Both the position numbers and the translations under genes were made by a program. A model generated the notes under the pieces. That model worked only from the letters and a program-made list of their open reading frames with translations. It was not told where the DNA came from and made no database searches. Below, piece after piece: positions 1-64,000 of a stretch of 64,000 bases of DNA (its first letter is position 1; each line of letters starts with the position of its first letter). Origin of the DNA: Macrostomum hystrix. Lineage: Eukaryota > Animalia > Platyhelminthes. The stretch is taken from the NCBI GenBank assembly GCA_950097015.1, contig CATNEN010000039.1, forward strand, positions 14,322,001 through 14,386,000. The letters run 5' to 3'.

Positions 1-181
1 ATCACACTAGACTCAAACAGATCACACTAGACTCAAACAGATCACACTAGACTCAAACAGATCACACTAGACTCAAACAGATCACACTAGACTCAAACAA
101 GTTACATTAGACTCAAAACTACACAAGACTCAAAACTACACAAGACTCAAAACTACACTACTCAAAACTACACTAGACTCA
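1..181. repeat. Minisatellite: 20-bp unit ATCACACTAGACTCAAACAG (~5 copies) decaying into 17-bp ACTCAAAACTACACAAG units; runs off the window start
   Basis: Tandem copies read directly from positions 1-181. Confidence 0.95.
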
Positions 182-489
182 ATCATTTCTATCGAGAACA
201 TGTCTAGGGACCCGCATAGAAGACCCGCACATTTCAACCTTAAAGAAAACAGTTCTTGTCTCCCGAATGCTCTGCAAAAATGGCCACTTCTCATCTTTCC
301 TTTGCCACCATCTCCTAGAAGAGACAGCAGTCAGTCCTGCAAGAAAATACCGGTACCTAATTAACGCCAGTTCCGCCAGCTCTTCAGCTGTCGAATCGAT
401 GTTGGAGTGGACGGAGCCGAGATCAGAAAATTCGTGTTTTTCAAATAATTCTACTTAAGCATCATGCGTGAAGTTATTATCGAAATCTA

Positions 490-890
490 GCTACTTTAAG
501 TAGTTCGTCAGCGAGTAGGATCGTCAGCACCAGTCCAGTAGTACCTGCCAGCCACATTCGACTTAGAGTTGTAGTAGAATCCACTAGGGTTGCAGTTTGA
601 GCAGGATCTGAACCACTAGCCTCCGTTGCCACCTGTGCTCTGGGAGCAGAAACCGCTGTAGACATTGTTGTCCCTGTCCATTGTTGAGAACTGCATCCCC
701 TTGTGGTAAACGAGCGAGTCGCTAGTCATGTTGGAGCTGTCAGTCAAATAGGTGTCAAAAGTCATTGTGTAGTTGGTGCCGGCAGTGCCAACGGAGAAGC
801 CTGAGTACCCGCCGACGAACATGACTCCAGACTATGCAACAGCCTCCACTCTCAGCAGTCTTGTAGTCAGTTTTTGAATCGTCTGTAGAC
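490..890 (-). pseudogene. Fibrinogen-related domain (FReD) exon, pseudogenised
   Basis: Acceptor ttattttcAG at 892-891, then GLQTIQKLTTRLLRVEAVA*SG...YHKGMQFSTMDRDNN...C...GG*WFRSCSNCNPSG. The fibrinogen C-terminal motifs FST.DRDN and GGWW are present, with TAG stops at 832-834 and 616-618. Confidence 0.85.
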
Positions 891-990
891 CTGAAAATAA
901 TAACAAAGCTAGCTAGTAGTTTAATCCAAATTTTCTAGTAAATTCACGATCGACAGTAAAGCCAAATACAGTCGTCTTGATGACAGTCTG

Positions 991-1357
991 GATGGGTGGC
1001 AGAGCTGTTATCGCGCTTGCCTCTCGCACCAAGGTCCCTAGCTGTGCTCGATTCCGCGGCGAGGCCACATTTGTTTGAGGCGCAGCCGCAGAGAGAAGGC
1101 TTGGCCAAGGGGATTGTCGTGCAATATATCACCTTGAGGGCCAACCTTCAAAGCACAGTGAGAGTCTACACTGCCTGACGATGAGAAAGTCAGGGCAGAT
1201 GTACACACCTGTCTGAGTGTATGCCCGCGTACGGTATCTGTGTGTGTGTGCTCAGGAATCAGCGGAATGGGCAGAATTGCCTCGAAGATGGCTGCAGGTC
1301 TTCAGCCACCAAATGATGCGCCATTGCCCGCAGCCCTCATGCAATTATTTTTATTAT
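991..1357 (+). mobile_element. tRNA-derived SINE, family 1
   Basis: A-box-like TGGCAGAGCTG, B-box-like GCTCGATTCC and an (ATT)-rich tail. Aligns along its length with 12811-13177. Confidence 0.8.
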
Positions 1358-1444
1358 GGTAGTCAAGCAAACGACAGCTAACTCACGACTAGTCGTTATG
1401 AAACTGAGCGTCAGTCTGCTCAATACCAGTCTTCTCAAGGACAG

Positions 1445-1712
1445 TCAAACGATGCGCTCACCACTCTGAACTCTAAAAGCTTCCCTTCCAGGAGCCACGG
1501 TGGAGAAGTCTGCGTATTTGTCAGCTGACATCAGGCAGAGCTTGGCGTCTGGTCGGATAGCGGTGGTAGCGCAGGCGGCGTTGCTGGAGTTGGTGGCTGA
1601 GGCGCACAGTAGTGCACAATGAGTCCCGGTATGACCTGGTGCCGATGCCATGACCGTAGCAACTCCGTTAGTAACCACTGGGCCGCTTGAGAAGACTGCA
1701 AAGATACTATGC
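1445..1712 (-). pseudogene. Cys-rich PAN/apple-like segment, probably the N-terminal part of the FReD pseudogene
   Basis: HCALLCAS...AAC...LCLM cysteine spacing, same strand and upstream of the FReD exon, separated from it by a SINE. Confidence 0.4.
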
Positions 1713-2883
1713 TCATAATAATAATACATGCAATAATTTGTAGTCACAGGGTGTCTGTGATCACGACGCAGCTGCTGGTCACGTACACGTACTGAAATAG
1801 TACACTGACTCTATGCCTTGGCTGATGCCTGCGCCTTAGTGTGGCCTTACCGCGGATTCGAGCTCATGGGCTTTGGTGCAAGAGTCAGACGTGTTTCCTG
1901 CTACCCCCTTCTTTACCTGTTACCATAACCCCTAACAGTAGAGAGAGCACGTCACTTTACCCCTGGGGAAAGACCACGGGGGTAGTTCCCTGCCTACTTC
2001 ACGATATGCCAAACCGAATGACCGATTTTTGTGAAAGTCTGGATCAAAATTTTCCGCACTTAACGAAGAGGTACCTTTCAAAGTCGTCCGAGTCAGCGTC
2101 AAGATATTCAGCGATTCTTGTCGAAGACTGTATAAACTACAATTAATGGCGAATCTATATTGGTTAAAAACGTAATTGAAACAATAATAGCCACCATGGA
2201 TACAAGATCCATGGTGTGGGCAGAAAAAGTATGCCTATATTGCTGGTATTTGCCACCAGACACTCCGACGAGAATCGTTGATTATCTCGACGATGCCGAT
2301 GTTTTGTGACTATGGAAGCAGCTTCATACGATAGAGTGGAAGATACAGAAAAATGTATAATGTGGGTACTTTGAAAAACCCTCCGTGGTATTCTACAGTT
2401 TAAAAGCATAAATTTGAGTGGTGCAAAAGCAAAAATATCTTACGTAATTGCTCACTGGCAGACGAACTGAAGTTTCAGTCAAACTGAAACAAACAATGAC
2501 CAGAATCAGTTGTAGGCCGTAGATATACATTTTTTGCAACTAAAATGTACTCAAACTATCATGGAGGCATATTATAGTCACTCCATTAGAGTTTTGAAAC
2601 GCAGAATATATGTATATATATTGTGTTCAACTTTGCAAGAGAAACCCACACTCCTATGTTTTACATCACCTGTTCAATCCGTCTCACTCAGCTGAGCAGA
2701 TGGCCGCAACCTGAACTCATTCGCCAGTTTTAACAAGCTTTTAATATGCATGAGTTCACGGACATAATGTAATCATCGCATTGCCTAGCTGCTGCCTAAT
2801 CAAACATGGAATTCAATAACGCAGTCAGAGGTGCTTCTTGACAGATGCAGAAACAATGGTGGCATTGTGGCACTTTCTGCAAG

Positions 2884-3479
2884 GGGGCGAGTGGGTCAGC
2901 GGCTAACGTCGCTGCCTCGCACTCCAAAGGACGCTAGTTCGATTCACCCTTCAAGTCACGATTAATTTCGGGACTTGTTGGGGGGTTTGGACAGTAGCGA
3001 CCGGCGGAGGTGCACCATATTTCGTGCAATCAAAGCTTGAAACAATAGCTTCGCTCCTACCTTCTGTGTGCCTGTTCTGCGTTGTGTGAGTTGTGTGCGT
3101 TGGCGCTGGGGCGTGAGACCTTGCGGGGGGTGCTGGAGGGCGGGTGTACACCGCCGCGCGCTTTCTGGACTTCCGTCAGCGCGATTGGATAAGTGTACAC
3201 TCATCACCCGCCCTCCCCTGAGGACTGATTTCTTATCAGCCTTCCGCCCCCGGCTTGGTCTGCTATGTGCGTGTGGGGCTGGGGTGGGGGGCACTGCTGC
3301 CTATTCTGGGTGCCTCCTGCCCTCCCCGGCTGGTCTGTGCTGCTGTGTGTGGTGCCTGCTCAGGGGAGGCGGCGCGATGGGCGCAAAAGCGCCTAGTTCG
3401 CCGGTCTGGGGGCGTGCCGCTCCGTCGCTTGTGTGACAAGTGCCCCGGGCCCCCCTGCAAATAGATAGATAGAGATAGA
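2884..3479 (+). mobile_element. tRNA-derived SINE, family 2, with 15-bp TSD
   Basis: A box TGGGTCAGCGG, B box GTTCGATTC, (AGAT)n tail. TSD GGCACTTTCTGCAAG at 2869-2883 and 3480-3494. Homologous to 23604-23992. Confidence 0.9.
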
Positions 3480-4734
3480 GGCACTTTCTGCAAGTCTTTT
3501 CAGGCATACTTGTAAGCATAGCAGCTAGCTGTAGTTGGCTTGCAAAATTGAATCGATTGCTGCTTTCGAAGTCAATTCTGTTGGCATGCACGATTAGTTG
3601 GAGAGTTAAGTGCCTTCAAGCAATGGCCAGCAAAGTATAATAATTGTCATATCCGTTACCACAAAGACATATGGCGAGAATTCGATTCTAATAGCACGAG
3701 AATATCGGATTCAAAAAATATCTACCAAAACACATTTGGTGTTGATTTTTTACAGGCAACTTTTTCAGTAAGTAACAGTGAAATTCTAGAAGATTGCCAA
3801 TACCTAGAACACTCCATGCTTTAACCCACATTATAATGGATCTTACTTGATTTAACTTTTTATTGATGATGATGGAGGTTGTGCTATTGAGGATAATGAT
3901 GATGAGAATAATGATGAGGATAATGGTGATGCCGGTCCGTCCTGCAGCGTTGTCCAGCGTAGGAAATGAAGTGGCTCGTCTTGTCGCCCAGAGGAACTGG
4001 ATGAGCCGTGGGATGATGAAGGGTTTTTGTTAAGAAGTATGTTCCTAAGCCTGCGAGATGGGCGCAGAACTGCGGCACGGGATTGCCGACAAGTCTGGGT
4101 GACCGCCCACCTGTCCCTGTGGAGAGAATCAGCCAAGTCAGATCAGACCTGTATCTAGTCTCTGATAGAGACAACATCGCACGACGATGGACGATAAACA
4201 GTTATAAGAAGAAAATGATGATGATAGTGATTATGATTTCAATAACTTAAAACCCCAGCTTCGATGCCGCTCCTGGCAATGCTAACTTTTCAAACTTCAA
4301 AATAGCTGTGGCTGTGCTGTTGGCCATACATCTAAAGTGTAATACGATCTGTCAAAGTGTAATACGTATTTTCTTCTGTTAGCACAACAACACAAATAGG
4401 AAGCCGTTCAAACGGAAAAGTTCTTAAACGTTTTTGCGGTAGTCTGCTGCATGCTAAGAAAGTAAAGAAAGTTGTAATTCTATAAATATTTGCTGAAAGT
4501 ACGAGTACCAGTAACGAGAACAAGAAATTAAATAATCGATTATTGTCTATTTTAAGTTGTTTATAAGTTGTCCGTCGATAATTAGCAAGAAATAAATATT
4601 GAATATCGCATCGTTAAATACAGAATTAGCTCAAGTATGTAAACAAAGTTTTGTTCATAATATTTTTTTACAAAAAGGTCTTCCAATGAAAGTCCAAAAC
4701 GATAACAATAAAATTGTAGCAAAAACTATAATGA

Positions 4735-4990
4735 AGCATGTAGCAGAGTGGTTAGAGCTGCGAGCATCTGATCGAGGGAATCAAGTTTCTTCCTCAGCAA
4801 GACAACACGAAATGGAATTCCCTAGCTCTTCAGTTCCCACAGCTGTAAAACGGGTGCCAGCATCAGCGGCGGTAGAAAGTGGCGGCCTCCAAAGTCCACG
4901 GACTCAACAGTAACTTTTGTACGCGGTCTTACGAAACACTGCGCAGGAACTGAGGCTGTCACTCTGCCACGCAGCTTTAGTCACTAAAGT
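4735..4990 (+). mobile_element. Degenerate SINE, family 3, with a conserved central domain
   Basis: A box TAGCAGAGTGG and the motif CAGTTCCCACAGCTGTAAAACGGGT. Related motifs at ~25835-25920 (+) and ~48240-48290 (-). Confidence 0.5.
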
Positions 4991-5129
4991 ACTTGCAAAT
5001 GAAATGTTAGTCACTAAATAATCTGCGTTAAGTTGCAAATTTTTGTGCGATCGAGTTGCACAGAACAGCAGAAAGCTAATTCAAAGAAATGTTAATAATT
5101 AACAATTAATCACATCTACGCTCGTACAA

Positions 5130-7123
5130 TCAACTTTTATCGCAGCTTTTCTGTCGTCGCCGACTGATCACCATCGCGACGTCCAGGACGCAGAGACAGC
5201 CGAATCCAATAAATGTAGACACGCACAGGACACAGAAGGACAGCTTGTAGGAGCCGGTGACGTCATTGATGCCGCCAGCCAGCGGTGGTCCGACAGCAAC
5301 GCCGAGGCCGCGACAGAGGACAAGCAGGCCGATTCCTGTGCGGCAGTTCTCCCGTCCGATCAAATCGGCCAGGACGCAGTAGAGCTGGCTAATAAACAGG
5401 CCTGAGGTCAGGCCGAAAGCTGCCGACACAAACATGAACGGGACCAGGCTGTTAATAAAAGCATAGGCGCCGATGCTTGATGCCGTGAGCAGCATTCCCA
5501 AGCCCCAGAAGCGTCTGCGCTGCGGCAACAGGCACTGCATGTCAAAAAGCAGACCGAAGCCGAACCGGGATACTGTATCAAAGGCACCTGAGGAAAAGAC
5601 AAATAATTGGGCCTTGAGACTACATGGCTGCCCATAGACATTGTTAGATTGTTAAGAGACAACAACATAACGTCAACGAGACGCTCCACTCAGTTTTGTG
5701 GCTTTTGATTGCACGAGCACGTTTAAGAGTACACAGCTTCATTGCCCAACTTAAAAAATATGCTTAAATTTGTTGGATTTAACTAAAATATTTACCTTTT
5801 TCGCACCAGTGCTGAACTGATTGGTTTTGTTTGCACAGATTACTTACGAGCGGACCTTTCGCATTTTACTAACTAACCGAAACTTCAATAGTTTATGCAT
5901 TTTGAAATAACAAGTTTAGTGACAGAGGCAACGCACCCCTCACCTGAAATAGAGACTTGTAGCACGGAGGCGGTTTCCGTCAGTCCCATCAGCTCCGCGT
6001 AGTGCGGAACAATCACTGGCACGGACATAGTTCCGGTTGATATAAAAAATGAGGCGACTGCGAATAAGCTGAACTGCCAGTTTGAAAACAGATGCAGGTC
6101 AAAGCTCTCCAACAACTGCGCGATGAACTCGCGACAGACGCTGCGACGCTTGCCTCCCGAGTCTGCACTTTTGGACAACAAGGACTGCTTCTCATCAGTT
6201 TCCTCCTCAGAGTCATCATCAGCCTTCGAGTCTGTTGGGCCTTCGAGCGCAGAATTATTGTCTTGCTTGTCGATAAGTCCATTCTTCTCATTCGGTATCG
6301 AACTCGGTGCACTCTTCTTCAGCGTCTCGCTTTTGAGTCCAGCCTTCTCAGATACGCCACCACAGCAGCCAGCTTCAGCTCGTTCGCTTCCATGAAGCGC
6401 TGACGACTCGTCCTGATGTTCGGGTAGTGGATACAGCAGTGCTCCACATACGAGTAGGTTGAGTGACAGTGCGCTCAGAATGAGCATGCATCCGCGAAAT
6501 GAGTACACCTGGATGAGAAAATGTGTGAGCAGAGGCAGCACGAAACTGCCGATTCCGGTGCCAGCAGTCGCCAGGCCGAGGGCTATGGCCTTGCGCTTGC
6601 AGAAGTAGTCGTTTATTGCCAACAGACCCGCTGTGTAGGCCAGTCCATTGCCGACTCCCGTCATTAAGCCGAGGGTGAGGTAGATGAGCAGCAGACTGTG
6701 AGAAAAGGAGCTCAGCAACAGTCCCAGGAATGAAATTATTCCTCCGGCCATTGTGACGGAACGGAAGCCGAAGTACTTGCACAGAACGCTAGTTATAGGA
6801 CCTAGTAGTATTTTTTTGCTTTAGTAATTTTATTTACATCATTACTTGACGTTCGGAAGGATCTATATGAAACTCGGGTAAAAAATGCTTGCAAAAATGA
6901 GAATGGCCAGGATGACGTTCTTACCAACGAGACACCTCGCGGAGAACAACAGAGCAGCAAAGCCGGCAGTTGAAGCTGACGAGACCTGCAAGTCCTCCAG
7001 AATCTCTCGATAGAACACTCCACTGGCCCGGTCGAGTCCACAAGTCAGGAAGTGCATCCAATGCGCCGAGACGACCACCATCCAGCCCCAGCCACCGTCG
7101 AGAGCTTTGCTGTGCATCATCAT
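5130..7123 (-). CDS. Monocarboxylate transporter (SLC16/MCT family, MFS), paralogue 1; exons 7123-6925, 6801-5944, 5587-5130 (~504 aa)
   Basis: DGGWGW signature, YFCKRKAIALGLA, TM8 D-x3-R (FDTVSR), GPPLAG. GT-AG phase-1 introns give a continuous 1515-nt frame. Confidence 0.92.
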
Positions 7124-8130
7124 GTCTTCCTACCGAGCGATTGGGGCTGTTCGTTGAAATGGAAGCGTTGTGGAAGTTGCTGTGGAATTTGCAAATATAA
7201 AAAATATTATACACATTCATAGATCCATCATTTCACATAGTTCTAGGCCAAGTCATTAACTGCTACTTACAATATTTTATGACTGACTCACATGTTACTC
7301 TGTGAGAGAGTCGATTAGGCAGATTCTACATGCTTCTAAAAGGCCCATTTTAATAATCATTAGCGTTGTTTTTTTTCTGTTTACTACTGCTTCGCTTACA
7401 AGCGAATTCTGTGCAATTCTGTGCAGAAACCCGATTATTAAAATAGCCACGTTTTTAAACAAGCTAGCGAAGTACCTTATTAAGTACCTTAAGTACTGGT
7501 ACCTGAAGTACCTTATTCACTTATTAAGCATTGAATACCTTCCAAATTTATTTTCGAAATTCAAAAGCGATCTACCTAACGATCTCCTCAATTCCTGTGC
7601 TGTTATTTAGTACGTAGAATTCAGACATTCTTTGCAGCTTCGATGTTGATTCTCATTTTACAACAACCAACTGAAGCTTGCTGTTAACCTCGCCTCTGAA
7701 TTGGAGTACAGAAGAAACTATATTGCAACTTTTTTTCATAATCGATCATATGTAGTACAGGCAAACGAGGGCTGTCCCCTCACACTGACGTCTGAATGTC
7801 TCATTATCAAACAAATAACTGGAAGTCCCTTGATTGTGCGCCCAAATTATCCAGACGTTATGTTTAGGACACTCTTGTTGTCTTTCACACATTAGAAACA
7901 TACTGGACCATTTTGAGGTTCTCAATTACACGAGTACGGTTCGATTTTGAACATAAGTTCGCCAACGAGACAGCTGCTTTAAAAAAACCTCCGTTCACTG
8001 ACTCCAGCATCGAATTACATAGTGAAGCCCTCTTCATAAAACTCTTCCGCAAAAAAGCATTTGCGTAGTTCCCAGAAAATTCCCTGGAAATCCCCTGGAA
8101 ATCCCCTGCAAATCGGTATGGCCTGATCAA

Positions 8131-8815
8131 ATGCTGGTCAACGCGGCAGGTCTCCGGGCCCGCAGGCTTCAACTCCGGCACTTCCTGGACACGCAGGGAA
8201 TTGACGTCGAAGCCGCGCGCTCGGTTCACGGGGGCGTCTGCTTCCTGGTCCCCGAAGGGATTCCGTTCTCCAACGCATCAGACGCTACACTGATCCGGGC
8301 CCTGGATGGCGGCCCGGCACGTTCTCACTTGCTGAGCTGCACTGGCATCTGGCACTGCCTCCTGGAATTTGCCGCGCAGACGCCCGTGACCGTCCAGTGG
8401 GTGCCAGAGCACAGCGAGCTGGGGCAAAACGAGGAGGCGGACGCGACGGCCAGGTCCGCTGTCGAGCTCCCACTAAGCGGCGCTGCGGTGAGCCTCCAGG
8501 CTGCATGCTCCGCCTTTGAGCGGGCGACCAAGACCAGAGCCTACGAGGCGTACGCCGCCGACCCCCTCTGTGTACCGCACAGCAATGCGAGCAACGGCGC
8601 GGGCCTGAATGAGTTCAGCAGCCGCGCCGACGCTGTCCTGCTAGCTTAGCTCCGGACAGGCCACTCGCCAGCCCTCAAGAGCTACCCTCATCGGCTCGGG
8701 CTTGACGCTGGCACCTGGGAAAAAACCCGACGCTGGCCGTCCTTTATCATCAACGGCCCGCGCATCCTATATTTCCTGCGCGAGATCGGGGCTGTGACCC
8801 GCTCCCCGGAGGCAC
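8131..8815 (+). mobile_element. Internally deleted non-LTR retrotransposon (I/Ingi/Nimb-like): APE N-terminus joined to RNase H and the C-terminus
   Basis: NAAGL...GIDV and GGVCFLV (APE), then VQWVPEHSELGQNEEADATAR (RNase H) and LA*LRTGHS. The RT domain is absent. Confidence 0.75.
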
Positions 8816-9279
8816 TTATCCTGCCAGAAAAACAAAGAAAACTGCTGCAGGATGTCTAGTGGCGTATTCTTCTGCTGAAGCTGCATGAGGAAGAAATCGA
8901 GCTGCAGTAGATGTTGACCTATTTAAGGGGAATCTGGCTCTCAACTGACCGTGGTGGTTTGTTTGCATGCTGGAGCATGGGTTGTCCCGCATGGTGCCGC
9001 AATCTACCATTAAGCTCCGCTTCGGCCAGTCCATGGCGGCAACCTACATGTACCAAGGCACCAAGTCTTAACTGAATGATTTCGAGCTGGCGTGACAAAT
9101 GTCACCTGTTTTTCGACTAGCTCACCTTGAACCTGCTGAAGCCGGTTGGGCTTTATCTTGAACTAGGCCGAGTGCCAACAAGGAACTCAGCGCATTACGC
9201 TACTCGGCGTCAAATTCGATAGGGTTGCTGGTGTTGCGCGAGGAAGGAGCTGGCTGAGCTGTTGGCAACCGAATGGAGC

Positions 9280-9450
9280 AAGGACAGGATGCGTGCGTAC
9301 GGCATTGGTCGCCAGCTCCTTGTCTATATGGTCTCGTGTCAACTCAACACCTGATCTGACAAAGCATGTTGCTACCACACTCGAGTTGGCAAACAAGAAC
9401 TGGAACTGTGGGTGACAAGAAAACGACCTGTATCTCCGCACATATTATAC
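9280..9450 (+). mobile_element. Tyrosine-recombinase retrotransposon remnant, left part (interrupted by Tc1)
   Basis: Aligns with 54760-54890 (cagct.cttgtcta.atggt.tcgtgtcaact...ctaccacactc). Confidence 0.6.
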
Positions 9451-9454
9451 AGGT

Positions 9455-11091
9455 CAGTGGCGCACAATGAATTTAGACCACCTAACAAAAAAGTTAACTT
9501 TTTTTTCATAACCTGCACAAATTGGGGGAGCATTTAAATCTAAACAGTTATTGATAACAATGGCATTGAACAATTAAATTAATGATGTCTTGGGTAATTA
9601 GTCGCTATTCAGTACTTTTAATTGGAGTCCCTTATCTCGCTTTAGAATTTGAAATGTCACAGAGTAATAAGACCACTTCATTATTTCGGCTAAAATATGC
9701 CATACAAGTGGCCCTGCTGATTCTTCCAAAGCATCAAATTCAATACTACTGCAAGCAAAAATTATCTTGAAATTCCAAGAATGGGTAAAGGCTGAGCTCT
9801 GTCGCCTGAGTCATGTAGGAAAATCAAGACCCTGTTTGACCAAGGAGATTCTCAGCGTGCCATCGCCACGCAGCTGGGAAAGTCAAAAACTTGCATCCAG
9901 CAAGCACTCAGGCGCCTCAGCAGCACTGGCAGCACAGGCTATGCCTCAAGACCTGGCAGGGCACCGAAAACTGTCCACCGACTGGATCGACGAATTGTGC
10001 GAATGTCCGAGTCCAACAGTCGGCTCACTGCTGTGGACATCAGCCGTGAACTGCTCGTATCCTGCAATGTCCAGCTGCACCCTATGACTGTCCGCCGCCG
10101 CCTGGTAGCTGCTGGACTGCATGGCCGCGTCGCTAGGAAGAAGCCAAATTCATCTCCGACAAAAACCGAAAGCGTCGCTTGAACTGGGCAAAGCAGCATG
10201 CCAGCTGGACAACAGGGGACTGGACCAATGGTCATCTGGAGTGACGAGAGCAAGTTTTCCGCACCGGTTCTGATGGCCGCCGGTATGTGCGCCACGGAGA
10301 TTGTGAGGAATTCGATCCCAGGTGCACCATTGGTACCGTGAAGCATGGAGGTGGCAGTGTCATGGTGTGGGCTGCATTCTCCAGAGCTGGACCTGGGCTA
10401 ATAACTCGCATTGAGGGCATCATGGATAGTCAGCAGTACCGTGACATCCTCAGCAGCCACCTACCAGAGGCAGTAGATGCACTGCCACTGAGTACAGTGA
10501 ACAGCTGGCAGTTTCAGCAGGACAACAATCCCAAGCACACCTCCAAGGTTGTGAAGGCATGGCTTGCTGAGAACAACATCCGCACCATGGACTAGCCAGC
10601 ACAGTCACCAGACCTCAACCCGATTGAGAATCTATGGAACTGGGTTGAGCGGGACATCCAGAGGCAGCAGCCAGCTTCCACTGACCAGCTGTACCGTATC
10701 ATTGAGCACTCGTGGGCTGCCATCCCGCCTGAAGTGTGCCAGAAGCTGGTGGACAGCATGCCTAGGCGGTGCCATGCCGTAATTAAGTCGAAAGGACACG
10801 CCACAAAGTATTAGAGAAGTTAGTTGTGTAATCAGTGACATTTTCTTTACTTATTTCCCCAATATTTATATGTAGTCTTATTTCAATTTTATGCTTTAAA
10901 ATGTACTTTCCACTCAAATATCTGCTTTTTGAACTAAAAACAGTGAACAGTGAACCAAAACACTGTACAACTAACTTTCAGCAATGTTCTAACAAGTTTT
11001 GCATTAAATTTACTGCTTGAATTAAGCTTAAGGATCAGTGTGGCTAAAGTAATTTTTTTACTTGTTGGTCTTATTACATTGTGCGCCACGG
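9455..11091 (+). mobile_element. Tc1-family DNA transposon (DD34E type), defective; transposase ~9781-10814
   Basis: Imperfect TIRs C(A/C)GTGGCGCACAATG..., TA after the right end. Motifs WSDESKF, TVKHGGGSVMVW, FQQDNNPKH, *PAQSPDLNPIENLW. Stops at 9793 and 10593 plus frameshifts. Confidence 0.92.
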
Positions 11092-11093
11092 TA

Positions 11094-11520
11094 TTTCGTT
11101 ATCTGCTGTTAGCTGTGCATGCTCTGGAAATCTATTTCACCGCTAACTTAGGGAAAAGGCCTGTGAGCGCTGCGCCGACATCCTTTAACATCCGCCTGGA
11201 GCATGGGAAGACTTTCAAGTTCATAGAGCGCGTGCATCATCAGGTGCTTTTACCAAAGCTTCAGTCAAGAAAAATCAACACTCTGCAATTACCGGATGCG
11301 CGCCTCTTTACCTATCGCGATGCCAGTGGCAACCAGCGGCTGCTGACAGACAGCTGTCTTGATCGTTTTGCGACATCCGACATCATGCAGATCAGAGACT
11401 TAAAGAGTGACGCAGTGCAGCGTTATCTCCCGCAGTTTCAGCAGGGCTTAACCGCGCGTCTGTGGTGTTCACGGCTGGTGTAGGAACTCTAATTTGACAA
11501 CCTTGCGCAGTTTTTCATAC
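11094..11520 (+). mobile_element. Tyrosine-recombinase (DIRS/Ngaro-like) remnant, right part
   Basis: IMQIRDLKSDAVQRYL (degenerate GDWKSDAV..Y), homologous to 54960-55470. Confidence 0.7.
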
Positions 11521-12810
11521 TTACATGTACTTTTAGCCTTTGTCCGCTTCCCTCCAATTAATTGCTTTTAGCTTTGGAGGTCTTATGCTCTTGCTCGTTG
11601 CATTGTGCTTTGTGACAATAATATTCCACGACTCGCTTACTAGGCACCAAGATACTTGTTATCTTCCGCACATCCAAAGTTTTGCCTTGTCGGTTTCAGT
11701 CCGACTTCAACTGCTCTGTTGACCAGAGTGTCTCCAACGTGGGAAAGATTAACAGACACCTGTTCACAAGAACCCGAGAGCTCTAGCTCGAACCGTCAGC
11801 ATAAAAACCCGTGTTTCGGACTACAATTCCTGCTCCAACAGTATACCTGTATAACTGAAGGAGTGTGGGACAAAAATGTACGCAATCTCCGTTCGGTTTA
11901 TCCGAATTGATATTCACTTTCGTTGTTTACTACCCGTCCCTAATGTTCTTTACATTCTAGCTAGCTAGGTAATTGAACCGCTTTGTGATGCTAAATATTG
12001 ATTAGCGGATATCTTATCGGGTGTCTCCATCCAGAAGCAACTTGCCTTCAGCAAGTGTAACCTCCGACTGCATGGCGACCTTAGCCTGCCAGAACTGGAC
12101 AGGGCCTGCTGATCCTCTCGGATGGAATTCCGTCGATTCAAAACAAGCATTACGTCAGGAGGTGCGTGATTACAAGCAACTCCATGAAACACACAGCTTC
12201 ACATGTGGTCTCAAATCAACTCCGTCCCTGGATTGAGCAACTGTCAGCTGATGTCAGGAAGGAAGAACTGTGGCGACATTTTTCCAACACACTGCGCTTC
12301 ACTGCTGCGGCGGCCAACAGCGGCAGGACAAAGCAGGGGCAGAGGAGCCCAGGCTAGCAAGTTGGCAACGTGGCGCCCCATGGAAGTGGTGCCCCCCAGA
12401 CGCGCCCCTTAACTGGCTACGTCACTGTGTATCAATTGGAGCCGTCTACACTGGGAGAACCTTGACTACGGTTGGTTGGACTCTCTGGTGCGCCTTAGCG
12501 GATCAACGGCGGAAGTGTCGTCAAAGTCAAAGATCTGATTGACCCGAGACTGCAAAAAAAATAGATCACTGCTTTCCCCCCAGCAGGCTCTTGGCTTAGA
12601 GTTGGATGCCGACGTACATGCAGTCACTGCCGCTGTAGTGGGACTTACTAGCCTTAAGTACGAGCGTATGTGCGATTCACAAGATAGATCGCACGGGGCT
12701 TGACCAGATGCAGGTTCCGTTGGATGCCTCGTTCGAGGCATGCACACAGGATTAACTGGAGCTAATGTCTGATTTCGGTCTCAAACCGAAATAGTTGTAC
12801 CGAAGTTGGA

Positions 12811-13177
12811 GGAGAGTGAATGGCAGAGCGGTTATCGCGCTTGCCTCTCGCACCAAGGTCCCTAAGCTCGATTCCGCGGCGAGGCCACATTCATTTTGGG
12901 GCGCAGCCGCGGAGAGAAGGCTTGGAAAAATGCCATGCAATTTACGCCCTTGAGGGCCAACCTCCAAGGCACAGTGAAGTGTACTCTGCCTGACGACGAG
13001 GAAGTCAGGGCAGATGTACACCGCTGTGTGAGTGTGTGCCTGTTTATGGTATATGCACGTGCTTGTGTGCTCAGGAGTCAGCGAAATGGGCAGAATTGTC
13101 TAGTCTAGTATGATCAGATGATGCGCCATTGCCCCAGCCCCAGGCTGCAATAGTTACCTCAATAATTATTTATTATC
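12811..13177 (+). mobile_element. tRNA-derived SINE, family 1
   Basis: TGGCAGAGCGG A box, GCTCGATTCC B box, same body and ATT tail as 991-1357. Confidence 0.8.
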
Positions 13178-14229
13178 ATTCTTAGTAAGTACCAAAGTTA
13201 CTTAATATGCTTCTAGGAAGGCATCGTGGAAGGCAATTTGCTCTTCCGTCGTTTAAGAACTTGAACACAAAGGCTTAAAGTCTTTACTGTGTCGCATTGT
13301 GAAGTAGGCAATAAAAAATAAGTTCTTTTGTTATTGGACTCGTGCGCAATGCTATGCGCTATCGCGTTTGGCCAATATTTCACTCCGTTACCTACTATGC
13401 TCAATCCACCATAGCAGCATAAATCAATCGATTTAAATTCGTTGAGATCAACCAGCTGAGCAATAGCTATACAGCCGGCATAATACTGCGATTGAACTGT
13501 AAGAAATATTTAAACATACAATACAATCTACAATAAACGTTCATCTACTGCATTATGAGCTGAATTTAAACATGCAGTCCTTTATGGTTTGAGCAAATGT
13601 CAGAAGCATTCTATCCAAGTTAGAGAGCTTCTGTGGAAGAGAGAGACAGTGCCCTACACCAAACTTGCAAATAGCATTTGCTGATTGTTATAATCCTCAA
13701 ATGAAGTTTCTAAATAGCAAGGCATAGCAGAGAACTGAATATATAAAGGGATAACTTGACATATTTGGCCAAATTCAGTAGCATGTGCTGAAAAAATGCT
13801 GTTTGTTCATAAGCGATGCTATGTATTAGCTGGCGGCTTAAAGTTTGGCCTTTTTCTAGGCTTTCTACAAAGGCCTCACGATAAACAGTAAGAACGATAA
13901 GAATAACTAATGAAATAAATGCCATAGTTACCGGTGAGTACTCCTATTTAGAGGCTTCGGCAGAACTCGTTGGCTTATTGGAAAGGAACTTGAATATGGA
14001 AATTTCTACTGAGTTTCAGTAGTTAAAGAATAAAGCGAAGTTAGTATATGTGCTGTTTGTAACTGGCTCAGACCTGCGAGGTAATAGAACAGATACACGT
14101 ACAATAGCACATAAGAGTGTGACTGAAAAAAAGAACAATAATTCCGATGGGGTTGGAGGAACACTACTATTTTTTGAAAAGCTCTAATTTTTCGTGTGGA
14201 TTGACTGGCCAATTGCTGTTAGCGGGTCC

Positions 14230-14415
14230 GAGGTGGGTGTCAATGTTACTGTTTGGTGGGTGCGTGGCGGAGGGTGGGTGTGTCGTGGCCATTGGTCGGG
14301 GTGGGTGTGTGGGCCTTTTAGCCTCGGCCCCTTGTGGCTTGCGTTTTTATTCGTGCTCATCATTCGTATGACTCCTGCTTCTCCCTCAGGCTCACCCGCT
14401 AATTATATGCTAGTA
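14230..14415 (-). mobile_element. Possible terminal-repeat fragment of a DIRS/Ngaro-like element
   Basis: The minus strand reads ggagtcatacg...cacccaccc...cacccaccctccgcc, resembling 63600-63710 upstream of the SAP ORF. Confidence 0.3.
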
Positions 14416-14899
14416 AGTAGTGAGAAACGGACATTTCTAAAAACACTTGTTCTTGACTATTTTTACCGAAATTCGGAATTGCATTCATTACTGTATCAAT
14501 AGAGAAAGGGAGCACAGTAAAGGCTATACTGCGATAATCTGTGAGATCAAGCAGCCTCTAAAATGGTCAGCTACATACAGACCTGAGATTCCTTGCAGTC
14601 TCAATAGCTAGCCAAATAAATTAGTAGCTGGTCCGATGGTCCGATGGCTAAAGTCTGATTGGGAGTTTTTGCGGTAGTGATGTGATTACTTAGAGACTTC
14701 AAGCTTATAAACCCTCATAGAACCCGTGAAAGAATTCCTTCAGCTTCGAGAGTCGCCGCGAATTCCTTACTATTGGTGGCGTCACGACGACAATGTTGGA
14801 TTACCAACCAAATGGCGATTTGCTGAATGTTGTTTATCATATCTTTAGTCGATAAAGGGCCTGCCAACGAGGAATTTTTCGAAAAGTGACATTTCCAAG

Positions 14900-15170
14900 C
14901 CGCTTAGCTCAGTTCCCATAGCTATCCACTATTGTCCACTATTGTGGATAATCCAGTTACAGATTTACTCTCAGTGCTTTTTTACTTTTAATAGCCAGAA
15001 ATTACAATATTGTTATGACAGTACTTAAAATTTCTACCCCTAGTACAGTTTCAATAAGGCTCAAGCAGTATTATGATACTGAAGCATGGCAATCAAAACT
15101 AAACATTAATTAATTTAATTTTATAGTCAAGTAGCCCAGTCCTAGAAAACGGAATGGCAAGCATTAAGTA
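14900..15170 (+). repeat. Dispersed duplicate of 42056-42328 (3' flank of MCT paralogue 3)
   Basis: Near-identical ~270 bp ending ...cctagaaaacggaatggcaagcattaagta. Confidence 0.92.
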
Positions 15171-15207
15171 TTATTATTTATTATTATTATTTTTATTAAT
15201 ACGGCGC

Positions 15208-15595
15208 GGTGCCGCACCGCAGACGCATCTGGACGCTCGGCATGCTGCTGACCGCATCCAGCATCGCAGCCTTCGCATTCATGCACAGCCTGACACCGTT
15301 CGTTCTCGTTTCCGTGGCGTTCGGCCTCACCTCCGGCCTGTTCATGAGCCAGCTCTACTGCATGCTGATTGACTTGCTCGGGCGAGACCGCTCGCGCACG
15401 GGCCTCGGCCTGCTGATCCTGTGCTTCGGTGTCGGCATGGCCATCGGTCCGCTGCTAGCCGGAGCTCTGAAGGACGCCACCGGGTCCTATCAGCTGTCAT
15501 TCTGTGTTCTCGGGCTGTCTACGTTCCTTCATCTTTCTGTGCGCCCTGGACATTGCTCTGTCCATTCGCAAGAGGCAGCGGGGAACGCAAAGCCC
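15208..15595 (+). pseudogene. Partial copy of exon 3 of MCT paralogue 2, frameshifted
   Basis: Near-identical to ~26130-26521, with a 5-bp deletion (GGCTT) at ~15529. No splice acceptor or upstream exons. Confidence 0.9.
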
Positions 15596-16089
15596 GAATC
15601 CAACTTTAGAAATATCTATGGGATAAATTTATGAAGTCCGATATTTGTGTATTTTTTGTACTCTAGGTAGAACCAAAGTGCTATCCTCATTCTACTGTTA
15701 CACTAAGCACTGTTAGCAACAGCAGCTTGTTTGTACATCCATCATTTTATCGCCTATACTAGCTGTTCTCGTTATTACCTGAGTCTTCTGTCATATTTTA
15801 TCTTGCTAAGCTGTGCCTTTTATTTAGGTAGCAGTCCGCTAACTTCCTCTGAATCAATATTGTTATTCAATTTCAGCATTGGTTTATTTCGTTAGTTTTT
15901 CAATCCAATCTAGACTGCACAAGTTTTCATCGACTGGACGCTCTGGTCATAGCGGTGAGCTGGAATAGTAAATTTTCGAAATCCCATTCGAAATTATTTC
16001 GAAAAGTGCTCGTCTTTGAGGACTTAGTAAATTTCTACGCACTACTGCCTGGTGACTGCTCAGTTCATTGTGATGGTCATCATGGTGCT

Positions 16090-16950
16090 TCAACAGCCGC
16101 AAATGATTGAGATAGCTGCAGGGGCGGTGAAGGTAGCGGAAATGGCAGCCATGCAAGTGGATACGGGAATCGACAAGAGAAGCAATTTAGGCAGAGACGA
16201 CAACGCCAACCCATCAGCATGCGGGAACAGGGGTGATAAGCACTTGGTGAGCAGCCGCCAGCAGCTGGTCACCAGCTTGCGCCGCCATGATATCATCCTT
16301 TGTCCAGGCGGGAGGCAGCTGAGTCACCGCCGCCTGGCTTGGCGCGTCCACTACAACGTTTTCGCGACCATGCCTGAAGGAACTGGACGGGTGTGAGGTG
16401 TTCGAGGTGTTTCTCACGGGTGTGAGAAACTCTGGGAACTGGACTGGTCGGGCTTGGAGTGAGGTGGCTGCGAGGGTCCGGGAAGGAAGTTGACGGGTCT
16501 GAAGTGTCGGGCTTGGAGTGAGGTGGCTGCGAGGGTCCGGGAAGGAAGTGGACAGGTCTGAAGTGTCGGGCTTGGAGTGAGGTGGCTGCGAGGGTCCGGG
16601 AAGGAAGTGGACAGGTCTGAAGTTTCGGGCTTGGAGTGAGGTGGCTGCGAGGGTCCGGGAAGGAAGTGGACAGGTCTGAAGTGTCGGGCTTGGAGTGAGG
16701 TGGCTGCGAGGGTCCGGGAAGGAAGTGGACAGGTCTGAAGTGTCGGGCTTGGAGTGAGGTGGCTGCGAGGGTCCGGGAAGGAAGTGGACAGGTCTGAAGT
16801 GTCGGGCTTGGAGTGAGGTGGCTGCGAGGGTCCGGGAAGGAAGTGGACAGGTCTGAAGTGTCGGGCTTGGAGTGAGGTGGCTGCGAGGGTCCGGGAAGGA
16901 AGTGGACAGTGTGTCTGATCTCCCTGGCCAACTCAGGAAGCTGCACCCAA
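16090..16950 (-). mobile_element. Condensed Ty3/Gypsy pol remnant
   Basis: LPELAREIRHTVHFLPGPSQPPHSKP (pre-RT), SHTREKHLEHL (RT, after the YxDD motif), HGRENVVVDAPSQ (RNase H N..AD.LSR) and IMAAQAGD. Confidence 0.65.
16447..16909. repeat. 59-bp minisatellite, ~7.8 near-perfect copies
   Basis: Unit GTCGGGCTTGGAGTGAGGTGGCTGCGAGGGTCCGGGAAGGAAGTGGACAGGTCTGAAGT starts at 16447, 16506, 16565 ... 16860. Confidence 0.97.
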
Positions 16951-18147
16951 CAGAGAGTTTACTGCCTGCGGCCAGTACTTCCACTCAGGCCTGACGAATA
17001 CGAGCTACATTCTCGGTGCCGGGTGTGGGGCGCACTCTAACTAGTCATTCCCGGCAGGCCCGTAAGACGAATTTTTTTAAAAAATCTGTCGGTTAAATTT
17101 CATCTGCTAAACAGAAAATAAAATTCTTGAATGATAATATTTTTTTATCGTGAATTTAAAAACTTCTAAGAATAGAAATAATTGCAATATCCTAAATAGT
17201 GCAAAAGCTCAAAAACAACGAACAACTGAGAAAATATTATGCTGGGAAATACATACGGATATTATTATTTTAAAGTAGCATAAACAATATAAACATTATG
17301 TTGGGACACATTCGAGCAGCTCGATTTCCAATTTAGAAAAAAACGGATTTAAAGTTTCGAAACCCAGTTCCTCGCCATAAAGACACGGCGATGAAGTACA
17401 AATTAAATAACAAGTAACTACACTGTGTGGTTCTAGAATGCCCGCATCGACTGGCGCAGGTCGCTTGGCGATGTCATATAGTGTGGCCCCTCATTTCAGA
17501 GATTAGCGAAGTGTTTGTTTTTAGGGTGTTTGTTGCCATGGCAACGCAAAATCTCCGCTGTGCCAACAGAATTGCATATATTCGATAGGCCAAGATGTGT
17601 TAACGTTTTTTATACCAACCGCCTGCAGATATGATAATGAGGTGCAAAACTGCAAGCGTTTTAGAGTAAAAAAATGCCAATCCGTGTTGCGATCGGTTAA
17701 GATTCATTCACACGTTCGTGAACCCACTGAGCCGCACCCTGGGGGGCAAAGGCAACCTAAACCGAGGGAATCTGTGACGGTTACCAGCTTTTCGCTTTCG
17801 TTTTTTTCGCGAAGAAGGGTTTCCCCCTTCTTCCCTTTCGCTTTTGCTGGTGACGGACGGTTTCCCCCCTGCTGTTTTTTTTTGCAGGGTAGGTGGCTGC
17901 TAAGCGTCTGACTGCTGACTAAGCGTCAGTCGCCCATCGACAGCCTGTGTTGCAACTGGTACCACACGGGTTCACGAGCGCTGGCCCAGTAGGGGAGGGT
18001 GAGCGGTGCCGGCTGTCAACCCGACCTGGCACCGTTATCCCAAACCTGCCACCAGCCCCCGCCCCTGATTTTGCAGAGTGTGGACTGGGGGCCGCCCGAG
18101 CCTCGCAAGGGAGCAATCCCTACCGAAAGACGGCAACCCAAAGCCCA

Positions 18148-19200
18148 ATGCTGTTTACCGCGGCGGAGGGTAGCTTCCTCGGAAGCTGGCTAGGGGTTTA
18201 TCTAGCCCCCGACCGGTTACCCACCCATTTTTCTATATTTTTCGCCTCACCTTTCCAGCGCTGCATGAGTACTACAACAAATCCTGACTCGGCTCGGGAG
18301 CCGTCAATTCCCGCGGACGGGGGTCCGTCTATCCCCCAACCCTCCAACCCGGAGGAAAACCCAACTGCCGCGAACACCGCGGTAAACTCTCAGCTCCAAC
18401 CCGGAGCACTCAACTCCACCCCCCTACGGGGTGAGCCCACCGTCGAAGACTACCGCCTCGTCACCCACCGACGGCCGAATAGGCCCAACGTGAAAAACTC
18501 GGAGCGGAAGAGGCAGCAGCCGGATGACCGCACCGCCACCCCCCTTGACCCGAAAAGAACAAAGGGCAAAGAGACCACCGGCTCGTACGCCAAGGTTGCG
18601 GCCGAGCCGAAGTTTAAAATCTGCATCCGCGCCGAAAGCGGAACGCTGAGCGAGACCCAGACGACAGCTGCCACCAACAAGATCGACAGCTTCCTCTGGG
18701 ACAATGACACACTCGACATTCAGATCGAGTCGATTCGCTACGCCAACGGCAATATCATCCTCACCTTTAAGGACGAGGCTTACCTGGAGAAGGCGCTCGC
18801 CTGCCTCCAGTGTATCGAGTGGGACCTCGACGACTTGGCCCTTCCCAAGATCGTCGTTGAGCGAGCCCGCCCCCCGCCACCGTGCAAGCGTTACCGAGCC
18901 TTCTACTCGGGCCCGAGAACTATCGAGGAGATCCGTGCGCGACTCCTCAGCAAACACCCCGACCTACCGCAGGACGGAATCCGGGCCTTCAAGGAGGTCC
19001 CCGCCAAGGATGCAGCCGGCAAGACGCTCTACATGGGACTGTCTGCCGAATGGGAGGCCGCCCTGCAGAGGAGCGAGTTCGCCGTCTACATGGGAGCGTG
19101 GAAGGTCGTTTTCCACATCCTGTCCAGGCGCAGGCACACCGGCGGCGAGCGACGCCGAGGGGAATCCGAGAGCTCGGATGGCTCAGAGAACGATGCGTAA
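18148..19200 (+). CDS. LINE ORF1 (LOA-type, DUF4780-like; start ATG 18148 or 18265)
   Basis: Open frame ending 30 nt before ORF2. Low-complexity basic N-terminus, SYAKVAA motif, no CCHC knuckle. Confidence 0.8.
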
Positions 19201-19230
19201 GCATGTTCTCAGCATCATGCCATCTGAAAC

Positions 19231-22200
19231 ATGATGAGGCGTGATCGTCTGAGGGCGGGTCCCACGGGCCAGCCCAGTGATGATCTTTCAACACGCAATA
19301 CTACCAGTAATACACTTTCTTCGCTTACTGGTAACGCGCTAAATCTGCACATTGTCCAGATCAACCTGCATCATGCAACTGCAGCCTCAAATAATCTAAC
19401 CGGCGTCTTCGATGGAAAAGACGTTGATATCTACCTCATTCAGGAACCATATACCCGCAGAGGCAAGCCGGCCTGTTTGCCAAACGGGTACCAAACCCTT
19501 TATTATTGTACCGATGAAACTCCTAGGGCTATTGCCCTCGTGAAAAGTGACATACCAGTCACCATGATGCCCATGTACTGCTCTAAGGACATATGTACCT
19601 TCGCTGCTTTCGACGTAATTCTGGCGTCTGCCTACCTAGACATCCAGGAGGAGGTCCCGCCACCACGCTTGCAAGAGCTGGCTGACTTCTGCAACCTGGA
19701 GAACAGGAAGCTCATCATTAGCTGTGATGCCAATGCCCACAACACTGCATGGTCCAGCAGTGACACAAACAGGAGAGGTGACCTGCTCATTGATTTCATT
19801 AACGCCTCTACCATGCATATCTGCAACAGAGGCAGAAAGCCCACCTTTGTTATTTCTAACAGACGTGATGTTATAGACCTAACCTTGGCCTCTAGTAACG
19901 CCCTGAACCATGTCCAGAACTGGATGGTCAGGGACGACATACCCTCGCTCTCGGATCACTCGTACATTCAGTACCGAATCTCCGCCGAAGGATCCCGCCT
20001 GCCCTGCGCCGACCGCCCCAACCTGAAGAAGGCTGATTGGCCCGGGTTCCGCAGAGACCTAAGCAACCTCCTGGCCGAGGCAACCGAGGCCCTGCAGGGA
20101 ACTGATCTGCCCAGCATCGAAAACCGCTGCAATACTCTCACTAACCTGTTACATACCGCCATTCGTGAAAACGCCCCCAAGGTAAAGCACAGGAAGAAAT
20201 ATTCGCCCTGGTGGAACCCCGAGCTCACCCGCTTGAAAAAGACCTCGCGCCGGCTGCAACGCCTTGCGCACAGCAGCAACACCCCGGTGGACTGGGAGAA
20301 CTACCACTCTGCCCTAAGGATCTACAAAAGCAGCATCCAACGGGCGAAGAAGAACACCTGGAAGGCCTACTGTGCCAGCCTGGAGGGTCAGCACCCTACG
20401 GCACGGCTGATCAGGTCACTCAGGCACGACAACCTCGCTCAGTGCAACTCTCTCCTGCATCTGGACGGTAACTACACCAGCACCGCAGAAGAATCCTTAA
20501 ATCTGTTATTCTCTACCTGTTTTCCACAGGTTGAAAACCCCGAAAATGTGGTGAACGACCACAGACCACAGGATCGCGACCTCTTTCAGCAATGCGCCTC
20601 GCCGAGCCTGCTGAGGCTAGCGGCTGACTCCTTCAAGCCTTTTAAGGCCCCAGGCCCGGACAAGATCAGCCCCTGTATCCTACAGGAGGCGCTTAAACTT
20701 CAGAGTTTCTCTGAAGCTCTCTCAAAATTGATCATTGACTGTTTTGTTACAGGCTACATACCTACCACCTGGAGAACCTCCAGGGTTGTCTTCATCCCCA
20801 AACCTGCGAAGGGCGACTATACCAACGTGAAATCTTTCCGCCCCATTAGCCTCACCTCCTTCTGCGTCAAGCTGATGGAAAGGCTCATTCTATGGAGGCT
20901 CCGAGACTGCGACCTGCGGTCAGCCCCCATTAGTAAGTACCAGTTCGCTTTCCAACCTGGTAAAACTACCGAGCACGCGCTCCATGTTATTACTTCTGCT
21001 ATTGAGAAAGCCATCCTTAGCAAGCAACTCGCTCTCGGGCTGTTTGTTGATATCGAAGGGGCCTTTGACAACGTCAACTTTGGCTCCTTCAGAGATACCC
21101 TTTCAGACAGAGGCGTCAGACCCAGCATAACTCGCTGGATCGACTTCATGATCCGCAACAGATCCGTTACCTCCACGCTCATGAACATCACCTGCACCCG
21201 CGCAGTGATGAAAGGTGGCGCCCAGGGCGGTGTGCTTACCCCGCTGCTCTGGAACCTCGTCATGGACGAGCTCCTGACGGCTGATGTACCTAGCAGTGTC
21301 ACCAGGGCCGGCTATGCCGATGACGTCGCCGCGGTGGTCAGCGGGCCAGACACCAGCACCCTGCGTAACCTGCTACAGCAATTCGCCAACAAGGCAGGAA
21401 ACTGGGCCACCCAGCATGGCCTCAAAATCAGCGTCACCAAGACGGTAGCAATTGTCTTCACTCGTAAGCGTAAGTGGGACATGCAAAACCTCACCATGTA
21501 TGGTAGGAACATCCCTTTCGAAAAGGAAACCAAGTACCTAGGTGTAACGCTCACGCACGATCTGCGCTGGACAAAACACCTTGGAAACATCATCGGACGA
21601 GCAAAACGCTGCTTCGCCCAAGTTCGTAGGGCCATTGGACCGACCTGGGGCCTCACCCCGAGAACGGTCCGCTGGATCTACACCGGTATCATTAGACCGA
21701 GTATTACGTATGCGAGCCTCATCTGGTCCAGCGTACTGGAACAGAAAACCGCCCGCGACCGACTCTACCAGCTGCAGGGCAGCATCTGCCGTGCCATTGC
21801 AGGTGCGTACCCCTCCACCCCATACGAGGGCCTTAATACTATCTTAAACATGCCTCCGCTCTATTTGTTTATTAGGGCGGAGGCTATGAAGTGCGCCTAC
21901 CGGCTTATCTGCGATAAATCCATTAAGAATACGCCAACCGGATTTATTCCTGACAAATCTCTCATTCCGCATCTGGACTATGTCCGCCGTGACCTTGCAC
22001 ACATCCACATCGACCCCAACGATGTGGATAGCCAGCCTCCCTCCCTCATCCTCAGGAGGGGTTTTAGCGCCGTCATCCCTGACCGTGGTAGCACTCAGCT
22101 GGACGTCGGCGTAAACCAGCGCAGCCAGGGTATCCACTGCTTTACCGATGGCTCGCTGAGCAACGGCCTAGCCGGAGCAGGCATTGCCATCTTCCATGAG

Positions 22201-23034
22201 GGTAAGGCGCTCCTTCAGGAGAGCCTTCACCTTGGTGAGAACACGTCGGTCTTCCAAGCCGAAATCTACGCCATTAACCAATGCGCCAAACACCTCCTCA
22301 ATGCCAACGTCAGCAGATTCAACATCTGCATCTATTCTGACAGTCAAGCCGCCCTCAAGGCTCTGTCTGCCGTCAAACTCTCCACTCGGACGGTCTCTGA
22401 CTGCCACCGAGACCTGCAGTCACTCGCGGTCCTTAACAGGATCAGCCTAATCTGGATCCCAGGCCACAGCAACATCCTTGGCAACGAACTCGCGGACAAA
22501 CTCGCCAAGGATGGCAGCAACCCGGACAACAACCACCGCCCGATCAGGGTACCGGTACCTAAATCCCTCATCAACCGCACTGTTGACAGGTGGCTAAATC
22601 AGCAACACCAGCTCCACTGGAGTAGCTGCACCGACTATAGGCAGACCCGTATGGCCATGCCGATCATTAACCGAAAAGTCTCTGACTTTTTGATTTCACT
22701 TAATAGAACTGACCTCAGGGAGATGTGCATGGTCATCACGGGCCATGGCTTCTTCCAGAGACACATTTCGCTACAAACTGGCTGCTCCCCCACCTGTCCC
22801 TTCTGTGGCATAGGTAAAGAAACCGCTGCGCATCACGTGACATTCTGCCCCTACTTCGATAAGGCGCGCAACTGGCACCTCGGCCACCCGCAAGGGATGG
22901 ACGAACTGACCACTCCGGACAACATCCGAGACCTTCGCGCCTTCGTCCGTGACACCGGCCGGATGAAGGTCGCCGACGCCTCCCCGGCGAACCTGCCGAC
23001 TGCTGGCGTGGGGTGGGCGCACCCCCAAGGCTGA
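19231..23034 (+). CDS. LINE ORF2: AP endonuclease - reverse transcriptase - RNase H - CCHC (1267 aa)
   Basis: QINLHH, IQEP, DANAH, SDH (APE); KAPGPD, FRPISL, QGGVLTPLLWNL, YADD, YLG (RT); WGLTP...WIY; FTDGS, FQAE, SDSQAAL, WIPGH, GNELAD (RNase H); CPFC..H...C. Confidence 0.97.
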   Translation: MMRRDRLRAGPTGQPSDDLSTRNTTSNTLSSLTGNALNLHIVQINLHHATAASNNLTGVFDGKDVDIYLIQEPYTRRGKPACLPNGYQTLYYCTDETPRAIALVKSDIPVTMMPMYCSKDICTFAAFDVILASAYLDIQEEVPPPRLQELADFCNLENRKLIISCDANAHNTAWSSSDTNRRGDLLIDFINASTMHICNRGRKPTFVISNRRDVIDLTLASSNALNHVQNWMVRDDIPSLSDHSYIQYRISAEGSRLPCADRPNLKKADWPGFRRDLSNLLAEATEALQGTDLPSIENRCNTLTNLLHTAIRENAPKVKHRKKYSPWWNPELTRLKKTSRRLQRLAHSSNTPVDWENYHSALRIYKSSIQRAKKNTWKAYCASLEGQHPTARLIRSLRHDNLAQCNSLLHLDGNYTSTAEESLNLLFSTCFPQVENPENVVNDHRPQDRDLFQQCASPSLLRLAADSFKPFKAPGPDKISPCILQEALKLQSFSEALSKLIIDCFVTGYIPTTWRTSRVVFIPKPAKGDYTNVKSFRPISLTSFCVKLMERLILWRLRDCDLRSAPISKYQFAFQPGKTTEHALHVITSAIEKAILSKQLALGLFVDIEGAFDNVNFGSFRDTLSDRGVRPSITRWIDFMIRNRSVTSTLMNITCTRAVMKGGAQGGVLTPLLWNLVMDELLTADVPSSVTRAGYADDVAAVVSGPDTSTLRNLLQQFANKAGNWATQHGLKISVTKTVAIVFTRKRKWDMQNLTMYGRNIPFEKETKYLGVTLTHDLRWTKHLGNIIGRAKRCFAQVRRAIGPTWGLTPRTVRWIYTGIIRPSITYASLIWSSVLEQKTARDRLYQLQGSICRAIAGAYPSTPYEGLNTILNMPPLYLFIRAEAMKCAYRLICDKSIKNTPTGFIPDKSLIPHLDYVRRDLAHIHIDPNDVDSQPPSLILRRGFSAVIPDRGSTQLDVGVNQRSQGIHCFTDGSLSNGLAGAGIAIFHEGKALLQESLHLGENTSVFQAEIYAINQCAKHLLNANVSRFNICIYSDSQAALKALSAVKLSTRTVSDCHRDLQSLAVLNRISLIWIPGHSNILGNELADKLAKDGSNPDNNHRPIRVPVPKSLINRTVDRWLNQQHQLHWSSCTDYRQTRMAMPIINRKVSDFLISLNRTDLREMCMVITGHGFFQRHISLQTGCSPTCPFCGIGKETAAHHVTFCPYFDKARNWHLGHPQGMDELTTPDNIRDLRAFVRDTGRMKVADASPANLPTAGVGWAHPQG

Positions 23035-23603
23035 GGCCACCTTCCTTTTACCTTGGGGTTGCGATAGGGGCCTCGCGGCCTATTCGCGGCGTCTCGCCCC
23101 CCGCCAGTAGTAAGTAGTAAGTAAGAGCCGCACCCTGGCCAAGAATAAAGACATTGGCCTTGGCCTTCTTGACTTCGTGCCTAGCAAGTGCCGCGTCGTG
23201 CCAAGCCCATGGCTATGAACATGGACTGTGACTAACGTCTCGCAAGCCAGTTTGTGCTTCCGAGTCGAAAGGTTAACAAGGTTCTTCAAAACTCTGGGTC
23301 TGCATATGACGTGGTATGCTGCCACGAATATCCGATTCCAGCGAAGAAATTGTTTGGCTGGTAAATAGCTTGCATATCCAACCCAGAACGAGTTGCATTG
23401 CATTGTATATCGTCGTCCCGCTATATTCCTCATGCACATAAATAAAGAATTTTTCAGCTGAACTTTAAATCCAATCAATGAGCGGGTGAAAAAATTTATT
23501 CATGTCTTAAGACTAACGTCATGACTTATCGGACTGGATAAAACTGCTCAGCTCAGCCAAGCCAAGTGTTTCGAGTTTGTAGACACAAGACAATAGACAG
23601 GAC

Positions 23604-23992
23604 TTACTTTACTTATTTGCAGGGGGCGGCAGCTCTGCAGTGCCCCTAACCCAGGCACGCACACACACAGAGCAGACCAAACCAGGGTAGGACTTAGATG
23701 CCTGAAGGGTAGGGACGGTACACACTGGTGCACACCCGCCCCATCCCCATACAACGCCCCACACCCGGCCCAACGCACAAACACAAACATAAACAAGCAG
23801 GCATGCAGAAGGCAGGGGTTAAGCTATTTTAAATTAGCTTTGGTTACACAGAATAAGGTGCATCTCCGCAAGTCACTACTTCGCAAACCTCCAACTAAGC
23901 GCCGAAATCATCGTGACTTGGAGGGAGGAACGAACCAGCGACCATTGGAAAGTGAGACAGCGACACTAGCCGCTGACCCACTCACCCCCCTC
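23604..23992 (-). mobile_element. tRNA-derived SINE, family 2, with 11-bp TSD
   Basis: TSD ATAGACAGGAC at 23593-23603 and 23993-24003. Head GGGGGTGAGTGGGTCAGCGG...GGTTCG, tail ATAAGTAAAGTAA. Confidence 0.9.
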
Positions 23993-24107
23993 ATAGACAG
24001 GACAGGACCATTGGCTCATTAACAGCTTAGCCAAGTCACTGAGCGTAATTAAGCTATTTCTGACCACAAGACATCAGTAAATAAGAGCTGCGAGTCTGAG
24101 AGCACGC

Positions 24108-26544
24108 ATGGCTCATGGCCAAGCACCTGACGGAGGCTGGGGCTGGATTGTTCTGCTCGGGGCGCACTGCATGCACTTGTTAGCCGGTGGTCTCGACAGG
24201 GCCTCCGGGGTTTTCTACCGAGAACTTCTCAAGGAGCTGCATCAGTCGTCCGCCTCTACTGCCGGATTCAGTGCTCTGCTGTTCTCATCCAGGTTTATGA
24301 GTGGTACGTGAGACAGTTCACGAGACAGTTCATGAGACAGTACATGAGACAGTTCACGAGAAAGTACATGAGACAGTACATGAGAAAGTTCATTAGACAG
24401 TTCATGAGACAGTTCATGAGACAGTTCATGAGACAGTTCATGAGATACCTCGTCAGACAGCAGTTCAGGAGACATACACGAGACTCCTCGCGAGACAGTT
24501 CATGACACAGTCAGTTCATGAGACACTTCATCAGATAGTTCGTGCGTCACCTCGTGAGACAGTCCGTGTAACAGTTTCTCATTGGAAACCGAAACATTTA
24601 ATGTTTAAATAAAAAATGCTACTTTAGCGAACGACAATTGCATTTACAGGTCCGTTTACCGGCGTTCTGTGCAAATACTTCAGCTGCCGCAAGGTCATGA
24701 TGGCTGGTGGTGTCATCTCATTTCTCGGCCTTTTTCTCAGCTCGTTCTGTCGGAGCCTTGCGCTTATCTATCTGACCCTCGGCTTCATGACGGGACTCGG
24801 AAACGGACTGGCCTACACCTCAGGCCTGCTGGCCGTAAACGACTACTTCAGCCGCCGCAAGGCCACCGCTCTCGGTCTAGCGTCTGCGGGCACCGGAGTC
24901 GGCAGCTTCGTGCTGCCCCTACTCACTCAGTATCTCATCCAGGAGTACTCATTCCGCGGCTGCATGCTCATCCTGAGCGGACTGTCGCTCAACCTGATCG
25001 TGTGCGGATCGCTGCTGTACCCGCTGCCTGCGGCTCAGGAAAATGCTGGAGCAGTTACACTGGACGACAACAATTTTGCTGAGGATGAGGCTAGAAAAGG
25101 TCCTCTGCTGGATGCTCCAAAGTGTGATCCGGCAGCTGCAACGGCTGAAATACCTAAGAACGGTTGTCGCGAGACAACTGGGGAGTCACTTCTGGGCCAA
25201 TCGATGACTTCAGTGAAAAGTCTCGATTCAAGAGTATCCGCAGACGGTGCATGCAGTCAAGTTTGCTCTGAGCTTTGGTCCAACTTTGACCTGAAGCTGT
25301 TTCTCGATCCCTGCTTTTCTTTACTGGCTTTGGCGACTGTCTTCATCTCCTCAGGGTTCAAGTCGGTGGCCGTGATCTTGCCACACCATGCACAGCTCAG
25401 GGGCCTTAACGCCATGACCTCGGTTCTGCTCATCTCCGTTGCTGGTAAGACTATTTCGAACGCATGTTCCTACAAATCTGGCATCCTTCTGGTTTGGAAG
25501 CCGAAAATGTATTATCCGAGATCAGCGCCATGAAACGGTCTTAATAAAATAGTGAATTCCTGACGCTGCAGTCGTTGGTTTTAGTGAGGTGATAATGAAG
25601 CTACGATTGCTACTTAGACAAGGTGAGATAATATAGCCTTATCTTCTCTGATACGCTCGTACTGGCTGTCAGCTCTTGTTCGGACACCGCGGCCTAATTT
25701 AAACTAAAATTTCGCCCAGCGGCCAGAAAATTAAAGCCATACAATTTGCACAACTATTTGTTAAGAGCTAAGCCAAAACAATGTCCCAGTAATCTGACGG
25801 TGTACTTGGCTACAGGATGCTTGTTATAGCTTCGTGTCCTTAGTGTCCTTGAGAGAGAAGCATAATTTATTTGGTACTGCAGTTCACCCAGTTGCAAAAT
25901 GGATTCCTACTTCAGCTGGGATGGAAATCAGGGTGGGTCCTCAAAGTGAACAGCTGTACACAGCCTTTGCATACCCCGCGCTAAAGCTTATTCTAGAATT
26001 CAGAGCCGCTTTAATGTACCTGAAGAAGTCTGCCCTTGTCTGAGCCTTGGATAAATTTCACTTTTGTCCAGGTGCTTGCGACACGCTGTCCAGATTCTCC
26101 GTGGGCCTCCTATTCGACATTCCGCTTCTGGTGCCGCACCGCAGACGCATCTGGACGCTCGGCATGCTGCTGACCGCATCCAGCATCGCAGCCTTCGCAT
26201 TCATGCACAGCCTGGCACCGTTCGTTCTCGTTTCCGTGGCGTTCGGCCTCACCTCCGGCCTGTTCATGAGCCAGCTCTACTGTATGCTGATTGACTTGAT
26301 CGGGCGAGACCGCTCGCGCACGGGCCTCGGCCTGCTGATCCTGTGCTTCGGTGTCGGCGTGGCTATCGGTCCGCCGCTAGCCGGAGCTCTGAAGGACGTC
26401 ACCGGGTCCTATCAGCTGTCATTCTGTGTTCTCGGGCTGTCTACGTTCCTTGGCTTCATCTTTCTGTGCGCCCTGGACATTGCTCTGACCATTCGCAAGA
26501 GGCAGCGGGGAACGCAAAGCCGGAGTTTAACTGTGGCGATTTAA
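24108..26544 (+). CDS. Monocarboxylate transporter (SLC16/MCT family), paralogue 2; exons 24108-24303, 24650-25444, 26072-26544 (~487 aa)
   Basis: PDGGWGW, YFSRRKATALG, CDTLSR, GPPLAG. Same intron positions and phases as paralogues 1 and 3; 1464-nt frame. Confidence 0.92.
24309..24575. repeat. 12-bp minisatellite (GAGACAGTTCAT)n in intron 1 of MCT paralogue 2
   Basis: Tandem copies directly after the splice donor, degenerating towards the 3' end. Confidence 0.93.
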
Positions 26545-27496
26545 ATTGGATGCAGCGAATGTTTGAACTGCGCTCTGCCACTCTTGTCAGCACTGGAGTT
26601 TAACATTCAACGCTGTACCTTGGCTGCTTTAAATCAAGTGTATCAACGCTCGACACTCGCTCCTTTGTCTGGTACACATTGTTTTGATTTAGTTTGAAAA
26701 TGTTAGACGCTTAGTTATATTATTTCTCAATATCGGCCCAGGTTTGCCCGTTAGCAATCATGATAGTACATATGTTTGTGAGTTCATCGACAATTGGAAA
26801 ATGGTGCGCAGCGAGGTTGGCACAGCGAATTTGACTTTAGACATTCTATAATTCTAGACTTCGACATTGTACATTAGAGAATAGAATTTAAAGTGTCCTC
26901 GAGTTTTCTGAGTCCAATGTCTAATGTCTAAACTGTATGGAAAGCATAAATTGCAGCTTTTACGGTCGCTACATCTGCGAAAGCTACCACAAATCTGACG
27001 ACAGTTCTGCGCTCTTGCTCTGTTTACAAGGTTTTCTGCTCTCTGCTTTTAAGACAGGTCTTGCGGTCGCTCTATACCATAAAAGTTAAGGTACAAGTTT
27101 GCCTGGTCGCCTAAAAGTTAAGCTGAGTTAGCTACTTCATAAGCTGACCGCTCATTAGGAAGTTAAGTTCATTGTTACATGTTAGAAAGACGCAGAACTC
27201 TGGGTTTAAAACTAGTTGAAAGCCAATTTTAAGCGTAGCGCAGTGAGAATGAGGCAAATATAAGATTTTCTAAAACAAAGTTCGTCCATTGTGAGCCATG
27301 CGAGACAGCTGCAATGTCGATATCCGAGTATGTGATATGCTGTCCAAAAACGGGAATAACTGACACAGTGAACGAATGGATTAACCCTATCGAACAAGCT
27401 TGGGGTCAAACGATAGATGAGCATTTGTTGAATTTAGAGCTCGAAAATCAAACCTACATCCATTTTTGAGCAATTAAAAAATAATGCATGGGGGTA

Positions 27497-28635
27497 GGCC
27501 GGGGTTTTACATAAAACTATGGTTCAGCATCGCTCAGCATCTCCATCACCACCGACAGAGATCTTCACGACAAAGTCCCCATTTAGCTGGCAGAATGGCT
27601 GATTATTGATAGCCTCTTCGCAACTCTGCCATGGGATTTGATACAGTAGGTTTTCAAAGATGCAACCTCGCAGGTGCTTTTTCTTCAGCGGGAATACTGC
27701 GTCGCTTGGCTGTATGAGGCCGAGCGTTATCGTGAAACAGAATAGTCGGCTTCAACGATCGATGTTCTTCGCTTGTTTCGAATTTCGGATTTGAGTCGGC
27801 TTAGTCTTTCGCAGTGCCACTCCGAGTTGATTGTGCTGCTTGGTTCAAGAAAATCAATGGTCAGTGGGCCTTTACGATCAAAACACAAGCTACGAGTATC
27901 TCTGGCATGCAATATTTGAAGGTTTTTCAGGCAAATTACTTTTCTCATCAGCTTCATTTCGTTCGTGGCACCCAGCGAGCTGTCAGCTTGATGAGCCTGA
28001 GATCTTCGGACATGATCAGATGGATGGAGCTTCTTGGTCGGTTCAAACGGTCCGCAAGTTCTCTCACAGGGACTCGAGGATTTTTATCAATCAGTAATTT
28101 CACCTGGTCTGCAAGATTTTTCTTTGTTGGGGAGATCGCAGTTGGCGTCGCTAACGTCCGTCCTTCCATTGTTGAAGTCTTCAATCTATCGGTAGACAGC
28201 AGACTTTGATATGGCATGGATCCCATGGATTAAGCCAAGCTCTTCGAGGATTTCACTCCCTTTATTTCCTATTTTCCACTGCGAATAAATGAACTGCCTC
28301 TATCCTTCTTTTAACGCAACATCGCAACAACATTTCTTAATGATTTCAGAACAGAAGCTTGAAAGCAATATGCAGTGCTGCTCTGATGAGTTGTTTTGTT
28401 TGCTCTCACATCATGTTTTTGAGCTCTTTCTGAGGACATACGAGCGATACTCTTATGGCAAAGTGACACTGCGCTTTGAGTTTTCGTCCTACGATACGAG
28501 CTGATTGTTGTGAAAATCAATCTCAGCTTTTAAGCAGTGGCAGAGTTCTGCTAGTGGGGAAAGACAAAGAAATAAACTGTCGGTGATGGAGACGCAGAGT
28601 GATGCTGAACAATTGTTTAGTGTAAAACTCCGGCC
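27497..28635 (-). mobile_element. Defective mariner-like transposon with ~60-bp TIRs, flanked by TA
   Basis: TIR GGCCGG(G/A)GTTTTACA...CATCACC...GACAG at both ends. Transposase remnants ARWVPR, KGPLTIDFLEPSSTINS and HDNARPHTA. Confidence 0.85.
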
Positions 28636-29504
28636 TACCTGTTTTGTTTCGAGGACTTTTTGAAGCAGCAGTCCTAATCAGTATTTTTTCATGGCATTTA
28701 AAGTCACCCAGGCTTAGTGTTCTGCTGAATAATATATTAAACCGTTGAGTGAGTTTATATAAAAGAGTTTTGACTATAACTCAGTCAGAAATTATATATA
28801 CTTGCAGTGTACATTTATACGTACAGTTTACATGGCTAGAAATACATGCAGTATGCAAGCGAGCGCGAGTCGAACATACAGGGCAATAAACATGTATCAC
28901 TCTTTTGCCCGGGGCGAGCTGTGTATTATATCTACGTAACACTTAACTCTTGTTTTCATTGATTTCCATAGGTGATTAAATAGTTTATTCTTGCTTGATT
29001 TTGCGGGCAAGACCGCTGTGTAGAAACCACGGAACTATGGTAGAAACTGCCCATCCTCTGCCAGCTGTCGGGCTGGGCCATAGACATGAGAAAACTATAC
29101 TCTGTCTTGTTTCGTCACTCATCATAGTTAAGCTTTTACCATAGACAGCAATTTAGCGTGCATGAAATCTCAGCTTGGCTCTTCTGCTCTCTTCTCTTCT
29201 CAGCTTCAAAATTATGCGTCCATCAATGTCGCTGTCTGTGGTCAAAACCAAATGAGTGACTAACCATGTGCCAATGTGAGTACGGCTTTATGTCTCCATG
29301 GATGCATTGGTACAGTTTAAGGTAAAGCTCCAAAAGGTAAGGGAAAACAGTAATAAATAACTGTATAACATTTAGTGAAAACTACTAAAACCGAAAATAA
29401 ATTTTCATTCTATTGTCTTGTTATACTCTGTACAACTAAAAAATAGCTCTCTTGAAGTTAAAACGCATGCATAAAGCATTATTTGTGCCGCAAAATTAAT
29501 ACGG

Positions 29505-29731
29505 TGTGACGTTGTCACTTTCTGAAGCTAATATTAAATCCCAACCTGCGTAATTATTTGGGCCGTTTTACTAATGTCATTTAACTATCACCAACTTCTG
29601 CGTTTCGTATAATTATTTAAAATTGTTAGAGTACTACTGTAAGTAGACGCCAATGTACATCACGCCACCCTAGCTTGTTTTCTACGCGTGTTCCAATGTT
29701 AACTACCCCGGCCAATGAGCGTGCGAGCTCT
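29505..29731 (+). mobile_element. LTR-like repeat, 5' half (interrupted by the Helitron array)
   Basis: Aligns with 49643-49899, from TGTGACGTTGTCACTT to GGCCAATGAGCGTGCGAGCTCT. Confidence 0.75.
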
Positions 29732-29740
29732 TCTTCTCTC

Positions 29741-32700
29741 TCTAAATATACTAATTTTCACGTGTTGTTTGTCTGTGTGTGTGTCTGTGTGTGTGTGTGT
29801 GTGTCAGTTCGACATCTCCTCCTAGAATACTGGCAACTCAGCGTTGAAACTTATATGGGAAAATGGGAAATTTTCCGAGGAAGGCTATAGGCTATTTTAA
29901 TTCTGAAATTTAAAATTCTATGATCCTCAAAAAAGCAGAAAGGCTATTAAGTAGTATATAGTAGGCAAATGTCCTTCCCGCTGTGATGAAATTGGCCTCG
30001 GTTAAATGAGTTGCGTCAACATTTTGTGCCTATCTGTTTAGTGTATTTTCTCTCCAGTGGAGGGTTGGCAGTCGGTTTGAAAAAAAATGGGGCGGAGAGG
30101 TGGCCGTACGCACATTCTAACTGCCTCTGTGTATTGGCGGAGAGAGGGTGCCGCGAGTTATTTCTATTGAGGGGTCTGATTTGTTCAATATTGAAGTGCG
30201 TACAATGGGCAGGGCAGAGTTGGCTGGGTTAAAATAAAATATTTTAATTTGCGGGCCTCTCAGTGTAGGCGGAGAAGAATGTACTTACTAAAAAAACTGG
30301 CTGCACTTTGCGCTAAAGGCAATGAAATTTCAACTGTGAATTGTGCTTTTGCTCTTATCATTTGAAAAGAACTGAGTCGATTTGAGATCAGGCGATCGGA
30401 GCCGCGATGGGAGATGAGGCGATGGGAGATCAGGCAATGGGAGATCAGGCGATGGGAGATTAGGCGATGGGAGATCAGGCGATTGGAGATGAGGCGATGG
30501 GAGATCAGCCGATGGGAGATCAGCCGATGGGAGATTAGGCGATGGGAGATCAGGCAATGGGAGATGAGGCGATGGGAGATTAGGCGATGGGAGATGAGGC
30601 GATGGGAGATGAGGCGATGGGAGATTAGGCGATGGGAGATGAGGCGATGGGAGATCAGGCAATGGGAGATCAGGCGATGGGAGATGAGGCGATGGGAAAT
30701 CAGGCGATGGCGATGGGAGATGTGGCGATGGGAGATGAGGCGATGGGAGATCAGGCGATGGGAGATCAGGCGATGGGAGATGAGGCGATGGGAGATGAGG
30801 CGATGGGAGATGAGGCGATGGGATATCAGGCAATGGGAGATCAGGCGATGGGAGTTGAGGCGATGGGAGATCAGGCGATGGGAGATTAGGCGATGGGAGA
30901 TTAGGCGATGGGAGATGAGGCGATGGGAGATGAGGCGATGGGAGATGTGGCGATGGGAGATCAGGCGATAGGAGATCAGGCGATGGGAGATGAGGCGATT
31001 TGAGATGAGACGGTGGGAGATCAGGCGGGGGAAGATCAGGCGATTGGAGTTAAGGCGATGGGAGATGGGGCGATGGGAGATGAGGCGATGGGAGATTAGG
31101 CGATGGGAGATTAGGCGATGGGAGATGAGGCGATGGGAGATGAGGCGATGGGAGACGAGGCGATGGGAGATGAGGCGATGGGAAATCAGGCGATGGCGAT
31201 GGGAGATCAGGCGGGGGAAGATCAGGCGATAGGAGATCAGGCGATGGGAGATGTGGCGACGGGAGATGAGGTGATGGGTGATCAGGTGAAGGGAGATGAG
31301 GCGATGGGAGATGAGGCGATGGGAGATGAGGCAATAGGAGATGAGGCGATGGGAGATCAGGCGATAGGAGATGAGGCGATGGGAGATCAGGCGATGGGAG
31401 ATGTGGCGACGGGAGATGAGGCAATGGGAGATTAGGCGATGGGAGATCAGGCAATGGGAGATCTGGCGATGGGAGATCAGGCGATAGGAGATGAGGCGAT
31501 GGGAGATGAGGCGATGGGAGATGAGGCGATGGGAGATGAGACGGTGGGAGATCAGGCGGGGGAAGATCAGGCGATTGGAGATCAGGCGATGGGAGTTCTC
31601 TCCCCTCAACCTCCTCCGGAGGAGGAGTTTAGCTCGTAAATATACTAATTTTCACGTGTTGTTTGTCTGTCTGTGTGTGTGTGTGTGTGTCAGTTCGACA
31701 TCTCCTCCTAGAATACTGGCAACTCAGCGTTGAAACTTATATGGGAAAATGGGAAATTTTCCGAGGAAGGCTATAGGCTATTTTAATTCTGAAATTTCAA
31801 ATTCTATGATCCTCAAAAAAGCAGAAAGGCTATTAAGTAGTATATAGTAGGCAAATGTCCTTCCCGCTGTGATGAAATTGGCCTCGGTTAAATGAGTTGC
31901 GTCAACATTTTGTGCCTATCTGTTTAGTGTATTTTCTCTCCAGTGGAGGGTTGGCAGTCGGTTTGAAAATGGGGCGGAGAGTTGGCCGTACGCACATTCT
32001 AACTGTCCCTGTGTATTGGCGGAGAGAGGGTGCCGCGAGTTATTTCTATTGAGGGGTCTGATTTGTTCAATATTGAAGTGCGTACAATGGGCAGGGCAGA
32101 GTTGGCTGGGTTAAAATAAAATATTTTAATTTGCGGGCCTCTCAGTGTAGGCGGAGAAGAATGTACTTACTAAAAAAACTGGCTGCACTTTGCGCTAAAG
32201 GCAATGAAATTTCAACTGTGAATTGTGCTTTTGCTCTTATCATTTGAAAAGAACTGAGTCGATTTGAGATCAGGCGATCGGAGCCGCGATGGGAGATGAG
32301 GCGATGGGAGATCAGGCAATGGGAGATCAGGCGATGGGAGATTAGGCGATGGGAGATCAGGCGATTGGAGATGAGGCGATGGGAGATCAGCCGATGGGAG
32401 ATCAGCCGATGGGAGATTAGGCGATGGGAGATCAGGCAATGGGAGATGAGGCGATGGGAGATTAGGCGATGGGAGATGAGGCGATGGGAGATGAGGCGAT
32501 GGGAGATTAGGCGATGGGAGATGAGGCGATGGGAGATCAGGCAATGGGAGATCAGGCGATGGGAGATGAGGCGATGGGAAATCAGGCGATGGCGATGGGA
32601 GATGTGGCGATGGGAGATGAGGCGATGGGAGATCAGGCGATGGGAGATCAGGCGATGGGAGATGAGGCGATGGGAGATGAGGCGATGGGAGATGAGGCGA

Positions 32701-35700
32701 TGGGATATCAGGCGATGGGAGATTAGGCGATGGGAGATTAGGCGATGGGAGATGAGGCGATGGGAGATGAGGCGATGGGAGATGTGGCGATGGGAGATCA
32801 GGCGATAGGAGATCAGGCGATGGGAGATGAGGCGATTTGAGATGAGACGGTGGGAGATCAGGCGGGGGAAGATCAGGCGATTGGAGTTAAGGCGATGGGA
32901 GATGGGGCGATGGGAGATGAGGCGATGGGAGATTAGGCGATGGGAGATTAGGCGATGGGAGATGAGGCGATGGGAGATGAGGCGATGGGAGACGAGGCGA
33001 TGGGAGATGAGGCGATGGGAAATCAGGCGATGGCGATGGGAGATCAGGCGGGGGAAGATCAGGCGATAGGAGATCAGGCGATGGGAGATGTGGCGACGGG
33101 AGATGAGGTGATGGGTGATCAGGTGAAGGGAGATGAGGCGATGGGAGATGAGGCGATGGGAGATGAGGCAATAGGAGATGAGGCGATGGGAGATCAGGCG
33201 ATAGGAGATGAGGCGATGGGAGATCAGGCGATGGGAGATGTGGCGACGGGAGATGAGGCAATGGGAGATTAGGCGATGGGAGATCAGGCAATGGGAGATC
33301 TGGCGATGGGAGATCAGGCGATAGGAGATGAGGCGATGGGAGATGAGGCGATGGGAGATGAGGCGATGGGAGATGAGACGGTGGGAGATCAGGCGGGGGA
33401 AGATCAGGCGATTGGAGATCAGGCGATGGGAGTTCTCTCCCCTCAACCTCCTCCGGAGGAGGAGTTTAGCTCGTGTACTTACTAAACTGGCTGCCCTTTG
33501 CGCTAAAGGCAATGAAATTTCAACTGTGAATTATTATTTTGCTTTTTAACATTTGAAAAGAACTGAGGCGATTTGAGATCAGGCAATGGGAGATCAGGCA
33601 ATGGGAGATCAGGCGATGGGAGATCAGGCGATCGGAGATGAGGCGATGGGAGATCAGGCGACGGGAGATGAGCCGATGGGAGATCAGGCGATGGGAGATG
33701 AGGCGATGGGAGATCAGGCGATGGGAGATCAGGCGATGGGAGATGTGGCGACGGGAGATGAGGCAATGAGAAATGAGGCGATGGGAGATCAGGCGATAGG
33801 AGATGTGGCGACGGGAGATCAGGCGATGGGAGATCAGGCGATGGGAGATCAGGCGACGGGAGATGAGCCGATGGGAGATCAGGCGATGGGAGATCAGGCG
33901 ATGGGAGATCAGGCGATGGGAGATGAGCCGATGGGAGATCAGGCGATGGGAGATCAGGCGATGGGAGATCAGGCGATGGGAGATGAGGCGATGGGAGATG
34001 AGGCAATGAGAAATGAGGCGATGGGAGATGAGGCGATAGGAGATGTGGCGACGGGAGATGAGGCGATGGGAGATCAGGCGATGGGAGATGAGGCGATGGG
34101 AGATGAGGCGATGGGAGATGAGGCGATGGGAGATCAGGCGATAGGAGATGAGGCGATGGGAGATGAGACGATGGGAGATGATGCGATGGGAGATTAGGCG
34201 ATGGGAGATGAGGCGATGGGAGATGAGGCGATGGGAGATGAGGCGATGGGAGATTAGGCGATGGGAGATCAGGCGATAGGAGATGACGCGATGGGAGATC
34301 AGGCGATGGGAGATCAGGCGATGGGAGATCAGGCGATGGGAGATCAGGCGATGGGAGATCAGGCGATAGGAGATCAGGCGATGGGAGATCAGGCGATAGG
34401 AGATGACGCGATGGGAGATCAGGCGATGGGAGTTCTCTCCCCTCAACCTCCTCCGGAGGAGGAGTTTAGCTCGTCTAAATATACTAATTTTCACGTGTTG
34501 TTTGTCTGTGTGTGTGTGTGTCTGTCAGTTCGACATCTCCTCCTAGAATACTGGCAACTCAGCGTTGAAACTTATATGGGAAAATGGGAAATTTTCCGAG
34601 GAAGGCTATAGGCTATTTTAATTCTGAAATTTCAAATTCTATGATCCTCAAAAAAGCAGAAAGGCTATTAAGTAGTATATAGTAGGCAAATGTCCTTCCC
34701 GCTGTGATGAAATTGGCCTCGATTAAATGAGTTGCGTCAACATTTTGTGCCTATCTGTTTAGTGTATTTTCTCTCCAGTGGAGGGTTGGCAGTCGGTTTG
34801 AAAATGGGGCGGAGAGTTGGCCGTACGCACATTCTAACTGTCCCTGTGTATTGGCGGAGAGAGGGTGCCGCGAGTTATTTCTATTGAGGGGTCTGATTTG
34901 TTCAATATTGAAGTGCGTACAATGGGCAGGGCAGAGTTGGCTGGGTTAAAATTCAATTGATAAAATTTGCGGGCCTCTCAGTGTAGGCGGAGAAGAATGT
35001 ACTTACTAAAAAACTGGCTGCCCTTTGCGCTAAAGGCAATGAAATTTCAACTGTGAATTATTATTTTGCTTTTTAACATTTGAAAAGAACTGAGGCGATT
35101 TGAGATCAGGCAATGGGAGATCAGGCAATGGGAGATCAGGCGATGGGAGATCAGGCGATCGGAGATGAGGCGATGGGAGATCAGGCGATGGGAGATCAGG
35201 CGATGGGAGATCAGGCAACGGGAGATGAGCCGATGGGAGATCAGGCGATGGGAGATCAGGCGATGGGAGATCAGGCGATGGGAGATGAGGCGATGGGAGA
35301 TCAGGCGATGGGAGATCAGGCGATGGGAGATGTGGCGACGGGAGATGAGGCAATGAGAAATGAGGCGATGGGAGATCAGGCGATAGGAGATGTGGCGACG
35401 GGAGATGAGGCGATGGGAGATCAGGCGATGGGAGATGAGGCGATGGGAGATGAGGCGATGGGAGATGAGGCGATGGGAGATTAGGCGATGGGAGATCAGG
35501 CGATGGGAGATCAGGCGATAGGAGATGTGGCGACGGGAGATGAGGCGATGGGAGATCAGGCGATGGGAGATGAGGCGATGGGAGATGAGGCGATGGGAGA
35601 TGAGGCGATGGGAGATTAGGCGATGGGAGATTAGGCGATGGGAGATCAGGCAATGGGAGATCAGGCAATGGGAGATCAGGCGATGGGAGATCAGGCGATC

Positions 35701-38700
35701 GGAGATGAGGCGATGGGAGATCAGGCGATGGGAGATCAGGCGATGGGAGATCAGGCAACGGGAGATGAGCCGATGGGAGATCAGGCGATGGGAGATCAGG
35801 CGATGGGAGATCAGGCGATGGGAGATCAGGCGATGGGAGATCAGGCGATGGGAGATCAGGCGATGGGAGATGTGGCGACGGGAGATGAGGCAATGAGAAA
35901 TGAGGCGATGGGAGATCAGGCGATAGGAGATGTGGCGACGGGAGATGAGGCGATGGGAGATCAGGCGATGGGAGATGAGGCGATGGGAGATGAGGCGATG
36001 GGAGATTAGGCGATGGGAGATCAGGCGATAGGAGATGAGGCGATGGGAGATGAGACGATGGGAGATGATGCGATGGGAGATTAGGCGATGGGAGATCAGG
36101 CGATGGGAGATGAGGCGATGGGAGATCAGGCGATGGGAGATCAGGCGATGGGAGATGTGGCGACGGGAGATGAGGCAATGAGAAATGAGGCGATGGGAGA
36201 TCAGGCGATAGGAGATGTGGCGACGGGAGATGAGGCGATGGGAGATCAGGCGATGGGAGATGAGGCGATGGGAGATGAGGCGATGGGAGATTAGGCGATG
36301 GGAGATCAGGCGATAGGAGATGAGGCGATGGGAGATGAGACGATGGGAGATGATGCGATGGGAGATTAGGCGATGGGAGATGAGGTGATGGGTGATCAGG
36401 TGATGGGAGATGAGGCGATGGGAGATCAGGCGACGGGAGATGAGGCGATGGGAGATCAGGCAATGGGAGATCAGGCGATGGGAGATGAGGCGATGGGAGA
36501 TGAGGCGATGGGAGATGAGGCGATGGGAGATGAGGCGATGGGAGATGAGGCGATGGGAGATGAGGCGATGGGAGATGAGGCGATGGGAGATGAGGCGATG
36601 GGAGATGAGGCGATGGGAGATCAGGCGATGGGAGATCAGGCGATAGGAGATGACGCGATGGGAGATCAGGCGATGGGAGATCAGGCGATGGGAGATGAGG
36701 CGATGGGAGATCAGGCGATGGGAGGTCAGGCGATAGGAGATGTGGCGACGGGAGATGAGGCGATGGGAGATCAGGCGATGGGAGATGAGGCGATGGGAGA
36801 TGAGGCGATGGGAGATGAGGCGATGGGAGATTAGGCGATGGGAGATCAGGCGATAGGAGATGACGCGATGGGAGATCAGGCGATGGGAGATCAGGCGATA
36901 GGAGATCAGGCGATGGGAGATCAGGCGATAGGAGATGACGCGATGGGAGATCAGGCGATGGGAGTTCTCTCCCCTCAACCTCCTCCGGAGGAGGAGTTTA
37001 GCTCGTAAATATACTAATTTTCACGTGTTGTTTGTCTGTCTGTCTGTGTGTGTGTCTGTGTGTGTGTCAGTTCGACATCTCCTCCTAGAATACTGGCAAC
37101 TCAGCGTTGAAACTTATATGGGAAAATGGGAAATTTTCCGAGGAAGGCTATAGGCTATTTTAATTCTGAAATTTCAAATTCTATGATCCTCAAAAAAGCA
37201 GAAAGGCTATTAAGTAGTATATAGTAGGCAAATGTCCTTCCCGCTGTGATGAAATTGGCCTCGGTTAAATGAGTTGCGTCAACATTTTGTGCCTATCTGT
37301 TTAGTGTATTTTCTCTCCAGTGGAGGGTTGGCAGTCGGTTTGAAAATGGGGCGGAGAGGTGGCCGTACGCACATTCTAACTGTCACTGTGTATTGGCGGA
37401 GAGAGGGTGCCGCGATTTATTTCTATTGAGGGGTCTGATTTGTTCAATATTGAAGTGCGTACAATGGGCAGGGCAGAGTTGGCTGGGTTAAAATATAATT
37501 TTTTAATTTGCGGGCCTCTCAGTGTAGGCGGAGAAGAATGTACTTACTAAAAAAACTGGCTGCCCTTTGCGCTAAAGGCAATGAAATTTCAGCTGTGAAT
37601 TGTGCTTTTGCTCTTATCATTTGAAAAGAACCGAGTCGATTTGAGATCAGGCGATCGGAGCCGCGATGGGAGATGAGGCGATGGAATCCAGGCAATGGGA
37701 GATCAGGCGATGGGAGATTAGGCGATGGGAGATGAGGCGATGGGAGATTAGGCGATGGGAGATCAGGCGATTGGAGATGAGGCGATGGGAGATCAGCCGA
37801 TGGGAGATCAGCCGATGGGAGATTAGGCGATGGGAGATCAGGCAATGGGAGATGTGGCGACGGGAGATTAGGCGATGGGAGATCAGGCGATGGGAGATGA
37901 GGCGATGGGAAATCAGGCGATGGCGATGGGAGATGTGGCGATGGGAGATGAGGCGATGGGAGATGAGGCGATGGGAGACGAGGCGATGGGAGATAAGCCG
38001 ATGGGAGATTAGGCGATGGGAGATTAGGCGATGGGAGATTAGGCGATGGGAGATGAGGCGATGGGAGATTAGGCGATGGGAGATGAGGCGATGGGAGATG
38101 AGGCGATGGGAGATGAGGCGATGGGAGATGAGGCGATGGGAGATGAGGCGATGGGAGATGAGGCGATGGGAGATGAGGCGATGGGAGATGAGGGGATGGG
38201 AGATCAGGCGATGGGAGATGAGGCGATGGAAGATGAGGCGATGGAAGATGAGGCGATGGGAGATGAGGGGATGGGAGATGAGGCGATGGGAGATGAGGCG
38301 ATGGGAGATGAGGCGATGCGAGATGAGGGGATGGGAGATCAGGCGATGGGAGATAAGGCGATGGAAGATGAGGCGATGGGAGATGAGGGGATGGGAGATG
38401 AGGCGATGGGAGATGAGGCGATGGGAGATGAGGCAATGGGAGATGAGGCGATGGGAGATGAGGGGATGGGAGATGAGGCGATGGGAGATGAGGCGATGGG
38501 AGATGAGGCGATGGGAGATGAGGCAATGGGAGATGAGGCGATGGGAGATGAGGCGATGGGAGATCAGGCGACGGGAGATGAGGCGATGGGAGATCAGGCG
38601 ATGGGAGATGAGGCGAGGGGAGATCAGGCAATGGGAGATTAGGCGATGGGAGATGAGGGGATGGGTGATCAGGCGATGGGAGATGAGGCGATGGAAGATG

Positions 38701-39203
38701 AGGCGATGGGAGATGACGGGATGGGAGATGAGGCGATGGGAGATGAGGCGATGGGAGATGAGGCGATGGGAGATGAGGCAATGGGAGATGAGGCGATGGG
38801 AGATGAGGGGATGGGAGATCAGGCGATGGGAGATCAGGCGATGGGAGATCAGGCGATGGTAGATGAGGCGATGAAAGATGAGGCGATGGGAGATCAGGCG
38901 ACGGGAGATGAGGGGATGGGAGATCAGGCGATGGGAGATGTGGCGACGGGAGATGAGGTGATGGGTGATCAGGTGAAGGGAGATGAGGCGATGGGAGATA
39001 AGGCGATGGGAGATGAGGCGATGGGAGATGAGGCAATAGGAGATGAGGCGATGGGACATCAGACGATAGGAGATGATGCGATGGGAGATGAGGCGATGGG
39101 AGATGAGACGGTGGGAGATCAGGCGGGGGAAGATCAGGCGATTGGAGATCAGGCGATGGGAGTTCTCTCCCCTCAACCTCCTCCGGAGGAGGAGTTTAGC
39201 TCG
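29741..39203 (+). mobile_element. Head-to-tail array of five non-autonomous Helitron-like elements: 29741-31636, 31637-33473, 33474-34473 (5'-truncated), 34474-37005, 37006-39203
   Basis: 5' TCTAAATATACTAATT followed by a (TG/TCTG) microsatellite. Perfect 16-bp palindrome CCTCCTCCGGAGGAGG 11 nt before the 3' end CTCG, always followed by T. No TSD. Confidence 0.8.
30380..39162. repeat. 15-bp minisatellite (GGGAGAT[G/C/T]AGGCGAT)n inside each Helitron unit (blocks ~30380-31593, 32260-33431, 33565-34431, 35090-36963, 37640-39161)
   Basis: Read directly. It generates the RLISH, PHLPS, MGDEA and WEMRR pseudo-ORFs. Confidence 0.97.
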
Positions 39204-39534
39204 TTCTGACTAGATTTATCGATCGCTCTGTTTATTCTGCGGGCGAGTTTATTTAACTAGGGTTCCTGAGCCCGCTCGCGCTCCACTGTTCTTTTCGCGC
39301 TACCCTGCTCGTGAACCGACCTGTCTACCCCTCTCGTCCCGGCCACTGTTATTTGCACTAGTATTCGTCCTGTTAATTACTTCTCTACTAACATGTATTG
39401 CACCTATTGCATTGTTACCATTGAGCTCCTGCGCCTGACTAATTCATCCTGCTTGTCGTATGTCCCAGTGCGAATAAACGAAGATTAAGATAAAAGTGCT
39501 ACCGCTACACTGATTACGAGAACTCGAAACTACA
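39204..39534 (+). mobile_element. LTR-like repeat, 3' half
   Basis: Aligns with 49900-50270 (atcgatcgct, gcccgctcgcgc, gagctcct.cgcct, ataaaagtgctaccgctaca, terminal TACA). Confidence 0.75.
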
Positions 39535-40534
39535 ATTGGGATTGATTACGCCTGACTCTGTCTGCCAGTTATTTCGTCACACAATGCCAGTTTAATAACG
39601 TCACAACGGGATGGTTTGCGTAAAAAATCGTCGATTAGCTGTTGTGTCTGGCTTTGTGCATCTACTTTTGAATCTGTTAGTGTTAGAAATATTAGAGAGT
39701 AGCAAAAGCTGAAGAAGTCTATTAAGTTAAACATTAAATAAGCAGCGAGCTTTTTAAGACCTCATTAATTTTCTAGCGAGACAAGTGAAATAAGCTGACA
39801 GAAAAAACGGTAAGCGTAATAAGAGAGATTTTGCAGAGTAGTCGCAGAATCAGCTTAGAGACTCTATAGAGATTCTCTGAGAAGAGGAGTAGAGGAATAA
39901 TAAGGAAAAGTGGCGACAAAGGCCGAAATTGAACTCAGGACAGTTTCTGTCTGTTCTGTGTCATCTCTATAATATAGTTTTTGCGCAATAGTTTCTGTCC
40001 TGTTTATTAATTGTATTTGTATTGCCCCATTAAGAAGAATGCTTTGTCCTCGGTTTTTGTTTTTTAAAGTTCGTGACCATGCTTGAGTTTTATGCAATAC
40101 GTCGATTTCTAATCGGACATTACACTGCCGACTTGCAAAAGAAAATGCATTTTATGTTATAGTTTTCAGTTTCTGTTCTGCACTTTAGTCATATTCTGTT
40201 TTCACAAAAGCATGGCTGTAAGCATGGTTCTTCAGAACTTGGGGTCTGTGAATTACTTGAAGTACATTTCCGGTGAGTAAAATCTTTAAAGCTAATAATT
40301 AAAATGACTGAGTCTCTTGTAGTTTTCTACTTTTTGTCTCCAGTGTCTATCTTATTCTGGGTAAAAAAAATTGCCCTATTCTGTCTCTTAACTGCCTTTA
40401 AAATGCTTGCTACTTTACAGTCTTTTCATGACCTCACTGTTCATTTCGCAATTATGCCCACTTCCCTGCAGGAGGGCTGCTGGCAAATGACTTCATTTTG
40501 TGTCACTAGACCTGCAGCGAAGACTCCTGACAAC

Positions 40535-40665
40535 ATACTCACAAGGAATCAAGGATACCGTACTGCAGGTGTGTACGTCTGCACTGACAAGCCGCAAGCT
40601 TTCTCAGCGGCTGCGCCCCAAATTAATGCGGCTGCGGAATCGAGCTCAGGGACCATTGGCTCGAT
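40535..40665 (-). mobile_element. SINE family 1, internally deleted copy
   Basis: Reverse complement contains ggtccctgagctcgattccgc...ggggcgcagccgc...gtacacacctg. Confidence 0.7.
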
Positions 40666-40889
40666 TTAATAGGGGATCCCTGTACCGAATGCTTCTCTTA
40701 TGAATATTACAAATGAGAGGCAGCTTTCATATTCTGCTTTGGGTACTTTTTAATGTCTGTAATCTGACCTTACTTGTAATATGGCTTTGCAGGTTCTCTC
40801 AAGAATCTGTATCCCGATGTTTATCATAAATTGATTATAGAAACGACAGTTGAGCCAGATTTGCAGTCATTTCATTTCCATAGTCAGCA

Positions 40890-41091
40890 CTACACAATAA
40901 AGACATGCAGCTGGCTCAGTATTTCCGAGCCGCAGACTCGACACTGCGTCAAGCCGCTGGCGCACTCCCTGCAGAACTTGAGGTGAGTGCACGGTAGCAG
41001 CACTTGATCGCGAGGTCGTCGGCGGCAGATAAGGCACTGCGGACTGTCATCATCTTTCAGCGGCGGCTCTGTGCTTGTCAAGTTATGCTGC
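40890..41091 (-). CDS. Terminal exon encoding a C3HC4 RING finger (IAP/MDM2/Neuralized type)
   Basis: CLIC-x7-LLPCTH-x2-FC-x2-C-x6-CRVC...VFIV*, with acceptor ctaatgcAG at 41093-41092. Upstream exons not identified. Confidence 0.75.
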
Positions 41092-41842
41092 CTGCATTAG
41101 TAGAGTATGTATATTAGCAAGTTAAACGATAGTAGCTATTACTAATATACACAGGGCACTCCAGCAGCTTAATGCACAATTATATTTAGTCGTTAATCGG
41201 TTGTCTATATGTTGTTTCTTGTTTGCTGTTCTAAAAAACACAACTATAAGCAACCTGCACCTCGTGCTTCAGCATTTCTGGTTTGACAGATTATCACTTC
41301 ATTTAACATGGCGAGTTTAACAGCGACTAAGATTGATTTGATGGATGTTTCCAAATCTATTAACTTTTTTAGTCTTTGTCTGGCTCCTTGATCCTAACTG
41401 TAACTACTCGAACGTACGCGTTAGGATATATACGAGCTTAGGATTTTCGATAGAAGATTGCATTGATAAGCGGTTCGTGTGTTATACAGCGGTGTCTCGG
41501 CCTAAATAATCGATTAAAGAACAGAACGTTTTGTTGTAAACCTTCAGCTAGTATTTATCATTTTTGTCCAATTTGTGCCCTGAAGTTCATCATCATTTTT
41601 AGCTATAAGTACATTGTTAGCTGCTGGAGTACATGCAATTTTTGGCATCAAATTACTCTAAAAATGCAAATATGAGAAAAAAGAATGATATACATTCCGC
41701 GCCTATGCTGATCAGCTGTCGAAACCATGGGCCAACGCGCTGCACCAGGCAGGGTCCATTGCTCGAGCGATCAAAAATGCGAAGTTCCAGAAGGCCATTT
41801 GTATGAGCTCGTACCATTTAAAAGGTACATAACTTACCAAAC

Positions 41843-42096
41843 ATTTTATGCACATTATTAAATGCTGATTTCGTTAGATTGAACGCAACTATAAATTCAG
41901 TATTTTGAACAAAATTTTAAGAGACGACACCGCTTAGCTCATAGCTCAGTTCCCATAGCTATCCACTATTTTTATGCACATTATTAAATGCTGATTTCGT
42001 TAGATTTAACGCAACTATAAATTCAGTATTTTGAACAAAATTTTTAGAGACGACACCGCTTAGCTCATAGCTCAGTTCCCATAGCTATCCACTATT
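41843..42096. repeat. ~126-bp tandem duplication
   Basis: ttttatgcacattattaaatg...gctatccactatt occurs twice in tandem with few mismatches. Confidence 0.9.
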
Positions 42097-42742
42097 GTCC
42101 AATATTGTGGATAATCCAATTATCGATTTATTCTCAGTGCTTTTTTACTTTTAATAGCCAGAAATTACAATATTGTTATGACAGTACTTAAAATTTCTAC
42201 CCCTAGTACAGTTTCAATAAGGCCCAAGCAGCATTATGATACTTAAGCATGACAATCAAAACATTAATTAATTTAATTTTATAGTCAAGTAGCCCAGTCC
42301 TAGAAAACGGAATGGCAAGCATTAAGTAGTAAAGAAATTACAATTCTTACGAGTATGCACAGTGCGTTCTTGTACAAGTGCTAGTATTTCTTAACATATG
42401 CAAATATATATTAAAACTGGATTAAGATTCGAAAAAATACAAAGTGCTTACAAAAACTTAACGGTCTCTCAACGATCGCGAAAATGAGAACAGGATTTTA
42501 CAGTTAACTATCCATTTTTAGTCACATTATTGCACAAATAAAGCTAAACTGTCTAAAAAACTGTCGTTTTAATTGGCAGAAATCGCACAAGATTTAAATT
42601 TCGTATTTCTCACGCTTGTCTACATGGTTTAGCCTTTTGTATAATAGTAAAAATTAGAAAATTCTGAAATAATGTGGATTTTATGTGTCATTGTGTCATA
42701 TTATATGTTCATCAAAATATCCAAGATCATTCCGAAAAACAA

Positions 42743-44990
42743 TCATCCTTGATAGCAGCTTGTCAGTCGTCGGCGACTGCTGATCACAATCGCGACGTCC
42801 AGGACGCAGAGACAGCCGAATCCAATAAATGTGGACAAGCCGAGGACGCAGAAGGACAGCTTGTAGGATCCCGTGACGTCACGAATGCTGCCAGCCAGCG
42901 GTGGTCCGATCGCTACGCCGACGCCACGGCAAAGGACAAGCAGGCCGATTCCTGTGCGGCAGTTCTCCCGTCCGATCAAATCGGCCAGGACGCAGTAGAG
43001 CTGGCTCATGAAGAGGCCCGAGGTCAGACCGAACGCAGCCGAGACAAACATGAACGGGACCAGGCTGCTAATAAGAGCAAAGGCGGCGATGCTTGACGCT
43101 GTGAGCAGTATGCCCATGCTCCAGAAGCGTCTGCGCTGCTGCACCAGGCACTGCATGTCGAACAGCAGACCGAAGCCAAACCGGGATATTGTATCGAAGG
43201 CACCTAGGTGATGCATTTGATACTTTAAAAATAAAGAAGCACTGTAACACATGAGCGTACCGCACCACTTACCCGAAATTGAGATCAGCAGCACGGAGGT
43301 GGTTTCCGTCAGTCCCATCTGCTCCGCGTAGTGCGGAACAATCACGGCGACTGGCTTAAAGCCAGCTGATATGAAAAAAGTGGCGACTGTGAACACGCTG
43401 AACTGCCAGTTTGAAAACAGATGCAGTTCAAAGCTCTCCAAAAACTGCGCGATGAACTCACTGGAGACGCTGCGACGCTTGCCTCCCGAGTCTGCACTTT
43501 TGGACAACAAGGAATGTTTCTCATCAGTTTCCCCATCAGAGTCATCATCAGCCTTCGAGTCCGTTGGGCCCTCGAGTGCAAAATTACTGTCTTGCTTGTC
43601 GGTAATCGGTGCACTCTTCTTGAGCGTCTCGCTTTTGAGTCCAGCCTTCTCAGATACGCCACCACAGCAGCCAGCTTCAGCTCGCTCGCTTCCATGAAGC
43701 GCTGACGACTCGTCCTGATGTTCGGGTAGTGGATACAGCAGCGCCCCACATACGAGTAGGTTGAGTGACAGTGCGCTCAGAATGAGCATGCATCCGCGAA
43801 ATGAGTACACCTGGATGAGAAAATGTGTGAGAAGAGGCAGCACGAAACTGCCGATTCCGGTACCAGCAGTCGCCAGGCCGAGAGCTATGGCCTTGCGCTT
43901 GCAGAAGTAGTCGTTTATTGCCAACAGACCCGCTGTGTAGGCCAGTCCATTGCCGACTCCCGTCATTAAGCCGAGGGTGAGGTAGATGAGCAGCAGACTG
44001 TGAGAAAAGGAGCTCAGCAACAGTCCCAGGAATGAAATTATTCCTCCGGCCATTGTGACGGAGCGAGAGCCGAAGTACTTGCACAGAACGCTAGTCATAG
44101 GACCTAGAAGAAAGTATATTTCGTCTAAGTTTTTTTACGGAATCTAATGCTTGAAGCTGTCAAGTGCAAACAAAGCTGCCGAGGTCCGTCTTTCAAGTAT
44201 AGGGCAGAGTTCATTTCAAATTTATTTTATAAGTTAACTTTTTTTCACTCTCTGAAATGTGGTTTTACTAAGTTTTCCACTTGAATTAAAATGCCTATGA
44301 TCAAAAGCGTATCTGTTTCTCCAGTATAGACTTGACTGCAGTTTGTTCTATAACTTTCAACCCCATTTCAACCTCTAGAGCTCGTATTGTTGCGTTCGAT
44401 TTAAGTCTTTTGAAGTCGTCTTGGGTATAGTGCTGATTAAAGTTTTTCCAGATGGCTGCTAATACGTATAAAAAGAGATACAAGCGTCCTCAACTGTTTA
44501 AAAATCCAGTCTCTGTTCCCCAGTGCAACATTCGCAACGCATTGCAAAAACTTGAATCAAGCGAGAGGGACATAAAACCCATAACCAAGGCCCTCACATG
44601 GACTGGCAACAGATTCTTCAGTAGGCCTATTCTTCATTGATTCTATCACCGATTCCTTTAAACTAGTAGCGACTTTTGGCTATTTGCAAGGCCAACATTC
44701 GAACCATTTCTTCTGCAACCACCCAGTAATTAGCGTCTCAGCATAGGCTTTCTCTGTAGCGAAGTGATTGATCCTGGGCAGTTGTACTTACCAACTAGAC
44801 ACTTCGAGGAGAACAACAGAGCAGCAAATCCAGCAGTTGAAGCCGACGAGAGCTGCATTTCCTCCAGAATTTCTCGATAGAAAACTCCGCTGGCCCGGTC
44901 GAGTCCGCCAGTCAGAAAGTGCATTAAGTGCGCGGACAAAGCCACCATCCAGCCCCAGTCACCATCGAGAGCTTTGCCTTGCGTCTTCAT
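42743..44990 (-). CDS. Monocarboxylate transporter (SLC16/MCT family), paralogue 3; exons 44990-44792, 44103-43273, 43203-42743 (~496 aa)
   Basis: DGDWGW, YFCKRK, FDTISR, GPPLAG. GT-AG introns at the conserved positions; 1491-nt frame. Confidence 0.92.
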
Positions 44991-45534
44991 GATTTTTAAT
45001 TGAACGATTGTGGCTTTTTGTTGAAACTAAAAAGAGTATAGTGTAGCATTTAGCAAGCGAATCAATTATACGAGCAAGAAATTTATTCAGATTAGGAAAA
45101 TCCTACGTAATCTGCGTATGGTAAATTGGTATATGTATACTATAATGCCCTCTAATTTTGCGTTCTATGGAAAATAAAGTTCGGCCATAGAACAAAATTT
45201 ATGAAATATAAAATACGATTGCTTATTTAATCTTTAAAAAATTGTACTGTTCTGAGCCGGGAATGTGTTGTCTATGGTAATTTTTAGTGAGATTATTTGA
45301 CAAAAACTAGGATATTATATCATAAAATCTCCTCGAAATAAGGAGCATTATATGGAACATTGAAGTGAACTTTGAATTAGGCTTTTACGTTTTGCCACCA
45401 CTGACTGACTGGCTGCTTCGTGACTTCGTGAGAAATTTATTTTTTGTCTATGGTCGGAATCATATGGTCTAAACCTATATGTCTATCACTCAGATGGGAT
45501 GCCCCCGAAAATAAGCAATCGAATTTCATATATG

Positions 45535-45679
45535 ATAAACGCCGTTTAATTCATCATAGTCTATGGTTAGAATATCCTCGGCTGCAATCAATGGTCCTCG
45601 GCTCGCTACGCTCGCCTCGAGACCATTAAACGCAGCGTCGGACATTCTAACCACAGAATGTGAATTAAACAGCATTTAT
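45535..45679. mobile_element. ~145-bp palindromic (hairpin) MITE-like element
   Basis: Arms ataaacgccgtttaattca...tggttagaat...gctgc...aatggtc pair with gaccatt...gcagc...attctaacca...tgaattaaac...tttat around a central ctcggctcgctacgctcgcctcg. Confidence 0.7.
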
Positions 45680-47430
45680 TATTTACCTAATAAAAGATAG
45701 TCCTTGTCCTAGTCCTTAAATCGTTTCGCAGTCCTCGTTTTTAGGACTGAGAAATAATTTTAATTACTGCCATTCTGCCTTCTTTTTGACAATGCTCGTG
45801 TCCACTGGAATCAGCTAGGCGTCAGCTAGGCGACAGGAACGCTGCCAACGCACTTGGCATCACTCTACAAGAACACCGCTGTCACACAGCCTCACTGCGA
45901 AGCCTGGCATCGTGAGAGCCTTCGGTACATACCCGCTGCATTTCCATAGAAGAAATAGTTGATTAAATTCAAAAGGTTTGGGTTCTATTTTTGTTTGTGT
46001 TGTTTTTGTTTAAGCTTTCTTCTCACGGCTATAACAACTAAATAAAAATCACTTTGACATTATAAAAGTTACAAAAGACGGATTTAGAGGGAATCGATTT
46101 CATTTCTTAAATATAGTCTACGGTAAACCCCGAGTGCTGACTAAATCAAACTCACATTTCTAGGACTGAGCTGGCCAAAGACTAAATAAATTTCACTTAT
46201 GTCATAAAAACGTTAAAAGGTATACTTTCGGATTAAATGATGAGCTCATTAGGATGTCTTACGCATAAACTATTCTTAACAAGCGAAATCCATACCTATG
46301 GATTTTCATTCTGTTTCGAGCTGCTATTTACGGAGAGCATCAAAGCTAAATTTATTTTGCTGCTAAAAGCCACACAATATTCTCAATACGAAATTAAAAA
46401 CAAATTTAAATATTTGTTTCACAATTTCCACTTTCAAAGCTAGTAGCTGCAAGTTATCAAATGATGCGTACTATTTTACGACTCAACCATGCAGCTACGC
46501 AGTTTACACAGTAAAGAGCGTAAAGATCGTAAAGTAAAGTGCCAGTGTAATCTGACAGAGAGCAAGCCTGGCAAGCAGTACAGTATGCACATAATACCTT
46601 AGTGCGTCCAAAAAGTTCTTAGACAACCCTAATATCTCTGCATGTGTTCGACCGATTTTGATGAACAAAGACAAAATCATAAATTAATATGTAATGAATT
46701 CAGCGCTTAAGTTTTAACTTACTCGTAGTCTGGTGGACAGAAAAAAGCTATCAATCATTTACTAAATAACCAACGAAATTAGCAATACGATTTTTTAAGA
46801 GCATCGAATAGGGACGCCAAGTGGCATGTCGCATCTGGTCTTTGAAATGGATCAGCAAAATATCTGATGGTTAATCTTAAAGCTTTCGCCAGGTACTCGT
46901 ATTAATCATTAATTGCAAGCTGTGTGGGCTTAGTCATAGATTATAAAGAGCGAAAAATGAAAATGTAAAATGAAAAACACTCGCAGTTACCACAGAATTC
47001 ACAGTTATATTGTATTCTGTGATAGTTACCTTATTTCAAATATTTTTGTAGACTTGTAGCGGCAGAACAGATTGCAGAAGTGCAGCTAGCTAATTTCAAT
47101 AGAACATCGTCGAAACTTTTTCTCCACGAAATCAATCGCCTTGGCCGTAGAAATGTCTCTGATAGTTGAAAAATGCAGTTTTTATACCGGGAATCCAATC
47201 AACCAATCAAAACAGACTATATTGCAGTACATTCTCCCATTAGACATGCGCGCTCTGGCGCACAACAGTAGAGACAGTTGGGCATAATTACTGGGGCATT
47301 CAAAGTTCCCAAATCTTCTGTGTCGATTCTTTTTTCGTACTATGCATCAGTTAAAAACGAATGCACCGACCCAGGCCACCCTGGGGGATATATGGGACCA
47401 GCTACTGATTTCAGTCGATTTGGTTCGAAT

Positions 47431-48037
47431 CACTTTTGATTCCTGCCACTTTTGATTCCTGCCACTTTTGATTCCTGCCACTTTTGATTCGTGCCACTTT
47501 TGACTCGTGCCACTTTTGATTCGTGCCACTTTTGATTCGTGCCACTTTTGATTCGTGCCACTTTTGATTCCTGCCACTTTTGATTCGTGCCACTTTTGAT
47601 TCGTGCCACTTTTGATTCCTGCCACTTTTGATTCGTGCCACTTTTGATTCCTGCCACTTTTGATTCCTGCCACTTTTGATTCTTGCCACTTTTGATTCCT
47701 GCCACTTTTGATTCCTGCCACTTTTGATTCGTGCCACTTTTGATTCGTGCCACTTTTGATTCCTGCCACTTTTGATTCCTGCCACTTTTGATTCGTGCCA
47801 CTTTTGATTCGTGCCACTTTTGATTCCTGCCACTTTTGATTCCTGCCACTTTTGATTCCTGCCACTTTTGATTCCTGCCACTTTTGATTCCTGCCACTTT
47901 TGATTCGTGCCACTTTTGATTCGTGCCACTTTTGATTCCTGCCACTTTTGATTCATGCCACTTTTGATTCCTGCCACTTTTGATTCCTGCCACTTTTGAT
48001 TCCTGCCACTTTTGATTCCTGCCACTTTTGATTCCTG
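47431..48037. repeat. 16-bp minisatellite (GATTC[C/G]TGCCACTTTT)n, ~38 copies
   Basis: Read directly. Confidence 0.97.
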
Positions 48038-48487
48038 AGAAGTTGACAACTCCTTTATGATAAAGTTTTATTTCCTCACTATAATACTTGAAAATTATTA
48101 TACAAATTGCACCTGTACCGATTAGGCAAGATTGAGCACCCAACAGCACAGCCACAGCCACTGTACATATGAAGGCTGCGTACGGCTGTTCAGTCCATGT
48201 CTAGGGGGTGCTACACCCACCCTCAAATATCCCAATATCCCAGCTAATGCTGTTACTCAAAATTTAACAGCTGGATGAACTGAAGCAATGTGAGCTGTCT
48301 TTCCAGTGTATTGCTAAGAGACACGAATTGTTCTAGTGGAGTCGCGTATCAAAATCTACTTGTCAGCTGTGAAAATCTTTTGTGTCTATACCAGTTTATT
48401 TTTTGGAGAGAAAGTTTGCATTTTAGTTTGCTTTGGCGCGACTCACTCAAAAATGCGCAGTTTTTTCAGATTCAGCAGGAAATGTAT

Positions 48488-48828
48488 ACTTTTGATTCCT
48501 GCCACTTTTGAACCCTGCAGCTTTTGATTCATGCCACTTTTGAATCCTGCAGCTTTTGATTCCTGCCACTTTTGAACCCTGCAGCTTTTGATTCCTGCCA
48601 CTTTTAATTCCTGCAGCTTTTGATTCCTGCCACTTTTGATTCCTGCAGCTTTTGATTCTTGCCACTTTTGAACCCTGCAGCTTCTGAACCCTGCCACTTT
48701 TGAACCCTGCAGCTTCTGAACACTGCCACTTTTGAACTCTTCCACTTTGGAACCCTGCCACTTTTGAACCCTGCCACTTTTGAACTCTTCCACTTTTGAA
48801 CCCTGCCACTTTTGAACTCTGCCACTTT
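48488..48828. repeat. Related, more diverged 16-bp minisatellite (GA[TT/AC]CCTGC[CA/AG]CTTTT)n
   Basis: Read directly; same unit family as 47431-48037. Confidence 0.93.
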
Positions 48829-48859
48829 CTGCGTCGAAAAATCTAATCCACAACCAATT

Positions 48860-49400
48860 GGCTTTGGCGATGAAACAGACCTCTGGTTAGGTGAGCACTC
48901 TAGCTGAACAGCCAGCTTAGTCCAGTGCTGCTCTCAATTATTTTGCTCAAAATCCTATAAAAAGAGGCTACATTTCACAGTACTACGTGCAATGAACGAG
49001 CTGACTGTCAGTACACCTAGACTACTGATGGTCGAGGCTGCGTCTTGGTCTTACATTATTCGCATCAGCCAGTACTCCGGATTAACAGTGGGCAACGCCA
49101 GCACAGACTACGCGATGAATTTCGGCTCCTACGAGTATTTAACGGACAGCTCCAGCACAACTGGCGACGCACTCAGTTTACCCTAGAAGTAAAAAATTCT
49201 CAACAATGGACCGAGGCAATCATGCGTCCTCTATATAGTAGTTGTTTACAGGCAACCTGCGGCTACGGCGGTTCCAATGAAATCTACCAGACGTCAGCTG
49301 TCAGCGATTTTAACGGGATCATGTATCGGCTGTATGCCGCATAATGCGAATAATGATGCGGCTTATTGGGCTGCATTTAGCATTCGGCTGCTGCAGCTTT
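48860..49400 (+). pseudogene. Second FReD pseudogene
   Basis: GFGDETDLWL|gtgag...cag|LRAMNELT...RLLMVEAASWS...YLTDSS...GDAL, then a frameshift, then KKFSTMDRGN. Homologous to 490-890. Confidence 0.8.
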
Positions 49401-49642
49401 GGACGGAGCTCGCATGTTGTGAATAGACAAGTAAGTTTTTTATTGCTTTACTTATGAAAATGATTAACTACTAAAGTAAAAACAAAGAGATGAGATTTTA
49501 TTTTATTATTTTATTTCCATAAATTTTATTCGGTTTGGTTATATGCTTATATGACCAGATGCATATAAAATGCATAAGATCCCTTTTATTTACTCGAGAA
49601 AATAGAATCCTTTTAGTTTGAATTGTACGAGTACTATGATAG

Positions 49643-50270
49643 TGTGACGTTGTCACTTGTTGAAGGCGCCCCTGCAATATTACTCTATGCGTTGATTACA
49701 TGCTTAATTTCCTAATTATGTACTAGCTTGGGCCGTTTTAACTCATCGTATAATATCATCCAACTCTGTTAATTTATATTATTAAGTCAAATTATTAGGG
49801 CGCTACTGTTAGTAACCATAAACGCATATCGCGCCATTCTAGCTATTTCCTACGCGTATCTTAATGTATTTTCCCCCGGCCAATGAGCGTGCGAGCTCTG
49901 GCTGGCCGGAAGTATCGATCGCTATGTTTTGCAGTCTGCCTGGTTTACTTAATCGAGGGCTCTGGGCCCGCTCGCGCCTCACACTCTTTCCGTTCCTTTC
50001 CCTTCCGCTCGCGCCTCACATTCTTTCCGTTCCTTTCCTTTCCGCTCGCGCCTCACCTTCTCATTCTCACTCTCGCCCTTCTACGTTTTCGTACTGTGCC
50101 ATTCTCTCACTACACTCCACTACATTCGGTTCTGTTCGTGTCTAACCCTCACCATTAACGAGCTCCTACGCCTTACATAACGCCCTGCTTGTCGACGTCC
50201 CAGTGTATACAGAATAAAAGTGCTACCGCTACATCACAGACATTACTGACTCTGAATTGCCGAACTTACA
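49643..50270 (+). mobile_element. Uninterrupted LTR-like repeat (TG...CA, AATAAA near the 3' end)
   Basis: Both halves match the flanks of the Helitron array. No clear TSD. Confidence 0.7.
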
Positions 50271-50379
50271 ATTGCCGCCGCTCTGACTTCGACTTCGTCC
50301 TTTGTTTTAATCGTCACAATAGGGTGTCGAAGTTAAAGTGTAAATCAATCTTGGTTTTTGAAAGTCTGGCAGTGTAACA

Positions 50380-50490
50380 AGCCCTCAGTTTTTCTGCCCC
50401 CAAATGAATTTTACCTCGCTGCGGATTCGAGCTCAGGGTCATTGGTACGAGTGGCGAACGCGATAAACACCCTCTCCGCCACTCACCCCA
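50380..50490 (-). mobile_element. SINE family 1, 5' fragment
   Basis: Reverse complement reads gggtgagtggcggagaggg...tatcgcg...accaatgaccctgagctcgaatccgc. Confidence 0.65.
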
Positions 50491-50946
50491 TAAGTAAAGG
50501 GCAATTGCATAAGCAGCAATTATATAGAATTTCAGTTTTATTATCATTGCTAATCGGCTATTTTGCGACATTTGATACTTGCCTTAACAATAAGACTTAA
50601 CATTAGGGTCAACACTATGTGGTCCTTTTGTGCCTGACGTTTGGCTGAGGTTGCTGTTATGAGATAGCACTTCAGGTATTGGAAGTGTTATTATTATTTT
50701 TATTATTAAAACGCGCACGCCATCTATGGGTGCTGATTTTTTTTCCTTTATATATTTTTGTTGACAAATATTTTAATGGACAACGAAAAACATAACATCA
50801 AAAGCGAAGTTTTGTAGGATTCCACTATCGAGCTGGGAAGGGAAAAGCAAAAGCAAAGGTATTAAAAATAAGAGCAGTAAAAACACAAGGGACGCCACGA
50901 ATAAAACAATATATATATTGTTAAATGTTAATACGACCTCGTAGTC

Positions 50947-51235
50947 TCAGGGCAGCTGTTCCCTTATTTTAGAGATATCTATGATGTATTTTGCTAAAGC
51001 TTCAGTGGTTTCCCTATCGTCTTGAGCCATTATGTAGTTAGATTTCTCTTCTGCTGTTAAGGATATGAAATTGGGAGTTTTCCCAGAAATTTCCTTCTCA
51101 AAATTCGAACGTGCTGCGCTATACATATTCCAACTGCACTTAAAAAGGAAGTGGACCACGTTTCCAACTTCTGTTTTGCACTTACTACATAATCTATTCT
51201 CATACGGAATTTTCGGTCTTGCAGTTCGCAATATG
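50947..51235 (-). mobile_element. 3' fragment of a non-LTR retrotransposon (CR1/L2-group-like C-terminal CCHC)
   Basis: IPYENRLCSKC...VVHFLFKC...Y...R matches the RLC..C....ED..H.L..C..Y motif of LINE ORF2 C-termini. Confidence 0.7.
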
Positions 51236-51555
51236 TTTCGCAAGCTAGCTTATGGTTTCCTAGTGTGGAAAACTTTCAGTTTTCCTTCAGTACTTTCCTT
51301 CAGGCGCAGCTCCTTCAGTACTGAAAGATGATAGATGAAATAGTATGAAATTGTCGGGTGGTGGAATTGCCGCGGAGTGCCCTTGGAAAATTCGTGGGAA
51401 TTCCTCGCTGCAAGCTATGCGAAATTTGTTAAAGCTGACATAATGTATATTTATAAATTAATTCAAGCCACAAAAATACCGCCGCAAAACATTTAGCCGG
51501 CCTTCTACTTGGACTTATTTGTCACAGCCGGTAAAAAAGCCCCAATTTAAAAAAC

Positions 51556-52261
51556 ATGACAGAAAAAAAAGATCGCAGAAGGCTGCGAGTGAACCGCAAT
51601 GGGGCGTCCCACAAGAAGGAGGGCGCAGCTCCTTCAGTACTGAAAGATGATAGATCTCCCGATATGGATATCAGTGGTCGAAACGCCATGCTTCGAGCTG
51701 TCGCTCGTGGTGACGTGGAAGACTTTGAAGGACATTTCAAGTCTTGTAACGGTAGTAGTACAGCTGTGAACTACAAAGACTACAGCCAGAGAACAGCGTT
51801 GATGCAAGCTTGTCTAGCAGGCTCCTTCGACAGTACTAGGGTCTCAATCAACAACCAGCTGGTGAAGCTTGACTACCAGGTAATATTTGATACATTTGAC
51901 AGCGAAATAATTTGCAATGCAATAGAATCTCCATCAACCATCAAATCTCTTTCAATTTGCGCAGGATATTTCCGGCTTCACAGCGCTGATGCATGCAGCT
52001 CAGAGAGGTCACCATTTAATAGTGGATCTGCTGCTCAAGAAAAAGGCGAACCACCAGTTGGTTGACTCTCGAGGCAACACTGCCATCATCCTCGCTGCCA
52101 GGCGCAACCATGTGGACTGCCTGAAGGCTTTTGCGAAGTACGTCAATGACCCTGCCGACTGGGTCGTAAAGGGAGAGTATGGACTCACAGCGGAGCAATG
52201 GGCTCAGACAAATCAACGCTTGGAAGCTTTGGCGCTCATAAGGAACACATTAGTGGGTTAG
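51556..52261 (+). CDS. Ankyrin-repeat protein A; exons 51556-51879, 51965-52261 (~206 aa)
   Basis: SGRNAMLRAV, RTALMQAC, GFTALMHAAQRGH, GNTAIILAA, GLTA. Phase-0 GT-AG intron. Confidence 0.85.
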
Positions 52262-53214
52262 TGAATTTTCACATTAGTGAAAAACATTCTCTTTCATTTT
52301 TCCTATTACAATAGTTTTAATACAGCTGCAGTAATTTAAAACTCATATTTCAGAGTCCAGAGAAATTCAACGTCGATTGAGATGTGAATGACTACGTACT
52401 ATGATGTTACGAATCGAAGCTCGTACATATAGTCAAATTACTGATATCGTAAATTTTACGGAGCAGTGGAGCAGTTTAACATTTTTCCTTCGCTTTCTAT
52501 TCCTTCGTTCTGTTGCCAAATTGTTACTTATGAATTTCATGAACATGTGATCGCTTTTATTCTTAAAATCGTTATATTTTTACTCTAAATTGTTTGTGTG
52601 ATTTGTTACAGGAAGTTGATAGTGCATTTTGCCCATAATTGTTTTGTCTGTTTAATTTTTATACATATTTATTTAAATTTTCCGTAATTCTTCTCTACGA
52701 GTGTATTCTTTTTCCTCTATATTTTTTACTTGTCAAAAGTACAAATACCGGCGACAATAAATTTGTTTCGGATTTATGTATTTCAATCATTATACGTGCT
52801 ATCAAGTCACGACATCAAGCGTATATAGCTACCAATATCTTTAATCTGACTTACCAAAAGAGGTAGCGCTGATTTCCCTCTCAAAAACACGAAAGTAACG
52901 CTTAATTAACACAATTAACACTTCATTAACCCTTAATTAAAAAACAAATTAACTAATTGAAGCAAAAAAGTGCATGAAATTATTTTATTATTTTATTATT
53001 AAGAAACATTCCCGAAAAATAAAAGTTAACCGATTTTAATCAGTGACGTAATTTAAAATAGTTCAATTGTTTGCTTTTGCTTCGGATATTTCGCAGATGT
53101 ATTATTTGATAAATAGCAGTAGATAAGCCTACTTTGAGAGCAAAGAGGGTTTAAAGCTAGATGTTAAATTTCGAATACTCTCCGGGGTCGGTGTCCTAGC
53201 TAGCAATCTTTAAT

Positions 53215-53385
53215 ATTAATAATAATATATAATAACTGCAGGAGGGCTGCGGGCAACGGCACATAACCTCGTATTTAGTAACACAAGACCCACTGCCAGC
53301 GAGGAGGCGTTTCTGCCCATTTCGCGGACTACTAAACACACACGCACAAATACCGTACGCTGCCTGCCAGGCGTCGCACGTACTC
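53215..53385 (-). mobile_element. SINE family 1, 3' fragment with (ATT)n tail
   Basis: Reverse complement gcgtacggtat...atgggcagaa...ttgcccgcagccctc.tgca.ttatt matches 1227-1357. Confidence 0.7.
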
Positions 53386-53494
53386 GGCTAGCTGCACTGG
53401 CAATGCCGCTACTGGGCGAACTCCCTCGAGGTCGCAGAAGCGCCGCCACTGCTCGACGTTTAAGGCGTTGGAGGCCTTGGTTTTTTTCGGAAAC

Positions 53495-53650
53495 TGGTAA
53501 CGAAAACAGGTAACGGGAAATGCATACTGTTGGTAACTACTCGTTAACCATCATTTTCGTTACCAGCCCATGGTAACGCGAAACAGTAACGTTGCAAAAA
53601 AGTAACGATCGATCGTTACCAAATTGGTAACTAGTATTGGGTAGTGCCCT
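53495..53650. mobile_element. One end of a hAT-like element with GTAACG subterminal repeats
   Basis: Multiple GTAAC/GTTAC motifs in both orientations ending at ...AGTGCCCTA (TAGGGC terminus). Confidence 0.45.
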
Positions 53651-54699
53651 ACACTGCGCCTTCATGAGGTCGATCTTGGCAGCAAAGTCACCGGGCTTGA
53701 ACCGCATGTAAAAGCCGCTAACGGTCTCAAATCGGCCAGCAGCGACTTCATTCTTCAACTGCCCTTCGACCAAAATATTGTACTCAACCGAAAGAATTTC
53801 CACATAGTTTTCACATTCAAGTGAATTATAGATTGAGACAAAAATAGTGATACTTATTATTTTACTATGCTCTACTAAGTTTAGGCTTTAATTTAAACCA
53901 CGTCCTACTCTGTGGACGACGCTCCCTTGTTGTCTGCTGTCAGCGCTGTTCCGACAGATCCTATCGGTTAACACTCTTTCTGCCAGTCGGCGTAGGTTTA
54001 GAGGGGGCACTTATGGTACTCTCGCAAAACTTCGCAAAACAGGCGCCTATCTAGATCTAGAACGCCCTGAGCTACCTCGAGAGCTACCTCGAGAACTGAC
54101 AAGCAGCTTGTGGTTAGGCCAGGTGTAACAAAAGGCCGGGCAATGACACACTCGTTACTACTAACAGGAGTGCTTGTTGCTGCAAGCCAGTTTATGTTAT
54201 AATTACCATACTGTCCATATTTATTTTGAGGCTGTAGAAAAGCAGATTCAAAAGAAACTCAAGTGTGGACGGTATCGCGAGTGCCCGACCGGCTGTCGTC
54301 CGCAAGTGGTCAGTGCCCAAGGAGCCCTGCTCAAAGGTGGTGACCTTCTGTCACGTTGCAATCACGCAACCACGTTGCAACAGCGTTGCAATACAGTCCG
54401 GTGCATGTGGAAGAGTTGGGGCAGCGTTGCTTCGTCGGTTCGATGGCAGTTGAGACTGGACCTACATCGATTGGGATAAGGTCGCGGCTGGAATGTTTGC
54501 CAAACAGCCAATCAAATACAAAGAGGCGATGGCTCCACTGCTGGCAATTCTGCACCGGAGAATAGCTAGAAGGCTGTAATTTCAGCATGTCATATTACGA
54601 TAACTATGTCATATTACGTCATATTATGCCATATTATATTACATGTCATTTGTCATAGTACTCGTATAAACAATGGTACTTTTAAATGGTACACCGGTA

Positions 54700-55470
54700 G
54701 TTTAGAGGCCTTTGCAGATGATTGCGCGGATGTCCTTACGGTGTGGTTAAAGGGGATCAGTCGCCAGCTGCTTGTCTACATGGTTTCGTGTCAACTGATC
54801 AGCACCGGATCTGAAGAAGCATACCGCTACCACACTCTTTCTGCGAGGCACAAAATGAGATCTGAGACTGCGCATCTCAAGAAAACGACCGATATCGCCA
54901 CTCGTGTTGCTGTTCAACGGTGAGTCAGCTGTTCTGATAGCTTTCAGCTGGGCAGTCATCATCTGCTGTTGATGGGGCCACGGACTACTCAAGTAGAGTA
55001 GACCACTATCTACTAGTGGTCCTTGGATGGGGCATGCTCCGAAAATCTTGTTTGCTGCCAACTTGACATTCTTAGACATCCTCGAGGCCTGGCCGTGCGT
55101 CTGGAGCACAGGAGACTCTCCAGTTGAAAAAACGCGTGCGCCAGGTGCTTCTGCCGAGGCTAGTGGGGCGGGCGCCGCTGTGCCCAGTGCTGCGACCGGC
55201 AGAATCGCTTTCTAGCTGACAAGTTAGGCGCGGCTGGCTTCAAGCGTGAGCCCTTCTCAGCCCTCAGCCTAGCTCCACCAAAGTGGTGCGACCTGGGCCT
55301 CTGAGCAAGGCGTGCCTGTGCATCACATCATGCGGATCGGAGACTAGAAGAGTGATGCAGTGCAGCGGTACCTCCCGACCTCCCGCAGTTTCAGCAGGGC
55401 TTGGCGGCGTCCGCCGTGTTCACGAATACGTGATGGCGTAGGAACTCAAATTTAATAACCTTGCTCATTT
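54700..55470 (+). mobile_element. Condensed tyrosine-recombinase (DIRS/Ngaro-like) retrotransposon remnant
   Basis: IADVL-like RNase H end, CPV, and GATWASEQGVPVHHIMRIGD*KSDAVQRYL (YR C-terminal box with the catalytic Tyr). Confidence 0.75.
54979..55025. mobile_element. 47-bp palindromic micro-transposon with 8-bp TSD
   Basis: TSD GATGGGGC at 54971-54978 and 55026-55033. CA...TG ends with imperfect TIRs CA(C/A)GGAC(T/C)ACT. Absent from the homologous copy at ~11110. Confidence 0.7.
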
Positions 55471-55849
55471 TTATCAAAGTTGTTTTCAATTGTTTCAACC
55501 TATTTTCAATCGCTTGTTTTTAACTTCTCTGCAGTGCAGACAGTATTTTTGTAATATTTTAATCTTTGCATAGTACTACAGTTCTCAAAACTTTCTGCAC
55601 TTCTAGCAAATTCTAGCAATACGAGCTCGTAGACAATTCGGCTCGTAGACCGAAGTTACTTTAAGTACGAGCGAGCCGGTCTGTTAAGCAAACGGCAGAA
55701 AATAAGTCGCAGAAAAATGACTCAAAAAATTTCACTAAAATACGAGCTATAATGAATCAAATATATTTTAAGGAAAACATCAGTTCGATTTATATTTTCA
55801 CGTTGACATCGTGAAAACATATCGGTGGGTCGAAGCCCAGCGCGAATGC

Positions 55850-56420
55850 GAACGTTACGACGCGCGTTTCCGTCCTGGATGGCGGTGCCCGGAATCCGGA
55901 ATATACCACGCTCGCCGGACTGCGCCTGGATGAGACTGGCCAGCGCTTCAATCAGGTCCAGAGCCTCAAAACCTAAGGCTCCTCGAATCTCAACGCCGAC
56001 TGGGCGGAAGTCGAAGCGGTCGCTCAGGTCGGCAAACCGTCGAATCGTCGTGAGCTGCGCGCCTCCAGGGCCCATCGGCTCGAGCACTGCATGGTAGCAA
56101 GACGATTCGGACGTTCAGCTCGTTGAGCCGGCGTGGCGCGCCCCAGGCCGCGCGGTTGCAGGTCAGCGTGTGGTCGCCGAACTAATCAAGCGCCACGCGG
56201 CACTCGCAGACTCCGGCAGGCCAAGCCGCAGGCCGATGGCTGTGGGCAGTTCGATGTCTGACATCCATCCCGGCTGATCGGCAGACCGAGGAACAGCGCT
56301 GCAGACTCAGAAGTGGATGTAGAGTGCAGTCGGGCGATATCGCGATGGACCGCATCTACTGGCTTCTGCGAAGCTGATAAAGGTGCCTTCTGGCTCGCTC
56401 AGACCGCGGGCGGCTTGCAG
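55850..56420 (-). mobile_element. CRE/SLACS-like non-LTR retrotransposon C-terminal remnant (CCHC + restriction-like endonuclease)
   Basis: AIGLRLGLP, CECRVALD*FGDHTLTC, FRPVGVEIRGALG and IQDGNA. Confidence 0.7.
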
Positions 56421-57210
56421 GAAAGTGTCAGTTAAAGTAAACATGACGAATGTCTGCAATTATTACTGCGACAAGCTATAGCTAGAATGATGGATTCTAT
56501 TTACCTTTACTCTTTGAGACGATCAGCCCATGCAAGAGCTAATTGGCTGCGCTTGCTCCACAACTGGCAAGTAGCGCAGCTGGCTTTAGTCCGTGAACAA
56601 TATAAGGTTCTGTTAAGCGTACACTTTTTGCGTACGTACTATACGCTGCGACACTTAAGAATTTCAGAATTTCTCTGCCTGCTTGTTGGGTACAGGAATT
56701 TTTTCAGTTAATCTGTACTATTTATACATTAGCTGGGTTCGGCATATCAGGCATACAGTATATAAAGCCTCCATATTTTGCTTTATCTTACAAGTGGCAA
56801 GGTAAAATACAAGCTAGTAATATCGAATTAAAAGACACCCGATAAATGGTAGAAAATATGATAATTTAATTAGCTCGTACTATCTACGTAAAACACATGC
56901 ATAACTTTTAGTTTAAAACTAGTTTACTAAAAATATCGACTTGCGCTTAACTTTGAAAAGAAGAAAAATCCAAGATTTCAAAATGCCACGAAATAGTCCG
57001 ACGCAGAAAAGCGATGGCGAAGTCTTGAACCATAAAAGGAGAGTCCATAGTAATCTGAAAGAGCTTCAACGGCTTCAATCCTTACGTGAGTAAATTTTGC
57101 GGCGAATAATTTTTTCCTTGATTTGGATAGTTAGGTCACATTGTGGCGGGCAGCTCAGGTAACACTTCGAAAAGAAGATTACAAAAAGCAATATCTAGCC
57201 TACACCTGCC

Positions 57211-57972
57211 GGCAATCTTTTACTTCCGTTCGTTAAATTATTTTTTCTTTTGAAAATAACAGCTGACGACAAATAAACGTGTTTAACGGTGTTTAACAGT
57301 AACAACAATTAACGGTAACACGGTAGGATTTTTGAAATGGTAGGAGTTCTGAAACAGAAGCTGAAACAATTCTGAAACCGTCAGGAGTCATCTCTCATGT
57401 TCTCATCTTATCTCAACATCTCGTGCTGTCATCTCGGACTCAAACTGGATAGTAGTGGCGGATCCAGTACAGGATGGCACCGAAGCTGTTGTGTGGATAC
57501 AGCCGGCGCCACAAAAACTCCTCGAGGTGGCTCTCAAACAGCGCCGCACTTGTGCCGTGCATTTGCCGCAGCTTGGCCTTCGCATGGGCCCACGTGCCCT
57601 CGATCGTGTTCGTGTGGACAGTAGGATCGGCTGGGTCGACAAAGTGGAGCCGGTGGTTGACATACGCGTGATTCTGCAGGCCGGCGTACGCCAGCCACCC
57701 GTCGGTCAGGATCCGGGTCCCAGGCAGAATGTGTTGCTGCAGGATGGGCATCAGGGTAGCCGCCGACCTATCAGCCACATCAGCCACGTCAGCACAAGTC
57801 TTTCAAACTCAGAGTATAATACAAATAAATCAAATTTAATTTAACCATTTCATAATTACTGACCACACTCCTGACCGTCTTTACCTTTAAACACCGTTAA
57901 ACACGTTTATTTGTCGTCAGCTGTTATTTTCAAAAGAAAAAATAATTTAACGAACGGAAGTAAAAGATTGCC
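57211..57972 (-). mobile_element. Merlin (IS1016/IS1595-like) DNA transposon deletion derivative; transposase C-terminus 57787-57440
   Basis: ~85-bp perfect TIRs starting GGCAATCTTTT, 8-bp TSD CACCTGCC (57203-57210, 57973-57980). Motifs DRSAATL, TDGWLAY, VNH, HTNTIEGTW, EFLWR. Confidence 0.95.
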
Positions 57973-58971
57973 CACCTGCCTCTTTCCGTGCAGGAAATAC
58001 ACGCAAACCTATTCTGGAACTCCGTTGGCATCCTTACTGTAGACCGATTGCAAGAAGCTCAACAATAGTGACATCTTATGCCCTAAAGTCTCTAAAGTCT
58101 AAAGTCTCTAGAGTCCTAAAGTCTCCAGCATAAGTAAAAACAATTATTAGAACCCATCAGAAAACTATTTTTCCTTTTCAATTCGCAACCGATTTGTAAC
58201 TTTGTTGTGTTCAGCCAGTGGACACTCGTCAGAACCGCATGTCTCATTTGGCTATTCCGCGGCCATGCCGCGGCAATTCCGCGGTATGGCCAACAGACGC
58301 GGTCCTTCTTTTGTAAGTTCCACAAAAAAGGCAATTCCGAGATATTTCCACGGCCATTCCGTGGCAATGCCGACAATTTATGCGTTCACCCCACAGACCA
58401 AGAAATATAACCAAGTTATAACCAAGACCAAGTTATATTTCTTGGTCTGTGGTTCACCCACGAGCTTGTCTGCTGACATCTGTCACTCATTCAAAAACAA
58501 TTGCCGAAGGATCAAAGCTCGCTAAAAATGGCCATCGCTCCGCAAAACCCTCGCACCAAACCCAAACCGGCACAAAGCAGCACGCGCGCACCCGGGCATC
58601 TGTCTTATAAACAAATGCGGTTACGGTGCCTGAGCAAAAAAATCAAACTAAAAATCCAATACCGGATTTCCCTTCCCCATATTCCGTGATGAATGAGAAG
58701 CGGATATCATGGATTCATTTTCAAACTCAGATTTTTGGGAATTTTGAATTAGTTTTTAAAAGGTTCGGATGAATAAACAATTGAGGAATTGAAGACTTTG
58801 TGGGATATGTGATTTCGGGGTCTGTGAGCGGTGGGCACCCAACTGAAAAATATAAACTCTAAGGCACTGGGAAAACTATTTCAAAGGATCCACAATTTTC
58901 CACAGAACTATTTTACTGATAAAACGCATCAAAACCTCCACTATCGCACAGCTGAGAAGTCGGTCCATCCG

Positions 58972-61179
58972 ATGAATCTGAGAAAAACAGTCAGTTTCGA
59001 GAGGAAGACTGGTTCAAGCCATCCCGACTACGTTGACATCAGCGGTCGAAACCAACTAATTCGAGCTGTCGCCAGCGACGACGACGAGGAATTCGGAGTT
59101 CAATTGAAACTGTGCTGCAAAGTCAAGGAGAGTATCAACTACTCAGACTACAGCAAGAGAACGGCCCTAATTCATGGTAGCATTGTGGGAAACAACACTA
59201 TAGTCAATAGCTTGCTTGGAAATAGCCTAGTTGATATTGATATTCAGGTGAGTGAGCACAATCATTTTTCTTTTTGCCGTAACTTCACAGCCCCAAGGGG
59301 CCAAACGGGCCCTTTACTGCTTTTTAACGCAACTTTTTTCAAATTTAAGCAAAGCATCAAATTGTGAAGTGAAATAACAATGAGCTCAACCAAATCACAG
59401 ACAAGCCGTCTGTAATCTGAGATAGCTGCTAGCGAAGGGCAGTGCTGCCACCAGGTTAGTTTTCTCGACCAAGTGAAGAACACCTAGTAGAAATCGTAGA
59501 GCAGTCGAGTAAAGACTTTCGTCTTTAGGCTGCAGCAGTTGAACGGCATGACGCAGCTAGCTCTTAGATGGCCACTTCAACCTCGTCTTGTTCAACCTCG
59601 GAAGCAAAAATATCATTATTACTTTTAGCTTTAGCAAATTTACTTTATTAGAATTAGTTTGAGGCAATAAGATAAGACGCGTACACACGCTCAAGGAAGT
59701 TGAGGAGTTGGATGTACCATGACAATATAACGAAAAGGGGAAGAGAAAATGACTTGTGCAGCACGGGAGGTTGGGGTCCGGAGGTTGAGTGCCAAAAAAG
59801 GCGATGGGCCGAGTCAAATGCTACCTGCATTAATAAACAAGCATGCACGCGATGCTAGAGCCTCAAAAAAGAAAACGTCAGAAAGGTACATTTCTTACCA
59901 GAAATTGTGTAAAAGCCAGTCTGCCCAAACAGTAAACATTACAGTACAGTAAGCAGGGTGAACACGTCACTGCAGGGTGAAAGTGTGCACGAGCATATTT
60001 ATGCACACTGACAAAGAGCAGCGCGCGAGAGAAGGGAGGGGCCCGGAGTGTACAGCCTCTGGCGAGCTGCGCCTTCCGAGATGGTACGAGAACTGAACAA
60101 TGAACATACAGACAGAAAAGAAAGCAGGGAACAGCCCAAGTACGCAAACCTCACTAAAAAATAAACTTGCACGTGCAGGCAAGGGTGCAAACGGATGCCT
60201 AAGGGAAGTGACTAAAGCTAAAGTAGCGACTTAGCGACTCACTTCAATTGTACTCGTATATGAAAAACTAGCTGACGACGTGCTTTCATTTTATATTCCG
60301 ATTTATCGCAGGATATTTCCGGCTTCACAGCGCTGATGCACGCAGCTCAGAGAGGTCACCATTTAATAGTGGATCTGCTGCTCAAGAAAAAGGCAAACCA
60401 CCAGTTGGTTGACTCTCGCGGCAACACTGCCATCATCCTCGCTGCCAGGCGCAACCATGTGGACTGCCTGGAGGCTTTTGCGAAGTACGTCAATGATCCT
60501 GCCGACTGGGTCGTAAAGGGAGAGTATGGACTCACAGCGGAGGAGTGGGCTAATAAAAATGAACGCTCAGAAGCCGAGGAGTACATAAAGAACTTGTAAG
60601 CATTTATCAGGTGTTTGGAATATATTTTGCTCGCTTTAGCCACTGTTCAAAATTAATATTACGTTTTGTCTCGATACTAAGCCTCTGTTAATATCTTTGG
60701 CATGTGGGATCGATACTAAGGTTCTGTAGATTTCTTTGGAATCGGGCTTTAGTTCGATATACCTTGCTTGTATTCTTCTCGTTTCAATTTTAGAACGATC
60801 GACTTTAAAGCGAGGAAATCCAACAATCAAGGACCTCCCGATTGCAATGGTAATGGTGAAAAAGATGGAAGCAGTGGCTCTGGCTCATCAAGCGATGGTG
60901 GAAAAGACAATGAGGCTTCCAGAAGAAACGGCTGCTCCGGTTATTGTAGCGGCAGCTGCAGAAAACGATCACATGAGTCAGACGAGAGGGAGAGATCCTC
61001 AGGACGACGCAGTCCAAAAAAGCAATTTGCTTTCAATACTGCCCCTCGACGCGTAGGAAGCCAGCAAGTCAGCCTCGACCGAAGTGTCGGAGGAGGAGGT
61101 AGTGGAAGCGGAGGTCGAGGTCGCAACCCAGTAGGTAGCGGCGGCGGTGGCGGTGGCGGCGGCGGTGGCGGTGGCGGCA

Positions 61180-61223
<44 letters not shown>

Positions 61224-61901
61224 AGCGGTGGCGGTGGCGGTGGTCGTTTTGCAAGCGAAGGCGTGAGAAATTTCGTCACACCGGCAGACGTGGAAGACCA
61301 CTACGCAATCGGCGACAACCGGGAGGCGCATGTGGCTGTTATAAAACGTATACCGAGTAATACGCACAGAGGCATCGACTATAGTATGCAAGCTACTGAG
61401 TCTGTAAAACGGTACCTACTACATTTTTTGGAAATCCATGGCTTTAACATTACCATGCTTGAATTTGAAACTACTCGAGAGCTGAGCGATTTCATCGCTG
61501 AATTTCCGAATTTAGTACATATGCATGGCTGCAGCGCCTGGGCGTTAGGATTAGTTGACTTCGGCGTTCTGGAACTATCTCAAAAATTGATTCTGCTCGA
61601 GCAGGCCCAGGCTATTGATGGATTGCCGAAACTGCTTCTCAACCATAGCGAGGCTCCACCACTTAAACAATACAGAGAGTTTGACCATCACCAGCACACT
61701 CTGTTTGTTTACGGCGGCTGCGCTGCACCCGGCATCTGGGACGAGATGAGGAACCACTTCGACATTCCGCCACCGAGGCCTGAGTTCACGCTTCACCTGG
61801 GCGAGCTGCTTAGGCGCCACAGGCAGGCGTGCAGGCCTCAGGAGGAGTTCATCGTGTTCGATAATTTCCTGCAGATGAAGCTCGTGTTTTCTGGCAACTA
61901 A
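58972..61901 (+). CDS. Ankyrin-repeat protein B with Ser/Gly linker, poly-Gly and a C-terminal caspase-like domain; exons 58972-59247, 60312-60595, 60794-61901 (~555 aa; 5' end uncertain)
   Basis: Ankyrin motifs as in gene A. Donor GTGAG at 59248, acceptor at 60311. Donor GTAAG at 60596 and acceptor tttcaattttAG at 60793 are both phase 2, joining the 60768-61901 ORF in frame. Confidence 0.75.
61088..61243 (+). repeat. Gly-rich tract including a (GGC/GGT)n trinucleotide repeat (~61140-61243) encoding poly-Gly
   Basis: Read directly. Confidence 0.95.
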
Positions 61902-63249
61902 TTAGCGTCATTTTGAAACTAGGGACAAATTATCGCTTTCTATCTTTTTTGGATAAAAACAGCGACTGTCGCTGTATAGATCTGCTTATTGTTGCAAGTA
62001 AACAAAAGAAGTTCATATTCTGTAAAAACAAAAAAATTAGCTAAAATAAGGTGTCAACGCTTTGTACAAGATAACTTTATTTTTAAACGAAGTTTCAAAT
62101 TGAAGCGAGTCGCTGAAAGTTAAGTTTTTTGTCTTCGTTTGATTGTCATGACTGTCAACTGCGAGCAGATTTTTGCGACCTCGATGTTAAAGCAAGCATG
62201 ACCTACACCTGTTTTTAGCATCTTAATTTAAACTAATTTTTTAACTATTTAGAATATCTCTGCTTTTGTTTTTATATATTGCTTTTTTAATTATGAAAGA
62301 CAATTCGCTTTGCATGACTTTCGCTTTAATTTTAGTTTTTTGTATAAGTTTCACATCTTTCACAACTTTACATCGATTTTTCTATATATTTATTGTAAAA
62401 GCGCCTCATTGGTCAAATCAAACTAGCGCGCGAAATGTTTTATATATATGTTTGAGGGCTCTTTCTTATTATTTAACTTCAGCAATATTAAACCAGTAAC
62501 AGTTATAATTTTTTTCTTATATATCAGAGTATTTGTTAACTCTATGGTAGCATGCGAGTGTCCGAGCGGTAAGACAATTTTTATACGAGCGTACTTAGTA
62601 ATATGAATAACTCAAATATGTATATTTTACTTCGCACCGGATATATTAGTGACACAAACTTTTAATTATTTCAGTCCCAATAAATGGCTACCAGTGGATC
62701 GGGGGGTGTCCAATCTTACACACACTCACCCTCTTATTCGGAATTACTCCTTATTTCATCTATTCCACTTTGCAAATCTGCAATATTTGAATCCCTTCTG
62801 AGCTTTCTGTCTAATTTCGATCCAACCTGGATATCTCAGTTCAGTACGAATTCTCGCTTATGGCATACACTTTCCAGCTTGTAGCCTTTAGATAAATAAT
62901 AAATAAGAAAAAACTGTTTATTTGCTTAAACAGCTTGCTTTCACGAACTTGCGGGAGAGACGCCAGTTGCGTCTAAAATTGCTTGTATATATTGAGTTTT
63001 TTGGACATGGACGGACATGGTTATAACAAAAGCGTCAAATAAACAAAATATTTAATTCTACGGTAGCGTTACGTTTCTAAGAAATACAAAATTTAAATGT
63101 AGAAATACGGCATTAATCACAGCTTCTACATATATTCCTTTTATATGCTACAAATCTATACATAATTTTTGTTTTACGCCACTAATATAAAATATACTGG
63201 GAGTATTCAATATGATTTTAGTATACTCGTAAATATAGAGGGGTTTTTG

Positions 63250-63520
63250 TATAGGAAGCTAACCGTTGGGCCAACCATTAAATTGGAAGCTTAAACAGTT
63301 CAAGTCACTTCGTGAGAATATTCCAAAGCCTTAAATTATTTCTAAGTGTGAGTGAAAGCTGTCAACACCGATCCGGGGAAAGCCCGAGAAAGACTGGTCA
63401 GAGAGCCTGACATATCTGAAGTATTCAGAAGCACTCAGAGATATCTCTAGAAATAAAGCTAGATCCAGAATCTAGAGAACCACTGGCAAGAGGCCAGAAT
63501 CTATCGTGTAGAACGCCACG
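63250..63520 (+). mobile_element. Possible RTE-like LINE 3' remnant
   Basis: KLDPESREPLAR resembles the id..sWE.lA.dR C-terminal motif; heavily degraded. Confidence 0.3.
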
Positions 63521-63800
63521 CTACCCAAACTATCAGGATAGTTTGTTCGACCACCTAGAAGGGTGTGTATGATGCCTAACTGAGTCATGGACAAGCGACT
63601 GGAGTTATGAGATAATTAAATAAGAGAATATTATGCAGCATTAATATTAGTGTCCAATCGGTGTTCGCTGATTGGTTGTAAACACCCACCCAGACACCCA
63701 CCCCTCCGCCTTGTGCTGGGTCGTATTTCAGCCGGCGCCCGCGTGCTGCCCAGCCTTGTCTCTTCGCGCTGCGTGGTGTGAAATTTTCTCTCTTACTGCA

Positions 63801-64000
63801 ATGGCTGAGCTTCCAATTGACCGGCTTACGGCTCGCCAGTTAAGAGACCGCCTGATTCAACTTGGCCTGCCTAGCAGCGGTCGCAAGCGTGAACTGCAAG
63901 TCAGACTGGAACAATCTAGTTTAGCCAGCCGAACCACACGCCGTGTGCAGCAAAGGTCAACCGCATCGGCCCAAGTCGAGGACGACGGCAGCACCTGCAG
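63801..64000 (+). CDS. SAP-domain ORF start (probable ORF1/gag of a DIRS/Ngaro-like retrotransposon); runs off the window
   Basis: MAELPIDRLTARQLRDRLIQLGLPSSGRKRELQVRLEQ matches the SAP consensus L...L...GL...G.K.EL..RL. Confidence 0.7.
   Translation, partial: MAELPIDRLTARQLRDRLIQLGLPSSGRKRELQVRLEQSSLASRTTRRVQQRSTASAQVEDDGSTC

Follow-up and report, generated by a model that had tools for sequence, protein, structure and literature searches.

A probable ankyrin, poly-glycine and pseudo-caspase fusion gene in the flatworm Macrostomum hystrix

Exon structure of the locus

The window analysed here is a 64 000-nt stretch of Macrostomum hystrix DNA, and positions 58972–61901 of its forward strand most probably hold one three-exon gene encoding a 555-residue protein, composed of an ankyrin module, a poly-glycine linker and a caspase-derived domain from which the catalytic Cys has been lost. 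This assessment covers identity and architecture; the mechanism is graded separately below. The exon lengths read from the sequence are 276, 284 and 1105 nt, which together make 555 codons. Exon A (58972–59247, +) contains the start ATG and a degenerate ankyrin module of 92 codons, and ends in phase 0 at the donor CAG/GTGAGT (the slash marks the exon boundary). It is followed by a GT...AG intron of 1064 nt (intron 1, 59248–60311, +). Exon B (60312–60595, +) begins after the acceptor ...TCGCAG, encodes two ankyrin repeats and a capping helix and ends in phase 2. Intron 2 (60596–60793, +; 198 nt) has the donor CTT/GTAAGC and the acceptor TTTCAATTTTAG/A, and leads into exon C (60794–61898, +), an open frame of 368 codons that starts in the phase matching exon B and is closed by a TAA stop codon (61899–61901, +).

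The second splice is easily overlooked, as an apparent in-frame stop (TAA, 60597–60599) overlaps the GTAAGC donor of intron 2; with the phase-2 donor lying across this TAA, exon B ends at 60595. The preliminary description had proposed such a hidden splice, with a stop over a GTAAG donor, an acceptor at 60793 in matching phase and a product of about 555 aa. All of these elements are present in the sequence, and exactly one donor/acceptor pair between exons B and C passed a filter on phase and strength. Paralogues in the same genome lend further support. A stop-overlapping phase-2 donor also follows the ankyrin exon in loci L017, L018, L020/L021 and L022, each of these ankyrin exons lying just upstream of a PF00656 exon (69–108 bits), and in L018, L020/L021 and L022 the donor sits at the homologous codon, 17 residues past the last ankyrin W/C-A, as it does here (for L022 and L025, a simple scan did not pin down the acceptor). 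In a further paralogue, L016, the ankyrin part, poly-Gly and C-terminal domain are encoded without an intron in one unbroken ORF of 507 codons. The predicted joining of the ankyrin exons to exon C is thus supported by a conserved intron and by an intron-less paralogue, and the proposed hidden splice is upheld.

Alternatively, the gene might end at the TAA at 60597 and encode an ankyrin-only protein of ~187 residues, the downstream frame being the relic of a former caspase exon, either untranslated or put to separate use. The TAA is indeed in frame, and a tandem paralogue in the window (51556–52261) itself encodes ankyrin alone, with its stop at almost the equivalent position; its exon 2 is 95 % identical to 60307–60574, and it has an intron of 85 nt at the position of intron 1. 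However, exon C is open over all 368 codons, which is beyond chance expectation (P ~7e-8 for its 329 non-poly-Gly codons), and its first in-frame ATG is codon 198, with none in the first 197 codons. Neither AATAAA nor ATTAAA occurs within the 198-nt interval, in true ANK-caspase paralogues an exon normally ends in this way, with a stop overlapping the donor, and L016 reads through the equivalent place. We therefore consider termination of the gene at 60597 improbable, and an ankyrin-only product ending there may be made besides the spliced form.

In the spliced product, the ankyrin module is clearest in exon B (Pfam Ank, E value 1.6e-12; Ank_2, 5.1e-12), which shares 47 % identity with the L016 ankyrin part and 32–40 % with the ankyrin exons of genuine ANK-caspase genes. 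Exon A has a weak Ank_2 match (E value 0.018) and returned no matches as a search query; its homologues in the tandem paralogue and in L016, likewise first exons, exceed the Ank_4/Ank_2 thresholds. The first part of exon C (60794–61139, +) encodes a Ser/Gly/Arg-rich low-complexity linker with no in-frame ATG and no Pfam family, and in L016 a comparable stretch (C.D.NG.G.KD) comes after the ankyrin part without a break in the frame. A poly-glycine tract comes next (61140–61244, +), consisting of 13 G, S, 14 G, S and 6 G, and is followed by R-F. Loci L017 and L018 have 29–32 G at the equivalent place, ahead of a true caspase domain, and the R-F after the tract is common to L017 and the present gene, while the L016 linker comprises ~130 residues of (GGGAG)n.

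Probable caspase ancestry of the C-terminal domain

The putative pseudo-caspase domain (61302–61898, +; ~199 residues) is colinear with caspase p20 and p10, and descent of these last ~200 residues from a caspase (peptidase C14A), as suggested in the preliminary description, is strongly supported by profile comparison and by homology linking it to caspases via L016, and fold prediction agrees when the family alignment is supplied. Direct searches, run exon by exon, were negative. Pfam PF00656 (gathering score 21.4 bits) gave no match at E ≤ 10 to either the domain or the whole ORF, and the domain alone had no match in Pfam, PDB sequences, an index of 5.8 billion proteins or a set of 1.84 billion representatives. 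Searches of its own genome with the single domain protein or a two-sequence profile returned no matches, and an HMM of the genome's own caspases scored the domain at −0.9 bits (rank 113 of 1002, not significant). A language-model atlas provided no usable lead, with all scores below 0.9 and a CHAT-like cluster at 0.86.

Profile–profile comparison was more informative. Aligned with hhalign to 24 caspases from the same genome, the domain scored 30.5 over aligned residues 48–131, in comparison to 14.1 ± 2.3 for 150 shuffles (maximum 20.2) and 18.5 for the reversed sequence. Its profile similarity to bona fide caspases is therefore significant, at ~7 sd over the shuffles and in the expected register. 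MAFFT likewise placed the domain colinear with the family across its full length.

The homology chain runs through L016, which by sequence is the closest full paralogue of the gene and was recovered solely via the ankyrin exon search. The two C-terminal domains are ~25 % identical, and their similarity is significant (BLASTP 6e-5; Smith–Waterman z 7.1, with 0/1000 shuffles as high), though it is not so for the C-terminal half alone (z 0.4). Three methods tie the L016 domain to PF00656: this is its best Pfam family (14.6 bits, E value 0.027, below the 21.4-bit gathering score); the own-genome caspase HMM gives it 11.8 bits (maximum of 1000 shuffles, 4.7); and 28/30 of its named language-model neighbours are Peptidase_C14. 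Thus, a domain that looks orphaned in every database search could be traced to caspases through same-genome paralogues alone.

Fold prediction, which had been proposed as a check alongside the Pfam search, was positive only when the family alignment was supplied. Without an alignment, the AF2 model of the domain was unusable (pLDDT 34); with it, a confident model was obtained (pLDDT 71.5, pTM 0.69), a result that is partly circular since the input alignment is composed of caspases. The top PDB matches of the alignment-based model in Foldseek were all caspases (E value 3e-8, TM 0.62–0.65).

The lack of any Pfam or PDB sequence match, the non-significant HMM score and an alternating strand/helix pattern that is common in many Rossmann-like folds might instead suggest that this is an unrelated alpha/beta domain whose caspase likeness is motif pareidolia. 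Such a reading would have to account for the hhalign score in the expected register, for the ties of the L016 domain to PF00656 and for the ankyrin exon, intron position, poly-Gly tract and R-F that the gene has in common with true caspase genes, and we regard it as very improbable indeed.

Active site and relatives in the same genome

Within the caspase-derived domain, the stretch L-P-K-L-L-L-N-H-S-E-A (61623–61655, +) is aligned to the caspase K-P-K-x-F-x-x-Q-A-C-R (alignment A2), so that N-H-S-E (61641–61652) falls opposite x-Q-A-C and the catalytic Cys position is occupied by Glu or a gap. No Cys occurs within 20 residues on either side of this position. As judged from the alignment, the nucleophilic Cys has been lost, and the Glu reported at this position in the preliminary description is borne out. 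The catalytic His, by comparison, is probably kept in the form of M-H-G (61521–61529, +), which both MAFFT (A2) and hhalign aligned to the caspase S-H-G and whose glycine lies 32 residues from L-P-K (31–32 in paralogues). This register requires a ~13-residue deletion ahead of the strand, and AF2 pLDDT is <50 at residues 88–108. The His-to-Phe change originally read at D-F-G is probably a misalignment, and we preferred M-H-G to D-F-G as the catalytic His position on the basis of the (K)PK spacing and the two aligners. A QACRP string is present in the last helix region (61824–61838, +), near the C-terminus and away from the catalytic position, as first described. Although QACR would be expected by chance only ~5e-4 times given the domain composition, we rejected the string as a displaced active site: no hydrophobic strand precedes it, 25 residues separate it from the C-terminus, and L016 shows nothing of the kind at the aligned position.

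A search for relatives combining ankyrin and C14 domains, intact ones included, was productive, no fewer than 16 loci in the genome having ankyrin ORFs immediately in front of a caspase exon. The ankyrin exon query matched the ankyrin exons of L011/L023, L020/L021, L022 and L025 (E values 1e-8 to 4e-6), all of which retain S-H-G and QACR; the gene is thus paralogous to ANK caspases that are catalytically intact by motif. The active sites of the Gly-linker subfamily decay in a series of QACRG, QACRD/E/H/V, QADRG, EAGRD, LQGY (L016) and NHSE (the present gene). L017 (QADRG) and L018 (EAGRD), located on contig C38 near 8.77–8.78 Mb, share with the gene the exon plan, the phase-2 intron, the poly-Gly tract and the loss of Cys; unlike it, they score 69–83 bits against PF00656 and keep S-H-G, whereas the present gene and L016 have diverged past Pfam recognition. 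Among database proteins, the one nearest to the caspase domain of L017 is a Macrostomum lignano caspase fragment (50 % identity). With a terminal branch of 6.3 substitutions per site (family median 1.5), the gene is a very fast-evolving member of the Gly-linker subfamily, itself one part of a large expansion of ankyrin-caspases in this genome.

A branch some four times the family median, together with the lost Cys, the weak match of exon A to ankyrin profiles and the lack of a relative in any protein database searched, could also indicate a real fusion that is now a dying copy, drifting without function since the loss of catalysis and yet to gain a stop. However, its splice signals are intact, and although the gene and L016 are only ~25 % identical in the domain, each has a long open frame, the architecture is common to the two and the hydrophobic core pattern is preserved in both. 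Free drift to that level should have brought stops or frameshifts, so the open frames of this pair speak against a dying copy, which we consider rather unlikely.

Possible role and comparison with known systems

With the nucleophile lost, the protein could not cut substrates, and its likeliest role would be to act without catalysis as a partner or decoy for active ankyrin-caspases, a possibility that we advance tentatively. The sensor/regulator role put forward in the preliminary description is, in the same way, an inference. The caspase-like domain could pair with active ankyrin-caspases, as cFLIP does with caspase-8, and the ankyrin module could compete for whatever recruits the active enzymes. 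More speculatively, and in our view unlikely as a complete account, a free-living flatworm may have evolved its own caspase-control module, independent of DED/CARD, in which a fast-evolving, dead ankyrin–polyGly–caspase, an ankyrin-only decoy and graded active-site losses within the subfamily tune the many ankyrin-recruited caspases. Under such a scheme, the neighbouring ankyrin-only decoy would be kept similar through gene conversion, and the speed of divergence would come from conflict, e.g. with pathogens targeting the pathway. RNAi can be used in Macrostomum, which serves as a laboratory model.

The arrangement in the window has a possible analogue in COP, ICEBERG and INCA, the CARD-only decoy genes beside caspase-1, in that a tandem, truncated copy with only the pro-domain (here the ankyrin-only 51556–52261) adjoins a full-length gene. 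The likeness is one of analogy only, as the module is ankyrin rather than CARD and the adjoining full-length gene is itself catalytically dead.

A closer parallel to the protein itself is provided by cFLIP and other pseudo-caspases, which have caspase-like domains without the catalytic cysteine. As in cFLIP, a caspase-derived domain lacks its nucleophile, the recruitment module of active relatives is kept and the gene was duplicated from active enzymes; unlike in cFLIP, the pro-domain is ankyrin and not tandem DED, and the origin is independent and lineage-specific. Should the protein prove a true regulator of active ankyrin-caspases, it would represent an independently evolved counterpart of cFLIP.

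In domain architecture, the nearest known proteins are the ANK caspases published for parasitic flatworms, a type that has been called parasite-specific (PMC11463336). Like these, the present platyhelminth gene is predicted to place ankyrin repeats on the N-terminal side of a caspase domain within a single polypeptide, with neither CARD nor DED. The architecture was initially described as unusual; this holds for animals generally, where it is rare, but not here, given the 16 or more loci in this genome and the published flatworm examples (PMC11463336). What sets the 58972–61901 copy apart from those ANK caspases (PMC11463336) is that it lacks the catalytic Cys, falls under every caspase profile threshold, carries a 35-residue poly-Gly linker and belongs to an apparently free-living macrostomid. 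The ankyrin-caspase design as such is therefore not new. What is new is this extreme pseudo-enzyme variant, which marks a clear outlying end-member among the flatworm ankyrin-caspases, while the size of the family in an apparently free-living flatworm stands against the published view of ANK caspases as parasite-specific.

Exon structure and the proposed concealed splice

The proposed fusion gene (58972–61901, + strand) contains the two ankyrin exons and the long downstream open frame reported in the preliminary description. Exon A extends from an ATG at 58972 to 59247 and ends at a phase 0 donor (CAG/GTGAGT), while exon B (60312–60595) is preceded by ...TCGCAG. The apparent stop codon of exon B, an in-frame TAA at 60597–60599, is overlapped by a GTAAGC donor, so that exon B, ending at 60595, closes in phase 2. 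Exon C (60794–61898; stop codon TAA at 61899–61901) follows an acceptor in the matching phase, TTTCAATTTTAG/A, and the three exons (276, 284 and 1105 nt) sum to 555 codons. The earliest ATG of exon C is at codon 198 (nt 61386), and the chance that its 329 codons, excluding glycine runs, would remain open is ~7e-8. A single donor/acceptor pair survived filtering for phase, donor type and pyrimidine tract, and neither AATAAA nor ATTAAA occurs in the 198-nt interval between exons B and C. We strongly infer from the sequence that the B-to-C splice is used in vivo.

The nearest non-tandem paralogue, L016 (C39:10558297; ankyrin exon 47 % identical), lies on the same contig 3.8 Mb away, in the L016/L040 region (G000:C39:10556797–10562000). 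It is a single unbroken ORF of 507 codons, reading from the ankyrin part through a short acidic/Gly stretch and ~130 residues of (GGGAG)n into a 224-residue C-terminal domain, and the stretch just after the ankyrin part is similar to the start of exon C. The proposed splice would thus give the fusion gene the same reading that L016 has with no intron, which settles the predicted architecture. The first ankyrin exon of L016 has an acceptor and lacks an in-frame ATG, suggesting that an additional 5′ exon or trans-splicing is likely. In the fusion gene and paralogues L018, L020/L021 and L022, 17 residues separate the W/C-A of the last repeat from the ankyrin exon's end, with the 'stop' overlapping a phase-2 donor (CTT/GTAAGC, GCT/GTAAGC, TTG/GTGAGT and GTG/GTAGGT, respectively); the L017 donor (TTC/GTAAGT) lies five residues earlier. 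Acceptors in matching phase were found for the fusion gene, L017, L018 and L020, and the putative intron after the ankyrin exon is conserved among these paralogues. Together with the intron-less L016, it lends support to the phase-2 splice hidden by a stop codon that had been proposed for this gene.

The ankyrin identity of exon B is clear (Pfam Ank, 1.6e-12; Ank_2, 5.1e-12); exon A gives a weak match (Ank_2, E value 0.018), and its homologues in L016 and in a tandem paralogue exceed the Pfam ankyrin thresholds. This two-exon tandem paralogue (51556–52261, +; exons 51556–51879 and 51965–52261) is ankyrin-only, with no poly-Gly or caspase exon downstream. Its second exon shares a 268-nt tract of 95 % DNA identity with 60307–60574 of exon B (four synonymous changes and one non-synonymous change in the first 77 codons), while its first exon, intron and flanks are diverged, a pattern that points to gene conversion or recent partial duplication. 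Between the two ankyrin genes lies a transposase fragment (57443–57787, −), a 115-residue ORF of which only the C-terminal two thirds match the ISXO2-like transposase domain (PF12762, E value 1.2e-14). Elsewhere in the window are a major facilitator superfamily ORF of 451 residues in a single exon (42746–44098, −; PF07690, E value 1.7e-33), a ~10-kb region of very strong GC skew (+0.5; 30000–40000) and long open frames of ~16-residue, GIKSGRNQKWQESKVA-like tandem repeats (47347–48853, −). The last are probably a satellite or mobile-element repeat, and a similar repeat adjoins the caspase locus L005.

Caspase ancestry and active site of the C-terminal domain

In isolation, the C-terminal domain (61302–61898, ~199 residues) looks like an orphan. 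The Pfam check suggested in the preliminary description returned neither PF00656 nor any other family at E≤10, and there were no matches among PDB sequences, a 5.8-billion-protein index (proteins of 207–660 residues) or 1.84 billion representatives (HMMER); the window's own genome returned the self-match only. AF2 with no alignment supplied gave a pLDDT of 34.

One link to caspases runs through L016. The two C-terminal domains match over 87 residues (BLASTP E value 6e-5), with a Smith–Waterman score of 65 against 30.8±4.8 for shuffles (0/1000 as high); compared by themselves, the C-terminal halves fall short of significance, although they align colinearly (E-F-T ... N-F-L ... K-L). On this comparison the two domains are homologous. 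That of L016 is caspase-like by three methods: its top Pfam family is PF00656 (E value 0.027, under the cut-off; profile positions 120–233), an HMM built from 16 caspases of the same genome gives it 11.8 bits (1000 shuffles, ≤4.7), and Peptidase_C14 accounts for 28/30 of its named language-model neighbours, at 0.91. Alone, the fusion gene domain scores 30.5 in hhalign against 24 own-genome caspases (residues 48–131, in register from helix 1 through strand 4), compared with 14.1±2.3 for 150 shuffles (maximum 20.2) and 18.5 for the reversed domain. A MAFFT alignment with caspases of the same genome is colinear over the full length; an AF2 model using it (pLDDT 71.5, pTM 0.69), whose top Foldseek matches in the PDB were all caspases (E value 3e-8, TM 0.62–0.65), is partly circular, as the alignment consists of caspases. 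The proposed caspase origin is supported by the L016 homology, the hhalign comparison with shuffles and the MAFFT alignment.

In that alignment, L-P-K-L-L-L-N-H-S-E-A (61623–61655) lies opposite K-P-K-x-F-x-x-Q-A-C-R, placing Glu or a gap at the nucleophile position. There is no Cys nearby, in agreement with the loss of the catalytic Cys noted previously, and the QACR(P) string at 61824–61838 (~5e-4 occurrences expected from composition) does lie away from the catalytic position, as had been remarked. M-H-G (61521–61529) is placed opposite S-H-G by both MAFFT and hhalign, its glycine is 32 residues from L-P-K (31–32 in paralogues), and in this register the D of V-D-F-G, common to the fusion gene and L016, coincides with the conserved D-G of the family. 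The earlier assignment of Phe to the His position was therefore probably a register error, and the catalytic His is probably retained as M-H-G; we go no further because the fold model is poorly defined there (pLDDT<50, residues 88–108). L016 has lost both catalytic residues, reading R-R-G where the His would be and L-Q-G-Y where the Cys would be.

Ankyrin-caspase relatives, divergence and possible role

The genome's own contigs were searched separately with exon B and with PF00656. Seven distant exon B matches (C38:8773345−, C38:8782313+, C1:3120969−, C1:3106996−, C38:9302663−, C1:9221593+ and C38:8739462−) share their strand with a bona fide caspase exon (69–124 bits) starting ~400–850 nt downstream, and in the open frames a linker, Gly-rich or poly-Gly, joins the ankyrin exons to the caspase domain that follows. 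Ankyrin ORFs also lie just upstream of caspases L002, L004, L005, L007/L039, L009, L030 and L031, and at least 16 loci in the genome have this arrangement. Catalytically intact relatives, for which the preliminary description suggested a search, are among them, the active-site string being kept in L011/L023 (QACRG), L025 (QACRD), L022 (QACRE), L020/L021 (QACRH) and L029 (QACRV). Following the linker, L017 (32 G, then R-F) has S-H-G with QADRG, and L018 (29 G) has S-H-G with EAGRD. Both lie among six or more caspase loci clustered at C38:8736000–8786000 (including L025, L027 and L028), where QADRG or EAGRD replaces QACRG in ANK-polyGly-caspases and some copies are without S-H-G; this cluster is a hotspot of the family's active-site decay.

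In a maximum-likelihood tree of caspase domains, the fusion gene pairs with L016 with weak support, and the two adjoin the Gly-linker subfamily in a part of the tree that lacks resolution. The terminal branch of the fusion gene measures 6.3 substitutions per site and that of L016 5.0, against a median of 1.5. That the fusion gene is a functionless relic seems unlikely to us: at ~25 % identity, it and L016 still share one architecture and have each kept a long open frame, which argues against simple decay while leaving room for relaxed constraint. The evidence strongly supports a protein in which the same recruitment-type module that its active relatives carry is followed by a long flexible linker and by a domain of caspase descent, incapable of cysteine-protease action. 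Such a protein might, as a tentative proposal, partner the active ankyrin-caspases without catalysis of its own, or act as their decoy; the remaining probability falls to some other non-catalytic role.

'ANK caspases', with N-terminal ankyrin repeats and a caspase domain in one protein, were first seen in Schistosoma and described as confined to parasitic platyhelminths and one annelid, with none reported for Macrostomum lignano (PMC11463336). For the L017 caspase domain, the databases yielded a single relative, an M. lignano protein (50 % identity). New here are the ankyrin-only neighbour at 51556–52261, the poly-Gly-linker subfamily, in which active-site loss is graded, and the extreme divergence of the fusion gene, beyond recognition by any public profile.
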